Notes: generated by a model from the letters alone, not told the origin. Counted from the first letter of the stretch, positions 1-64,000 are shown. The stretch: DNA of 64,000 bases from Schizochytrium sp. TIO01 (GCA_004764695.1 SMSO01000031.1:6616761-6680760), one strand, 5' to 3'. A program made the numbers and translations.

Positions 1-118
1 GTTCACGACGTGGTGGGTCAGCTACAGCCGGTGAATGCGGTTTCCACTTGGCATCTCGCAATGCGATGAAAGAACATGACTAAACGTTGTATACTCTCCG
101 TGCACTAAGACACATACA

Positions 119-346
119 TTACGAAGAGGCCTCGGTCTGCTCGCTTGGAGTGGCCTCAGAAGAGGAGGACTTGCCCTTCGGGTTGCGGGACTTGACGTTG
201 TCGTTCCAAGATTGCATTTCCTCGGAGGAGAACGAAGCAGAGTTCTGCTTTTGGTTGTCATACTGCGTCCAAGCGTACATGGCGGCACCTGCAGTGGCCC
301 ATGCAGCAATGTTCATGGGCTTGAGCTTGAAGAGATCCCGGATCAT
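119..346 (-). CDS. Small hypothetical single-pass membrane protein (75 aa)
   Basis: ATG-initiated ORF with one hydrophobic/aromatic segment (NIAAWATAGAAMYAW) and a polar tail. GC3-rich codons resemble the clearly expressed genes in the window. Confidence 0.55.
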   Translation of the reverse strand: MIRDLFKLKPMNIAAWATAGAAMYAWTQYDNQKQNSASFSSEEMQSWNDNVKSRNPKGKSSSSEATPSEQTEASS

Positions 347-1636
347 GGTGAAAAAAACACAAGAATTTAAGCTAGCTACAAGCTATATGCTCCAAACAAG
401 ATTGCCCCTTTTTCAAAGACAAAGACCTTCTCTCAAGAGCTTCTAAGCAACTTTGCTGCAATCTCTCTCGAACCCTTTTGCGTCTTTTGCGTCCAGAAGC
501 TCTTTTCGTGAAGCGCTGCCAGGATTAAACCCACCTTAATCCACATGTAGAACTCTGTATGTAGATATTTATGTAGTAAGGTGGTAAATTGTTCCATCTC
601 CACCTTGTTCTATTTGTTTTGTTCTTTCTTCCCTTGCACTTTCCTCAGAACCCTCATAAATGCCGAAACTAGTTTTCATTCGTCTGAGAACTCAGTTGGG
701 TGAATTCAAAAGCGCACATCATCAGCATTGGCAGCTACCGTGTGGTCCCTGTGTCGAGAGCCACCCCAGATGAAATACTAGATATTTATGTATGTGTAGA
801 TGTGTGTAGATGTATTGGGATTTTTAATACATTGAGCGGCCTGGGTTCATCTTTGGTCTTGCTAAGAAATGCAATTCTCGTAGAGCAGAATGGCTTTGCG
901 GGAGTATTTTGCACGTGCTTATGTTGTATTTGAAGCAAAGCTCGCGTCATAGATTTATAGCGCAGATCCACGAACTCGATGTAATATGATAAAGCACGGA
1001 CATGAGCTGCGTTGATGAAAATCACGTGTGGAAAACCTTCCGATCAGAATCATGCAAAAGAACACTATTCCCCGATGCGACGACTTCGGAAGAGTTTTCA
1101 GAAGTTCATGTGCACAGCCCATGTTCGACCACCACGTGCGACTGCTTGTTTATTAACCACCTCTGCGCAAACCTACTCAATGATACATCCGAGTTGCAAA
1201 CTTTTGAGAGAAAGAGCCGAAGAAAGAGGAACTGCGAAGTGCAAACACATTAGTGCCACGAGGTGACATGTCTTAGGGACATATGGCCTTTTCGATCACC
1301 GGTGACTGAGACAAAGATCGTGAGGTGTGTAGCAGTCAAGATATAGAGACACGGCTTAGAAGTTCATAAGATGATGTCCCTACGTGGTAGTAGGTAGGTT
1401 GTAGGTAGGTACTGTGCTGTGTACTTTTCCAAGTACGCTCTCTTGCTTGTCTCGAAGGATGACAGCTTGATGAGATGGACCTGCAAACCTTATTTGGTCG
1501 AGCTCTGGCAACGCTCTTTAAGAAGTTACGCGATTGAGGAGACTTTGGCAGGTTGACGAACAGCGGAAGTTCGAAAGCTAGGGTTTGACTTGGCGGGCTA
1601 ACAGGTGCACAAGGGGGTGTGAAGACTTACGACAAG

Positions 1637-4600
1637 ATGGGGTCTGCCAGAATAAAGCAGGTTATTGCATGCATTCAAGACTATGGGGAGGAGGTAAAGT
1701 AAGTTTGGCATAAGAATGCTCTTGATTTATCAATGACGTGTAACACTAACCTTGCAAATTGATTTGCTGGCATTCGCAGTCTTTCTGGAATTCAAGTCAC
1801 CCACGAGGATGCATCTGCTCTAACCAAGGCCATCGCAGATTCCCGTCGACTTCGCCGTGTCTAGTAAGTTTCAAAGCAACCTCATCTCAACAAAAATGAC
1901 CAAGAGTTATACTAACAGTGGGGGGTTTCCTATATTCAGTTTGGATAATATCCGCATAGCGACTACCGATGTATTCCATCTAGTAAAATCTGTTCAAGAG
2001 AATCCACAGCTTGTTGAATTCCAGTAGGTTTCTAAAGATAGTGCGTTCGTCAAGAAACATTTACGCTAACTATAATGCTCACAGGCTTCGGGGAATAAAT
2101 ATTGATGCTGAATGTGCCAAGGAGCTGCACGAGCTACTTGTTAAATGTCGGAGTCTGAATACTTTACAGTAAGTCTTTCACAAGCCAAATTGCCCGAAAA
2201 TACATCTTCTGGCGCTGCAGGAAGTCTTGCAAAGTTCTAACATTAAATCATAGACTGAAAGACAGCTATCTGGATGTTCCTTATGTGATGCTTCTAGCAC
2301 CAGGCTTAGATGGCTGCCAACAACTACGTGTTCTGGAGTAAGTTATTTCGCTAAGGTTCATATCGTATTCATTGATTAATTAGTCGTACTTACAAATTTC
2401 TCACCTTAGTTTGGGAAACAATCAGCTTGGTGCGGACGGTGCTCTGGGATTTGCTTCTGCTCTGAAGTCTACCTCAAAATTGATTGTGCTTCGGTAAGTT
2501 TGAAGTATTTGCATAAATTTACATGCTTAGTCTAACATAATCTTCGAACGGACAGACTTGGAGATAACGATATTGGTAGCGAAGGCTGTATGGCTCTTGT
2601 GAACGCCCTGTTGGCGATCCCTGGCCTTATTGAGATTGAGTAAGTTTGGTTGACTTTTTTTTCTGGACATTCGAAAAGTGAATCTAACTTGTCTTTGCTT
2701 GGTGTAGTCTTCGAAATAATCAAATAGGCCCTGAAGGTGGCAAAGCACTTGCTACATTGATCAAAACGCCTTTAAGAAATCTCAGGCGCCTTGAGTACGT
2801 TAAATAGAAGTATTGAGTTTGATGCTAAAAGCAATCGTGACTAACACGTCTGCGATAAACAGGCTAAGTGATAACCAAATTGGTCCAAAGTCTGCTATGG
2901 AGATTTTCAAAGGGCTGCAAAACTGCCCCGATCTAAGCTCTCTATTGTACGTTGAATTCAGCATTGTGGATACGCTAAATTATTTAACTATGACTATCAT
3001 ACACTAACAGGGGCTTTTGGAAATATTATTGCAGTATGTCAAATAATAATGTTGGGCAAGACGCAACAGCAACTCTTGCTGTTACGCTCAATCGGTGTCG
3101 TGACTTTTCAAACTTGGAGTAAGTTTTTTTCGCTTTGCTAATTATTCATGATTAGTAGACAAGAAATCTAACATCACTTGAATGTTGTAGCCTAAGCGGA
3201 AATAACATAGGACGCTTGGGAGGCATGGCCATTGCTGTCCCATTGAGATCGTGTGGTAGCTTGTCCTACCTGCGGTAAGTTACTAACGAAAAGAGGTGAG
3301 AGAAACGATATTTCATCACACGAACTAACACTATCATCATTGCAATATTGTTCTTTTCATTTCTAGCCTGGACGATAATAATATCGGCGAAGAGGCTGGC
3401 ATGACTCTTGCACGCGCACTCGGGTCCTGCAAAAAGTTGACTTATATATCGTACGTTGACGTATAGCGCACGCTTCTTGACTTTTTGAGAACTAACTTGT
3501 ATTGACATAAACACAGCCTCCAGAACAACGCAATCGGGCCTGACGCAGCATGTACTCTTGCTGCTTCACTTCGAAACTGTGGGGACTTAACACATCTACT
3601 GTACGTTGCGAGATCAAATAAATCTTTTGGGGCTATCAATCGAAACTAATAAAAGGCAAATGCGAATATGAAGTCTTTCCAACAATAACATAGGAGCTCG
3701 TGGAGCAAAGGCACTCGCAGGCACCTTCAGCAATTTTGATGGTAGGAAACGACGAAAGTAAGTAATCATGCAGAATTGAATCGATTGTTTTCTAACAGGA
3801 TGCTAACTGTCTTCATACGTTGAATATGGTATCAAAAAGGCTTGGGCAAGTTTTGAGAGGATATTGGGGACTACAGGCAATTGTGTAAGTTGAAGACGCC
3901 CAAAGATTTCTTGAAAAAACTTCTATCAGTTTCTGACATCCTCGACGGAAATATAAATTCGATATATATAGACTAAATCAAAACCAGATTGGGCCAGACG
4001 CAAGTACCCAATTTGCGCAAGTTCTGAAAGGACATAAAGACCTTCGCTCTATAGGGTAAGTTAACCTTTAACAACTCCTTCCTTGCTTTCTCGGGAAACT
4101 GTATTTTGGGAAACTAACGAGTAATGGTACGCTGATAGTTTTGGAAATAACAACTGTGGTTCAAAAGCAGCATCTGCATTTGCAGAGGTTATTCAAGGTT
4201 GTGAATACCTATATGCTTTAAAGTAAGTCCTAACCCGGTATGAATCCGTCAGAAACGCGGTATTCTGTTCTAGTATGCTAACTCAATCGAAAACATCAAT
4301 GCAATCAAATCATACAGTCTTGAAGACAATAACCTTCCCGCAGGGAGCAGTCAAATGATAGCTCGCGCTTTGAATGTATCCACTTGTCTAGAGGTTTTGC
4401 AGTAAGTTCTTCGTCAAGTTTCAATAATTAGAAACAGTTTATGTAATTGAACTTTTACTCACTCGCTCATTGCTTACCTTTTGAGCTTCAGTTTTGGAGG
4501 CAATGATTTGGGAGTGAACGCAGGACCAGCCCTCGCCAACTCTCTTCGCAGCTGTACAAAGTTGACCCAAGTCTCGTAAGTTCAACACAGCTTGCTACAA

Positions 4601-7600
4601 GGTTGCCACGCTAAAATACTAACTGTCCTAGGATAAATATAGCATTCAAAACACCAACATTGGAGCCCCAACGGCAATAGCTCTTGCCGAGATACTTAGA
4701 AACTGTTGCACCTCGTCAAAGCTAGAGTAAGTTAGTATAAGGTTAACGATTACGCGTTTTTCGAAAGAAATAATGCTGACATATACTTGCGTACATAGTC
4801 TGAGAGGCAACGACTTTACTCCAGAGGCGATTCAGATATTACAAAATATTGTTGAGGAGTCACAAACGAAAGTCAACCTTGTGTAAGTTTTTCTGTCAAG
4901 AGCGTGTAATTCGAAAAGTAAACTGACCTAGTAATCTTACTTTCATGATCTTTTCAGCCTGAATGATGAAGAGAAAGATGAAGGCAACCAAGAGCGGCTT
5001 ACAAGTGGCAATGATAATGATGATGATGGTGATAGTCAATCAGGTCACCAGCTGCTCGAACTTGCCTCTTCTGTATCAGAAAACCTCGATGCGCGATCTG
5101 ATGTTCTTGAGGATGATGTTCTCAGCGGAGGACTAAGCGAACCTCAAAGCTTCCATGGAGACTGTGATCGGGGTATTTGCATACTTGATAGACTTTCCTC
5201 CGATATTGCCTTATTTAGAGTAAAGCAGACCATATCTCATCTCAACGAGGACATTGCTTTACTTCGCGAGTCCATGTCCGACGACTTATCTGCTGCAATT
5301 CGAATGCTGCAAGCAAGAAGTGCCGACAAACGATGGATTCTACAAAAGATGAATGAATTCGAAGATTTTCAAACTCAACTTCGAGGAAGCAACAAGATTA
5401 ACCAAACATCACGCTCCATCAGAGATCGCGATGCAGCTCGCAAAATTTTGAATGACGATCTTTGCAAATATGTTGCAAAAACACCACAGTATGAAGCTGG
5501 TACCACATCCCTACAAACTTTTCTGCAGCGTCTAAGATCTCGTCTTGAGGAGCTAGGGTTGGATGAGAACGATAAGATGGAATCTGAGATGCTCGATGCC
5601 GACCTCAACAGTATAGTAGAGACAGCACAACAGAATGTCCATGCGACCTTGCATGGGCCGGTCGCAACTTGGATATCAGGCCACGACGTTGACGTTTGGA
5701 CGGGTCGCAAGAAGCAGGCCTTGCAAACCTTGTCCTCACGTGTCCAAGACCTTGGCTACGGTGATCCCTTTTCAATGCTAGTTCTGGCAAGATCAACTTT
5801 CACGCAAGGCCTTGACACAGAACTGCACAAGCTTCAAGAGGTTCTTGAAGGTGAGTGTCGTGTTTTGCGTCGCCAAGCTGGTGATAAAGAACCCACAAAG
5901 AGTGTCCATCACTCACTGAGAGTGCTAGAGCAAGCTCTAACTCAGGCCTTCGATGCATGTAACTCCAAGACGGGTCTCGAGCAGAACAAAGGCACTATCG
6001 AAGAGCTCCATCGATTCATTTTCACCGGAATGCAGCATCCCGATTGTACAACGCTCGAAATGACCATCGAAAAGTTGGGGCAATATCGAGATTGTACCGA
6101 AGATCTTCGACATTTTCAAAGCCGGCTAGCACGGCCTAAACCAGGTGCTAACCGACAAGACATCGAGAATGAGATTCAAATGTGTCAGAACATTATTGCA
6201 GGGACAGATGCTCGTCTGCTGGGGGAGACAATTCGGTATGAGCGTTCTATGTTACTCCGTTTTGCTGGAGATCACTATCCAGAGTTATTGCATGACGAAA
6301 CTTGGCAAACAAAAATCGGTATTACAAGCCCTGAGTATTTGGGTATTTCAAAGTGTGGACTGTGGCTCAGTGAGGCGCGCATCGCAGATTTTGAAGTCAT
6401 ACAACAGTTATCTCTGCACGAGGGTCGCTATGTTGCACTAGTGCGTGATGTGGATGGTCAAGAGATTGTCTTGAAACGCTTTTCACTTGCCGATCCCAAG
6501 ATGACAGCTCAGTTCATCCGCCAAGCTGAGGCACTATCACGAATTCACTCCAACCATGTCATTCAAATCGCAGGTATCTTTGTGGACACAAGTGTTGACG
6601 GCATAACATTTGGTTGCGTTCTAATGCCTTACTATAGACGCGGAGATTTATCGAGATGGCTCGCTGATAATCTGCACGCAAATGATGAAACGCGAAAGCG
6701 TCTTGCCATTGGTATTCTTAATGGAGTTAGGGAAGTGCATCAGCATGGTCATGTTCACTGTGATATCAAGCCCGCGAACGTCTTCCTCTCTGAAAATCTG
6801 ACTCCTGTTTTGGGCGACTTTGACGGTGTTCAGGAAGTGGACCGTACAATATCACGCAATCTACAAGGCACCCCACGATACCTAGCGCCTGAATTGATGC
6901 AGGAAGGCTCCAGACACACCACACCTATGGTAGACATGTATTCCATTGGCGTACTGCTAGAGGACCTGTTCCCGAATCCTAGTGAGGCCACCGTTGATCT
7001 GATTACATCATTAAAACAACCAGAACCATCGCAACGCCCATCCGCAGACGAGGCACTTAGTCACCGCGCCTTCAACACTGCATCGGTTCCTAGCAAGACA
7101 TGCATTTTATGTCTTGATGACGATGCTTCTGCGCTCTCTGGAGTAAGTTGTGGCAATGGTCATTTTGTTTGTGAAGATTGCCTCTCCAGAGCTGTCCAAT
7201 CAGCCACAGAACTACAGTCTTCAGTGCACGTTTCTGACAATGGTGCTATGGAATGCTCCGTGGAAGGCTGTGGATCTTCATTTCATGGGACTGATATTGC
7301 CCAACACGTCTCATCAGACATCTTCGAGGCCCTGATTGTAATCGTACGAGAGCGAGCAGCAAGGAAGGGCAGAAAAGATTGTAGAAGAACGAATGCAAGC
7401 AATGATGCTTCTTGACAGTCTCACCAGGGACGCAGAGCGTCATCTGAAGTTCATTCGAGATCGAATTCTTTCAACTTGTTGTCCGCACTGCCATGCGGTA
7501 TTTAGCGACTTCGAAGGTTGCTGCGCACTGAAATGTAGTAACAGTGAATGCAAGTATTACTTTTGTGCATGGTGTTTGGATTATCCGACAACAAGTACTC

Positions 7601-7845
7601 AGGAGTGTCATCAGCATGTTGCAACATGCCCTGGTAATGTAAGTCGAGATCAGGATCCGTTTTACCCGGAAAGCTTTGAATGTGTTGAAGAAGCTTGGAG
7701 AGGTTTGCGAGCTAAGAGAATTCATAAATACTGGGAAAACAATATACCAGAAGGTGATGTACGCGAAATGGTCAGAGGGAAGCTTACACCATTATTGACG
7801 GCCGATATCGTTGGTCCTGGATTTGTCTTACCGAATGATGACTAA
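1637..7845 (+). CDS. Multi-exon LRR - helical region - protein kinase - RING - RING2/IBR-like protein (gene A); 1-nt frameshift near 7367-7369
   Basis: Hand-spliced exons: 1637-1698, 1780-1863, 1940-2023, 2085-2168, 2254-2337, 2410-2493, 2556-2639, 2708-2794, 2863-2946, 3035-3118, 3191-3274, 3367-3450, 3517-3600, 3674-3757, 3840-3884, 3972-4055, 4139-4222, 4318-4401, 4492-4575, 4643-4726, 4799-4882, 4958-7415(7845). All 21 introns are GT(A)-AG, 61-95 nt and phase 2, and most have a CTAAC/CTGAC branch site. The spliced frame is open and joins ORF 5274-7415. Exons encode ribonuclease-inhibitor-class LRRs (LxxNxIGxxGxxxLAxxL). Kinase motifs: IVLKRF, HCDIKPANV, GDFDG, GTPRYLAPE. RING: CILC..CGNGHFVCEDC..CSVEGC. 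The +1 frame (7393-7845) encodes CPHC..FEGCCALKC..CKYYFCAWC. Confidence 0.88.
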
Positions 7846-8239
7846 ATGATAAGACCCACAGATCGATCAAATTAACCCATCAGGGTTGATCAAGGACTTC
7901 GAGATCAAGACGGTTTTACCACTTGATCAAGAGCAAAATCAAATCCAAATTGAGGAGAGCCAAATGGTTGCTTTTGCAGCAGTTATGTTTTTTGGTGGTT
8001 TGATCAGTATTTAGGTTAATTACTAATTAATCGATTAAGATGCTTTTATTCAGGACGAGAATGCTAATGTCAACAAACATAAGCTTCGCGGTTTTGAGAG
8101 CCACTTGAAGTCTACGTTTTGAAGCTGTCGATGCATATTTGCACAAGTGTTCAATAGTTGAAATACGCCTATAAATTATCTGTTAAACCGTCAATTGGTT
8201 TGATGAATACGATGAAGAAGGAAATGTTTCGATTTTGTT

Positions 8240-11200
8240 TTACCGAGAGTTTGATCCTCTAGGATTTGCTGATTGATAGCCGCATTGTTGGAGAAAATAA
8301 GCGGTAGCATTTGTAAGACCCTCCCAGGCCTTTATTGCACCTAAAAGTGCATGAACATAGCTTGAATCTCCCTCAAATATTGTATTTGACAATTCATCAA
8401 ACTCGTCAGCAGACTGCATCGCTTTCGATAGAATGTTTAGAAGGGCTGGTGTCCTCAGTACAACGAGCCTCCTAAGCTCCGCGCTTCCGGGGAAGTATAC
8501 AAGAGCACCTCTATCATGCATGTGTGCTAGCATTTTACGTACAGCTCGATGTGGTACTCCGCACTGCGTAGTAGCAATAGAAAAGACATGCTCTTCTGAT
8601 AGAAAATTGCGATCTGTTTTATACATTTCATGAAGGCATAAAGACCACCGTAGGGATATCTTTTCCTTCACAATTGATTGCAAAGCAGCAGTAGATGCTA
8701 AGCATGATCTTAGAGCGTAACAATGCGAAAGATCGACACGATTAGTATTATCGATCGGGAAGAAGCTCAGGCGCTCTTTGCGATTTGTAATTATTTTCAA
8801 GCTGGGCTCAGAGCTGATTGCAGGCATAAGAGTTCGCTCGATGGCACGATGGTACTTTTGGTCAGAAATTGTATCGAGATGTGTTCCAACAAGAACAACA
8901 GTTGCTCGAGAGGCTTGTGTTCGAATGAAGTAAAGCTGAAGATATATGGCTTCTAGGGCGGTATCTTGATCATCTAAATGATCCAATTCTTCCATATCAA
9001 TGACGTCTTCAAGAAGAGCCTTCCCATATAATTCTCGCATGTCAAAAACAAGAAGATAGAGACCTCCAGAGGAAAAAAAGAGACGATGTAAGGGAAAGAA
9101 TTCTTTCGTTCCGCCATATTCCCATATCATCAAACTTACTTCCTCTTGCAACTTGCGAGTTTGTTTTTGAGCCTGCAGCCGGGCCTCGGCATCGTACAAT
9201 GTGGAGAGATATTCTGTTGTGAGTTGAAGGGTCGATTCACTTGAGGATGCAATTGAGCTACCTTCCTCCAGCGTTGTACTTTCTGAAGAGGAACGGCGTA
9301 AAGACACAGCTGATTTAACCGAATCTCGTATCCGACTGCTACGTTGACGCAAGAGGGTTTTGTGCCTGTATTTTCGGTCCGAGAGAAGACGTGAAAGGTC
9401 AGAGGATACTATATCCGCCTGAGTTATCCAATCTTGGGCCCGAACAAGTTGAGTTTGCACACCATTTGTTGGAATATACTCTGGAACGTAGGGTTGTCCA
9501 AGCAAGGTTCGGATGGTAGAGGTTTTCCCAGAGTTACACTTTCCAACAACCATGAGTTTGACTCTTGCCCACGTCGCACTTTTGTCACGCAAGAGGGCAT
9601 CTAAAGCATACTGTCCAAAATCACTCACTTCTTGTCTGATCTCCTCGAAGTGTGCATCAATGCGGAGTGCAAGGTCATCTGGAATATCGACATCGAGTCT
9701 GAACGTATTAAAAAGGGGTGTCAGTAACCAAAGTCTAGGTAAAACTTGAATTAGGGAACTTACGAAAGAGTTTGAAGGCTGAGGTTTAACTCAACAGCAT
9801 CTGCAAGGGCTAAAACACCTTCGGCATCAATGTTTGTATCGATAAGGCTATCCCCCCCCCAAAAAAATACAAAAAAATACAAAAATAAAAAAAAATCGAC
9901 AAGGAGCACCACGACGAGTGCAATATTGAATTATAAAACAACGCGTCAGTCTCTCAGTTCTTAATCGATATTAAAACTGCAATACTTACTTCAGAACTTT
10001 CAGGGTAGATGTATTGCCACGGAGAGCAGATGCAAACACACGGGCACCCTCGTTGCCAATGTGGTTGTGTTGAAGACTGCTTACAGAAAAGGCCAAGCAA
10101 ACGTCAGAAATCTGCATCCGCGTCTTCACAGCAGTCTGCTTTATTCAAAAAACCTACAGTAGACTTGAGAGTGTATCATTATCCTGAAGTAGGGTTGCGA
10201 GCTCAACAGCACCTTCAACACCAATATTATTACTTGCAAGCCTGTATTTATTCTCATGTGAAAAATATACCAAGATGAAAGGTGAGCCAGGCGTGTTCAA
10301 TGAGTCGATGTTCAAGCAGATAGTACCTACGATAAGGTTTGAAGAAATCGATTTTCCAGCAAGGCCCCCGCAATGGCACACGAGCCTTCGTCACCAACAT
10401 TGCAATCTTGCAGGCTATTCAATTGGGGTCAAGAAAATGTCAGTATCAGATGTCATTTCTAAGTTTTTAGCTTACATTAAGGTCAACGGATGAAACTTAC
10501 CACAGTGTTCTCAGACTTTGATTCACTCGTATACCTTCTGCGAGTGCCAAAGCACCTTCAGATCCAATGTTACAACCCGAAAGACTATGTTTTAATAGTA
10601 TCGAATAAGCAAAACCGAAATGATCATGGGTTTTAAATTATCACCATTAGCAAAAACAGAAAAGAAAAAGTGAGTGATCCTGCGAAGCAAAAAACCAACT
10701 GGGGCAACAAGAAAAGCATTAAAAAATTTACGTACTCAAGAAATTCAAGAGACTTGCTCTCTCGGAGAGTATCTGCAAGAGCAAAACAGCTGTCTGCCCC
10801 AATTTCATTGTTACATAGACTGTATTTGATGCAAAGAATACGAAAGTTATATGATTGAGTCAACATCCAACTCTCATCTCAGTAATTTATCTTTAAGTTC
10901 TGGCAGACACTTACATCAAAGTTTCTAAAACTGTGTTATTGCGCAACGCCTCTCCAAGAGCCATGCAGCCCTCAGCGACAATCTTATTGGATTTGAGACT
11001 ATTCGGCACGGGTTAGAACTGTCCTTCTGCGGTTGTAATTAAAAGTCGATTGCGATTAATTGAAATAAAGTATAACTCACTCCAGTATACGTAACGACTG
11101 GTTTTCTCGCAAGCTTGCGGCAAGCGCTCCAGTTCCTTCGTTTCCAATCAGGTTATTTTCGAGACTGTCAATTATGCATGAGAAAGGCGAGTTAGAGTTT

Positions 11201-11629
11201 ATGAATGTACAAAATTTCATTGAGCAAGACGAAATTAAGAGGTGCACGTACATAAGTACCTCTAAAGAACAAATCTCAAAAAGTGCTTCTGCAAGAATAG
11301 AAGCACCAGCATTCCCAATATTGCAGTTCCCGAAACTATCGTATTAATTTGAGTTAGTAAAATGAATATTCAAGAGATGCTAGCTCCTTCCGGGAAAAAT
11401 CAAGTCGCCTTTGCTTTTCGAACTCACTGCATATATTTAATTTTTCCACTCGCTAGCATTGCATCAGCTAGGCTTGACATACTCTCATCATCAATATCTG
11501 CCTCGATCCTGTATGGTTTTCTAGTTAGTTTTACCCAACACGAAATAACTGTTTTCTAGCTTACCTGAGTTCTGTCGCTCCATTTTGCAATTCTGCAAGT
11601 GCAGTTTCAACATCTGCAGCACAGGACAT
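8240..11629 (-). CDS. Multi-exon ROCO-family protein: 10 LRR exons + Roc GTPase + partial COR (gene B, ~787 aa)
   Basis: Hand-spliced exons (minus): 11629-11565, 11508-11428, 11335-11252, 11164-11081, 10998-10915, 10819-10736, 10584-10501, 10414-10331, 10241-10158, 10076-9990, 9847-9764, 9698-8240. The 11 introns are GT-AG, phase 2 and 56-151 nt. The frame joins ORF 9628-8240. Roc motifs: KLMVVGKCNSGKTS (G1), PTNGV (G2), IWEYGG (G3), VGTHLD (G4), then COR-A-like LAHMHDRGALVYF..LVVLR. Confidence 0.88.
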
Positions 11630-13492
11630 CTTGACGCCAAGGAGAAAATCCAGGTCAGACTGCTTCGTATACAACACTCCTCCGCCTCCACAGCGACAGG
11701 CTTGTTGGTTGGATTTAGCGTTGCTCTTCCTCCAGCAGCACAGAAGACCCTGCCGGGTCTCGTCTCCTTGTGCGAATGAACGCAGTGAAGGTAGTGATCG
11801 GAGTTTGGCCCCAAAGTTCAACCTCAACGATTCCTCTTCTCTTCACGCTCAAATACTGTTGCTCTTTCAGCCTCGTATGATTGTAGCACACTGAGTGAGC
11901 GAGGGACCTTGCAGGCGTGCGCTACTGTCCCTCTATCTATACCTTTCGCAAAGAACCTAATCTTCCTGCAGATGCAGGCAGGTTGGGTCCAAGTCTCCTT
12001 CTCCTGCAGAGACTCCCGATTTGCCTTGCAGTACGCAGACGCAATGCCCAGGTCTCCAAGGGCTCCTTTCCATTTACAGTTTGCAGTTTGCAGTTTGCAG
12101 GCTCGCTGCGAGCACTTTCGCAGCTCGGTAGCATGAGTGCACGCGCTGGGAAAGGTTCCCAATAGTGACTAACGCCAGTAATGAAGTGCGCAATACCTTC
12201 TACCTAGCTGGTGCCGCCTACTCTTCGTCCTGCCGGTGAACGAGAATGCTGCAGCGAGGAAGCGTGCAGGCAGTAGACGATCGGCACCTCCTTCGCTTTC
12301 CCTCCCTCACGCCTCCTGTGGCAATTGCCAAGCAGAAGAGGACAACTGCAAGTATGCCTTCACATTGCCAGCACAAAATTGATTGCACTCCAGGGACTTA
12401 CTTGTGCAGTGTGGTGACATTGGGCTCTTTCAGAGGCAGCTGCAAATGCAAATTCACGGCAAGTCAAACAAACTCGAACAATCTCTTGGGATTAATTGAT
12501 GCTGATGGGGCCCGGGTTCTCCAAGATGGTCTACACATCATCATCCGCGCTGACCCAGATCATGATCTGATGACTCTGAAGGACACAGAAGGACATCGAA
12601 GTGCAGCTTCGCTTTGTGGAGTTGAAGCATGCCAGGAAGATGCAGATGTCAGTGTCTGATTTAATGATGCCAAGAAATGGTGGAGCGTGAGGGAGGGAGG
12701 GTTTTGGCACACTTGCAAACAAGCGCAGCCGCAGCTGGTCCATTAATCATACTGGTGTTCGGATCACATGTAATCGTGCATCGCAGTCCCTTTGAGCAGG
12801 TGGCAATAGGTGAGAGGTGATGGCTTGCTTTGTAATCGAAAGGAGCTTTGGTTGCAATCAAACAAAGATTGGTGCTTCTTGAGATTGCAGACAACTTGAA
12901 GGAAGACTCGAAGGACAGTAAGAAAGGCTTTGAGGCGGCGATATTGCTTAACACTCTTAGCTATTATTAGTGACATCTGCTACTAACAGGAAATTGCAAT
13001 TTGCGTTGGTTTCCAATAACTCTCTCATCGTTCTTTTGGTCATCGACGATGGAAAGAAGGAAAAGGAGAAGAAGGCGATGGCAGGATGAAAGATCAGCAG
13101 TTTACTTGCGTCCACCCGGGGCCTGAGAGATTGTCATTTGGGCTGAGGTGGAAGGTGTCCTTGTGGAATGGCACCCACGGTTAATTAAATTAATTTGAGA
13201 CTCTGCGACCAAAGCCCTCAAAACAAGACCAATCATCCTTCTTCTTACGTGAAGAAATCGCTAAACATGGAAAAAAATCAAGGTAATTAATTAAACCACA
13301 ATTCAATTTTCTAAGTCAACAACTCAGCGCTGCGGAGTTGCGGCGCCGCGAGTTCTTCTGGGCCGCTTGAGCTCACCCCTGCCAGGGCGCCTCTGCCTGC
13401 TCCGTTACAACGAGGCGGCTGAGCTGCTCTGAGTGTGTTTGCTCTCTGCAGTTGCGAATCTAGCTAGCTAGCTAGACCTGAAATTTGGCGGC

Positions 13493-16400
13493 ATGGAGGA
13501 CCTTGACCGCCTCTCGCTGGTGTCGCGAGTATCTCGCGAACTAGAGACCGGCCTAGGGATCGGTGAAGAGGCCCTTGCAGAGTTCTTTATCTCCCTCGCC
13601 AAGGAGCACGAACGCAGCGGCCCTGATGCTTTCGTGGCGGCACTTCATGAGCAAGATGACAGCATTCCTGAAGACCTCGCGCGGACCATCTTTGCGCTTG
13701 TCGCCGATATGAACGCGGCTAGTAGACCAAAGGGCCCCACTTCAGGGAATGGTGACGCGGGACCCTCCTCGAAGTCTCAGGACCCTCTTGCAAACAAGCT
13801 TCCGGGACTCTCGAGGCCCGATGAAAAGGGCCCAATTGGCGTAGGAGAAGGCCGTGATTCTGCCACAGAGCGAAGGCTTCGCGAACTTAGAGCGCAGTTG
13901 GACAAATCTGCACCCTCAAGCGACTCTGCAGACCATAGGAATGCAAATCTTGGGAACGGTAACTCAAGGTTCGGAAGCGGAAGAGAAGGCGTCTCCATTA
14001 AGAGAGGCTCCGAGAGCGAACCTCTGTTTGGCAAGGTTTATCAGGGAGTTGTGAGAAATGTGAAGGACTTTGGTTGCTTTGTAGAGCTTCCGGAGTTCGC
14101 ATCGAGGTCGTCTCGTGGAGGTGGTATTGTAGAAGGCCTAGTTCGTGCGAACCAAATGGCGAGGGATATGAGAGATAAAAAACCGTATGATGTTGTTCGG
14201 AGGGGAGACAAGGTACTGGTGAAGGTCGTGAGCCAACCAGGAAACAAGTTGTCTTTAAATATGGCGGAGGTGGATCAACAGAGCGGCGTGGACCTCAGGC
14301 CTGCCAAAGGATCAGCGAACTCATCAGTCTCGTCAAACTCTGTTGTAACGTCCACAATGGCATCTACGTCTATGAGAGACCCTATGTCACGAGAGCTGCC
14401 AGGTATTGTACAGCGCAAGCGCAAGATGAAACACTCTGAAGAAGAACTCTGGGAGATCCGACAACTCATTAACTCTGGTGCATTGCCAAAAGATGCTTAC
14501 CCAAGCTTCATTGAGGAAAAAGGCGCAGCCGGTGAATTTGAGGAAACCGAGGAGGAGCTGGAGATTGAGCTCAACGAGGCTGAACCTGCATTTCTAAGAG
14601 GCCAAACCGAGTTAGCTGCATCAATTGGACAAGTCAAGATTATCAAAAACCCGGAAGGTAGTATGCAACGTGCAGCTGAAAATCAAGCTGCCATCGCAAA
14701 AGAACGCAGGGAGCTCAAGCAAACAGAAGAACAAGCGCTTCTCAATGCTGTTCCTCGAAACTTGTCGCGTGCTTGGCTAGATCCCATGGCTGATGAGCGT
14801 GAGCGTACTCTAGCTGGTGATCTTCGCGGCATCACTCTCCCCGGGAAAGAAGTCCCTGAATGGAAAAAGAGCGCTTTTGGTAACAACACTAGTTTTGGTA
14901 TCGTATCTGATCGTTCGATTCAGCAGCAGCGCGAAAGCTTGCCTATTTACCAACTGAAGACCGCACTTTGCGAAGCCTTCGTTCAAAACCAGATTTTGAT
15001 TGTGGTAGGAGAGACAGGGTCTGGTAAGACAACACAGATGACCCAGTACCTCGCAGAGATGGGTTTTACAAAACGTGGCATAATTGGATGTACACAGCCG
15101 CGTCGCGTGGCTGCTGTGTCAGTAGCCAAGCGTGTTGCTGAAGAGGTAGGGTGCCATATTGGCCAAGAGGTTGGCTACACAATTCGCTTCGAGGACTGCA
15201 CTGGGCCAGAAACTGCGATTAAGTATATGACAGATGGTATGCTTATGCGAGAGATGCTCATGGACCCAGATCTTAAGCGGTACTCCTGCATCATGCTGGA
15301 TGAGGCTCACGAGCGTGGCGTGAGCACTGATGTATTGTTTGCTTTGCTGAAGAAATTAGTGATGCGTCGCAAAGATTTTCACCTGATTGTTACTAGTGCG
15401 ACGCTAGATGCTGAGAAGTTTTCAAAATATTTCCTTGATGCCAAAATCTTTTCTATTCCTGGTCGAACGTTTCCAGTGGAGATTATGTATGCTAAAGAAC
15501 CAGAATCTGATTACATGGATGCCTCTTTGGTTACTGTAATGCAGATTCATTTGAACGAAGGCCCGGGTGATATTCTTCTTTTCTTGACTGGTCAGGAAGA
15601 GATTGATACAGCTTGTGAAGTGTTGTTTCAACGTATGCAAAAGTTGGGAAAGGGCGCTCCAGAGCTTGTTATCCTTCCTGCTTATGGTTCTTTGCCCAGT
15701 GAAATGCAAAGTCGAATTTTCGAGCCAGCTCCGCCTGGTGCACGCAAACTGATTGTGGCCACAAACATTGCAGAAGCCTCTATCACAGTTGATGGTATTT
15801 ATTATGTTGTTGATCCGGGTATGTGCAAAATCAACGCATACAACCCGAAGCTGGGTATGGACTCACTAGTGGTGACACCGATTTCACAAGCCTCTGCTCG
15901 TCAGCGTGCGGGTCGTGCTGGTCGTACGGGTCCTGGTAAATGTTTTCGTCTATACACTGAGTTAGCTTTCAAGACAGAGATGTTGCCAACCAATGTACCG
16001 GAGATTCAACGAACCAACCTAGGTAATGTTGTGCTGCAGTTGAAGAGTATGGGTATCAACGACCTCCTCAGCTTTGATTTCATGGATCCCCCTCCTGCAC
16101 AAACTTTGGTTGCTGCTTTGGAAAAGCTTTATGCATTAGGGGCTTTAGATGAGGAAGGCCTGCTTACTCGCATGGGTCGAAAGATGGCTGCGTTTCCTCT
16201 GGATCCTATTCTTTCCAAAACACTAATTTCTTCTGTCGAGCTGGGTTGTGCAGAAGAAGTCGTAACAATTGTAGCCATGCTTTCCGTTGAGAATATTTTC
16301 TTTCGACCGAAGGAGAAGCAGGCTCAGGCTGATCAAAAGAAAGCCCGTTTCCACCAACCTGAGGGTGATCACTTGACATTGCTTGCTGTGTACGAGTCTT

Positions 16401-16906
16401 GGAGGAGGTCGGGCTTCACGTCAGCATGGTGTGCGGAACAGTTTATTCAAACGCGTTCTATTCAGCGAGCCCAAGAGATTCGCAAGCAGCTTGTTGGTAT
16501 TTTGGGGCGTTACCAAATGCCTATTGAGTCTTGTGGTCGTAATTTCAAGGCAGTGCAAATGGCTATTGCTAGTGGGTTCTTTATGCATGCAGCCAAGCGT
16601 GATCCTACTGAAGGGTACCGTACTCTGGTTGAGGGTCAACCAGTTTTCATTCACCCTGGTTCTGCGCTGTTTCAGCGCAACCCAGAGCTTGTCATTTATC
16701 ATGAATTGTTGCTCACTTCTAAGGAGTACATGCGACAGGTCATGGTAATTGACCCGAAGATTTTGATTGAGGTAGCACCAAACTTTTACCGGAGCGCAGA
16801 CCCTCACCAGCTTACTCGGCGTAAGAAGCGCGAGCGGATTGAACCTATGTACGATCCTCGCGACCCTGGAGCACAAGCGTGGCGGTTGTCTCGGCGTCGT
16901 GGTTAG
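13493..16906 (+). CDS. DHX8: Pre-mRNA splicing DEAH-box RNA helicase Prp22/DHX8 (1137 aa, intronless)
   Basis: N-terminal helical region and S1 domain ([18 protein letters not shown]), followed by [42 protein letters not shown]2/OB regions and the Prp22-type C-terminus WRLSRRRG. Confidence 0.96.
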
Positions 16907-17473
16907 AAAAATAAAATATCATTCATTTGTTTTGAACATGTAGAGTATAACATCTGTTCATGTTTTCTATCGTCCTTTTTCTTCTAAATTTAAGGATCAT
17001 ATCCTGCTGCTGAGTCTTTTTCATCAAAGATCATCATCATTACTATTATAGTTATTATATATACATTTTTTAAAATCGTATATTTCGTTTTTCTTTAAAG
17101 GTTAGGCAAGAATTTTTAGATGATAAAAAAGACTGTTCTTGTTTTTGCTTTTAAAGTAAAAAGATACTTTTGATTAATTTTTTTAATTTCAGTTTTTGGT
17201 GTTTTACAAAAACGAATACGAAAACTGGTGGGTCTCCATTCTGACACATTTGAGCAAAACCGATGTATGAAGCTCTCCGTATCCACGGCCCAAGCGGGAG
17301 ATGAGTGCAGATATAGTTGGATTCGCATGCACAATTCGTCGCTCCGCACTGCCTTTTCATGCGCTGCCGTATGCCGCTGACCTACCTGCTAAGGGCGATG
17401 GCGTTCGATGTGACAAGGCGCGAGTGGGCTGGATGAAGAAGAGCGCGGGCGCGTTACACGGAAGAGGGAAGGG

Positions 17474-17683
17474 CCAGGCGAATAAACCATAGCCCAATCA
17501 AAGCAGAGCAGTGGAGGGCAGTGGAGTTCAGGATGGGTGTTGTTTCTAGTACAATCTGTTATTTCTTATTCCAGGCGAATAAATTATCGCTCAATCAGAT
17601 CAGAGCAGAGCAGAGCAGAGCAGAGCAGAGCAGCGGAGTTAAGGATGGGTGTTGCTTCTAATACAATCTGTTACTTCTTATTC
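17474..17683. repeat. ~100-bp tandem direct duplication, second copy with an expanded (CAGAG)n
   Basis: ccaggcgaataaa...ggagtt(c/a)aggatgggtgttg(t/c)ttcta(g/a)tacaatctgtta(t/c)ttcttattc occurs twice (~17474-17570 and ~17571-17683). Confidence 0.85.
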
Positions 17684-17820
17684 ATTATACCAAGGTATGG
17701 ACAGGGCCATCAAAATTGGGAGGGCCAGCAGGCAGCACGCCGAGCTTGATCTGGACTACGAGCTCTCCACGTCGAGCAGCTCGCTCGAGCGAAGGGTATA
17801 TGGAGACTTTACTACAAAAT

Positions 17821-18312
17821 TTACTGCTCGGGGGCCTTGCCGTCGCGGGCGGCGGCGCTCGCCACGGTGCCGGCGGCGGAGTGGCTGACGGCCTGAGACT
17901 CGAGCTGCTCGTCGCTCGGGGTGATGCCGAGGAACTCGCGGTTCTTGCTGCCGAAGGGGCCCTTGCTGCGCATGGCGCTGCCCTGGTGCTGGAGGCGGTG
18001 CTGGGTGGCCTCCTCGGCGTGCTCGGCGCCGGTGGCCTCGTTGAACTGGTACTTCTCGGCGCCCTTGGTGGGCTCGGCCACGAAGAACTGGTATCCCGCG
18101 TAAGCCAGAGTCAGGGCCATGATGCCGCCCAAAAGCTGGGTGCCGTTGCTGGAGCTGGTGCCGGACCCCTTGGCCATCACGTTGGGGTGGCCGCCCTCGC
18201 CTTGGCCGGCGGCGGGGACCTTGTCGGTGTTGCGGCCTGCGGTGGTGGTGGCGGTGGCCTTGAAGCGGCGGCCGACCTGGGTGCGGGCAATGAGGCGTGC
18301 GTTGGAGAACAT
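17821..18312 (-). CDS. Small putative mitochondrial single-TM protein, PAAGQxxGGHP family member 1 (163 aa)
   Basis: Arg-rich, acid-free N-terminus, KVPAAGQGEGGHPNV motif and TM helix. Clear paralog of 21775-22287 and 23695-23994. Strong GC3 bias. Confidence 0.8.
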   Translation of the reverse strand: MFSNARLIARTQVGRRFKATATTTAGRNTDKVPAAGQGEGGHPNVMAKGSGTSSSNGTQLLGGIMALTLAYAGYQFFVAEPTKGAEKYQFNEATGAEHAEEATQHRLQHQGSAMRSKGPFGSKNREFLGITPSDEQLESQAVSHSAAGTVASAAARDGKAPEQ

Positions 18313-18822
18313 CTTGCTACTCTGCTTCGTCTTCCTGACTTCTTGACTGCGTGTCTTCTACGTGCTCTGCCGAGGCGGTTCTTGTCTTCTTCTTCTTTGG
18401 CTTTCTGGTTTCGGTTTTGCTGTTGCGGATTTGCTGACCCCTCCAAAGCGCTCTTCGCCGCCGCCAAAGTCCTCGCGCCCCGCACCGCCTAGGACTCACC
18501 TACCCACCGCTAGGACCGCTCCTAGGAAGCCTACGGTTCTCCGTACCTGGAACTTTGGGAACATTTCGCGCTGATTCTTTCTTTCCAACTCGCTGAGTCC
18601 CATGAGTCTCAGCCGCTTCCAGACACTTCCAGGCGCCATGATCGCGAACTCGGGGCTTGTCAAGCGGTGGAGACTGACCTCCTCGGCGGGCGGGCGGCCC
18701 GGGCTGCCGATTCTCGCGGGTTCTCTGCGGTTGATTCGCCTTTGCTCGCTAGATCTCGATGGTTTTTGATTTAATTATTGACTAACTTTAATTGTATTGC
18801 AATTAATCAGAAAGAGAGACTC

Positions 18823-18877
<55 letters not shown>

Positions 18878-19045
18878 AAATACTTTTTACTTCATCTCCA
18901 CATAGTGCAAAGAAGAAGGAAGAAGAAGAGAAGAAGAGAAGAAAGGAGAAAGAAGAAAGAAAGAAGGAGAAAGAAGAGAAGAAGAAGAAGAAAAGAAGAA
19001 GAAGAAGAAGAAGAAGAAGAAGAAGAAGAAGAAGAGAAGAAGAGG
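18823..19045. repeat. (AAAG)n and (GAA)n purine-rich microsatellites
   Basis: Directly visible tandem repeats. Confidence 0.95.
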
Positions 19046-20154
19046 AAATGTTGCTGCCGCGATGTCTGTGGGCACCTGGTGTAGTAAATGTGTTTGCGCA
19101 GGCGTGATATCGAAGGCCCCATTTTATGCTGAAAACATACACCTTGCTTCGTTCGAACTCGACAGAACCGGTGGTCAGCTTGCAACCCAACTTAAGCTCG
19201 TTGTCCGTATGTGTTTATCTTCGCATTCTTCACTGCATCTCCGGCGATTGATTACTTCTTTATTCATTCCCTTCTTTTAGCTTTCATTAAATTTTTATTT
19301 TTTTTATTTTTTTTTAAATAAATAGATCTACAAACTTATATTCACAATCGTAATAACAAAGGTACATACACGCATGCACAGATTCGCCTAGGTAGCCGCT
19401 AGGGGGTCCTAGCGCATGCACGCGCGCACACTCCGCAAGAAGAATGACTTTGAGAAGTTGAGCAGAACTCGTGCAAGCAAAAGTTGGGAACGCGGCTCAA
19501 GAAGAAGACCAAAAGGCCCCGCAAAAGCACTCGCGGAGGGAGCACAGCGACGACAGCAGCAGCAGCAGCAGCATCAGCAGCAGCAGCAGCTTCTTCAGGC
19601 GCGGAAGCGAGCGCGCGGAGCCCGCCGCCGGCACTCGACGCCAGCAGGGCTTACAGGCCAGCAGCAGCGCCTCTATCGGCGCTCTCGCGCTCGTTGTCGT
19701 CGTCGCTGTTGCCGCTGTCGCCGTCGTTCTCCTCGTCGTCCTCGCCGTCGTTGTTGCCGTCGATCAGGGCGTCCCCGTCCTCGCCGTCGTTGGTGCCGTC
19801 GACGTCGCCGTGGTCTTCTGGAGTGCTCGTGCTCGTGCTGTCGGGTTCTTCACCGGCGATGGCTGGCGCGGCCTGAGCATCACTCGCGGCAGCCGCCAGG
19901 CCCGCGGCGAGCGGAGCGGGCGAGACAATCGCCGCCGGCTCGAGCGAGAGCTTCAACCGAGACCGTCAGGAGGAAGAGCCCGGCTCTGGGCGCCTCCGGC
20001 ACACGCTCGCGCAGACTGATGGACGATTTGACAGACAATTGACAGACAAGTTGACAGACGAACTGACACGCGCACTCGATCGCTCGCTCGATCGCTCGAT
20101 CACTCGCGTTCGATGGATCGCGGTCTTGGCAGCAGGCGCAGGACCTACGGCGTA

Positions 20155-20471
20155 GAAGACCTTCTAGCTTGAAGACTTTAGCTTGAAGACCTCTAGCTTG
20201 AAGACTTTAGCTTGAAGACTTTAGCTCGAAGACCTCCTAGTTCGAAGACCTTCTAGTTTGAAGACCTTCTAGTTTGAAGACCTCTAGCTGAAGACCTTCT
20301 AGCTTGAAGACTTTCTAGATTGAAGACTTTAGCTTGAAGACTTTAGCTTGAAGACTTTAGCTTGAAGACTTTAGCTTGAAGACTTTAGCTTGAAGACATC
20401 CTAGCTTGAAGACTTTATAGCTTGAGGTCGTGCTTGAGGTCGTGCTTGAGGTCGTGCTTGAGGTCGTGCTT
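20155..20471. repeat. Minisatellite: ~18 copies of 14-16 bp GAAGAC(Y)nTAGCTT followed by 4 x GAGGTCGTGCTT
   Basis: Directly visible unit structure with length-variant units. Confidence 0.9.
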
Positions 20472-21774
20472 GGAGTCTTGCTTCGAGGCCTGCTTGAAGA
20501 CTTTCTCGCATTCTCGCTTTCTCACGGCTTCGCAGGACCCTCTCTGAGGCTCAACGCCGAAAGGTGTGCGAACGCTGCGCTTCGCAGGATAAAAGAAAGT
20601 GTTGGAAGTAAAGACTTCGTTCACGATGGTCTCGCAGCGCATCCATTCTCGCATCCACGCTCTTGCTCTTGCTCTTTCTTGCGGGGGCCGAGGGGCCGGC
20701 AGGGGAGAGGAACAGGCGGGCGCGGTGGCCGAGGAACAGGAGGAACGATGGGAGGGCTTTGGACGGGTTGGACTTTAGCTTGCTTGCTTTGTTGGTTAGT
20801 TGATGTTATAGAAATTAAAACTTGAATGGGTTTTAAAATAAATTTGTTTTTAATTTTAAAAGGAAGTATGCTTATTGTTATTATTCTGTAGGTATCATAT
20901 CATATTATATATATGGATATAAATTAATTAAAAAAAATTAAATAAGAGAATTGCTAAAACTGAGAAGTTAGCTTTTATTTCCCTTGAATTTTTAATTAAA
21001 ACAAATAAATAAAAATGCAGATAAAAAACGTGAGCCAGTCGCAAGAGACCAACCAGCGGAAAACGCCTGTGTGAGAGAGAGAGATACATGCCTTCACATA
21101 AGGTAGAAGAAAAACGAAGAAACAGAAGATCAGGGGAATCAAGATATCAACTCTTCGAGAGCACGGACATACAAGGAATCAAAATGGCACATTTAAGGCT
21201 CTAGAGGGCAAAATGGGTCCTTTTTGATGCGAATTCTGTAAGAATATTTCGCAGAGTGTTGATTGATCCAAAACTGTTGGACATCTTAAGAATCCAGTGA
21301 ACTCTCAAGGGGAGGGAACGACCTGGCACGTATATTAAACTAGCAAGCTGTTGCAAGATTTTGGGTGACCATCAAAGCAGTGATTCTTAATTCTTAGCAT
21401 TCTTTTACTCGACAATTTAGAAATAGAAAAAATAGAAAAAATTGAAAAAATTGAAAAGATGAAACTTCAGTTTGTTTGCCCGACCGAATAAATGATACAT
21501 AAAAAAGCAATTTCTGATTCTCAAAGATCCCACCCCGTTTCATGGCCTTGAGCCATACAGTGACAACATTGTTGGTCATTTGAGTACTCTGGAATGCATA
21601 TCAAAATGTACCACATCATACCTGAAACCAAGATTGCAAAATAAAACAATATCAAGCAAGAAAAAGTAAACTTGTAGTGATTAAACTCAAACCTTATATA
21701 TTTACAGTGTTTACACCCAACAAAATGTGGGTCGTAGATACATTCGAAGCAAGTCGACCAAGATTGAGAAACAA

Positions 21775-22287
21775 TTACACGGCGTCAACCTTCTCACCCT
21801 TGTGCGCCTGGACACTGGCAACAGTTCCAGCCGCCGAGTATGTCGTAGGCTGCTCCTCAAGCTTCTTGTCGCTCGGCTTGATACCCAAGATGCCCTTATC
21901 CTTGAATGTGAAAGGACCAAAGCTCCAGGTATTCTTACGAGCAAGCGTAGCTGCCTGAGGGCTGGCTGTCTCCGTGATTTCTGCCTCGCGTCTCTCAGGA
22001 TCAAACTGGTATTCTTGCTTGCTAGGCTCCACCACGAAAAGCTTGTAGGCTCCTGCCACAAGAACACCGGCCATGATGATCTTAAGTGGAGTGAATGCGG
22101 GGCGCTTGGTCAAGCTAAAAATGCGCTTACCCATGTGGTTAGGCTGCATCACATGTGGATGGCCACCTTCAGCCTGTCCAGCAGCAGGCACCTTGGCAGC
22201 ATTGCTGCGACCGGCATCTGTTGTAGCGGTGGGGGCATGTGTCGCGAAGTTGCGCGTCATGCGAAGGTTGCTCCAGGCGCGGTTCAT
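21775..22287 (-). CDS. Small putative mitochondrial single-TM protein, PAAGQxxGGHP family member 2 (170 aa)
   Basis: KVPAAGQAEGGHPHV, TM, FVVEPSK, YQF, GPF, LGIKPSD and SAAGTVAS are all shared with member 1. Confidence 0.8.
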   Translation of the reverse strand: MNRAWSNLRMTRNFATHAPTATTDAGRSNAAKVPAAGQAEGGHPHVMQPNHMGKRIFSLTKRPAFTPLKIIMAGVLVAGAYKLFVVEPSKQEYQFDPERREAEITETASPQAATLARKNTWSFGPFTFKDKGILGIKPSDKKLEEQPTTYSAAGTVASVQAHKGEKVDAV

Positions 22288-23694
22288 CTCGTCTTGTCTT
22301 GTCTTGTGAAATCTAAGGTATTTCTCGTTCCAAAAAAAAATGGTCTCTACGTAAGCTAGCTCCTGCTGTTTGAGATTGGCAAAGCTTTCAAGTTTGGGGT
22401 TTGATTTGATTTCCTATCTCAAAATCTGCAAGGCCGATTCAATCTCACCAGCATACATTTATGCATGCTTGCATACATACCAGTTACCCCTCATTTAAGC
22501 CCCGGGCTATCAGCAATAGCAGCAGCTAAGGGAGAAGCTATCTGGCTAAGACACATGAGGCCGAGCATATCGAGAGAGCTTCGACTGTACTATACATGCG
22601 GTCAAGCAACAAACGCAAGAACAGCATCATCGCGCAGTACACAACATACGACCCTAAGCTGAAGCACTGGAGCTGCAGGTCATGCTCAGTTGGTGCAGAT
22701 ATCTAACGTAGGTAGGCAGGTACCTAGAGATAGGTGCACCGCACTGCAAACAAGTCAACCATTGTGGCAAATTGGATGAGTCCCAACGTTTTCTATTCAT
22801 TGTCACTGGATCTATAGAATTCACTCGCAGTGCTGTGATTTTTCATGTATAAATCGGAGGTAGGTACAGTTGCCATATACTGTGTGGTAGTGAGTTCTAC
22901 TGTGCATTCAAGACTGTCCCTGAAGCTTTGCGTTCCGCTTCGTACCCTCTCATATGTTAAATTCTGTTGGCTGAGACTCTTAAGCAGTTCCTTGCACAGC
23001 AAAACGAACATCGGGGAAACGGGAAATCTTCTGTGCGTTCAGGGTGTGCCTCCACTAAAAAATAACGACTCGGAAGAAAGAGAGGTTATCGGAGAAAGTG
23101 TATTGCTTCGTTCTGTTCTGTTTCGCGCCGTCACGCTGGAACATCCCAACATGTTTCCTGCGCGTCGAGGTCTGAGGCGACTTCCGTCGACGATGGTGCT
23201 CGAGATTTCAGGTTAATAAATATCTGCAATGCCCTGAGTGTGTGCTTATAGTAAATACCTTCATTCATAGTTATGCAAGGTCCAGTGAAAACCTAATTGC
23301 CGTTGCGACGCGTCGAACATGATAAGATATAGAAGTTTTCTTCAATTAAACGAGACGTCATCCCTAATCAATTTAAAAATCGTAAATGAAAATAATTGCA
23401 AGGTAGGTCTGGGTCACTCCCAGAGGCTGTGGAATAGAGCACTTGCGGTATTTGAGGCATTGAGCTGAGACCGAGACTAAATCTTTTCCTTCGGAAAAAG
23501 TGTCTCCTCTGGCAACTCAATGACTGTTGGCAATTTCGAAGGCCTTGGTGTCGAGCAAATCTAGAATTGCAGTTTCTTAATTGTCAATCGTAAATCGAAC
23601 TGCTGCCTCTGTTGTTCGTAAATAAAAAGCTTTGTTTGCAGCAAGGGATATTTGCAGTGGAGCTGCCAGGTGCAGTATCGTAAGACGCATAATT

Positions 23695-23994
23695 ATGAAT
23701 CTATTTAAAGGCATAGCTCGCAAGCTCAATAGACCCCCAGGCATTCACACAACCCGCCCCATGTACAAAGCAACATCTGCACCAATTCGCGACACTACAA
23801 TATTTCCCGCCGCTGGACAAGCACAAGGTGGACACCCCCATGTGCTTCCGCAGGGACAAATGATGTTCCGATTGGCAGGCCAGTCAGGGCTTGCACCTTT
23901 TAAGACTATTTTGGGAGGTATCGTTGCTGTTACCATGATCAAAGTTCTGCTCCTCGACCCAGCGAAACCTCGTGCTAAACATCAACCTCAATGA
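23695..23994 (+). CDS. PAAGQxxGGHP family member 3, C-terminally shorter (99 aa)
   Basis: ATG at 23695, FPAAGQAQGGHPHV, then PFKTILGGIVAVTMIKVLLLDP (TM), matching member 2. Lacks the C-terminal half. Inverted orientation relative to the other two copies. Confidence 0.7.
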   Translation: MNLFKGIARKLNRPPGIHTTRPMYKATSAPIRDTTIFPAAGQAQGGHPHVLPQGQMMFRLAGQSGLAPFKTILGGIVAVTMIKVLLLDPAKPRAKHQPQ

Positions 23995-25038
23995 GAAGGG
24001 AAAACAGCATCTCTTCAGCCACTTATCTGCAAACAAATTCTTCATGCTTGAAATGTTCTGTAGAAAATAATACAATGTAAACTCATGTAAAAACTGCCAA
24101 CCCCCTGAGAATTGGCTGCCGCCAATTTCATAGTATCTAAATTTGAAGTCTACTTCTACCATGAAATTAAACTTGTGTGTAGATGATACCATTCTGTAAA
24201 AAAATAAAAATGTTTTGCTTTGCATCTTGGCTTTCATGCAACTTTTAGAAAAGAATTAACGAGATCAGAGCCTACCGGCATAGTCAAAAAACGATTGATG
24301 ATCTCTTTGAAACTACTGCATTTAAATAGATGAAAACGACACTTTCGAAACTTTTCTCTCAAGCTATCATATAGTTACAAAGACGAAAAAAACTTGACGA
24401 ATCAATCTTTTGCCTGACAATCCATATCTTGTAGAGTCAGAGATGTGCTATATGGATAGCTTGAGGTACCTGTGGGCTACTGCATCATCACTTGACAATT
24501 GTCGTCTTTTCCCAAAGTGTTCTGTCAAGCTCAAAGAGCATCAAGGATTGTTAACCTAACTGCAGTACAACCCTATCAAAGCATCTTCTCTGTTGTTGAA
24601 GCAACAAAACAAAATCCGATTCGTACATTTTCACTTTGCTAAATATTGCTTCTTTACCCAGAAGTTCTTCTTCAGCCAGACCAAAACCAGTCTCCTATTT
24701 CTTCTCCACTCGGATTGCATCTTCTTCTCTGGGTGCCCTTTCTCAATCCTTATGAATGATGTGGCACACTTTTGTACTACCATATACTATATGATATGAA
24801 AAGATTACAAGAGAGTGTGGTTTTGCCTGCACAACAACTTCTGGCAAGAGCAAAGATAGCCAGGTCTCTTACCTCAAATCCTGTATCGGCGTCGCGGCAT
24901 CTCAGCAGCGGTGCCAGTAAGGTTCTCTCCTCCTCAGCTCTGCGCCGATCTAATCTTTACAGGATAAGTTTCCTTTTGCGAGGCTAACTTAGAAAAGTGC
25001 ATCGTCTTGAATTGTCTGGTGTGCGAGGCGACGCATGA

Positions 25039-26220
25039 ATGAGTCGCCGTCGCGTATCTTCAAGCGGCGCCATGGATAACCCGGTTAATGAGGCAGATGG
25101 CATGGAGCTCGGTAGCATGGACGCAGCATCTGTTGCCAAGAAGCGAAGTGGGACTGGAGCATATGACGTGGACGAGGAAACTGAGCAGCTCTTGGACCAA
25201 TCTTTTCAGCCAGCTCCAGGAACTACTTCGAGCACCGCATTTGCAGGGAGCTCTCGCCAACGTGGAGTTCTCAACTACGTTAAAGCATGGTGGAAGGGTC
25301 CTAAGACTTGGCGCACTGCTCTCGGCATTTTTGTGGGATTTGTCATCTATTACTACTTAGTGCGTATGGTCAACACCCCATTGCAACTCCGTTTGGACGC
25401 GCCACAGCGCTTCTGTCCGTACCTTGATACCTCTGCGATCGAGTTACGTCGCGCTGGACTTCCTAATTCTATGAAATCGTCGAAGATGAAACTTGGTATC
25501 GTGACATTTTTTGGAAACATGGATCCTGAGATGCGAGCCGCGTCTATCGCGAACAAGGAAACTTACGCAGCTCGCCACGGATATGACGTCATCGTGGCTG
25601 ATGAAGATATTGATAAGTCCAGGCCAGCGGCGTGGTCTAAATTTATCATTTTGAAGAAGTACCTTGATAAGTATCAATACTTGATGTGGATGGATGCAGA
25701 TGCACTCTTCATGAATATGACCATTCGTGTCGAGGATCTCATCGACAGCCACCACGAACTCTTTTTCGCACGCGATGAAGCTGACATCAACTCTGGTATC
25801 TTCCTTATTCGCAACTCAGAGTGGTCCAAGTGGTGGCTTGATCAAGCCTGGGACCAAACCTGGCTCATCAAGGGAAGCCACCCGTTCAAATACGAGCAGC
25901 GGGCTATTCAATACATGTATGGTGTGGAAGCTATGGAGAAGGATGCCGAAAAGCACAACCGCCCACTTTATGAGCATAGAGAGGACGTTCGAAGCAAGAC
26001 GCAAGTCCTCCCTTACTGTGCTTTCAACTCGAACATTTGCGAGGAGTTTTGGACTGGCCTTATCCTCTTTCGCCGTAGGCAGGTGGCTGGGTGGATTTGC
26101 GACAATGTCTATGCCAACGGCGACTTCATCATTCATTTTGCTGGCAAGACTCCAAGCTCTTGGCGTAATTGGCTCTTTTTGGAGTTTGCCGAGCTTGCCA
26201 AACAGAAAGATGCTCTTTAA
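25039..26220 (+). CDS. GT34 (GMA12/MNN10-like) glycosyltransferase, type II membrane protein
   Basis: N-terminal TM; RPAAWSK, WMDADA (DxD), INSGIFLIRN, YEQ and GDFIIHFAG motifs typical of the galactosyl transferase GMA12/MNN10 family. Confidence 0.88.
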   Translation: MSRRRVSSSGAMDNPVNEADGMELGSMDAASVAKKRSGTGAYDVDEETEQLLDQSFQPAPGTTSSTAFAGSSRQRGVLNYVKAWWKGPKTWRTALGIFVGFVIYYYLVRMVNTPLQLRLDAPQRFCPYLDTSAIELRRAGLPNSMKSSKMKLGIVTFFGNMDPEMRAASIANKETYAARHGYDVIVADEDIDKSRPAAWSKFIILKKYLDKYQYLMWMDADALFMNMTIRVEDLIDSHHELFFARDEADINSGIFLIRNSEWSKWWLDQAWDQTWLIKGSHPFKYEQRAIQYMYGVEAMEKDAEKHNRPLYEHREDVRSKTQVLPYCAFNSNICEEFWTGLILFRRRQVAGWICDNVYANGDFIIHFAGKTPSSWRNWLFLEFAELAKQKDAL

Positions 26221-26434
26221 ATAAGGCCCTTGCATGTTTGTGTGAAAAAAACAAAACAAAAAACTCTTTCTCAACAAGGATTTTAACTTTCCTTGGTTTC
26301 GTCTTTCGTGAGGTCCGCAAGAAGCATTATATCGTCCTGCACTTCAACGCGTAATTTTAAATATCTGTAGCAAAACCACTCGAATAATTTATTCCATGGA
26401 AAGGTTTTGAAAAATTAAGTCATCTGAGATTATT

Positions 26435-27892
26435 TTAGAAGAGTTTCTTGTAGCCGTTTGAGGTTCTTGTCGTCAGTGGTTCCTCGCATGGGAAGAACGT
26501 CTGATCCATAACTATATCGAAGGTATCGTCTATAACCCGAGGAATGAGTGCAGAGAGGAGAGGACACACTCTTTCTAGACATGGATTTTCGTTTATCTCA
26601 ATCAGCTTTACTCTCCGGTCTATACCTGGATCATCGGTTATCATAAAGTCAAGTCCAAATAGCTCAAACCTTCTGCCACACCCTGTCGGTTGAATACCAG
26701 GGAGTGCATTAAGGAATGTTTCCTTAGAGATTGTGCAAATCTGTGGCCAGAAAGAATCCATCACCTGTTTACCTGCACCCTCACCTTCTGCGGCATCTAA
26801 GACCTCAGCTAGCTGGGTCATGCTTAATTTGTTTCCAGCTTCTATAGTACCGTAGTCACTTGCTTTGTTTTGAACAGCATCATTTGTAAGATGGACCAGT
26901 CGATCATTAAAATTTTTGATAGAATACGGTCTGCTTGACGTTCGTACATAGGCTTGTTCGTGGAGATATAACTGAAACCCATCATGAACATGGTGGTTTG
27001 GTTCTGCGGAGAAACTTGCCGATAGGAGTTGGCTATGACTGGTAGATAATCCATCTCCAGCCTCTCGATTGCTATCAACTTCTGGCTCATTTGGCTGTGT
27101 TGTATCGTCGCAGCCCTGGTTCGTCACGTGTTCTATTACCTTTTTTGTACTTGCAGCACTTGATGAGCCCTTGTTAAGAATAAGGAGGACATAACAGCGA
27201 ATGTCAAACTTTCGCCCGTGCACAAGCAGGGGACGCTCGATATACTCTTGCACAATCCACGTTTTGCGCTTACTATCTTTCCCCTCTAAGCGTTCAATAA
27301 GCTCTTTGGCAACATTGTTACGAGATCGAGCCAGGAAAATCCCTACTCCTCGGTTAGTTCCACTTCCAGGTTTGACAATGAAAAGCCTCTCATTGTCCGT
27401 GTCTTGACCTTGTTCTTGCCACGCAAGAATTTCTTCTGAGTCAGCATTAACTTGGTATGATCTAGGTGCGAAATCTAGGGTTTCAGGTCTTTGTGAAAGG
27501 GTCTCTAAGAGTCCCTTTTTACTCGTAACAACTTTATTCGAGTCGAAGTGATTAATTATAGGCTCAGCAAGACGATTCGATATAGATTTCAATGAGCGTG
27601 TTCTCTTTCCAGGTTGCGAGTTTGCAAGTTTAGCAGAAGGAATTTCACCTAGCGATGACCGATACTGACACCAGACAAAGTCAGCCTTCGCCAGTGCTTC
27701 TTGTTGCCGCTCTTTTGCTGTGGAGCTATCCTTCCCTTGCCCTGGTACAAAAGGAGACCATCCCTTTCGTAGACGGAACTGTCGCCGAATTAAGTCTGCA
27801 CTATTCCCATTTGCGACGCAGTAACGAAGTCTCGATGCAGGCCTATCTAGGCCCAGCTGTTCTCCGCTGCGCTCCCTAGCTCGACGCTGCAT
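26435..27892 (-). CDS. Tubulin-tyrosine ligase-like (TTLL) protein, possibly glycylase-type
   Basis: IVKP..NRGVGI, IVQEYIERPLL..GRKFDIRCYVL, HLTNDAVQ, FELFGLDFMI, LIEINENP. First in-frame ATG is at 27892 (the ORF track start is a TTG). Subfamily assignment is inference. Confidence 0.88.
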   Translation of the reverse strand: MQRRARERSGEQLGLDRPASRLRYCVANGNSADLIRRQFRLRKGWSPFVPGQGKDSSTAKERQQEALAKADFVWCQYRSSLGEIPSAKLANSQPGKRTRSLKSISNRLAEPIINHFDSNKVVTSKKGLLETLSQRPETLDFAPRSYQVNADSEEILAWQEQGQDTDNERLFIVKPGSGTNRGVGIFLARSRNNVAKELIERLEGKDSKRKTWIVQEYIERPLLVHGRKFDIRCYVLLILNKGSSSAASTKKVIEHVTNQGCDDTTQPNEPEVDSNREAGDGLSTSHSQLLSASFSAEPNHHVHDGFQLYLHEQAYVRTSSRPYSIKNFNDRLVHLTNDAVQNKASDYGTIEAGNKLSMTQLAEVLDAAEGEGAGKQVMDSFWPQICTISKETFLNALPGIQPTGCGRRFELFGLDFMITDDPGIDRRVKLIEINENPCLERVCPLLSALIPRVIDDTFDIVMDQTFFPCEEPLTTRTSNGYKKLF

Positions 27893-28340
27893 TTTGTTGT
27901 AGCTTTGTCGCACAGGCTTTAGAGTACAGGGAAGACTAGCCAAAATGGCAGCCTTATTGTGATCAAGTGTTTAATTTTCGCAAGCGTGCAGTTTCCATGG
28001 AAGTAGCGAGAAAAAGGCATACTTCGTCATCAACCCACAAGCTTGTAGCATCATACGCAGGTAAATGCATAAACGGGGCACTCAGCAGTACTAGAGTGTC
28101 AGTAAGGAAGGACCTCAAGAAAGAAAGAAAGAACCGTTAAGTCTATGGTCACATTTGACCTAATAGTGAATCCCGTGAGAATCCTGCAATTGAGAGGCCG
28201 GGCTAAGAAATGCCATCTTGATAGTTAACCTGGTTCATGTTAATGTAACATGGTGATGGGTGATACAAATCACAAATGAGTGTCAAAATAGATGCAGGGG
28301 AACAAAATATGTGGCATAAAAAGTTTAGAGTATAAATTGT

Positions 28341-30062
28341 CTATCCGGTTTTCAAGATACCTGCGGCGATAAGAACTTCGATCTTCTCGCGAACACCAGG
28401 GTTTGCCATGTGTTCGCCGGCCGAAGCCGGGTTCTGTCGCATGTCATCAAGAACACGGCGCATCACGGGGTCGTTAAGGATACCCTGGACTTCAGGGTCC
28501 TCCATTGCACGGCTGGCGCGCAACTGATCGTCAGCAGGGGAGGCGCTGTGAATAGCCACTTGGGTGCGCTGGAGACCCTGGAGGCACTCCTGGTTGGTAG
28601 GATCAATCTCGAGACCGAGCTTGAAAGACTTGAGGGCCTTGTGGTACTCCTTGAGAAAGATCTGAATGTTACCACGCTTGGCGATGCACTTGACGTACTT
28701 GGGGTCAATCTCGAGTGCCTTCTTACAGTCGTCCATGGCGCGGCCAAAGTCACCAAGCTTCATGAAGGCCGTGGCGCGGTTACCGTAGTAGACGGCGCAC
28801 TTCGGGTCGCGCTTAATAGCCTCACTGTACTTCTCGATGGCCTCTGGGAATTTGTGCTCCTTGAAGAAGGCATTGCCCTCCTCCTTCGCGGCGGCTGCCT
28901 TTTCTGGGTCGAGGTATGCCTTGGACTCCTCCTCCTTGAGCTTGCGCTCCGCAATCTTGATCTTGTTGGCTACACCAGGGTTGCTGAACTCGAGCTGGCC
29001 CTTCTTGTATTGCTCAATAGCCTTGGTCCACTGCTTGTGCTTCGCATAAGCGTTACCCATGCGCTCGTACGCCTTGGCAATTTGTTCGTAAGGCGCATAC
29101 ACTGACCTTCCAACCTGGATTGCCTCCTCGCAAGATTTAATGCATGACTCAAGGTCTCCCTGTTCGAGCTTGACTGATGCGATGTTCAGATGAAACAACA
29201 TGTTTTCGGGGTCGAGTTCCTTGGCCTCGTTGTACTTAGCAAGAGCTCCATCCATGTCCTTGGCCTTGTACAACTCGTTACCCTCGAGCTTGATAGCTTC
29301 TGCCTTCTCCTTCTTCTCGCGCTTCTCGCGCTCCTCAGGCGTCTCGTTTTCACGCTTGATGCGCTCTTCTTCCTCCGCCTTCTTCTTGGCCTCCTCCTCT
29401 GCCTTGGCCTTGCGAGCCTTCTCACGCTCAAGATGTTCTTCTGCCGCCTTAGCCCGCAAAGCGTCGTCATCCCCGGGAGTAACCTGGAACTTGATGCCAA
29501 GAATCTCACTAAAAACCTCCCGAATACGAGGATCTTGTGCTCCGAGTTGAAGCATCTGAGGGTTGGTCTGCATCATGGCGAGCAGCTGCGAAAAGGTCGG
29601 GTCTTCAAGGTACTTTGAGAGCTTGGGCGAGGCCTTGATGCGGTCCATGAAGTCGGGCGGGAAGAGGCCTTCGAGACCAGAGCTGGTGGAGGTCTTCGCC
29701 TGCTTCACGGCGTCAAGGCCATTCTGGAGAGCCGCAAGGCCAGGCTCCACCTCAAGACCCTTCTCGTAGGCGGCGATGGACTCGTCAAACTTCTTGAGGT
29801 TGTGAAGGGCTGCACCCTTGCGCACATAGCCCTTGCCCCAGCCAGGCTGCAGCTTAATGCACTCCTCAGCGTCCTTGAGAGCGGTCTCGGCGAACCCCTT
29901 GGAGAGGTAGGCGGCAGATCTGTTAGAGTAGTAGACGTGGTTCTTCTCGAGCTTGATGGCCTCCGAGTACCACTCGATGGCCTTGTCAAAGTCCTTGTTC
30001 TTCAAGGCCTCGTTACCGCGCGCCTTGCAGTCTTCGGCATCGGCCTTGCGATCCTTCTCCAT
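28341..30062 (-). CDS. STI1: Hsp70/Hsp90 organizing protein STI1/HOP (573 aa)
   Basis: TPR1-DP1-TPR2A-TPR2B-DP2 layout (KARGNEAL, YSNRSAAY, KEEGNAFFK, AMEDPEVQGILNDPVM, LIAAGIL). Strong codon bias. Confidence 0.95.
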   Translation of the reverse strand: MEKDRKADAEDCKARGNEALKNKDFDKAIEWYSEAIKLEKNHVYYSNRSAAYLSKGFAETALKDAEECIKLQPGWGKGYVRKGAALHNLKKFDESIAAYEKGLEVEPGLAALQNGLDAVKQAKTSTSSGLEGLFPPDFMDRIKASPKLSKYLEDPTFSQLLAMMQTNPQMLQLGAQDPRIREVFSEILGIKFQVTPGDDDALRAKAAEEHLEREKARKAKAEEEAKKKAEEEERIKRENETPEEREKREKKEKAEAIKLEGNELYKAKDMDGALAKYNEAKELDPENMLFHLNIASVKLEQGDLESCIKSCEEAIQVGRSVYAPYEQIAKAYERMGNAYAKHKQWTKAIEQYKKGQLEFSNPGVANKIKIAERKLKEEESKAYLDPEKAAAAKEEGNAFFKEHKFPEAIEKYSEAIKRDPKCAVYYGNRATAFMKLGDFGRAMDDCKKALEIDPKYVKCIAKRGNIQIFLKEYHKALKSFKLGLEIDPTNQECLQGLQRTQVAIHSASPADDQLRASRAMEDPEVQGILNDPVMRRVLDDMRQNPASAGEHMANPGVREKIEVLIAAGILKTG

Positions 30063-30361
30063 CGTGCTGACCTGTCGTAGCGGACACTCGAAACTACGTT
30101 GATTCGGTTTTGCTTTCGCTTCTTCTTCTTCTTCTTCTGCTTCTTCGCTTCTCTTTACTCCTACTTTGCTCTATGTTATTATGGCTTTTTCTCTTGGATC
30201 GAGATCGACGGAAGAAGAGGTCAGACAGACTATCGAAAGAGGCCCTCTGCCCGGCCAGAAGCACGGGACACGCCAACGGTGCAGGGCTGCAGGCGGCCAG
30301 AGCAGGTTACGAAGACCTGAATTGCGGTTTCCTCAAGAGCGGGGCAGACTTGATCGATTGA

Positions 30362-30696
30362 TCATTCATTCATACGTTCATTCATTCGTTCCTTCGTTCG
30401 TTCTTTCGTTTATTCATTCATTCTTCATTCATTCATTCTATCTTTCAAAAGGGTAACGGCGTAATGGTCAATCAATTCGAGAGAAACGTTTGAGAAGTGG
30501 GCCACGATCTGCTCCACACACGGGGCTTCAGCTGCGCCGGGGTCCTCCGAGAGAAGGCCAACGCAGAGCCTGCAATCGCAGATCGAATTTGGGTGGATTG
30601 TCCGCGCGTTTGGTCCATCCATAAACATCTCGAACTCGAAGATCTGCATTGCACGAAAATCTTTTGATACTTCTGAAGAAGAAGAGAAAGAAAGTG

Positions 30697-30732
<36 letters not shown>

Positions 30733-30733
30733 T
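30362..30733. repeat. (CATT)n and (CTTT)n microsatellites upstream of STI1
   Basis: Visible at ~30362-30440 and ~30698-30733. Confidence 0.85.
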
Positions 30734-31299
30734 CGAGAAGGTCTCTGTAGAACTCCCATATGCGCCAGTAGGACTCTCGCTGCGTTTACCCCGCTGTGTA
30801 ATACAGTGAGGTATAGTCTGATACCTCTGTGTGTGCCGCTCCGTTTACTATGGAAAGTTCACTCGAAGTTTGCCCCTCTTTTCCTGCCTTCTTTAGAGGG
30901 AATAAATAGGTGTGCGCCATAAGTTGCCAAACTCAATGCGGGCAGCAGTTGAGGTCTCTGAGTGTAGTGCGGCTGCGATGCTTAGGTTTGGCACCTTAGC
31001 TTGCTGCTGCTTAACTTTAGAGGATGAAAGCAGTTTAAGAATTCGTTGTACATTTTGAAAGACTCATTATGATGGCATTTCTAGCAGGTTTGCCTGCTCT
31101 GTAGGAATTCCTACTCTAGAGTAATAAGAAAGCAAGCATCAGTAGTACGAGTAGCACTACCCATATATTGATTGTACTGCTGTATGTTTGTTGGAGTGCA
31201 AGATGAATGAAGTGGAGAATCAATCATTAGCGTCAATCGCGGATTTTCCCGAGCCTCGTTGAGACTTTGGTATCTGTTACGCTCGAATCTTGATCAACC

Positions 31300-32142
31300 A
31301 TGGAACGCCTCGCAGCTTCCATTCGTCCTCGCCACGTGATCCTGGGCCTCGCTCTGTATGGCGTTGGCGTGGTGGGTGGATCCTCGCTGTACCAGAGCTC
31401 GCAGAAAAAGTCCGAAAAGAGTGGCGAGCAGCTGCAACTTGGAGGAAAGGCATTCGACGGCCTTGCAGAGGCTTATGATAATCGCATCTCGACTTCAGAA
31501 CGCATGGCTGGCATTTTGGGTATGCGGAAAAAACTGCTTAGCGAACTCAAGGGCCCAACACTAGAGGTTGCTGCAGGCACAGGCCGTAACCTGGAGTACT
31601 ATCCCAAGGGCATTCATGTCACGCTCACAGACACCAGTGAAAAGATGCTCGAGCAAGCCAAGGAAAAGGCACGCCAGGCAGGCCACCTCGCTATCCGACT
31701 GGGCGTAGGCAGTGCTCAAGACTTGCCATTTGCGGAAAATAGTTTCATGCATGTGGTTGACACATTTGGACTCTGCTCCATGCCAGATCCCAAGGAAGCT
31801 CTTATCGAGATGCGCCGTGTTGTGAAACCCGAGGGTGATATTCGCCTTATTGAACATGGACGCTCGCACTGGGGTTATTCTTTACTTAACAAATATCTCG
31901 ACTCGCGTGCAGAAACTCACATCCAGGACTGGGGCTGTGAGTGGAACCGCGATATCAGCGGCATCATCAAGGAGACACCTGGTTTAGAAATTGTCGAGGA
32001 ACGCCACCACCATCTGGGTACAACATATGAATACATTCTTCGTAAGGTTGACCTTCCAGCAAACGATGATGTGGCGCGCCAGGCAGAGAAACAAATTTTG
32101 TCTTCATCTACCGGGCCAAATGCTTCTGCTCAAGCAGCATAG
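31300..32142 (+). CDS. Class I SAM-dependent methyltransferase, OMS1/METTL7-like
   Basis: N-terminal TM; LEVAAGTGRNL (motif I), LTDTSEKML, LPFAENSF, VVDTFGLCS, LIEHGRS, WGCEWNRDI. Confidence 0.85.
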   Translation: MERLAASIRPRHVILGLALYGVGVVGGSSLYQSSQKKSEKSGEQLQLGGKAFDGLAEAYDNRISTSERMAGILGMRKKLLSELKGPTLEVAAGTGRNLEYYPKGIHVTLTDTSEKMLEQAKEKARQAGHLAIRLGVGSAQDLPFAENSFMHVVDTFGLCSMPDPKEALIEMRRVVKPEGDIRLIEHGRSHWGYSLLNKYLDSRAETHIQDWGCEWNRDISGIIKETPGLEIVEERHHHLGTTYEYILRKVDLPANDDVARQAEKQILSSSTGPNASAQAA

Positions 32143-32144
32143 TT

Positions 32145-33344
32145 TTATGCGCCACAACATCGACGTCTTTTTCCTGTAGAAAGGTCATCATCATTGCTTA
32201 GTTGAAATTGCAAATTTATCCTTCCGAGGTCTGCACCAAAGTTAACGTCAGCATCGGAACTCCCAGCTCCTTCTTTTGCTTCCGCTGTTGCGTTTCTAAA
32301 GATCAACCCTCCATTGTGGTGAATTTGTATTGAAACAGCCTCAAAAATCGCTTCTACATTGATGTTGGCCTTGGCGCTTGTTTCAAAATATAACGCGTTA
32401 CGGCTTTGAGCATATGCGCGAGCCTCCTCTTCTGGGACAGCTCGCTGGGCGTGTAGGTCAGTTTTATTGGCAGCAATAACAAGCTGTACATTTGGTGGCC
32501 CAAGCTGTGAAAGCTCATGGATCCAAGTTCTAACACCTTTGAATGATTCCTTTCGAGTCACGTCAAAGACAATAATCGCGGCGTCTGCGCTCCGGTAGTA
32601 TCTGTCAATTTATTAAGATGTATAAGATCATGCAAGTTCTCAATCACATCAAGATTGAGGGAGATAAGAAAGATATAGACGTCACAGTGCTTGTTGAAGC
32701 ATTGATCGCGATAGCAAAAATAGTATACGTCAGCAATGTCATATTCTTAATCCCCCTACTTTTGTTTTGCTCATTAATCTATAAAGTCTTCCTTTCCCAT
32801 TTATCCTATTCTAGAAAACCCGACGTGAAAAACTGAACGCCCTCTCCTCAATCTACAAGGGAGACTTAAAAATTGAAACTTACAAGCTTGCTAAACTGTG
32901 GTATTGTTCCTGTCCTGCTGTATCCCAGACCTGAAACTTTATGGATGACCCGTTCTCCCGTTGTATAACCTTTGTAGAAAATGCAACCCCTAGATATTTG
33001 TAATCCCCATTGAGACATTGTCAAATAAGCAAAATAAATTTGGAGTGAGTTGATTATCACTTCCCCAAATCAAAAACATATTCAGAAGTGTCAATTGCTT
33101 TGTACATCCGCATGTGCTACGTACCTAAAGTTGATACAGAGTTGTTTTCAAATGTGTTGTGACACAACCGAAGAATGAGACTTGTCTTTCCAACACCGGA
33201 ATCGCCCAAAAACACAACTTTAGCTGCGTCGCTCTTGGCAGTCCCTACATCTTGTTTGGGTTGCTTCACGGCTGACATTGCCCGAATAATTTGGCTTGTG
33301 CGGCCTAGACTAAGACGCTTCGCAACACTTTTTTCTGTCACCAT
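32145..33344 (-). CDS. Rab5/Rab22-like small GTPase, 3 exons
   Basis: Exons 33344(or 33278)-33125, 32989-32884 and 32601-32145. Spliced protein has [53 protein letters not shown], ETSAK and a C-terminal CCGA prenylation motif. Confidence 0.9.
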
Positions 33345-34067
33345 GTTGATTGAATACGGCAATAGACTGAATGAAGGTTAGAGAAACAAAATAAAAAAAT
33401 GAATGAACCCAGCAAGTGCAGCTGTTGCTCCCAATTATCTAGCTCAAATTGCAGCCGCTACCTTTCTTGTGAACAAGCCCGCAAGACTGAGACCCTCATC
33501 CACGCTATGTAGTCTCTCTATGCGAGGGCTTCACTCATAAAACAACGGGAGAGCCCTTTAGGTGGTTTTTGGAGGCCCGTTCTGATGAGCCTTCCTTCAT
33601 TAAGCAAATAGGCGAACAGTTCCTCTGATGATGACGATGTTGGCAACAAGCCAAGATTGACTCACGCGCTGCTAAACGTTTCTCTATATTTAGTAGAGTA
33701 GGAAGGTAGTAAGGAAGGTGAAAACAACTTTTCGACGGCGAACCCAACGGATCGTTTGGTTTTGCCCAATACAGAAGCTCTTCACGGAGAGACCGATACA
33801 TCCCATCGTCCTACTTGCGAACTTGCACGCTGGTGTTGCTACTACTTCCCCTCTATTGCAATAACTAGGCTAGGGTTCTGTACCCATTGTGCCAAATTCA
33901 ATAATATTGCTTCCTGCCAAAAGGTGACCGCTACAAAACTAAGCAGAAGTCATTCAAGAATTTGTAAATCATCGTCTTGAAGTGTTAATTAATGCAAATG
34001 TTTAGAGAATCAATTCATAAGCTCGAACGTATTATTACATAGACTGGTATTCGTAAGCACCTCCGAA

Positions 34068-36200
34068 ATGGAGGCCTCGCGGGCCTCGCGGGCTTCGCGA
34101 GCCTCGCGGGTAGGTTCCGCTTCGAGGATGAGGGTCAAGGACCTCGATGCTTCGATGAGCGATTATTTATGCGATGAGCTCTGCGAAACATCCAACTTCA
34201 TTCATAATATTTATTCACAGGGCGAGGATCGGGCGGCGAAGCTCAAACAATCTTCAGCTATGCTTGTGCAAAGCGAACGAGATAGAGTAGTCCTAGCACA
34301 AGCTCTGAGAGCTCAGCGAAAGACTTCGGATATTCAGGCACATGAACTTGAACGACTACGCCGGGCAGTCACACAGCAGAACAAGGAGCTGACGCAACTT
34401 AAGACCAATATTGCCAGATCTCGTATTAAGTCCCTCGATGAGGAGTGCGAAGACCTTGCTAAGAGCGTTCGTGCCCATGAAGCTGCCCAAGAAGCCCTGC
34501 AAAGTGACTTAGAGCAAACTCGGTATCATCTACAAGCTCTAAAGTATGAAAATAAGGCCAAAAATACGAAGATTGAAACCCTTACGGAGAAACTATTGGA
34601 GCGAGACGCTGAAATAAAAGAGGTGAAGGAGAAACTTGCAAAAGAAGTAGACCAACGGGTTTCTCAACGACAACAATTAGCAGTACTGAAAGAACGTTTA
34701 GCAAACGTTGAAAAGGAATCACCACAGCAAATTATTATCGAGGCTTATGAAAGTAAGATTCATGGACTCGAAATGAAACTTAAAAAGGAACAACAGAAAT
34801 GGTTCATGGAGTCTCGAGAAATCATTGCAAAGCGCGAGGCAGAAATTGCAGAGCGTTATCAAAAGATTACTGACACTGCAATAGAAGCGTCTCGAAAGGC
34901 TTCTGTGCAGAATATGCAAAAACAAAGAAGCGAAAATCAAAAGCTTTACGAAGAGCTTGCACACTCGAGGTCAGATTTTATGCCTCTTCATGCTCATGAA
35001 AAAATTGTCGACAACTTAGAAAGAGAGCTTGATACGATGCGCAAGCGTCTAATAGAGGTTGAAGAAACCTTGCACACAGATGCACTCTATTCTCAGAAGC
35101 TAGACCGTAAGCTGCATGTGACGAACCAAGCATCTGAGCTGGCGCGGACACGCATGGAAAGAGAGTTATCTTCTCGTTCGGGCGCTATGGAGCTGTTTCA
35201 GTCTCGTTTGGACGACATGAGCGACGCTCTAGAGCGCGAGAAGCGCCGTGCGAATGATGTTGACAATATGCTTCGAAACACAAGAGAAAAGGTTACTGAG
35301 CAGCAAAAAGAAAATGCGTTATTATCAGCTTCTCTTGAATCCGCACAACGCGAACTCGAACACACCCGAGATGCATCTGAGTCAACTGAGAGAAAATGGA
35401 AACTGGTAGTAGATGATTATAAAGTGAAGATAGCCCGCCTAGAAAGCCGTCTGGAAACCAAAAGTCAAGATTTGGAAGAAGCTAAAGCTTTCCATTCCAC
35501 TTCGATGGACACCCTCAAAGGTGAGCTTGCTGCTACAACGCAGTCCTTGGCTTCGTTATCTGAAAAACATAAATCGCTTCAAGAGACCATGTTTGGCTTG
35601 GTCCCAGAATTCAAACATGTACGCGATAGCCAAAATGAGCAAAGCAAACAGCTAAAAGCTACTGCCGCCCGCACCATTGAACGTGCAAAAAGCATGGAAA
35701 ATGAGATACGTTCAAGATTACTTCAAGAACAACGCTTACGTAAGGATGTTGAAAAATGTCTGAAGCAACAGCAAAGCCAGACAGCTAGGTTGAAACATGA
35801 GTACAAGAAAGCTCTGAAGGCAGTGGGGGAGCTTCGCGTAGCCAAAGCTTGTGCAGAGAAAGAGTTGGCCAGGATTCAAAGTTTATTTCAAGAACGTATA
35901 AAGCTGGTAGAATCGAAAGTACAAAAACGAAGTGTTGGGCACATTGAAGAAAATGCCCAAGCATGCTACGAAGGTCAGTGTGTAGTTCTTCTGTATGATA
36001 AGGATGCAGAGCTAACACCGCGCAGCATCGGCACTTTTCAACAACGAAATCATTCGTTCGCAAGCCAGATTGGTATTGACGAGGAGCAAGAAACTAAAAC
36101 AGAAACAAGCATTGCAACTCCTCGAAGCCTAGGTCTTCAACCAAAAGCAGTTGGCCCATCTTCACCAGCTCCTTCTTCTGTGAGAGGCATTGTCTCCTAA
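34068..36200 (+). CDS. Long coiled-coil protein of unknown function (710 aa)
   Basis: Uninterrupted 2.1-kb ORF rich in E/K/Q/L/R with heptad character. N-terminal (ASR)4 repeat. Confidence 0.8.
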   Translation: MEASRASRASRASRVGSASRMRVKDLDASMSDYLCDELCETSNFIHNIYSQGEDRAAKLKQSSAMLVQSERDRVVLAQALRAQRKTSDIQAHELERLRRAVTQQNKELTQLKTNIARSRIKSLDEECEDLAKSVRAHEAAQEALQSDLEQTRYHLQALKYENKAKNTKIETLTEKLLERDAEIKEVKEKLAKEVDQRVSQRQQLAVLKERLANVEKESPQQIIIEAYESKIHGLEMKLKKEQQKWFMESREIIAKREAEIAERYQKITDTAIEASRKASVQNMQKQRSENQKLYEELAHSRSDFMPLHAHEKIVDNLERELDTMRKRLIEVEETLHTDALYSQKLDRKLHVTNQASELARTRMERELSSRSGAMELFQSRLDDMSDALEREKRRANDVDNMLRNTREKVTEQQKENALLSASLESAQRELEHTRDASESTERKWKLVVDDYKVKIARLESRLETKSQDLEEAKAFHSTSMDTLKGELAATTQSLASLSEKHKSLQETMFGLVPEFKHVRDSQNEQSKQLKATAARTIERAKSMENEIRSRLLQEQRLRKDVEKCLKQQQSQTARLKHEYKKALKAVGELRVAKACAEKELARIQSLFQERIKLVESKVQKRSVGHIEENAQACYEGQCVVLLYDKDAELTPRSIGTFQQRNHSFASQIGIDEEQETKTETSIATPRSLGLQPKAVGPSSPAPSSVRGIVS

Positions 36201-36971
36201 GCAGAGTCTATAAAATTTTGAACTATAGATAACATGTAACTTTATCATCATCGGGAAATCATTTTTGCACTTGTAGATACACAAGATGCCGCTCTCAACA
36301 TCATTAGTAAATAGGTAAAAGGAAACAACTAACCAACCAAATAAAATGATGATTCTAGCGTGGGGATTTTCTCCAGAGGTTTCTCTCTGGGAACCCCAGC
36401 ACTTGCCTCACTTGCAGAGCTAAGAGCAACCCAGCTTTACCTCCACATCAGCATATATCAGCATTATGGTCACCCACGAACTCAAATGATCAATTAAAAG
36501 TCCTTCAGGCCTAATTACCGATTAGGTGTCCTCCAGCCACATTTTTATTAATTTAATAAATAAATAATTATATATATAATTATAATCATAACTACTTAAG
36601 AATAAAAGCCTCTCTTCCTGAAACACTTGAGTAATCAATCAAATATGGCTTTTAAAGAAGTGCCTGAGTAACTCATTGCAATCACGTAAGGCGATTGTGA
36701 TCTATGAGCGAATTGGTTTGTAATGGAATTGTTGGTTCTACAGATTGTATTTTACCTCTTTTTTTTATAACTTTTTTTTAAAGCAAAAAAGAAAAGAAAT
36801 GAAAAGAAAGTGAGATTGATCACAATTCATTTTCTTTAATTTTCTCCATCCAAAATAGGTCTTCCCTTCGGTGGTCTCCAAAACCTGAACAAGGAGACAA
36901 AGACATCTCCATCTGCTCGATCTCTCATCCCCAAATAGAACCCTGGCGTGGGATCGAGGGTGGCTCGGGCC

Positions 36972-39900
36972 ATGGCCACATCTTCGGACCTCCTGCACAA
37001 CTTGCAGGCTGAAATCAGCCGGCATCGAGACCGTCACGATGGCCAAAGCCCCAACACGGCCCGCCGTGCCGCTTCTCCGAGCGAAGGAGCTTCCTCTTCG
37101 ACGAGCCCGAACAGAAGTAGAGCTCAGTCCCACGGAAGAGATAATACCGATGCTGATCGAAATATGCAAATCGACATCAGCGACAAGGATGCCAACTTCG
37201 GAAATGACACTAGGAATCAGAGCAAGAGCGATGGCACTGCCACTGTAAAAAGCAGCAGCAACGTCAGCACCGGTACCATTGCAATAAGTCCTGTGCACAG
37301 AAATGAATTTAACTCAAGACACTCAAGGCAGTCTACAAAATCGCCAGGAAATGGCACGGGCAAAGATCACGAAGATGCTACGGATGTCAAGTGCCGGGAC
37401 ATGTTGACGAGAGTGAAACATTTTCTGCAGTCACTCTGCAAACACTGCATCACTATCAGCTCATTGCAGGCGTTCTTGGAGCTACGACATGCCAGAAGCT
37501 CTTCGGCTGGATCTGGGGCGGGCCAAGACGCTGCTCATGATGTTCTACTAGAACCTGCTCTGGAGCTGATGCGAGTACTGCTTGATGGCAAGTTCTGCCC
37601 GCATGCAAGAGCAGTCTTTGACTATGGTGACATCAATGGTATCCTAACCCCCCTACTCAGCACTCTAGGCCTATTAATGGATCCACTTGTCACAAACTCA
37701 GGTTTGGAGCCTATGCTTTGGGGCAATGTACTTGGACTTACAACAGTACTTGTGGAAGGAAACTTAGAAGGTTTAATTATCCTTGTCGAGGACGTATACA
37801 CGATGCTTGAGTATCTAAATGCTGAGGAGGGAAACAACTTACCCTTAAATCTTAGCTGCTTCCAATCTCTATGTAAGAGTGCCGCGATTGCGAATGGAAC
37901 ACAGCTCGAAGTCCAGCTCGGCAAACGAGAGTCCATCTGGCATGTAAAAATTCAGACCTACCGTCTTGCAGGAAAACTTATTGCAAAATTTGGATCTGTG
38001 CTGGGGGCTCACCCTGCTTTTTCAAAAGTCACGGGAGAAATCCTTGATCTTCTTACTGAAGCAACATCTCCATCTCAGACTGCACCAGAACCAAGGCACA
38101 TTTCGGGACAAATTCGTATAGTTTCTTCTTTATGTATTGCTGCCGGCGACGCCTTAGAAGGCTTACGTGCTTGTGCTCCGACACTTTCCACTACGCTTCG
38201 CAAACAGCTTCTTGAACTTGGCCGCTCATGGGCATGGGAAAGGGTCATTACACGTCAAACATGGGCATCGTTGGCAAGTGCTTTAGAAAGGTTACCAACA
38301 AGCGTTTTTGACCGAGACGATGCCTCTCTTGCATCAGAGAGCTTGCGCACGCTATTGTGTCGGGATGACGGCGCTCTTTCATCCAGTCATGATCAAAGAG
38401 CTATGCGATCTGCAGTTCCCTTTCTATGTGCCTGTATACGGATCATTGAAAGTCAAAGTGTGCACGATGTGAACTTAATTCGTATTGTTGGTTGGTTTGC
38501 TAATGAGCAACTCTTACTCGACCAGTCTACTCATGGAAGTATCGCGCGATGCCTTGCTTTAGGTCTATCAGCAGTAGCTCGTCAAGAAGCACAGGCTCGT
38601 GGCGATACTGTTGTGAAAGTTTGTGAGGAATTGTTTGCTGTCACAACTGAAGAAAATAAACAGCCAAACCAAGCCACTCAGAACCCTCCATCAAGTGAGA
38701 GATATCTTGAAACAATCGCAAGAAATAAACGCAAGGCCTCATGTTTAAGTACTGACACCAGTGCGGTTTCCAACCTTTCCCCTTTTGTATCCCCGATTAC
38801 CTATGATGCTGTGGTAAATACAATGCAGTGGTTTATTGCTCATGCTTCACATCTTGAGCCTAGAAACTCAACAAACCAGTTACTTCAAGTGGCATGCACG
38901 TCAGTGGTTCTTCAAGCTTTGGTACAGTCAAACTTAGAATTAGACACTGGTCACACATGTTTTCGTCTCACGTTGCAACGTGTGTTTAAGTTGTTTGAGA
39001 TTTTGCGCCTGGGCCATGATGATCGTATCGCTCGATCATTTCTTATCCGAGCTGGTATCGACACAGGTTTAGCCCTTACGTATCAACTTCATATTATGCA
39101 AAGAAGCAACGAGATCGAAAAGGCTGAACACGACGCCCTTGTAAGCGCTGTTAGTGGTATTCAAAGTATTTTCGCACGCGAAGATTGGATGCGCGCTGAA
39201 ATTGAAGGAAGAGCAACTAATGTTTTGGGGTTTTCAGGAAATGAACAAAATAGCCAGGACAACATTTCAAGTCTCAAAGTACGCTTTCCAATAAATAGCC
39301 TCAGTGATGGCCTGTCGCGTTCTTTGGGTGATCGATTTATTATTCTCGCTGGATCTTTTCCATGCAATTGGTTTTTCGTCGACTTTTGTCATTCTTCGCA
39401 AATCTCGCTTGCACAGGATTTCTCGAAACGATGTACAGCAGTTTTTGGGGCTAGGATACTGAATTCCTCTGAACCAATCAGATTATTTACTATTGCACAG
39501 CTTCCTGATCTTATCCGAAACTTTTGTTTTCGAGAAGAAGATGTTGCAAATTATTGTGATCACCTCGCATCACTCATGGCTTCATCGCAAACTTCACAGA
39601 ACACTGATGCTACTCAGTATGATATACTTTCGCAAGCGACACTTGGGGGTCAATTCGCATCTAGCACGGCACTATCTCGAGCTTCTCTTCAAACACTCCG
39701 AGGCTTCTTAGTCAAACTAGGCATGTGGATGTCACAACCTTCTTCCGATATTGCTCTTGAGGCATGCACTGCAGCCATCACGGAAATTTGTCAACTACGC
39801 GTTGTGGATCCCATAGCTATTGAAACAAATCCAACTGCCTTCAAATGTCGATGCCACGCACTCAATCAGAACGAAAGGGCTCTCGGTGATGTTAGAGGTG

Positions 39901-42900
39901 GCATCCTTTTGTTCTATCCTTGGCTTCATAGCGTATTTTTTGAGGCGCTTCCAAACCAATCGATTAGTTCGAAGGCACGAGTTGCTATGCTTAAATGCTC
40001 GATCGACATTTTCAGGCGCGTGGTACATATGGCAGCATGGCAAGGATACGAAACTCCTCTGTTCATGGGTCGATTTCCTGACATGCTAATACGGATCCTT
40101 TGGCTTCTCGAGGATCCTGATCAGCATGTTCGCCAGGCTTTAGCAGAAAACATTTCTGTGTTTGTTGAAGGTTGTGGAGGTGGTATGCAGTTTTTAAATC
40201 GATCGTTCCAAAACACAGGGTCCACAGTGCTAGAAGAACGTTTTCGTGTCCCTGAGGACGCACTTGGGCGGTGTGATTTGCTTCGTGCGGCATTTGGATA
40301 CTCATCGATTCAAACTTATGACGTGAGTCATTTTATGCATATTCTCCGCCAGGAATATTCACCTCTTCAAACCAATAACGTAAGTCAATTCATGCGCATT
40401 CTTCGCCGGCTTATTAGTGATACTCAGCGAGCACAAACATTACAGCTACAACAAGGTATTCTTGATCTCCGGGATCGATTGCCAATCACTCATACGCTGC
40501 TTGTTGGTATCGGGACGATAGGTTGCACAGCGGATCCCACATACTCCGTAGAGAACGTTGAAATTGGCGCAAATCTCCTAAGCTGGGCGCTTCTCATGCT
40601 CACTCAGCAATACGCTATGGCTCTTGCCTGGTCAAATGAAATGATGCGTCAAATGGGTGAGAAGGGAAAAAGAAACTTCTCTGACGAGGATAGCAGGAAC
40701 TGCGAAATTATTTTATCCATGCAGCAGAACGCAGCGGTCAAAATGAGAGAGATCATTATGGAACAGTTCAAGCGAATTGCTGCTTCCCATGGCTTCATGC
40801 AAACAGCTGTGCGCCAACCTGGTCAGGATGGAGCTAAGCAATCTGGCGTTGCCATTCGACGTTTGTTCGCATCAATGCGCAAGACCCTCTACCCACAACT
40901 TTTCATCATGTTACTCTCGGAACCGATGGTTTCTAAGGCGCCGGAGGCTTTAGAAGACTTGCTTTTTGAGGTTTTTGAATACTCCATAGAAAGCACCTCA
41001 AGTATGGTGAATGATTTTACCCAATCCAGTATTTACTCTCCTGAGATACATGAAACATATCGATTCGAGTATGGCGAAGATGCAAGTAGCTTTGGAGTCT
41101 CTGGATCAAACGAAACCGAAGCACGTGCTTATTTCCTCAGTCTTTTTGTGAAGGAATGTCTTCCTGACGTGCTTCCGGAGCAATTGCAACCGAAAATGAA
41201 TATTGATGTCCTTTACGAAATTGCTCGTAGATTATATCGCGAGCCAGATGCGAAACGCGAAGTCATTGTAAAACGTCTTTTAATTGACCATTATCATGCA
41301 TGGATAGTTGACCTTACGCAGCTTCTAGCTCAAGACTCACGTGAAGACTATGGCTCCGCTGATAATTCAAAAAAGGGTTACACAGCGTGGCGTCAAATTC
41401 TGGAGTTTGGCTCATTTTCTTTATTGGATATCTTTAAGCTGAGTCGGAAGACGATTTTACGCCAGATTGTCTTCCGTCTCGTGGACAAATCTGGAAAGCC
41501 AGATGACCTCGTAGAAAGTACATTGGGTCTTCTTGCAGAATATGCGCACCGAGAGACCGAAACTAAATTACCATTACGCGAGAAGGCTCATCATGAAGAT
41601 GACAAGTCTGCCCCCTCAAGCGGTGTTGATGCAGAGTTGCTACCAATGAAAGCAAATACGTCAGAGGATTTGACTATGGCCCTGGTGCGCCAAGAGTTCA
41701 TGTATCTAATGAGTGTCTTATCAGAAAGGATTGGGGAAAGATGGCGATCAAGCTCACAACGTTGCCATGCACTGCGTTGCGCAGCAGTCTTGCTGCGCAA
41801 GCTTGGGCAAAATGAAATTGATCCATTTCTCATCAAGGTCTTGCCTACGGCAAAAGCTGCATTGCAGGACCAAGATCCTGAAATTCAATTACTTGCCTGT
41901 GACCTCATGCACGAGCTTGTTAATCTGCTGAGTGATGATGCTCTTCGGGATAATTTAAGTATTGTTGTCGTGTCTTTACTCCCGTGCTTACAAGCTCAGG
42001 AGGATAGCGAACACGAAGCTGAGGCTGTTGTAGACGATAGTTTACATAATAAAGTAGAAGAGCGTGCTGTGGAGACTATCCACCTCCTCGTTGTGCAAAA
42101 GCGCCGTTGCCTACATAAGGTGTTTGCAGATATCGATGAGCTTGTGCCTCGGCGTTACCCAGCGTTAGTGGAGGTACGTAAAGTGCTGGAGGAAGAAAGA
42201 GGGCGTGCGACGCTATTAGATCGTATGCGGCAGCTAATGAAGCTAATTCAGCATGAATCTGTCAATGTTCGACTTTTAGCATTGAGCGAGCTGCGCATTG
42301 TCATTGCGGAGAACGTATCAAATTTACACAAGGTTTTACTTGATAAGTCGATTGTTCCATGGTCGGAGGCCCATGCAGAGGATGAACTCGAGCTTGACTC
42401 AAACGAAAATGACCGTAAAGGCGCTGTTACACAATTGTTGTCAGAATTGATCGGAACTCTACTTCGTTTGAGCCGATCGCGCGCTGCAGGTGGAGCGCAT
42501 GCTAATGATCGGGCCACAAGACGTGCCACAAGGGATCTTCAACTTGCTTGTGGCAATTGTCTTGGGGAACTGGGCGCAATTGATCCCTCCAGGCTCGATC
42601 TTGAAATAGTTCAAAGCGCTTTGTCCCGTGGCCGTGAGGTTCTTGTATCGAGAGATCGTGGACAGGGCGCTTTCTCTTTGGATATGGGAAACGAGGAACT
42701 CGCTGTTTACCTCATCCAAGTTTATCTTGTTGACGCTCTGAGAGCTGCACCTGATCCCAATTCGCATATGCAAGTTGGCATGGCTATTCAGCAACTTCTT
42801 CGATATTTCAACAAGAAAGGCTACGAATTGGGTGAGGCAGATAGTGCTTCATCACAGCTAGGTAGTGAAGCTTCAAAGCAGACAATTACAGGACTGCTGG

Positions 42901-45900
42901 GCGCCCCCAAAATGGAAATTGTGAAACCTTTCTGGGACACAAACTATACTTTTGTTGAGCAAAGTATAATGGATGTTAAGCCTCGCGGACGTGGTGGAAA
43001 GTGCTTTTTTGGTCCCGAGGTAACTTTTGAGACGTCTGTCGGTGATTGGTTTGCGTATCTTACTAAGCATACCAAAGGGGATCAATCTATCGTATTTAAT
43101 GCATTGCTTGTGCTGTGCACGTACCCAGGAGCAACAGATCTTTTACTTTTTGTTTTGCCTTATGTGGTTCAAAACGTCTTACATCATGCTCATGATTCTA
43201 CGTCATATCCAGAAGATTATCAGAGCATTTACACACAAGTTCGTCTAGAAATTATGGAGGTCTTTCGCGATACCTGGCGCGGAGAAAGTTGTCCCGGTGA
43301 TGACAATGCTGAAGCAGATGCCAAATGGCTATCCGGTACGGTTGATGCAGACGGGCACAGTAATTTTGATGAGAATTCCGCGCAGCATTCTGCACTTCCA
43401 AGTTCTCAAGTCTCAAGTAACTCGCAGAGCAGTTCCTCTCGGGCGCAGGCGCATAGAGATGTTTCTGCGCGAATTCGAAGAAACGCGCATGTGATGTTTT
43501 CGCTATTAGATACGCTTGCAAGCTGGGGAAAATCTATGAATATTCATCTTGCCGCATCTCGTGCGCGAAATACGGTGGAATCTGGAACGTCGACGCGAAC
43601 GAGTACCTCATCCAAGTCTCATGCAGAATATCAAGGCGATTTCACAGTTAAGAAATCTATTAAAAACCTTTTACGGTGTATTCCATTGCGCTGTCTTGCT
43701 GAAGCTGCGTATCGTTGTGGCGCAGCTGCGCGGGCCTTACGTTATATGGAGTCCTATATGCGACGGACGCACGCTTATGAAGAAAGAGGTGGTGGGGTGG
43801 CACCTGGTGCATGGTTAGTCACGCGCAGGCCGGTGCAATTTGAAAGAGACGAAATCACTTTCTTACATCGTATATATGCTGCGTTGGATCAGGATCCAGA
43901 TGGCTTACTGAGTGTTATTGCAATTCGCTCGCGCCATGATGGTGGTCCAGGCACAGGATATGTCCTTGGTCGCACGAATCATACTGTGTCATCGTGGCCT
44001 GTGAGCGCGTCGCCGACAGAGGCTACTCGCCGTAAACGAAATCAAACTCGCGGCAATCAACTTTTCAATAATCCTGAATTGCAGGCCCCTGATGGTATTC
44101 ATGTTGGTGATGGTGGACAACCTTCCCTACTAGAGCGTGTTCTCGAGCTGGAGTTTTCAGGAAGGTGGGATGAAGCTGTGGGCTGCTATGACCGTATGCT
44201 TGAAGGTCTTCGTGGAGCACTTAAGGTTGATACTGACACTACTAGAATGGAGATATCAGGTTCTCTTCCAAAGAGTAAACGCGCCCGCACTACTGAATCA
44301 ACTTCTCACCTTTCAAGCCCTGCCGATGTACAAGTCGCTGCGCGGCGGATGCAATTGCAACAAGGTCGTCTGAGCTGTCTTCGACGCCTCAATCACCTTG
44401 GCCTTCTCATATCAATTGGCGACATTCACCGTGTCACCCAAGACGAATCAAGCGTTGTGGCGCGTCCATTTTGCAAAGAAGCGTTGTGGCGCCTGTCGCG
44501 CTGGGCTGACCTGAAGGAGGTCCTCAATCAAGATAGTGGAAGTGGTGATGATAAAAAGAAGGGTATGCCAGATGAAGACTTGGAAGTCATGCTTCTCAAT
44601 TCGGGTCCTGGGAACATGGGAAGCGCGTATACTGATGCACTAGCACGTGCCATGAGTGCGCTCGCAGAGTCATCCAATTCACAGGGTCTGGAAGGAGACG
44701 AACATGTATCTCAGCGTGAATTTATAAAGCAAGTTGATCGCGCAAAGTTACAAATTATGGACTTTCTTTCTGCAGTAAGTACGGAGTCCTACAATCGCGC
44801 ATATCCTTTGCTCTTGCGTCTACAAGCTCTGACTGAACTATCAGCGGGATGGGATATTGTACACTTAGCTAAGCGCCATCGCCATCGGGTGGTCATTGGT
44901 GCGGCAGCAAAAGTCAATGATCTATCTTTGATGAAAGAAGACGATGAGGCTGGTTTTACTCATGATGTTTCTGATGTTAATGGGGAAGGTAAGGAGGTGA
45001 AGGGTCATTCTTTAGGTGTAGTGACGTCCGGTATAGGGATGTCAGCATTTGATTTAGCTGCTTCACGCGCACAGATCCGTAGAAAGCTATCTGAGCGAGG
45101 ATGGGATGATCGTTTCAAAATCACATCTCCATCGGTTGAAATGCGTAGAGAACTTTTCGAGGTGAGGCGGGTTGTGTTTGAGCTCTCAGGATTACGTGCT
45201 GAGGAAATGCACGGTTGGCTCTCTCTAGCAAAGGTGACTCGCCTTGCAGACGATCATCAGGGGTGTCACGATGCCATTCAACGTGTACAAGAATGTGCAC
45301 GGGAGCTACTCGTTGCAGAACGTCGAAACTTAATGCAGCCACAATCCACAGACACGAAGCAAGCATCGATCTTCGAAAGTAGTAAAGAAGAAGCTGAGGT
45401 AGCTCAGCTGAAGGCCAAGCTGCAGCTTGCAATGATGCATTTGCAGTCAAACACATCTTCATTTCTGAGTATGTTGCAAAACGGCAATTCAGGGTTGAAA
45501 GGAGGCTCGGCATTTCATCGAGCCTTGATGGTTCTCGAGCCAGTACAAGAGTCTCTCGATGAGCTGAGACGGGCCCCACCCCCAGCGCCGAGCAAGTTAA
45601 GCAAAACGCGAGCTAAAGCCCTCCTTATGGCGACTAACCTAATGGTGGAGTCTGGGCAAGGTATGGGCGAGCTTGTTGTCAATCGCTACAAAGCTGTCTT
45701 GATGCAGCGCCCTGGATGGCAGCAAGGCCACTACTATCTTGCTCGTTTCTTCGACTATCTTTTGTTGAAATTAGAGCAAGAGGAAGACAATCTCGATAAG
45801 GGTCCACAAAGTGAGTCAACAGGTGGTGCAGGCTCTGCTCTAGCTTTATCGCATAACTCGGACTGGAAGTATCGGAGTCGTGACAGTCATGAACTATTAA

Positions 45901-48128
45901 CATCAGTAATTCGTCAGTACGGCAAATCCTTGGAGCATGGCGGTTATGAACACATTTACGAGTCATTACCACGTCTTCTGACGTTGTGGTTCACCAAAAT
46001 AGAGCGAATGTATCCGCGTGTTTTTGAATACTGGGAGCGTGATGGAGGTGGGAAAGGGAGAGGTGGAAGTCGTGGTAAAACAAAAGCTTCTCAGGTTGGT
46101 AGTGGAAACTCGCGCAGCAGGAGCGCTGCCTCGACAGCTGCAGTTCTCCTGCAACAAAACAAGAGAGACAACTCGAAATCAGGGGATGGTGAAGCGAAAA
46201 GTGATAAGAAAACTATTGCTGGTCAATTCGATCGAGCTAACTCGTCAGTAGAGGACTTGGCAAAACGACTACCAGCCTACGTTTGGTACACAGCTCTTCC
46301 GCAGCTCGTTTCACGCATTGGAGTCGAAATTGAAGATGTGTGGAAGGTCACCAAACTCATTCTTATACAGATTGCTGAAGCGTATCCTGCTCAAGCCTTC
46401 TGGCACATCATGGGCGTTGTAAAATCAAACAAGTCGAAACATCGACGTGATCGAGCTACTAATATGTGTTATGAAATGCTCGAGTCTAAATCGGTTCAAG
46501 GTTGGGTGCGCGTGTCTGGATCATCTGATAAAACAGAATTGACGATGAAATCACAGTTTCAGCAGGTTTCTCAGATTTTCGATAGTTTAATTAAAATTGC
46601 GACACACAAGCCTCGCTTACTATCTGAAATCAAGAATTCAAAGGGGAACCGTCGCGCCCCTGTCGGTGACAAGAGGCGGGAGACCAGGTTGCATATTCAG
46701 GATTTATTCGATGTGCAAAAAATTCAAAAACGCTTGCAACGATGTAATATTGTAGTTCCAACACAAAGTGCCCTAACCCCAACCTTGCCGGTTGCTGCTA
46801 AGGAAAAGTATCGTCTCAGACAAACTGGGACGGCGCCGAAAGGTGGCGCCCGATCTATGAAAGCAAGAGATTCCAGTGCAGCTAGTGCTGTAAGCAGCGT
46901 GACATCGGTAGAACCAAACTCAACATCTCACGGACAGCCTTCTGGAAGCGCTTCCTCTTCTGTTCCGCAAGTTTTCGGGCGCCAATGCCCAATGATGAGT
47001 CGTCTTAATCCTTATGCGGATATTATGTCTTCGAAAGCAGCACCTAAGAAAATTCGTATGTACAGCCATACCGAAAAGGCATACAACTTTTTATGCAAGA
47101 ATGAGGAACGTGGCGATCTTCGCAAGGATGCACGAATGATGGAGTTCAATACAGTTGTCAATCGCCTTTTTCAACATGACCCACAGGCGCGTAAGCGCAA
47201 GCTGCAGTTGCGAACCTACGCGGTTGTGTGTCTCAATGAAAGTTGTGGCCTTCTTGAGTGGGTAGAAAATACCATGGCCCTTCGTCATGTTATTCAGTGT
47301 GTTTATAATGAAGAAAATATATCCACGACTCTTCATGAGGCTTGGAAGGAGGCGCGCATTGAACAAGAGAGTTTGCAAAGGAAAGAGAGGACTCTCGTAG
47401 AGAAGGTTCGACGCTGGGAGGACAAGATCGTATCCAAATTTCCCCCCCTACTTCATAAATGGTTTATTAATCACTTTGCTGAGCCGGAGGCGTGGCTGGA
47501 GGCACGATCACAATTTACACGATCCTGCAGTGCGTGGTCAATTGTAGGCCACATTGTAGGTCTGGGCGACCGCCACGCAGAGAACATATTGATTAACAAA
47601 GTCACAGGTGAATGTGTACACGTCGATTTTGACTGTCTCTTTGATAAGGGGTTGACTCTTCAAATTCCGGAGATTGTGCCATTCCGTCTCACGCCTCAAA
47701 TGGTAGATGGCATGGATCTGGGAGGTTGTGATGGTGGTTTTCGAACCAATTCAGAGGTTTGTCTGCAGGTGTTGCGAACCAATAAGAAGATGCTGATGAG
47801 TGTCCTTGAGTCTTTTGTAGTCGACCCTTTGGTTGAATGGAAACGTGTAAAACAAACGCAGGGTGGAAATGCGCCTATGGGAGGCCAAGGCTCTGACGAG
47901 GTGGATCAAGGAAAACGTGCAGCACAAGACAAGCTAAGTCTTATTTCTGAGCGTCTCGATGGAATTATGCGCGAGAGATTTTCCTTTGATCGTGGGGTTA
48001 GGTCTAGCGACGGCGTATTTGATCTACTCCCCATGTCTGTCCAAGGTCAGGTTCACCGTCTCATTCTTGAAGCTACAGACCCTGCCAAACTTATGTCAAT
48101 GTACTCTGGGTGGGCAGCCTTTTTGTAG
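36972..48128 (+). CDS. ATR: ATR/Mec1-like PIKK serine/threonine kinase (~3718 aa, intronless)
   Basis: HEAT/UME-like region (CGNCLGELGAIDP), FAT region (AYRCGAAARALRYME, ESYNRAY, LPRLLTLW), kinase (DLRKDARMMEFN, GHIVGLGDRHAENIL, HVDFDCLFDKG, PEIVPFRLT) and FATC (MSMYSGWAAFL*). First ATG is at 36972. Confidence 0.93.
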   Translation: MATSSDLLHNLQAEISRHRDRHDGQSPNTARRAASPSEGASSSTSPNRSRAQSHGRDNTDADRNMQIDISDKDANFGNDTRNQSKSDGTATVKSSSNVSTGTIAISPVHRNEFNSRHSRQSTKSPGNGTGKDHEDATDVKCRDMLTRVKHFLQSLCKHCITISSLQAFLELRHARSSSAGSGAGQDAAHDVLLEPALELMRVLLDGKFCPHARAVFDYGDINGILTPLLSTLGLLMDPLVTNSGLEPMLWGNVLGLTTVLVEGNLEGLIILVEDVYTMLEYLNAEEGNNLPLNLSCFQSLCKSAAIANGTQLEVQLGKRESIWHVKIQTYRLAGKLIAKFGSVLGAHPAFSKVTGEILDLLTEATSPSQTAPEPRHISGQIRIVSSLCIAAGDALEGLRACAPTLSTTLRKQLLELGRSWAWERVITRQTWASLASALERLPTSVFDRDDASLASESLRTLLCRDDGALSSSHDQRAMRSAVPFLCACIRIIESQSVHDVNLIRIVGWFANEQLLLDQSTHGSIARCLALGLSAVARQEAQARGDTVVKVCEELFAVTTEENKQPNQATQNPPSSERYLETIARNKRKASCLSTDTSAVSNLSPFVSPITYDAVVNTMQWFIAHASHLEPRNSTNQLLQVACTSVVLQALVQSNLELDTGHTCFRLTLQRVFKLFEILRLGHDDRIARSFLIRAGIDTGLALTYQLHIMQRSNEIEKAEHDALVSAVSGIQSIFAREDWMRAEIEGRATNVLGFSGNEQNSQDNISSLKVRFPINSLSDGLSRSLGDRFIILAGSFPCNWFFVDFCHSSQISLAQDFSKRCTAVFGARILNSSEPIRLFTIAQLPDLIRNFCFREEDVANYCDHLASLMASSQTSQNTDATQYDILSQATLGGQFASSTALSRASLQTLRGFLVKLGMWMSQPSSDIALEACTAAITEICQLRVVDPIAIETNPTAFKCRCHALNQNERALGDVRGGILLFYPWLHSVFFEALPNQSISSKARVAMLKCSIDIFRRVVHMAAWQGYETPLFMGRFPDMLIRILWLLEDPDQHVRQALAENISVFVEGCGGGMQFLNRSFQNTGSTVLEERFRVPEDALGRCDLLRAAFGYSSIQTYDVSHFMHILRQEYSPLQTNNVSQFMRILRRLISDTQRAQTLQLQQGILDLRDRLPITHTLLVGIGTIGCTADPTYSVENVEIGANLLSWALLMLTQQYAMALAWSNEMMRQMGEKGKRNFSDEDSRNCEIILSMQQNAAVKMREIIMEQFKRIAASHGFMQTAVRQPGQDGAKQSGVAIRRLFASMRKTLYPQLFIMLLSEPMVSKAPEALEDLLFEVFEYSIESTSSMVNDFTQSSIYSPEIHETYRFEYGEDASSFGVSGSNETEARAYFLSLFVKECLPDVLPEQLQPKMNIDVLYEIARRLYREPDAKREVIVKRLLIDHYHAWIVDLTQLLAQDSREDYGSADNSKKGYTAWRQILEFGSFSLLDIFKLSRKTILRQIVFRLVDKSGKPDDLVESTLGLLAEYAHRETETKLPLREKAHHEDDKSAPSSGVDAELLPMKANTSEDLTMALVRQEFMYLMSVLSERIGERWRSSSQRCHALRCAAVLLRKLGQNEIDPFLIKVLPTAKAALQDQDPEIQLLACDLMHELVNLLSDDALRDNLSIVVVSLLPCLQAQEDSEHEAEAVVDDSLHNKVEERAVETIHLLVVQKRRCLHKVFADIDELVPRRYPALVEVRKVLEEERGRATLLDRMRQLMKLIQHESVNVRLLALSELRIVIAENVSNLHKVLLDKSIVPWSEAHAEDELELDSNENDRKGAVTQLLSELIGTLLRLSRSRAAGGAHANDRATRRATRDLQLACGNCLGELGAIDPSRLDLEIVQSALSRGREVLVSRDRGQGAFSLDMGNEELAVYLIQVYLVDALRAAPDPNSHMQVGMAIQQLLRYFNKKGYELGEADSASSQLGSEASKQTITGLLGAPKMEIVKPFWDTNYTFVEQSIMDVKPRGRGGKCFFGPEVTFETSVGDWFAYLTKHTKGDQSIVFNALLVLCTYPGATDLLLFVLPYVVQNVLHHAHDSTSYPEDYQSIYTQVRLEIMEVFRDTWRGESCPGDDNAEADAKWLSGTVDADGHSNFDENSAQHSALPSSQVSSNSQSSSSRAQAHRDVSARIRRNAHVMFSLLDTLASWGKSMNIHLAASRARNTVESGTSTRTSTSSKSHAEYQGDFTVKKSIKNLLRCIPLRCLAEAAYRCGAAARALRYMESYMRRTHAYEERGGGVAPGAWLVTRRPVQFERDEITFLHRIYAALDQDPDGLLSVIAIRSRHDGGPGTGYVLGRTNHTVSSWPVSASPTEATRRKRNQTRGNQLFNNPELQAPDGIHVGDGGQPSLLERVLELEFSGRWDEAVGCYDRMLEGLRGALKVDTDTTRMEISGSLPKSKRARTTESTSHLSSPADVQVAARRMQLQQGRLSCLRRLNHLGLLISIGDIHRVTQDESSVVARPFCKEALWRLSRWADLKEVLNQDSGSGDDKKKGMPDEDLEVMLLNSGPGNMGSAYTDALARAMSALAESSNSQGLEGDEHVSQREFIKQVDRAKLQIMDFLSAVSTESYNRAYPLLLRLQALTELSAGWDIVHLAKRHRHRVVIGAAAKVNDLSLMKEDDEAGFTHDVSDVNGEGKEVKGHSLGVVTSGIGMSAFDLAASRAQIRRKLSERGWDDRFKITSPSVEMRRELFEVRRVVFELSGLRAEEMHGWLSLAKVTRLADDHQGCHDAIQRVQECARELLVAERRNLMQPQSTDTKQASIFESSKEEAEVAQLKAKLQLAMMHLQSNTSSFLSMLQNGNSGLKGGSAFHRALMVLEPVQESLDELRRAPPPAPSKLSKTRAKALLMATNLMVESGQGMGELVVNRYKAVLMQRPGWQQGHYYLARFFDYLLLKLEQEEDNLDKGPQSESTGGAGSALALSHNSDWKYRSRDSHELLTSVIRQYGKSLEHGGYEHIYESLPRLLTLWFTKIERMYPRVFEYWERDGGGKGRGGSRGKTKASQVGSGNSRSRSAASTAAVLLQQNKRDNSKSGDGEAKSDKKTIAGQFDRANSSVEDLAKRLPAYVWYTALPQLVSRIGVEIEDVWKVTKLILIQIAEAYPAQAFWHIMGVVKSNKSKHRRDRATNMCYEMLESKSVQGWVRVSGSSDKTELTMKSQFQQVSQIFDSLIKIATHKPRLLSEIKNSKGNRRAPVGDKRRETRLHIQDLFDVQKIQKRLQRCNIVVPTQSALTPTLPVAAKEKYRLRQTGTAPKGGARSMKARDSSAASAVSSVTSVEPNSTSHGQPSGSASSSVPQVFGRQCPMMSRLNPYADIMSSKAAPKKIRMYSHTEKAYNFLCKNEERGDLRKDARMMEFNTVVNRLFQHDPQARKRKLQLRTYAVVCLNESCGLLEWVENTMALRHVIQCVYNEENISTTLHEAWKEARIEQESLQRKERTLVEKVRRWEDKIVSKFPPLLHKWFINHFAEPEAWLEARSQFTRSCSAWSIVGHIVGLGDRHAENILINKVTGECVHVDFDCLFDKGLTLQIPEIVPFRLTPQMVDGMDLGGCDGGFRTNSEVCLQVLRTNKKMLMSVLESFVVDPLVEWKRVKQTQGGNAPMGGQGSDEVDQGKRAAQDKLSLISERLDGIMRERFSFDRGVRSSDGVFDLLPMSVQGQVHRLILEATDPAKLMSMYSGWAAFL

Positions 48129-51100
48129 TTAATGTTATTGTTATTATAAAAACTGTATTGATCTTTGTGAAGAAGAACATGGGTGATTAATTATCTTTTG
48201 TCAGATGGACGCGGAGATATGTGCCTCTCAAAAGCTAGCTTATGTATGCATACACAGGGTTTTGGTATTCTCCCATCATGTACTCTTTCATACGAAGTGT
48301 TGACTTACCGGAACAGGTGTGATTTATTTTCGTAACGGAGACCACTGTGAATCCCCACAGCTAGGTCTTTCATAAATGAAGAGAAAGCGAGAAATCTATC
48401 ATACCCCCTGTTTATGAAAGTCTGTGCGACGGATTCTCATTGCTGCGGCCTTCGGTAGTTGTATAGTGTTATAAAGATAAAGAAGAGATAAACTTTAAGC
48501 TTTGAAATTAAGACCATGCTCTATTTGAATGTCAGAGTGCAATAAGCTTTATCCACTGTTTAAGGTGGATTTCCCCACAGTTATTCCTTCGTAACACAAA
48601 TTGTTTTTTCACGTTCACGGCACGTGCACTCTTTTATCATATAATTTTATTTATGGAAAACATAGACGTAAATCCTAATATTTCAATAATACAGAAGCCC
48701 TGAAAGGAATTTAGGGCCAGTAGCGTAATGTGAATGTGGCCATCCTCTTTATAACCAGTATAGTGGCCTATTCCATACACGCAGTTGTAGTGAAACCAAT
48801 CAATGACCGAAGCGGGGCATCTGTTCTGGTGACTTTGTTTTCGCAATCGTCAAACGAAGCACGAGGAGCCCCTATAATTGCCTGCACAACAAGAGCACAA
48901 AGCATCCAGCAACAAGATCGAATACCCTAATCGAATGTTCAGCTTGCAGCTATGTAAAGAAAGAAGGCACGGGCTGAGCAGTGATTATGACAGTCTTTCA
49001 AACTTGAATAATTGAATAATTGAATAATAAAGAGAAGGGTATTTGTAGTTATTTTCAAAAGACACTGGACAGTCTCTCAGCAAAAAAAAAAAGAAGAAAA
49101 GAAAATGAGGGCCACTACGCTACCTCTCTTAAGCTTTTTATTTAGGTAGGTAAGGGCTCAAGGTAAAACCATATCTTTCACGATATGGAGGATGATGATG
49201 CGAGAGCGCATACTTAGGAGTCTCTTTTACCAAACTTCGGCCATAAATAGCTCAACTGCAGTGTAAAAAGGAGCCTCAAATCTTAGAATGAGTATGATTA
49301 GGCCACTCTTTCATATTGGAAGGTTGGGAATGCAATGCCTAGAGTGACTTTACATATCAAATTTGACATTTTTAGTCTGATGGGTAGCAAAAAACCAAGC
49401 GCTCCTGCTGTCAAAGTGAGCGAAGAGATATGTGGTGCTGCTTCAAGTTATCGAGGAGTTCAAGCTGATTTACATCCGCTATCTGTTGACTGCAATTCCT
49501 TATGTTACGATCGATGGTCACTTCAATTGCTCACTCATAATAACCTTAAAAGAAACTAATGAGATTCAAGTTGGACCCTGCTCTATGGTACCAGCCAAAA
49601 TTTTGCGTGTGGAAGTAAGAATGCAGTCTCGTTGTTCTCGATACACGATAGAGGGTGTTTTCGATTGCCTGAAAGAACAGACAATCATTATCTCACACCA
49701 CATACGACTTTGTGTCCTATTAAGGAGCTAAGGCGAATAATGCTGTTTGTGATATGTACTAATAGTCGTTGCTACCACAAAGCTCCAAATGAAACATTTC
49801 TAGGAAACTACTACGGTCTTTCAGTCGGCTCTGCACACTCACTATACAGGTTAGTAGTCATAAGGAAACAAGCTGATAAAGAGTTAGGTCCCTGATGCTC
49901 GGGATGCTTTATGAGATTCTCATCAGGTTCGAAATGATGCTCAATTGCGAGAGGAAAGTTCTATATCTAATTCCCACAACCGGTGTCACCCTGTACTAAA
50001 AAGTTCGCTGGTTGTATCCATGCAAAAGAAGATCTCGAGACAATCATTCTCAAGCTCGGCAATCCTTTAGACTTTATACGAGTGAGTTATTTATCATCTC
50101 GAAGTTCAGCTGGTGCTGGTGCTCACTCCAACAGCTAAGCGCGCTCGCAGAAGTGGGTCTAGTTTCTGCCTGCACTACCTCTGATCATTCCGAGAGTAGT
50201 CAGCCCAGTTAGCAGCCGGCTTATCAGGCTGTATACGTGGCTAGTTTGATCATAGTTGTCGCTACTTAGGTTCACGGACTCAGTGAAGGAAACTTGTGTG
50301 TATGGACTCAAAATAACCAACCAAACTTCGCAGTTCGGGCCTTCCAGTAGGAAGGCAGCCATGGGGACATCAGAACCTCAACAGGAGCGTATTTGCATTG
50401 CAATTTCAAGGCAAGCATCTTTCGCCCACGTACACAAACAAATATAGTCCGCTACGCAAGCAAGCAAATAATCTATCTATTCAGGAGTCAATCAGTGATG
50501 TTTCAGAATTTAGCACGATGGTACTTGGAAAATTAAAGACGGGGAGTGTAGATACAAGACTCGTGTATCAGGTTGTCTCAAAAAGTCTAATTGAAAGAAA
50601 AGAAAACACAAATTATATTCATTGATATAAAGGTACTTTTTAAAAAAAGTTTTTTTTTTTTTTTAAATCTACGATAAATTGTTTTTTGTATTTTTTTTAA
50701 AATTTATCTTATTTTTTGAAAAACTGTTTTCATTTGAAGAAAGACTAGAAAGTAACTCAAATATAGTAATTGAGCTCGAAGAACTTAAGAGTGAAAAGGT
50801 ATTTATAAGGTAGAGTGGTTTGCTTTCTTTAATCTTTCTATATCCAATAGCTGAGGCATTGGAGCTTTCTAATCAAAATATTAGGATTTTAATACATGAC
50901 GGAATCTTATTTAAAAAGTAAAATTAATAGAAATAGAAATAGAAAAGAAAAAAAAGGGGGATTAGAAGTGGGGCTCGTCTCTCTTTCCGTGGGGAACGCA
51001 CTTTTCCTAGTAGACCCAGTGTGTTTTTGTTTTATCTAATTATAATTGTTAACACTTTGTCTGGTGGCTCGCAGTCCACACTATACCAGACACACTCTCA

Positions 51101-53374
51101 AGCTGTATCCGAACTTCCTCACTCCGCTTTTACACTGGACACCCATGACATGTACTATCGACTTATGAGTGTACTCGTTCTGCCTCATCCCCGTCTCACA
51201 AGCCTCTTCTAGAGTCTGAACTCGCTTCCCCATCAAGAAGCTCTTCCCCGTACTCCACTGAGTACTCTTGGTGGCAGTGTTGTCCCCCAAATCTCATCCA
51301 GTGTACCTCTGTCTGATCAATCATGGCAAAGCTCAGCACTTCTGAGCACTGCGCTTGGGAGTCGGCAGTAGAGAGGGGATCGTGGCCGACTGTTGCCTGT
51401 GCTGCCTCACAAGGCGCTGTGCAGAGGCGTTGAGAGGGGAATTCCATCCCACAGCTGCAGAGGGAGAGCGTGCCTAGGTCTACTTCGAGAAAGCAGAGAG
51501 GAGTAGACGGCGGCGTAGAAGATGAGAAAGAAAAGGGCTCGTGGCTGCCTGCTCTGCTTCTTACCCTTCTCCTCTCTTTTTCCTCTTTCGCTCTTCGAGT
51601 TCTTCTTTCTTTCGCTCTTCTTGTCGTGAAGCGCTACTCATGAAGTAGTAGGTACTAGCAGCGAGCTCTCTCCCTTCTTTCTGTAGTTGAGGCTTTTTTC
51701 CCCCTTCATATATCGACTACCCATATTTGAATATAATCATCTCTTTTCATTCATTACTCTTTTAAAAACTCCTTTAAATTCATACTCTTCAATTAAAATA
51801 CGCAGCCGAAATGTGAAATACTAACTACGTACAAAACACCATAATATATCACTACCCGCTGACGTGACGGCCCGAGGGCTGGGGTGTAATTAATTTATTT
51901 TTTTAATGCTCTTTAAGGTAAGAAAATACTTTCCAGACACCTTTCTTTAAAAAAAAGAAAAAAAAAAAAAAAGAAAAGATGATTTTTTGTTGTCTGTCTT
52001 CTGTTCAATTGAAAACAAGCAGCACTTTTTAATATTGTATACATTTTCTTTCAAGATGCAGTATGGCAAGAAGCCCTTCCCGCTGTATTTTATTTTATTT
52101 CATTTCATTCTTAGAGCCAACTACTCTCCTACTCGACGTACCTCATGAACCGCTCTAATAGCAGCTGCCTCTGACGGCTATCATAAAGTTAAACAAACAT
52201 TCATCATTCATTCGAACAGCCGCAGAAGTGGGGAATCGATCGATTCATCGAAGGAGGGTTCTTCAAGCGCCCTTTTCCTTCTAGCAGAGTACGCAGGTAG
52301 CCACTGGCTAGTAGGTACTAGGCCCTGCTGCTACCTATTGTTCTCCTTTGTTTTCGTGACTTTTGAGCAGTTTGTTTGGTTTGATGGGGACGTGAAAAGC
52401 GCGACAGAAGTGGTTCAAAGCCATCGCCTCCGTTTGGAGTTGGTTCTTCAAGATCTTCTCCAGCTTGAGGTCGAACTTGCAGTTGGTCTTGAGCTCGAGC
52501 TTGAGCTTGAAGCTCCTCGCGAACATCTTGAACCTTTCGCAGAACCCACGTTATAGAGATCACAAGCTAAACAAAGATCTCAGGAAGCGAGTTCCTCAGC
52601 GAGCTTTGCATAATAGGAGCAGTATCGTCCCTCATCGCAGACGAAAGATATTGTTGACTAATTCCTGTGAACCATCACTCACAAAGGGTCCATACAGACG
52701 CACGCTTCAAAGAACCCAAAGGCTGATGCACAATATAAAGGATCTTGCTTCGAAGTTGAGGCTGCCCGCTGAGTTTTTCTGGCAAAAGGCCATCTTCGAG
52801 TTCTCAGTGCAGTTGGCGTCATCACAATCTTCACGTTGATCGTATCATGGTTGGTTGGTTCTTCATGCGCATAGCTCGCGACGATTGTGTGCACCGCAGT
52901 TCCGTTTGCTCAATCTTCACAATCTTGAACATCCTGCCGGCCGAGCGCTGTGACAAATTGCAGTATATATATTTCTGCTCGTAAAGCCTTCCCGCCTCGA
53001 TGACAATCTGCCCAACATCGCCGCCAAAGTATCACATCGCCGCATTGAAACCCCTTCGACTTCAATTGAGCCCACTCCACAATCGCCGTCGCGCTATCTA
53101 TCTATCTATGTATCTCTATCTATGTATGTATTTTGGTTTCCATGTACGACTCTCTCACGAGTTTCCCAACAATTAATCGTTCAAAGGGAGAAGGTAGTTT
53201 AGAGAGAGAGGGGGATAGCTAGCTTCCTTCCTACTAGGTGCCACCTAATCACTCTTACCATGTCGAACAGGGACCTTTCCCATGAACGCACTGGGGCGGG
53301 ACAGGCCAGTTAAGTCCCCGAGTGGGGCCTCAGTGGAATTCCGCCTCAGAAAATGTTGACGATTCACTCCTCAG

Positions 53375-53620
53375 AGACAGACAGACAGACAGACTGACTG
53401 ACTGACTGACTGACTGACTGACTGATTGACTGACTGACTGAGGCAGACAAAGAGAAGAATGGATAAAAGACAGACGGCCCGAAGGGAGAGAATGAATGAA
53501 GGGGTGGATGAGAGAGTGGCTGGTGAATGAAAGGCAGCAGCTAAGAATCAGCCAGTCTGTTTGTTCGATAAGAAAGAAAGAAAGAAAGAAAGAAAGAAGA
53601 AAGAAAGAAAGAAGAAAGAA
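53375..53620. repeat. (CAGA)n/(GACT)n and (AAAG)n microsatellites
   Basis: Visible at ~53375-53440 and ~53570-53620. Confidence 0.9.
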
Positions 53621-54577
53621 TGAAAGATTGGCTGTTTGTTTGTTAATTCAACCTGTGTGTCACAGTCTTTAAGTCTGTCTGCCTGCCTCCTTCTTTAATG
53701 GAGATGAGTTAATTGGAAAATTTTAGTGATACAGCCAACTTGAAGGGCATTGACGGAAATGACTGATATAGGTACGTACCTGTGGCGGGAGCAGCGCTGC
53801 CAAATAGATAGATGAATGTATGCCTCTGTAGGTAGCGTGGCGTACGGAGGTGCTTCATTACATCGAGGCCTTCTGTGTTTATTTCAAATCTAGGGCTGCG
53901 TTCAATAAAGCTTCAATCACAAATATACCTTTCAAGAAATGCACTTTTTAGAGAAGCAGAGATGTACTACGTGGCACCTTTTCCGCCCAGAAGAAATGTT
54001 AATCTGGTTTTTTATTATTGATTATAAAATTTTAAAAATAAAATTTAAAAAAACACTAAAAAAAAACACAAAAAAAAAAACATCGAATTGTTAAAAAAAA
54101 AAAAAAAAAAAAAAAAGATAGTAAATTTGAAAAATAAGCATAACATTTTAAATCATGAAAACCCTTTCTTCAAGTTCTCTGAGTTTCATTCGGGCTCTCC
54201 ATCTTCTGCATTCCGTCAAGCGTAATGCCCAATGCCCAATCGTGTCCTCTCGAAAGCCTCTTCTCCCTTCACCGTCAGTCGCTGCCACAGCCGCCACTGC
54301 CGTTTGCCTCGCCTCCGTGCGGCCCATAGACAGACAAACAGTCAGTCACCTGACAGATACATACATACATACCATCTGGAGTCCGTGGCCATGCCATCGT
54401 GGTGACTGGCGTGCGTACTAATCTTGAAGCACCGGATGACGAGAGGCTGTCAGTGACTACCTCGGTAGTGGGCTACAGCAGCGGCTGAGAAGGGAGGGAG
54501 ACCCTGCGCAGAACTCACAACTTGGACAATGGACGCCAGGTAGGTACGGCTTTCTGGTACTCTCAGAGTCGGTAGAA

Positions 54578-54631
54578 ATGAACGAATGAATGAATGAATG
54601 AATGAATGAATGAATGAATGAATGAACGAAT
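54578..54631. repeat. (GAAT)n microsatellite
   Basis: Directly visible. Confidence 0.9.
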
Positions 54632-56919
54632 GCCTTGGAAGCACGATGGCCTTCATCAGAATCCACTGCTGCCATGATGGAGGCAGGATTACGAAACTCT
54701 TCAGTGGGTGGGCTCTTCGAGATGGAACTGCGACACCCCTTAGGTGCAGGCTGAACGTGTTGGGGGAAAATGGGACTGCGATGGCAGCGACCCGTAAGCT
54801 ACGTTGGCGAGTCGGCGAATTGCTGTCCTGTTAGATACCGGTGGGGTAGGTAGGCAAATTCGAGCCTCGAGGGCAATTTGCTTACCTTGGAATCTCAGTT
54901 CTTCCCCGCTATGCGGAGGTGAATAGACTGGTGGAACGCGCCTCTTATGCGGCACAGACTTTGCTCCCGTGGATGGGGCGGGGCGACTTTGCTGCTGCTT
55001 GAATACGTACCGAGTGGCGTATTTCCAGGATAACGCACTAGGTATTACAAACCAGCGTGGTTATTCAGGTTTCATATCAGTTATTGTTGCTCTCTGCGCA
55101 GGAGTTTGAGCAGGATACACTCGTGCATCTATGGTAATACCATAGATTAAACATGTTCTCTAGAGGTCCTCCAAGAAGGAGAAAGAAGAAAGAGAGAAAG
55201 AGGGAAAGAGAAAATCTGGGGCTGCTGCGAAGGAGTGGGGTCAGCCGCCGAACGATCCGTAGATGTCAAGTAAATTCCTTTTCAAAAGGACTGAAAACCC
55301 TGAAGACCGAATGCTTTGTAGGATTTTCCGTCCTTCACGAAAACATCCCAACCCCACTTCCCATTCCTAGCTTGGTGGAATCGTCCGCCACAGGAAAGCT
55401 CACGAGCAACGCTCGAAGGGAAATGGTCCTCTCAACAAGTAACTTCTCCTTCCTTCGCGTGGCCTTTCAATGCAATGTAACACTCAACATTAAAATCATG
55501 TTTATTATTGAACTCTTGTGAAGTCCGCTATCTCCAGTCAAGTTGGGGTGTTGGCAAGGTCCTCTGAAGAGCTCTTCCCCATATTAAGCAGGCAGGACGG
55601 GGAGAGGAGTTCATCTGCACTCCCGCTCAGCACAAACTTACTCAGAATGATGACCACAAGCCGCGATTACGCAGGCGCAGGACAAGAAGGCTACACCAAC
55701 TTTGAGCATGAAAAAGTGGTGGGAATGTTCTTGGCCAACTTTTGCCTATGGAATGTGCTCTGCAAGATCATACTTGCAATAAATAGACCGTGTCACAAAA
55801 GACCACTAAGGCCGGTTTGGTGTTTTGCCACAACCAGTAAGTTTACTTATAAGCGCTTGTGTATTCTCTACAGCTTGCAATGAACGTAGTGTATGCAAAC
55901 CTCGCAATACGATCGGAAGATCTTATACATTTTAAAGCGGCAGATGTCTCCTCCTCAGTAGTAGTTTGCTCAAACAAGTCCTAAAGCTTACAGATGGTAT
56001 CGAAAACTTGTAGATTGTTCACGCCAGGGCGTATCAATCAGCGCCTTTCGAGTTTCCCGCAAGCTCTTCGCGTTTCCCGCGTCCTTAGCTCGCTAGTGGG
56101 GCCCCGCCATGCTCCCTCGCCGGGCGGAATAGCAGGCAGAGCAATCCAAGCAGTCCGTCATAGTTCGCTGCTCCCCAGCCCCAGCCCCTGCTGTCAAACT
56201 AACGCATCCTCCTCCTCCTCCTCCTCAACCCGGTTCGCGTATCCCCACACGCCGTCGGTCGTTCGCGGGACGGTCCAAGCCTGCCTCTGGCGCCCAGAGC
56301 GTGGGTTTTGCTCGTGCGCCGCTCTCGAGCACGCTCTTCCATCGCTCCAAGTTCGCCAATCCTCTTCTCTCGCGACGATCGATATGTATTTATTGATTGA
56401 TGCCAAATCTCTGCTGAGGTGCCTTATTTTTTAAGGTGTGCGCCACAGAAAGGCACTTCATTAGGTATGGAACTGGCGATCTTTCAATACCATCGTGCCA
56501 TGAGGACCCGAAGCCGTGGATACTGTGACAATCTGAGCGGTTATCGCAAGAAGAGGGGTTCGTTCAAGTGATGAATAGCACTTACCCTCTGCTTCTTCGA
56601 CTAGATCTGCTGCGATCTCTCGCAGTTCTTTGGTTCGTCAGCAGGGTTCGGATTGCCATCCCTACCTCTAGAGTTCCTATCTATTTCTCATGGGTGTGCG
56701 CAATCAATATCTTTCGCAATTTCGAGTGCGCTTTATTTTTTTACTTCATCCGAGTTTAATTGTGGTGGAGACTGAAGTTTTGGATACTCGTCTTCAAGAT
56801 CATAGGTAGACGGGCAATCAGACGAGCAGCGTTGGCGCTTTCTCAACATCCTCAGCGTCTACGTGTCTACAGGTTGATTTCACCTCTCTGTTCAAGATTC
56901 AAGCCGAGGACGATGATTC

Positions 56920-56958
<39 letters not shown>

Positions 56959-57717
56959 TCAATTTCCTTTTTCTGTAGCCTAGCGTAGCTAGCGTCTAGC
57001 TGGTCCTACGAAGTCCCGTATGTTTCCTCGCTGGTGTTTCGCAGGGTCAATTCGAGTCCGTACCTGTGTAATAGAATGAATGAATGAATGTAGAAAGGAC
57101 GATGGTTCTTGCGAATGGCGATGGATGATAGCTATCTTGAAGATGGAAAATGAATTCGAGAAAGCCTTGATCCCAAAATATGCAAAGGCTCAGGGCTCCT
57201 CGCGGCTCTGCCGAAGAAAACCAGCTCAGGAACAGGCTTGAAAGCCCTTCACCAGGAACTTGAAGAAGTTCTTCCCCACTTACTTTCTTCTTGAAATCTT
57301 AGGTTCATTCATTCATTCATTCATTCATCGTTCATTTTTATCATATTAAAAAAAAATATAAAATATATATATATAAACAGCAAAAAACCTTTGTAAAAGT
57401 AAGTCACTGAATAAGCCGAACGACAGACAGTACTACAAACAATTCTATAGGTACCGCATAGCATGGTCTCTTTCTTTCTTTCTTTCTTCTTTTCCTTGAA
57501 AGAAAGAAGAACAAAGCAGGCGCAAAGGTACTTTCTTTCTTTCTTTCTTTCTTTCTTACTTAAGTACTTATCGTGCAATAGTGAGCGGAGGAGCCCCAGA
57601 ACCCCTCGCTCCGCTTCTCTTCTCTCCTCTTCCCTTCCCCAGCCCCAGGCATGCGCTCCCCAGCTCATGCACTGGCTGCTTGCTCCTCCTTGCCAGACGT
57701 GCCAGAAGACGCGATAT

Positions 57718-57847
57718 CACAGACATCGAAGCAGACATCGAAGCAGACATCGAAGAAGACATTGAAGAAGACCTCCAAGGCCTCGAAGAGAGAGAGAGAG
57801 AGCGCTATCGTTGAAGGCGCGGTCACTCAAGTTCATCGAAGAAGGAT

Positions 57848-57938
<91 letters not shown>
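57718..57938. repeat. 12-bp (AGACATCGAAGC)-like repeats, (GA)n and long (CTTT)n
   Basis: Directly visible. Confidence 0.85.
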
Positions 57939-58384
57939 GCTTTGAGCAAATCGAAAGGAGAGAACTGCGCTGCTTTTTAGCTTTTAGTCAATTGAAAATT
58001 GCTTCTACTTTTGATTCATTAAAAAAAACTTTAAAAAAAACTTCAAAAAAACACACTAAAAGGAAAGACATACACAGAGTAAGTAATTAACAGCAATTTT
58101 ATAAAATTTAAAGAAAGAAAAAAGGCACCCCCTTTTTCGCCCTGCAAGGAAGGCGAGGCAGGAAACCAAAATAAAAGCTCTGCGAGTTAGAGAACTCCAC
58201 GTGTAAAACAACTCAACTCAACTCAACTCGAGCAGAGAGCCTGAACTCTCAAAGACAGACTTGGAAACGCAAAAAGCTTTGGAATCCATGGATCGACCCT
58301 GCTCCACTGCGACTGCTGTCTGTCTGTCTCCCTTCGCCGCGAGGAAGCTATGCATCGCAGGTAGCAGCACCAAAGGTTTGGCTT

Positions 58385-58705
58385 TGCATTATTGCATTGC
58401 ATTGCATTATCTTATATTATTGCATTATATTATATTATTGCATTATATTATTGCATTATATTATTGCATTGCATTATTGTGAGACAGATTATGTGTGCCC
58501 AATGGATACGAAGATGGGAAACGAAATGAAGATCCAGAGCTCCTCAAGTTCGAAGAAGCCCGACTTGGCGATGCGACATTCTCTCCGCGTCCAAGAGACC
58601 GTCCATCATCGCTCTCCGTGCATCCATCCTCCCCGTGAAACGTAGTGGAATGGACTCGGAGTGGAATGAAGTGGAATGGAATGGAATGGAGTGGAATGGA
58701 ATGGG
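58385..58705. repeat. (ATTGC/ATT)n and (TGGAA)n simple repeats
   Basis: Visible at ~58385-58478 and ~58646-58705. Confidence 0.85.
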
Positions 58706-58992
58706 AACTGTTTTGGGGCAGTCCATCTCATCGTTCATTCGCTGGGGAAAGGCAGCTGATTCACTCTCGAATCGCTTGCAGCAGCAGAGGTAGGTATTTT
58801 AACCGTGTTCTAGTCGCCGCTGTAGCCGCGGGTACGTACTAAATGGCGAAGCGCTTGGTCCGAAATGGAGATACTCGAAGCGAGAAAACGAATTTAAGTA
58901 TTATTAATAATAATAGTGATGATAATAATAAGTAAACATACATCTTTGTTTGGTTTTAAATGGTGCCATTTGAATTTATTTGTATTTTAGAG

Positions 58993-59033
58993 TTCGAATT
59001 TCGAATTTCGAATTTCGAATTTCGAATTTTGAA
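58993..59033. repeat. (TTCGAAT)n 7-bp tandem repeat
   Basis: About 5 copies directly visible. Confidence 0.85.
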
Positions 59034-59834
59034 TATTTGGAGAATGGAGCGCACGAGATGAGACGAGGAGGAGGATTGGTGGTGGCAATGCGAAAGGAGG
59101 CGCTGCGGAGCCCAGGGAGAAAGGCGCGAGGAGGGAGGGAGAGGGACCTGCGTGGCCGCTGCGCCCTTCTTGCTCTGCGCTGCCTTTGTCTCTGGCCCCA
59201 TTGGCCGCCGGGGCGAAGGAGAAGAGCAGAAGAAGAGCAATGGCAATCGTTGCAACCGTCGACGGCGGCAGAGTTTTCCAAGTTACCAAGCTTTCAAATC
59301 TTTCTATTTTAGGTTTATTCTTCGAATGGGCTTGTTTTGAAAATTATGTTCGAAATAACAACGTCATTTTAAACTTCTGTGTATTTTATTATTATTGCTG
59401 CTGTTATTATTGCTATTATTATCATGAAACGAAATGTTTGTATTTATTTTATTTTATCGCGCCATGGTTCGAGGCGAAAGGCTGAAGCGGGCTCTGGAAA
59501 GGGTGAAGAAGCGCCGCAGCGGAGAGAAGAGAAGCGAAGGCAGACGAAGGAAGCGCCGGAGAGCCGCTTTGGGCGCAGAGAAACTGAGGAGACAGACAGA
59601 CAGACACCTTGCTTACTACCTAAACAGGAGCGCCGGTAGGCTCTTTTCAGAGCTAGCTCATTAACTGGAGCGAATAAAATACGCCGCTTCAGTGAGTGAG
59701 TGAGTGAGTCTGTGTGTGTGTGTGAGAGAGAGAGAGAGTGCGAAGTAAAACTTTTCTTACTCACTTTTTCGTCTGGAAAAGGAAGGAACTGAAAACGAAA
59801 TGGCTGAAAAGAATGAAATTCGAATTCATTCCAA

Positions 59835-59854
59835 AGAAGAAGAAGAAGAAGAAG

Positions 59855-59885
<31 letters not shown>

Positions 59886-60470
59886 CTGATGATATGATAA
59901 GTCAAACCCGAATTCGAAGTTGAACGAAACAGACGGAGAAGAAGACGGCGACGGCCAACGAAGCGCCCGTCAGTCGCCTGCTTGCTTGCTTGCTTCGGAG
60001 AGCGAGGAAGGGCTCTCTGGACGTGGCCTTGAGACGCCAGACGAGGGGAATCGAGGCTGGCTGAGGAACCGAGGAGAGAAAGGACAAGAATCGAGGTTTT
60101 CGCAGCCCAGAAGAACAGGAGTGCACTTGTCAATGAAAGAAAGCTCAGCTTCTTCTTCTTCTTCTTCTTCTTCTTCTTCAGCCTCGTTCAGTCTCTCTAT
60201 CTCTCACACACACGAAGTGAATAACTAACTATCACTAACTAACGAACTAACGAACTAACTACCAAAGCAGTAGAAGAAGAAGAGAAGATAAAAGAAAGAG
60301 AAGAGAAAGAGAAAGAGAAAGAGAAAAGGAAAAAGAAAAAGAAAGAAAAAGAAGGCAGAAGAGAAGAAGGAAGAGAAAAATAGAAACAAACTTGAAGGAA
60401 GTGAGAATAAATAGAAAAGGAACAGAGGAATGAAAAATAATAAAGAAGGGATAAAGAGGTAGTAGATCAA
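59835..60470. repeat. (GAA)n, (TTC)n and purine-rich low-complexity tract
   Basis: Directly visible. Confidence 0.85.
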
Positions 60471-60616
60471 TCAGAGAGCAAAGCAGAACAATAAGCGAAA
60501 AGAGATTTTTGAAAGCAAAAGCGAAGAGCATCGCAGCAGACCTCGCTCGCTCGCTGGCTGGCTGGCTGGCGGCGGCGCGCGGCGGCGATTCTCTCTGGCG
60601 CGGTCTGCGCCGGTGG

Positions 60617-63298
60617 ATGTGGCCCGCGCGCCACGCAGGACCGCCCGATCGTAGCTCGCTCCCGCTCCCGGCCCGCGCTTGTGGTGCTGCACAGCGGCCT
60701 CTGAGCCTGCATCACCTTCAAATTCATCAGCACCCTGCTGCTGCTGAGCAACGGCAAGAGCGACGACCCCTGCTGAAGCACCAGCAAACTCAACCGAAGA
60801 GACAAAATTGCCACGAAAGGCAACAACTGCAGGGACAACAACTACAACAGAAGCAGCAGGATTGGTCTGCTAGCCAGAACGACCTTGAAGACAGACCTGG
60901 ACTTGGCCAAGTCGAAACTTTTGAGTCTGAGTTCGATTTGAGAATCGACATAGAGAATCTGAGACCCCCCGTGGCAGAAGCACCCAGTATGGGCCGCACC
61001 CGCAAAGTGGCACCCAGCAGCAAGCCCGGGAATAAATTTGTAGACAGCGCTCCAGCATCGATGTCTGGACCGCAGCAGAACCTGACGCAGCAACATCCGA
61101 CGGCAATCTCGTCGGCAGCACAACCATCGCCGAGATCTAGCGTCGCAACAAACAATGTGGCTAGCTCTGGAGGAGGATCGGCACCCAAATACTACTGCAG
61201 AGCCTGTAATGAACTTTTCCCGAACTGGAGCCAATGCCTTAACCACGTGCGAACAGCAGAGGCTGACAATGACCCAGAACTCTTTAAGCTCACCACGACG
61301 CCAGAAGGGCGCAGGGAACTGCAAAAGGTATCCAAGTACGTCTCAGGAGACCCAGCAGCAGCATCGCCAGCGGGCAGTGGTCTCAACACCCCCGCCCCAA
61401 CTCCTCCTGTGACACCCAGAAATACAATCAGAACACCCACGCCTACGGGAACCTCCTCGGTAACGCCAATCTCATCAGACACCAACAACTACAGACCTCA
61501 TGTCAACACCTCCTCACACAACGCTAATAACGTTGAAAGATCCAGGTCAAGGCCTGAATTGTGCTCGTCGTCTTCGTCCAGTTCCATCCCAACCTCTCCC
61601 GAATGCACCGACCAATACGAATACCAGCAATCGCAGCAGCACTTTCTTCCGCCGCCCCCTTCATCCTTCTCCAACCAGGCTCCCGAGAACCACCCAGACA
61701 TGCACGTGCCCAAGCCGCAACGCATGGCAACAAATGCCATAGTAGCGCAGCACATGTCCGGCTCTACGAGCGCCAACACTAGCACCAGCAACGCCAGTTC
61801 TGCAGGCCGTCCTTCATCCTCTGGAGGATCGTCGACGAAATCACGCATGGCGGAGCTCGTCTCGCTCTTCAGCTCCGGGTCTTTTCTGCGCGGTGGATCC
61901 TCATCCTCTTCGTCGCACTCAAACAGCGCCGCAAGCCACAAGAACAATCTCCCGCATGTAGACAAACGTGACAACCTGACGGCAACTGCATCAGCCGCAG
62001 CCTCCGCGGCTCCTTGCGCGGCGCAACGAAGTAGTAGCAACAGCTCTGCAAACATGAACATGAACTTAGGACAACAACAGCAACAGCAACAGTTCCACGC
62101 CCAAAGTCAAAGTCAACACGGGTTTGTGCCACTTCAAAGCCCGCTGTCAGCGGCGAGCCTCGGGGACCTCGAAGACCATGTCTCCATCGGATCATCATCC
62201 TCAGTGACCATCACTCCCGATACCACACCACAATCTTCCCCCATGGGTGACGAGCGCTTCTTCGAGTTTGGGGACTGCCTTGCGGGGTCATCCCAGTCTC
62301 TGCACCGCGGGCTTATGGTTCCTCAGCGCCACACTACAGTGCCAACTTTGACATCCACATCTAGTGCAGCTTTCCCTGCTACATCACCGTGCTCAACGAC
62401 GTCTACGATGTCTTCTTCGTCCTTGTCTACCATCGGCACACAGCCGCAGCAGTCTGGAGGGTATTTGGTGGCTAGAACCGCAGTAGGTAGTGCTCCGTCG
62501 TCGTCTTTGCACACATCTTCAACCGGCCCTCTCACGAAGACCTCTTCGACGGGCTTTGGTATGAAATATCCTAGAGTAAGAACCGGTAATTTGGCTTCGC
62601 TGACTGTCACCACGACTACACCGACCGCGGCTGGAATGAGCTCGGCTTCGACGACGCCCTCTTCCATTTTGTCCTCCGCGTCGTCAACCTCGTATGGCAG
62701 CAGTAGTGCTGCGACCACACCTGTGGAAGCGTTCACGCCCTCGGTTTCGCTCGTCCTTAATCAAGGTAATAATACGCCTGGAAGTAGCATCCGTTCTCAT
62801 GCTCAACTCCATGCAAAGCGTGCGTCTGCCCTTTACACGGGCCCGCCGCCGCCTGGTTTCCGTTCTTCATCTTCATCGTCTTCGCTCAATTCCATGCACC
62901 CAACGATGACCACGATGATGCGGAATAAATCCACTCCCACCCTCGGTCTTCTCAGTGCTGAAGTCGACCTCCGTGGCGATCAAGATGAGATTGATCACCA
63001 ACACCACGGACAACTCTTCACAAAGCACGCGGCTGCCTCCATGCTGCCGCGACACCTTGAGATCGATCCGAACTTTACATCTTTTTCTCCGTCTGCTTCT
63101 GCAACAACGACGCCAACATCTGCTGCATTCGCTACTTCCGTAGGCACAAGTGCTGCGAGCGTGCCGCCGACACCGTCGGCCTCCCGCCAGCCGGTCTACA
63201 CTCTAAAGGCGATGCCTGATGTTGTAGCAACCAGAATCTGCGAGTTCCTTGATCTCGGGGACTGCGCCAGCTTGTCGCAGGCGATTCTTCTTGAGTAA
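60617..63298 (+). CDS. Ser/Thr/Gln-rich largely disordered protein with a C2H2-like Zn finger and a C-terminal F-box-like motif; start (60617 or 60989) and 3' end uncertain
   Basis: 2.7-kb open frame containing YYCRACNELFPNWSQCLNHV and LKAMPDVVATRICEFLDLGDCASLSQA. The stop overlaps a possible donor (GA|GTAAGG), so the gene may continue. Confidence 0.7.
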   Translation: MWPARHAGPPDRSSLPLPARACGAAQRPLSLHHLQIHQHPAAAEQRQERRPLLKHQQTQPKRQNCHERQQLQGQQLQQKQQDWSASQNDLEDRPGLGQVETFESEFDLRIDIENLRPPVAEAPSMGRTRKVAPSSKPGNKFVDSAPASMSGPQQNLTQQHPTAISSAAQPSPRSSVATNNVASSGGGSAPKYYCRACNELFPNWSQCLNHVRTAEADNDPELFKLTTTPEGRRELQKVSKYVSGDPAAASPAGSGLNTPAPTPPVTPRNTIRTPTPTGTSSVTPISSDTNNYRPHVNTSSHNANNVERSRSRPELCSSSSSSSIPTSPECTDQYEYQQSQQHFLPPPPSSFSNQAPENHPDMHVPKPQRMATNAIVAQHMSGSTSANTSTSNASSAGRPSSSGGSSTKSRMAELVSLFSSGSFLRGGSSSSSSHSNSAASHKNNLPHVDKRDNLTATASAAASAAPCAAQRSSSNSSANMNMNLGQQQQQQQFHAQSQSQHGFVPLQSPLSAASLGDLEDHVSIGSSSSVTITPDTTPQSSPMGDERFFEFGDCLAGSSQSLHRGLMVPQRHTTVPTLTSTSSAAFPATSPCSTTSTMSSSSLSTIGTQPQQSGGYLVARTAVGSAPSSSLHTSSTGPLTKTSSTGFGMKYPRVRTGNLASLTVTTTTPTAAGMSSASTTPSSILSSASSTSYGSSSAATTPVEAFTPSVSLVLNQGNNTPGSSIRSHAQLHAKRASALYTGPPPPGFRSSSSSSSLNSMHPTMTTMMRNKSTPTLGLLSAEVDLRGDQDEIDHQHHGQLFTKHAAASMLPRHLEIDPNFTSFSPSASATTTPTSAAFATSVGTSAASVPPTPSASRQPVYTLKAMPDVVATRICEFLDLGDCASLSQAILLE

Positions 63299-64000
63299 GG
63301 TTCTACGCCATGTGAGATTTTGTGTGTGTGTGAAATTCCCCGCGAATCCACATTTAGCCTGGTACTGACAATGCTTTGACGCAAAACTTGTCCTGTGTGG
63401 CAATCTACTTCCGAACATATCCATCCAATGAGCCTTTTTCTCTCTTTAAAAAATGGGAAAAGGCGCTCGGAGAACCTGTATCGCGCTGTGCATTTTGCTT
63501 CCCACGTCGACGAGACAAACATAGAGATCATTACTTTCGTCTTTCTCGCCACTACATGCAACCACGCACGGCCTTCCGTTGAACGAACGCTTTACTGCTC
63601 CTATCCCCTGATATATGTGAGCTTTGAAGCTTTAATATCGCTTGATGTTCGACTCCGGAAGTCTGAACTTACTGCCAACACAGGCCCTATAAGGAAATCT
63701 TTACATCTCAACTTTATAATTCTGTTCCTTTTTTCACTGCATATATCTATCCAAATCGTTGGAATGTCAATCTTTCCTTTATCTATCAGGTGAATAACTT
63801 TCTTGAATTGGTATTATTTCCAAAAATCTTAACAAAGTGCACAACATCTATCATAATCAGCTCAGTAAGTCGTTATTATCTCTGAGTGTGTTTCCGAAGA
63901 TCAACTTCGTGTTCTGTTTTCAGAAATCTCTGTACGAAAGAAACCCTTGACACCATAAGTCGTTGTTGGTTGCATAAAATGAAGCACCGCAAAACTTAAA

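Follow-up and report, generated by a model that had tools for sequence, protein, structure and literature searches.

Exon structure and splicing of the LRR gene

The window, by which we mean the whole analysed stretch of 64,000 nt from Schizochytrium sp. TIO01 (GCA_004764695.1 SMSO01000031.1:6616761-6680760), holds at 1637-4957 an array of LRR exons that constitutes the 5′ part of a 22-exon gene of a marine Aurantiochytrium-type stramenopile protist. The exon table was rebuilt from the sequence and gave a leader exon of 62 nt followed by 20 exons (18 of 84 nt, one of 87 nt and one of 45 nt); the array described in an earlier note was thus recovered to the base, and RNA contigs agreed with it. 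All 21 introns are GT..AG introns of 61–95 nt with the donor consensus GT[AG][ACG]GT and acceptor AG, and all 21 lie in phase 2, splitting the same codon 2|1 at residue x5 of LxxL|xLxxN, as that note had also stated. Each LRR is one symmetric exon. The claim that every repeat is of RI type was too broad, however, since the first four repeat exons (1780-2337) encode degenerate LRRs without the Asn/Gly signature. The features of the gene are listed below; where no evidence is given, an exon rests on the sequence and on RNA contigs.

1506..1636, +, 5′ UTR; transcript contigs start at ~1506-1521, no ATG before 1637
1637..1698, +, exon 1, 62-nt leader, MGSARIKQVIACIQDYGEEV + 2 nt, ATG at 1637; joint 1698>1780 in 4 runs
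1780..1863, +, exon 2, 84 nt, degenerate LRR
1940..2023, +, exon 3, 84 nt, degenerate LRR, donor GTAGGT
2085..2168, +, exon 4, 84 nt, degenerate LRR
2254..2337, +, exon 5, 84 nt, degenerate LRR
2410..2493, +, exon 6, 84 nt, RI-type LRR
2556..2639, +, exon 7, 84 nt, RI-type LRR; RNA contigs, Pfam LRR_6 E 0.004
2708..2794, +, exon 8, 87 nt, 29-aa LRR; RNA contigs, LRR_6 E 0.0011
2863..2946, +, exon 9, 84 nt, LRR
3035..3118, +, exon 10, 84 nt, LRR
3191..3274, +, exon 11, 84 nt, LRR; RNA contigs, LRR_6 E 0.051
3367..3450, +, exon 12, 84 nt, LRR
3517..3600, +, exon 13, 84 nt, LRR
3674..3757, +, exon 14, 84 nt, LRR without closing LxxL; RNA contigs, LRR_6 E 0.004
3840..3884, +, exon 15, 45 nt, insert; joints 3757>3840 and 3884>3972 in 4 runs
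3972..4055, +, exon 16, 84 nt, LRR
4139..4222, +, exon 17, 84 nt, LRR
4318..4401, +, exon 18, 84 nt, LRR; RNA contigs, G4399A (Leu>Leu) in 3/4 RNA runs
4492..4575, +, exon 19, 84 nt, LRR
4643..4726, +, exon 20, 84 nt, LRR
4799..4882, +, exon 21, 84 nt, final LRR
4958..7845, +, terminal exon 22, acidic/helical linker, kinase, zinc fingers; translation, RNA, paralogue P0138
6390..7040, +, Ser/Thr protein kinase domain; Pfam PF00069 E 4.5e-29
7098..7202, +, RING-like finger, CILC…C.NGH..C..C; sub-threshold Pfam RING models, E 0.004-0.07
7365..7365, +, surplus base, present in the window and missing from 4/4 RNA assemblies
7477..7581, +, Cys-rich RING2 (Rcat)-like finger, CPHC…GCCALKC…C…FCAWC; 1wd2 E 0.018
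7846..8072, +, 3′ UTR; transcript contig ends ~8006-8072 (record lengths)

The 21 exons of the LRR part are free of stop codons. Retention of any of the introns would bring in an in-frame stop. Exon 15 supplies the closing beta-strand segment (…GLQAI) for the irregular repeat of exon 14. It had been claimed that any exon could be skipped or swapped without a frameshift; among the 231 exon-exon joins computed, the frame was indeed kept in all and 225 were open, but six created a stop codon, every one of them beginning from exon 1780-1863, whose last bases are TA. No LRR exon was found on the minus strand in 1637-4957, and the introns leave no room for a spare one. ORF calling overlooks the array, as the earlier note had stated, and the sole public gene call found, P0001, is restricted to the terminal exon. 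The tail-to-tail neighbour, on the minus strand at 8240-11629, is a Roc-COR gene whose LRR exons follow the same grammar. A DHX8 helicase shows 80% identity to Hondaea fermentalgiana, which speaks for a thraustochytrid.

The predicted junctions were supported in transcript contigs from four studies. Single contigs of ~4.9 kb from three runs in three studies, together with a fourth run, contained them exactly; 15 joints were listed at the predicted coordinates, and the coordinates in the RNA record sum to 21/21 exons, each used once and in genomic order. The 22 joints in the RNA assemblies correspond to the 21 introns plus one realignment variant, and word depth for the gene was high in the RNA runs. 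No exon-skipping joint occurred in the four assemblies, a result that holds for assembled contigs, in which rare or low-level exon-skipped isoforms are invisible. The gene is real and expressed, and it is spliced in one fixed way; in place of the exon skipping that the earlier note had envisaged, the assemblies show a single isoform with all exons in order.

The encoded protein

The gene encodes a protein of ~1,530 aa comprising 20 RI-type LRRs, a helical linker of ~460 aa, a Ser/Thr kinase, a RING-like finger, and an Ariadne-RING2-like finger. The product has no signal peptide, hence it is presumably cytosolic. RI-type LRRs are recognized by a repeat length of 28–29 residues in which LxxLxLxxN/CxL precedes an alpha-helical segment, and here 18 exons have exactly 28 codons, with the consensus LxxNxIGxxxxxxLAxxLxxCxxLxxL. 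A profile built from the translations of the 18 exons matched the designed RI-like structure 4r5d (E 2.3e-17), NOD2 (5irm, E 6e-13), and RanGAP1 (E 2e-12), as well as NLRP1, RNH1, DRC5, and LRRC34. Single exons reached E <=0.05 with Pfam LRR_6 (PF13516) in 4/17 cases, all under the 23.4-bit cut-off, because one exon spans model positions 10–24 only.

The kinase domain scored 102 bits against a cut-off of 31.7, and the motifs VLK, HCDIKPAN, DFD, and APE are all there in the translation, so the enzyme looks catalytically intact. The RING-like finger is kept in paralogue P0138 (MMETSP0960), which is 100% encoded in this genome. The Cys-rich finger, likened above to the RING2 structure of Ariadne-1, had a sub-threshold match to IBR_1 (E 0.13) and 54% identity with the tail of P0138. 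Of the RBR E3 ligase layout (RING1, IBR, and RING2 with a catalytic Cys), no clear IBR was found, and the RING and RING2 matches were below Pfam cut-offs. A Pfam search of the terminal exon found no NACHT or NB-ARC NTPase, no TIR or death-fold domain, and no Roc or COR domain; ahead of the LRRs the protein has only 20 aa. For lack of Roc and COR, assignment to the ROCO proteins was rejected; a kinase follows the LRRs in place of the Roc-COR GTPase of the Ectocarpus ROCO type. The tail of the protein is hidden in the assembly by the one-base excess at 7365, which produces an apparent stop at 7413-7415; once it is discounted, the true stop is at 7843-7845.

Age of the array, the genome-wide family and known systems

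Exons within the array share on average 39.5% of their nucleotides and 25% of their amino acids (maximum 56% nt), and their best matches among 290 exons of other arrays were at most 61% identical in nucleotides. Traces of recent shuffling, namely near-identical exons and spare or reversed exons in introns, were not found in this gene; near-identical LRR exons are present in other arrays of the genome. On contig C31 there is a 92% copy of a 218-nt piece (3440-3657) that spans exon 13 and extends into the introns on either side; this copy is solitary and lies in intergenic-looking DNA outside any other LRR gene. The exons of the supposedly shuffled, variable domain are old and have no close relative among those compared, and its modular build is a footprint of the domain's origin rather than a sign that exons are being combined now. 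Comparison of the RNA assemblies with the window revealed one difference, synonymous, across the 1,706 coding nt of the LRR part, and nine in the 3′ exon (five synonymous and four non-synonymous); the strains are only ~0.2% diverged, which gives little power (~4.6 LRR differences expected, one seen, Poisson P ~0.06). Exon order and number were unchanged across the strains sampled. The earlier note had named a single invariant isoform with conserved exon order across strains or species, together with purifying selection at exposed sites, as the outcome that would refute a diversifying role; the single isoform and the conserved order were observed in the strains sampled. Repeat-to-repeat comparison within the gene was saturated (pS 0.78, pN 0.53), with hypervariable codons no different from other codons. 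No orthologue in another species was found.

The genome search proposed for sizing the family returned at least 1,097 matches to the exon pattern, compared with three for a reversed-pattern control. There are at least 56 paralogous kinase-RING effector exons, the nearest 39–43% identical to the window gene and many of them near contig ends; the gene is, judging by these comparisons, a diverged, chromosome-internal member of an LRR-kinase-RING family that has at least 56 members. The LRR exon grammar is shared by at least 26 Roc-COR(-TIR) genes (COR-A loci), arrays precede Roc-COR-TIR exons, and tail-only LRR genes occur too. Young arrays adjoin subtelomeric rDNA; their exons and introns (~300–400 nt) are near-identical, while concave-face codons are hypervariable. 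Nucleotide diversity was 0.38–0.56 at codons x7, x8, and x10, 0.05–0.08 at the remaining exon positions, and 0.012–0.067 in introns, and pN at the three codons was 0.38–0.61 versus a pS of 0.03–0.16 elsewhere. These hallmarks (TIR effectors, a location beside rDNA, a hypervariable concave face) look immune-like and resemble a receptor repertoire. Of the undescribed innate-immune or variable system suggested for the locus, the very large unannotated family and its immune-like hallmarks are supported, while active variation in the window gene is not.

The parallels drawn with brown-algal and vertebrate genes are real. In Ectocarpus and kelp, LRR-ROCO and LRR-kinase genes have one LRR per exon (Zambounis 2012, PMC3341825; Teng 2024, PMC11378527). 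Brown algae are likewise stramenopiles, their LRR exon length is also a multiple of three, and the boundary of the 'type II' LRR-kinase exon of Ectocarpus (xLxxNxL…LxxL) falls, as here, between LxxL and xLxxN; diversification of the concave face is common to brown-algal genes and the young arrays. Brown-algal LRR-kinases, like the window gene, have repetitive exons without clustering, birth-and-death, or shuffling, whereas the ROCOs have all three (PMC3341825, PMC11378527), and LRR exons of the ROCOs undergo alternative splicing (PMC11378527). The brown-algal exons are of 72 nt (24 aa), compared with 84 nt and 28-aa RI-type repeats here; introns here are short, in the window gene and the young arrays alike, unlike in brown algae; and the brown-algal effector is a plain LRR-Roc-COR, compared with kinase, RING, and RING2-like finger here, or Roc-COR-TIR in the sister genes. 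The host here is a heterotrophic unicell, unlike brown algae, and its ROCO count of at least 26 contrasts with at most four in non-brown-algal SAR species, Schizochytrium aggregatum included (Teng 2024, PMC11378527). In LRRK2 and the ROCO kinases, too, a Ser/Thr kinase follows an LRR domain within one large protein that is cytosolic, a location predicted here.

Vertebrate NOD/NLRC genes have one 28-aa LRR per exon and NLRP genes two per 171-bp exon, and exon 5 of the NLRP3 LRR region is skipped (Hoss 2019, PMC6642158). NOD/NLRC genes share with the window gene the RI-type LRRs, a fixed exon border inside the beta-strand, and the possibility of in-frame exon removal; the resemblance in exon border may be convergence. 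Unlike vertebrate NLRs, the window gene has no NACHT/NOD, its LRRs are N-terminal, a kinase with zinc fingers serves as its effector, and no alternative splicing was seen. Effectors with the same linker, kinase, and RING occur in 'ankyrin repeat and protein kinase domain-containing' proteins of Hondaea fermentalgiana (GBG34857.1, P0136, E 3.8e-158, 39% identity; GBG31919.1, P0144, E 1.8e-79, 41% identity), whose sensor consists of ankyrin repeats rather than LRRs, and in one environmental homologue this effector is joined to WD40. Since ankyrin, WD40, and LRR domains all occur on one effector, the repeat domain would be an exchangeable sensor module. Lamprey variable lymphocyte receptors resemble the young arrays, though not the window gene, in having an invariant scaffold with hypervariable concave-face residues in LRR cassettes; the arrays here, unlike those receptors, are germline exons joined by splicing, with no evidence of somatic assembly.

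Possible origin and role of the LRR domain

The locus is an expressed 22-exon thraustochytrid LRR-kinase-RING gene, and we consider it probable that it is a diverged family member whose old, fixed array serves a sensory or autoinhibitory function. The domain would have grown through tandem duplication of [exon + intron] units, a mode of construction that recurs more than 1,000 times in this genome, and because it grew in this way each LRR would occupy one symmetric phase-2 exon. It may act as a fixed-geometry sensor or autoinhibitory module gating kinase and E3-like output, perhaps in immune or non-self recognition, while diversification of the binding face would take place in younger kinase-RING members, in the LRR-Roc-COR-TIR sisters, and in tail-only LRR genes.

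If the symmetric exons were instead in use now, regulated or stochastic skipping or cassette exchange would yield a combinatorially variable recognition domain. The uniform intron phase and the 225 open joins would permit this, the brown-algal ROCO exons (PMC11378527) and NLRP3 exon 5 (PMC6642158) provide precedents, the 92% copy shows at least one past move of cassette-sized DNA, and the binding face is hypervariable in young family members. We nevertheless regard such use as unlikely: four assemblies contain no skipping joint, the exons diverged anciently and a near-identical donor is found nowhere, the copy stands alone in intergenic-looking DNA, and no part of the gene varies less between strains than the LRRs. 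Quite improbable, in our estimate, is an ordinary non-immune signalling or scaffold protein with a constitutive RI-type LRR interaction surface, as in RanGAP, LRRC34, and DRC5, in which case the family would have expanded for development, mating, or the cytoskeleton and the exon pattern would be mere history. The LRR profile does match RanGAP1, DRC5, and LRRC34, the window copy is conserved and chromosome-internal, its expression is constitutive in four studies, and TIR, NACHT, and death-fold domains are absent from it; yet at least 56 paralogues, many close to contig ends, TIR effectors in the sister family, and the hypervariable concave face of young arrays argue otherwise, and swapping LRR, ANK, and WD40 on one effector is typical of receptor repertoires rather than of housekeeping scaffolds. 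It is hardly conceivable that the stop at 7413-7415 is real and the gene non-functional, be it a decaying pseudogene, a product of chance, or an annotation artefact. The assembly frame does break at ~7365-7415, but all four RNA assemblies, which do not have base 7365, are open to 7845, P0138 reads continuously across that point, the LRR exons are stop-free with perfect splice sites, and the RNA depth is high.

In a tentative extension of our preferred reading, the window gene would be a conserved, chromosome-internal relative of a germline-encoded thraustochytrid LRR receptor system; we hold this, with all its parts, to be possible rather than probable. If true, at least 1,100 one-LRR exons would feed kinase-RING, Roc-COR-TIR, and tail-only genes, [exon + intron] homogenisation beside subtelomeric rDNA would drive diversification, and selection or mutation would be concentrated on four concave-face codons, in an antiviral, antibacterial, or allorecognition role. 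In that case, the subtelomeric spacers that were published for Aurantiochytrium limacinum as 'Group 0 LORE-TEARS' would be LRR cassette arrays of this system, and hence coding DNA.

Exon structure, transcription and product of the window gene

The exon table of the window gene, a 22-exon LRR-kinase-RING gene, was rebuilt from sequence alone, using donors of the form GT[AG][ACG]GT and then AG acceptors at in-frame distances. Each donor had an AG acceptor exactly 84 nt upstream, apart from one at 87 nt and one at 45 nt. The array opens with the following exon:

1637-1698, plus strand: leader exon of 62 nt, with the ATG at 1637

The leader is followed by 20 internal exons. Eighteen of them are 84 nt long, and the two others have 87 nt (2708-2794) and 45 nt (3840-3884). 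The 21 introns measure 61-95 nt each, and the last lies at 4883-4957. Every exon of the array starts in phase 2. When each exon was translated with the two bases donated by the preceding exon, the result was a series of 28-residue units of the form xLxxNxIGxxGaxxLaxxLxxCxxLxxL, in which the intron always falls in the codon between LxxL and xLxxN. Units 1-4 are degenerate, and the 45-nt exon is the source of the closing segment absent from the irregular repeat before it. Since the ORF listing for 1637-4957 has no entry of 150 aa or longer, the array is invisible to ORF calling, as the earlier note had held. Retention of any of the 21 introns would bring in an in-frame stop. The further claim that exons could be skipped or swapped without a frameshift held for the frame itself, which is shifted by none of 231 exon-exon joins; but a stop codon arises at six of these joins, in each of which the upstream exon is 1780-1863, with TA as its last two bases.

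This stretch is present in 20 public RNA runs from 11 studies, and six of these runs contain 55-58% of its words, the proportion that a completely spliced mRNA should give. Transcript contigs from four of the six runs (four studies) were aligned to window 1560-7559. Three of these runs gave single contigs of ~4.9 kb and the fourth gave pieces; these join the exons exactly at the predicted coordinates, with GT..AG borders. Fifteen exon joints are itemised in the alignment, and the coordinates of the transcript records sum to all 21 exons, each once and in genomic order; an instance is run X17, where window 1560-1698 corresponds to record 40-178 and window 4958 to record position 1823. The 22 joints reported comprise the 21 introns plus one realignment variant arising from the synonymous G4399A. 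Thus the predicted junctions are supported in four runs from four studies, and the exon count, lengths and phase proposed from the sequence are fully borne out. No exon-skipping joint was found in the transcript contigs of the four runs, in which rare isoforms are invisible because only assembled contigs were compared.

The transcript contigs start at ~1506-1521 and end at ~8006-8072, and no ATG lies between these starts and 1637. Window base 7365, which splits the reading frame, is absent from all four RNA assemblies. This base is therefore probably an assembly indel, and the stop at 7413-7415, a product of the excess base, only apparent; when base 7365 is removed, the frame runs on to 7843-7845. 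An expressed paralogue, P0138, is continuous across the same position.

The product has ~1,530 aa. Protein searches were made by exon or by a profile of the 18 exon translations. The profile matches LRR structures of the ribonuclease-inhibitor (RI) type, namely designed RI-like repeats (E 2e-17), NOD2 (E 6e-13) and RanGAP1 (E 2e-12), as well as NLRP1 and ribonuclease inhibitor. Exon by exon, Pfam gave only sub-threshold LRR_6 matches at model positions 10-24, since each exon, cut within the beta-strand, covers only half of the LRR_6 model. The terminal exon (4958-7845) starts with an unassignable acidic, helical linker of ~460 aa, for which a search of the ESM Atlas returned nothing usable. 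The linker is followed by a protein kinase (PF00069, E 4.5e-29) with VLK, HCDIKPAN, DFD and APE all present, a RING-like finger (a sub-threshold match) and, past the frameshift site, a Cys-rich finger resembling RING2 of Ariadne-type RBR ligases (1wd2, E 0.018; IBR_1, E 0.13). Pfam found no Roc, COR, NACHT or TIR domain in this exon. A word-indexed homologue search with the terminal exon returned only itself and remote kinases, owing to the length window and word sharing of that search; a full HMMER scan recovered the family. The sole public gene call found for the window gene covers the last exon alone.

Evidence against active exon shuffling in the window gene

The earlier note had read the array as a modular, combinatorially variable recognition domain. 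If exons were being shuffled, near-identical copies or a donor array might be expected. The 18 regular exons have a mean identity of 39.5% in nucleotides and 25% in amino acids, with a maximum of 56% in nucleotides, and adjacent exons are no more alike than distant ones. Compared with 290 LRR exons of 20 other loci, they reach 61% at best. When the whole array was searched as DNA against its own genome, no paralogous array and only a single other place were found:

L022:1501-1718 (G000:C31:8817090-8817307, contig C31 of this genome), minus strand: solitary copy of window 3440-3657, 218 nt, 92% identity

This fragment consists of the end of exon 12, the intron, exon 13 (84 nt) and part of the next intron. 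No LRR exons were found near it and the surrounding DNA looks intergenic; a 6,974-nt contig of the public RNA run X15 contains it too.

Across the strains from which the four RNA runs derive, one synonymous difference occurs in the LRR coding part (1,706 nt), while the 3' exon shows five synonymous and four non-synonymous differences. At the rate of the 3' exon, ~4.6 differences would be expected in the LRR part against the one observed. The LRR part is, if anything, less variable than the 3' exon, in a comparison of low power because the strains differ by only ~0.2%.

Active shuffling or combinatorial use is not borne out for this gene, given its one isoform, its old, diverged exons and the lack of a donor array. 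A single isoform and an exon order conserved across strains are two of the three results that the earlier note had named as contrary to its reading. Its view of the architecture type and of a large family stands, but that of a variable recognition domain is not supported for the window copy. The evidence says that the window copy is a fixed, constitutively spliced LRR-kinase-RING gene and not a shuffling cassette array.

A genome-wide family with hypervariable young arrays

A search for AG-[84 nt]-GT exons had been proposed to size the family. The stringent pattern used here (an 84-nt exon preceded by AG and followed by GTAAGT, with Asn9, Gly12 and a hydrophobic residue at 11) occurred 573 + 524 = 1,097 times in the 64-Mb genome, against three occurrences of a reversed-pattern control. 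A six-frame LRR_6 scan gave 1,056 first-look candidates. Two classes of array can be told apart. In old arrays, such as that of the window gene, introns are short and exon identity is 40-48%; in young arrays, introns measure ~270-400 nt, the period is 355-487 nt and exon identity is 77-92%.

The arrays are followed by 3' exons of three kinds. The first is the linker-kinase-RING-RING2-like exon, with at least 56 scored paralogues among 263 candidates; their open frames are of ~925 aa and the closest are 39-43% identical to the window gene. P0138 is a complete ORF in the marine transcriptome set MMETSP0960, and contig C13 encodes it with 100% identity. The same kinase effector bears ankyrin repeats in Hondaea, WD40 in one environmental homologue and LRR_6 in others; the effector is thus conserved, and the repeat domain appears to behave as a sensor that can be exchanged. 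The second kind is Roc-COR-A(-COR-B)-TIR, with at least 26 COR-A loci genome-wide. Four such large exons, one of which contains COR-B, lie immediately after LRR exon arrays:

L004:3000-5294, plus strand: Roc-COR-A-TIR exon, C-terminal TIR
L013:2052-4670, minus strand: Roc-COR-A-TIR exon, C-terminal TIR
L015:5683-8217, plus strand: Roc-COR-A-TIR exon, C-terminal TIR
L018:1333-3876, minus strand: Roc-COR-A-TIR exon, C-terminal TIR

The third kind is a conserved tail of ~100 aa (…SAKTRRK.LEQISRELRCIH…SSKEDYIAAQKVELD…LGPYIFE) with no known domains and no Pfam match, which ends LRR arrays lacking Roc or kinase near contig ends (L002, L006, L007, L008, L016, L017, L020). Upstream of the array, L005, L006, L012 and L019 have a long (GCTT/CAAG)n microsatellite that translates as (ACLL)n; a short run occurs in L002 and L017, and contig C24 ends in it.

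Whole [exon + intron] units were aligned for six arrays. Nucleotide diversity at x7, x8 and x10, residue positions of the LRR unit's concave face, was 0.38-0.56 in five of the six arrays and 0.28 in L010, against 0.05-0.08 in the rest of the exon and 0.012-0.067 in the ~300-nt introns. The two bases that end the exon and form the start of the split codon x5 reached 0.44-0.66, and the variable patch of each beta-strand is divided between two exons. Because pN and pS inside the hypervariable codons are saturated, synonymous sites in the rest of the exon and introns served as yardsticks: non-synonymous divergence at x7, x8 and x10 was 0.38-0.61, ~3-20 times the synonymous divergence in the rest of the same exons (0.03-0.16). 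Since diversity is concentrated at x5, x7, x8 and x10 and is low elsewhere in exon and intron, the scaffold of young arrays is homogenised and the predicted ligand-facing residues kept different, the signature of a receptor repertoire. The window gene shows no such codon contrast, because all its sites are saturated.

Of the first 100 pattern matches listed, from contigs C3-C6, 77 are at most 60 kb from a contig end. At four contig ends, an array with a 385-nt period and its tail exon stand between a 5S gene and an 18S-5.8S-28S cluster:

L002:2007-9092 with L023:2882-8410, right end of contig C3: rDNA-adjacent 84-nt LRR exon array and tail
L005/L029: same layout
L026/L007 and L028/L006: same layout, mirrored

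No telomere repeats were found at the contig ends examined, so the subtelomeric position is argued from the adjacent 5S and 18S-28S genes. The layout matches that published for Aurantiochytrium limacinum, in which the subtelomeric 5S is oriented away from the end, the 18S-5.8S-28S cluster toward it. The genome paper of this species describes 'Group 0 LORE-TEARS', subtelomeric spacers without database similarity. The rDNA-adjacent arrays share position, unit length and copy-number range with these spacers, which are probably LRR exon cassettes.

The window gene is chromosome-internal, at 6.6 Mb of a 9.8-Mb contig. Its tail-to-tail neighbour (window 8240-11629, minus strand) has at least eight LRR exons of 84 nt (~9764-11335), then a Roc + COR-A exon (8243-9628), and so shares its exon grammar with another effector; the ORF scanned showed no TIR. 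Further along (13493-16906, plus strand) lies an intronless DEAH helicase of DHX8/PRP22 type, 1,137 aa long, whose identity to the helicase of the thraustochytrid Hondaea fermentalgiana is 80%. Together with P0138 and the rDNA layout, it places the organism as an Aurantiochytrium-type thraustochytrid. L001:1773-3866 (G000:C30), ~31.7 kb ahead of the window, holds another array of the old type: at least 11 84-nt exons, 44.5% identical, with short introns and a period of ~180 nt.

Comparison with known receptors and significance

One-repeat-per-exon LRR receptors are already known in brown algae and among vertebrate NLRs. Ectocarpus has 37 LRR-ROCO and 15 LRR-kinase genes with one 24-aa LRR per 72-nt exon, and the boundary of its 'type II' LRR-kinase exon (xLxxNxL…LxxL) is as in the window gene (PMC3341825). 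Unlike the ROCOs, its LRR-kinases have repetitive exons without clustering, birth-and-death or shuffling (PMC3341825), and brown-algal ROCO LRR exons are alternatively spliced (PMC11378527). The contrast in Ectocarpus is mirrored here by the window gene versus the ROCO-TIR and subtelomeric arrays. In most vertebrate NOD/NLRC genes, each exon carries a single 28-aa RI-type LRR and its border is fixed in the beta-strand (PMC6642158), a likeness to the window array in repeat type and in the constancy of the border. Other SAR species, including Schizochytrium aggregatum, were stated to have at most four ROCOs (PMC11378527); the at least 26 COR-A loci in this genome contradict that statement for SAR outside brown algae. 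No paper tying thraustochytrids to LRR, ROCO or TIR genes was found in the library searched.

What is new is the presence, in a heterotrophic marine protist, of RI-type repeats on 84-nt exons, validated by RNA, in a very large family and with effectors newly joined to such repeats: a kinase with RING-like fingers, and Roc-COR-TIR. This suggests that the repeat-per-exon building rule is much older, or more readily reinvented, than thought, and that the subtelomeric LORE-TEARS of Aurantiochytrium include coding LRR cassettes. The family brings to light hundreds of genes, a repertoire that escapes ORF-based and standard gene calling. Aurantiochytrium is a host of persistent mirusviruses and is genetically tractable; therefore, an innate-immune or non-self system in these protists would be directly testable.
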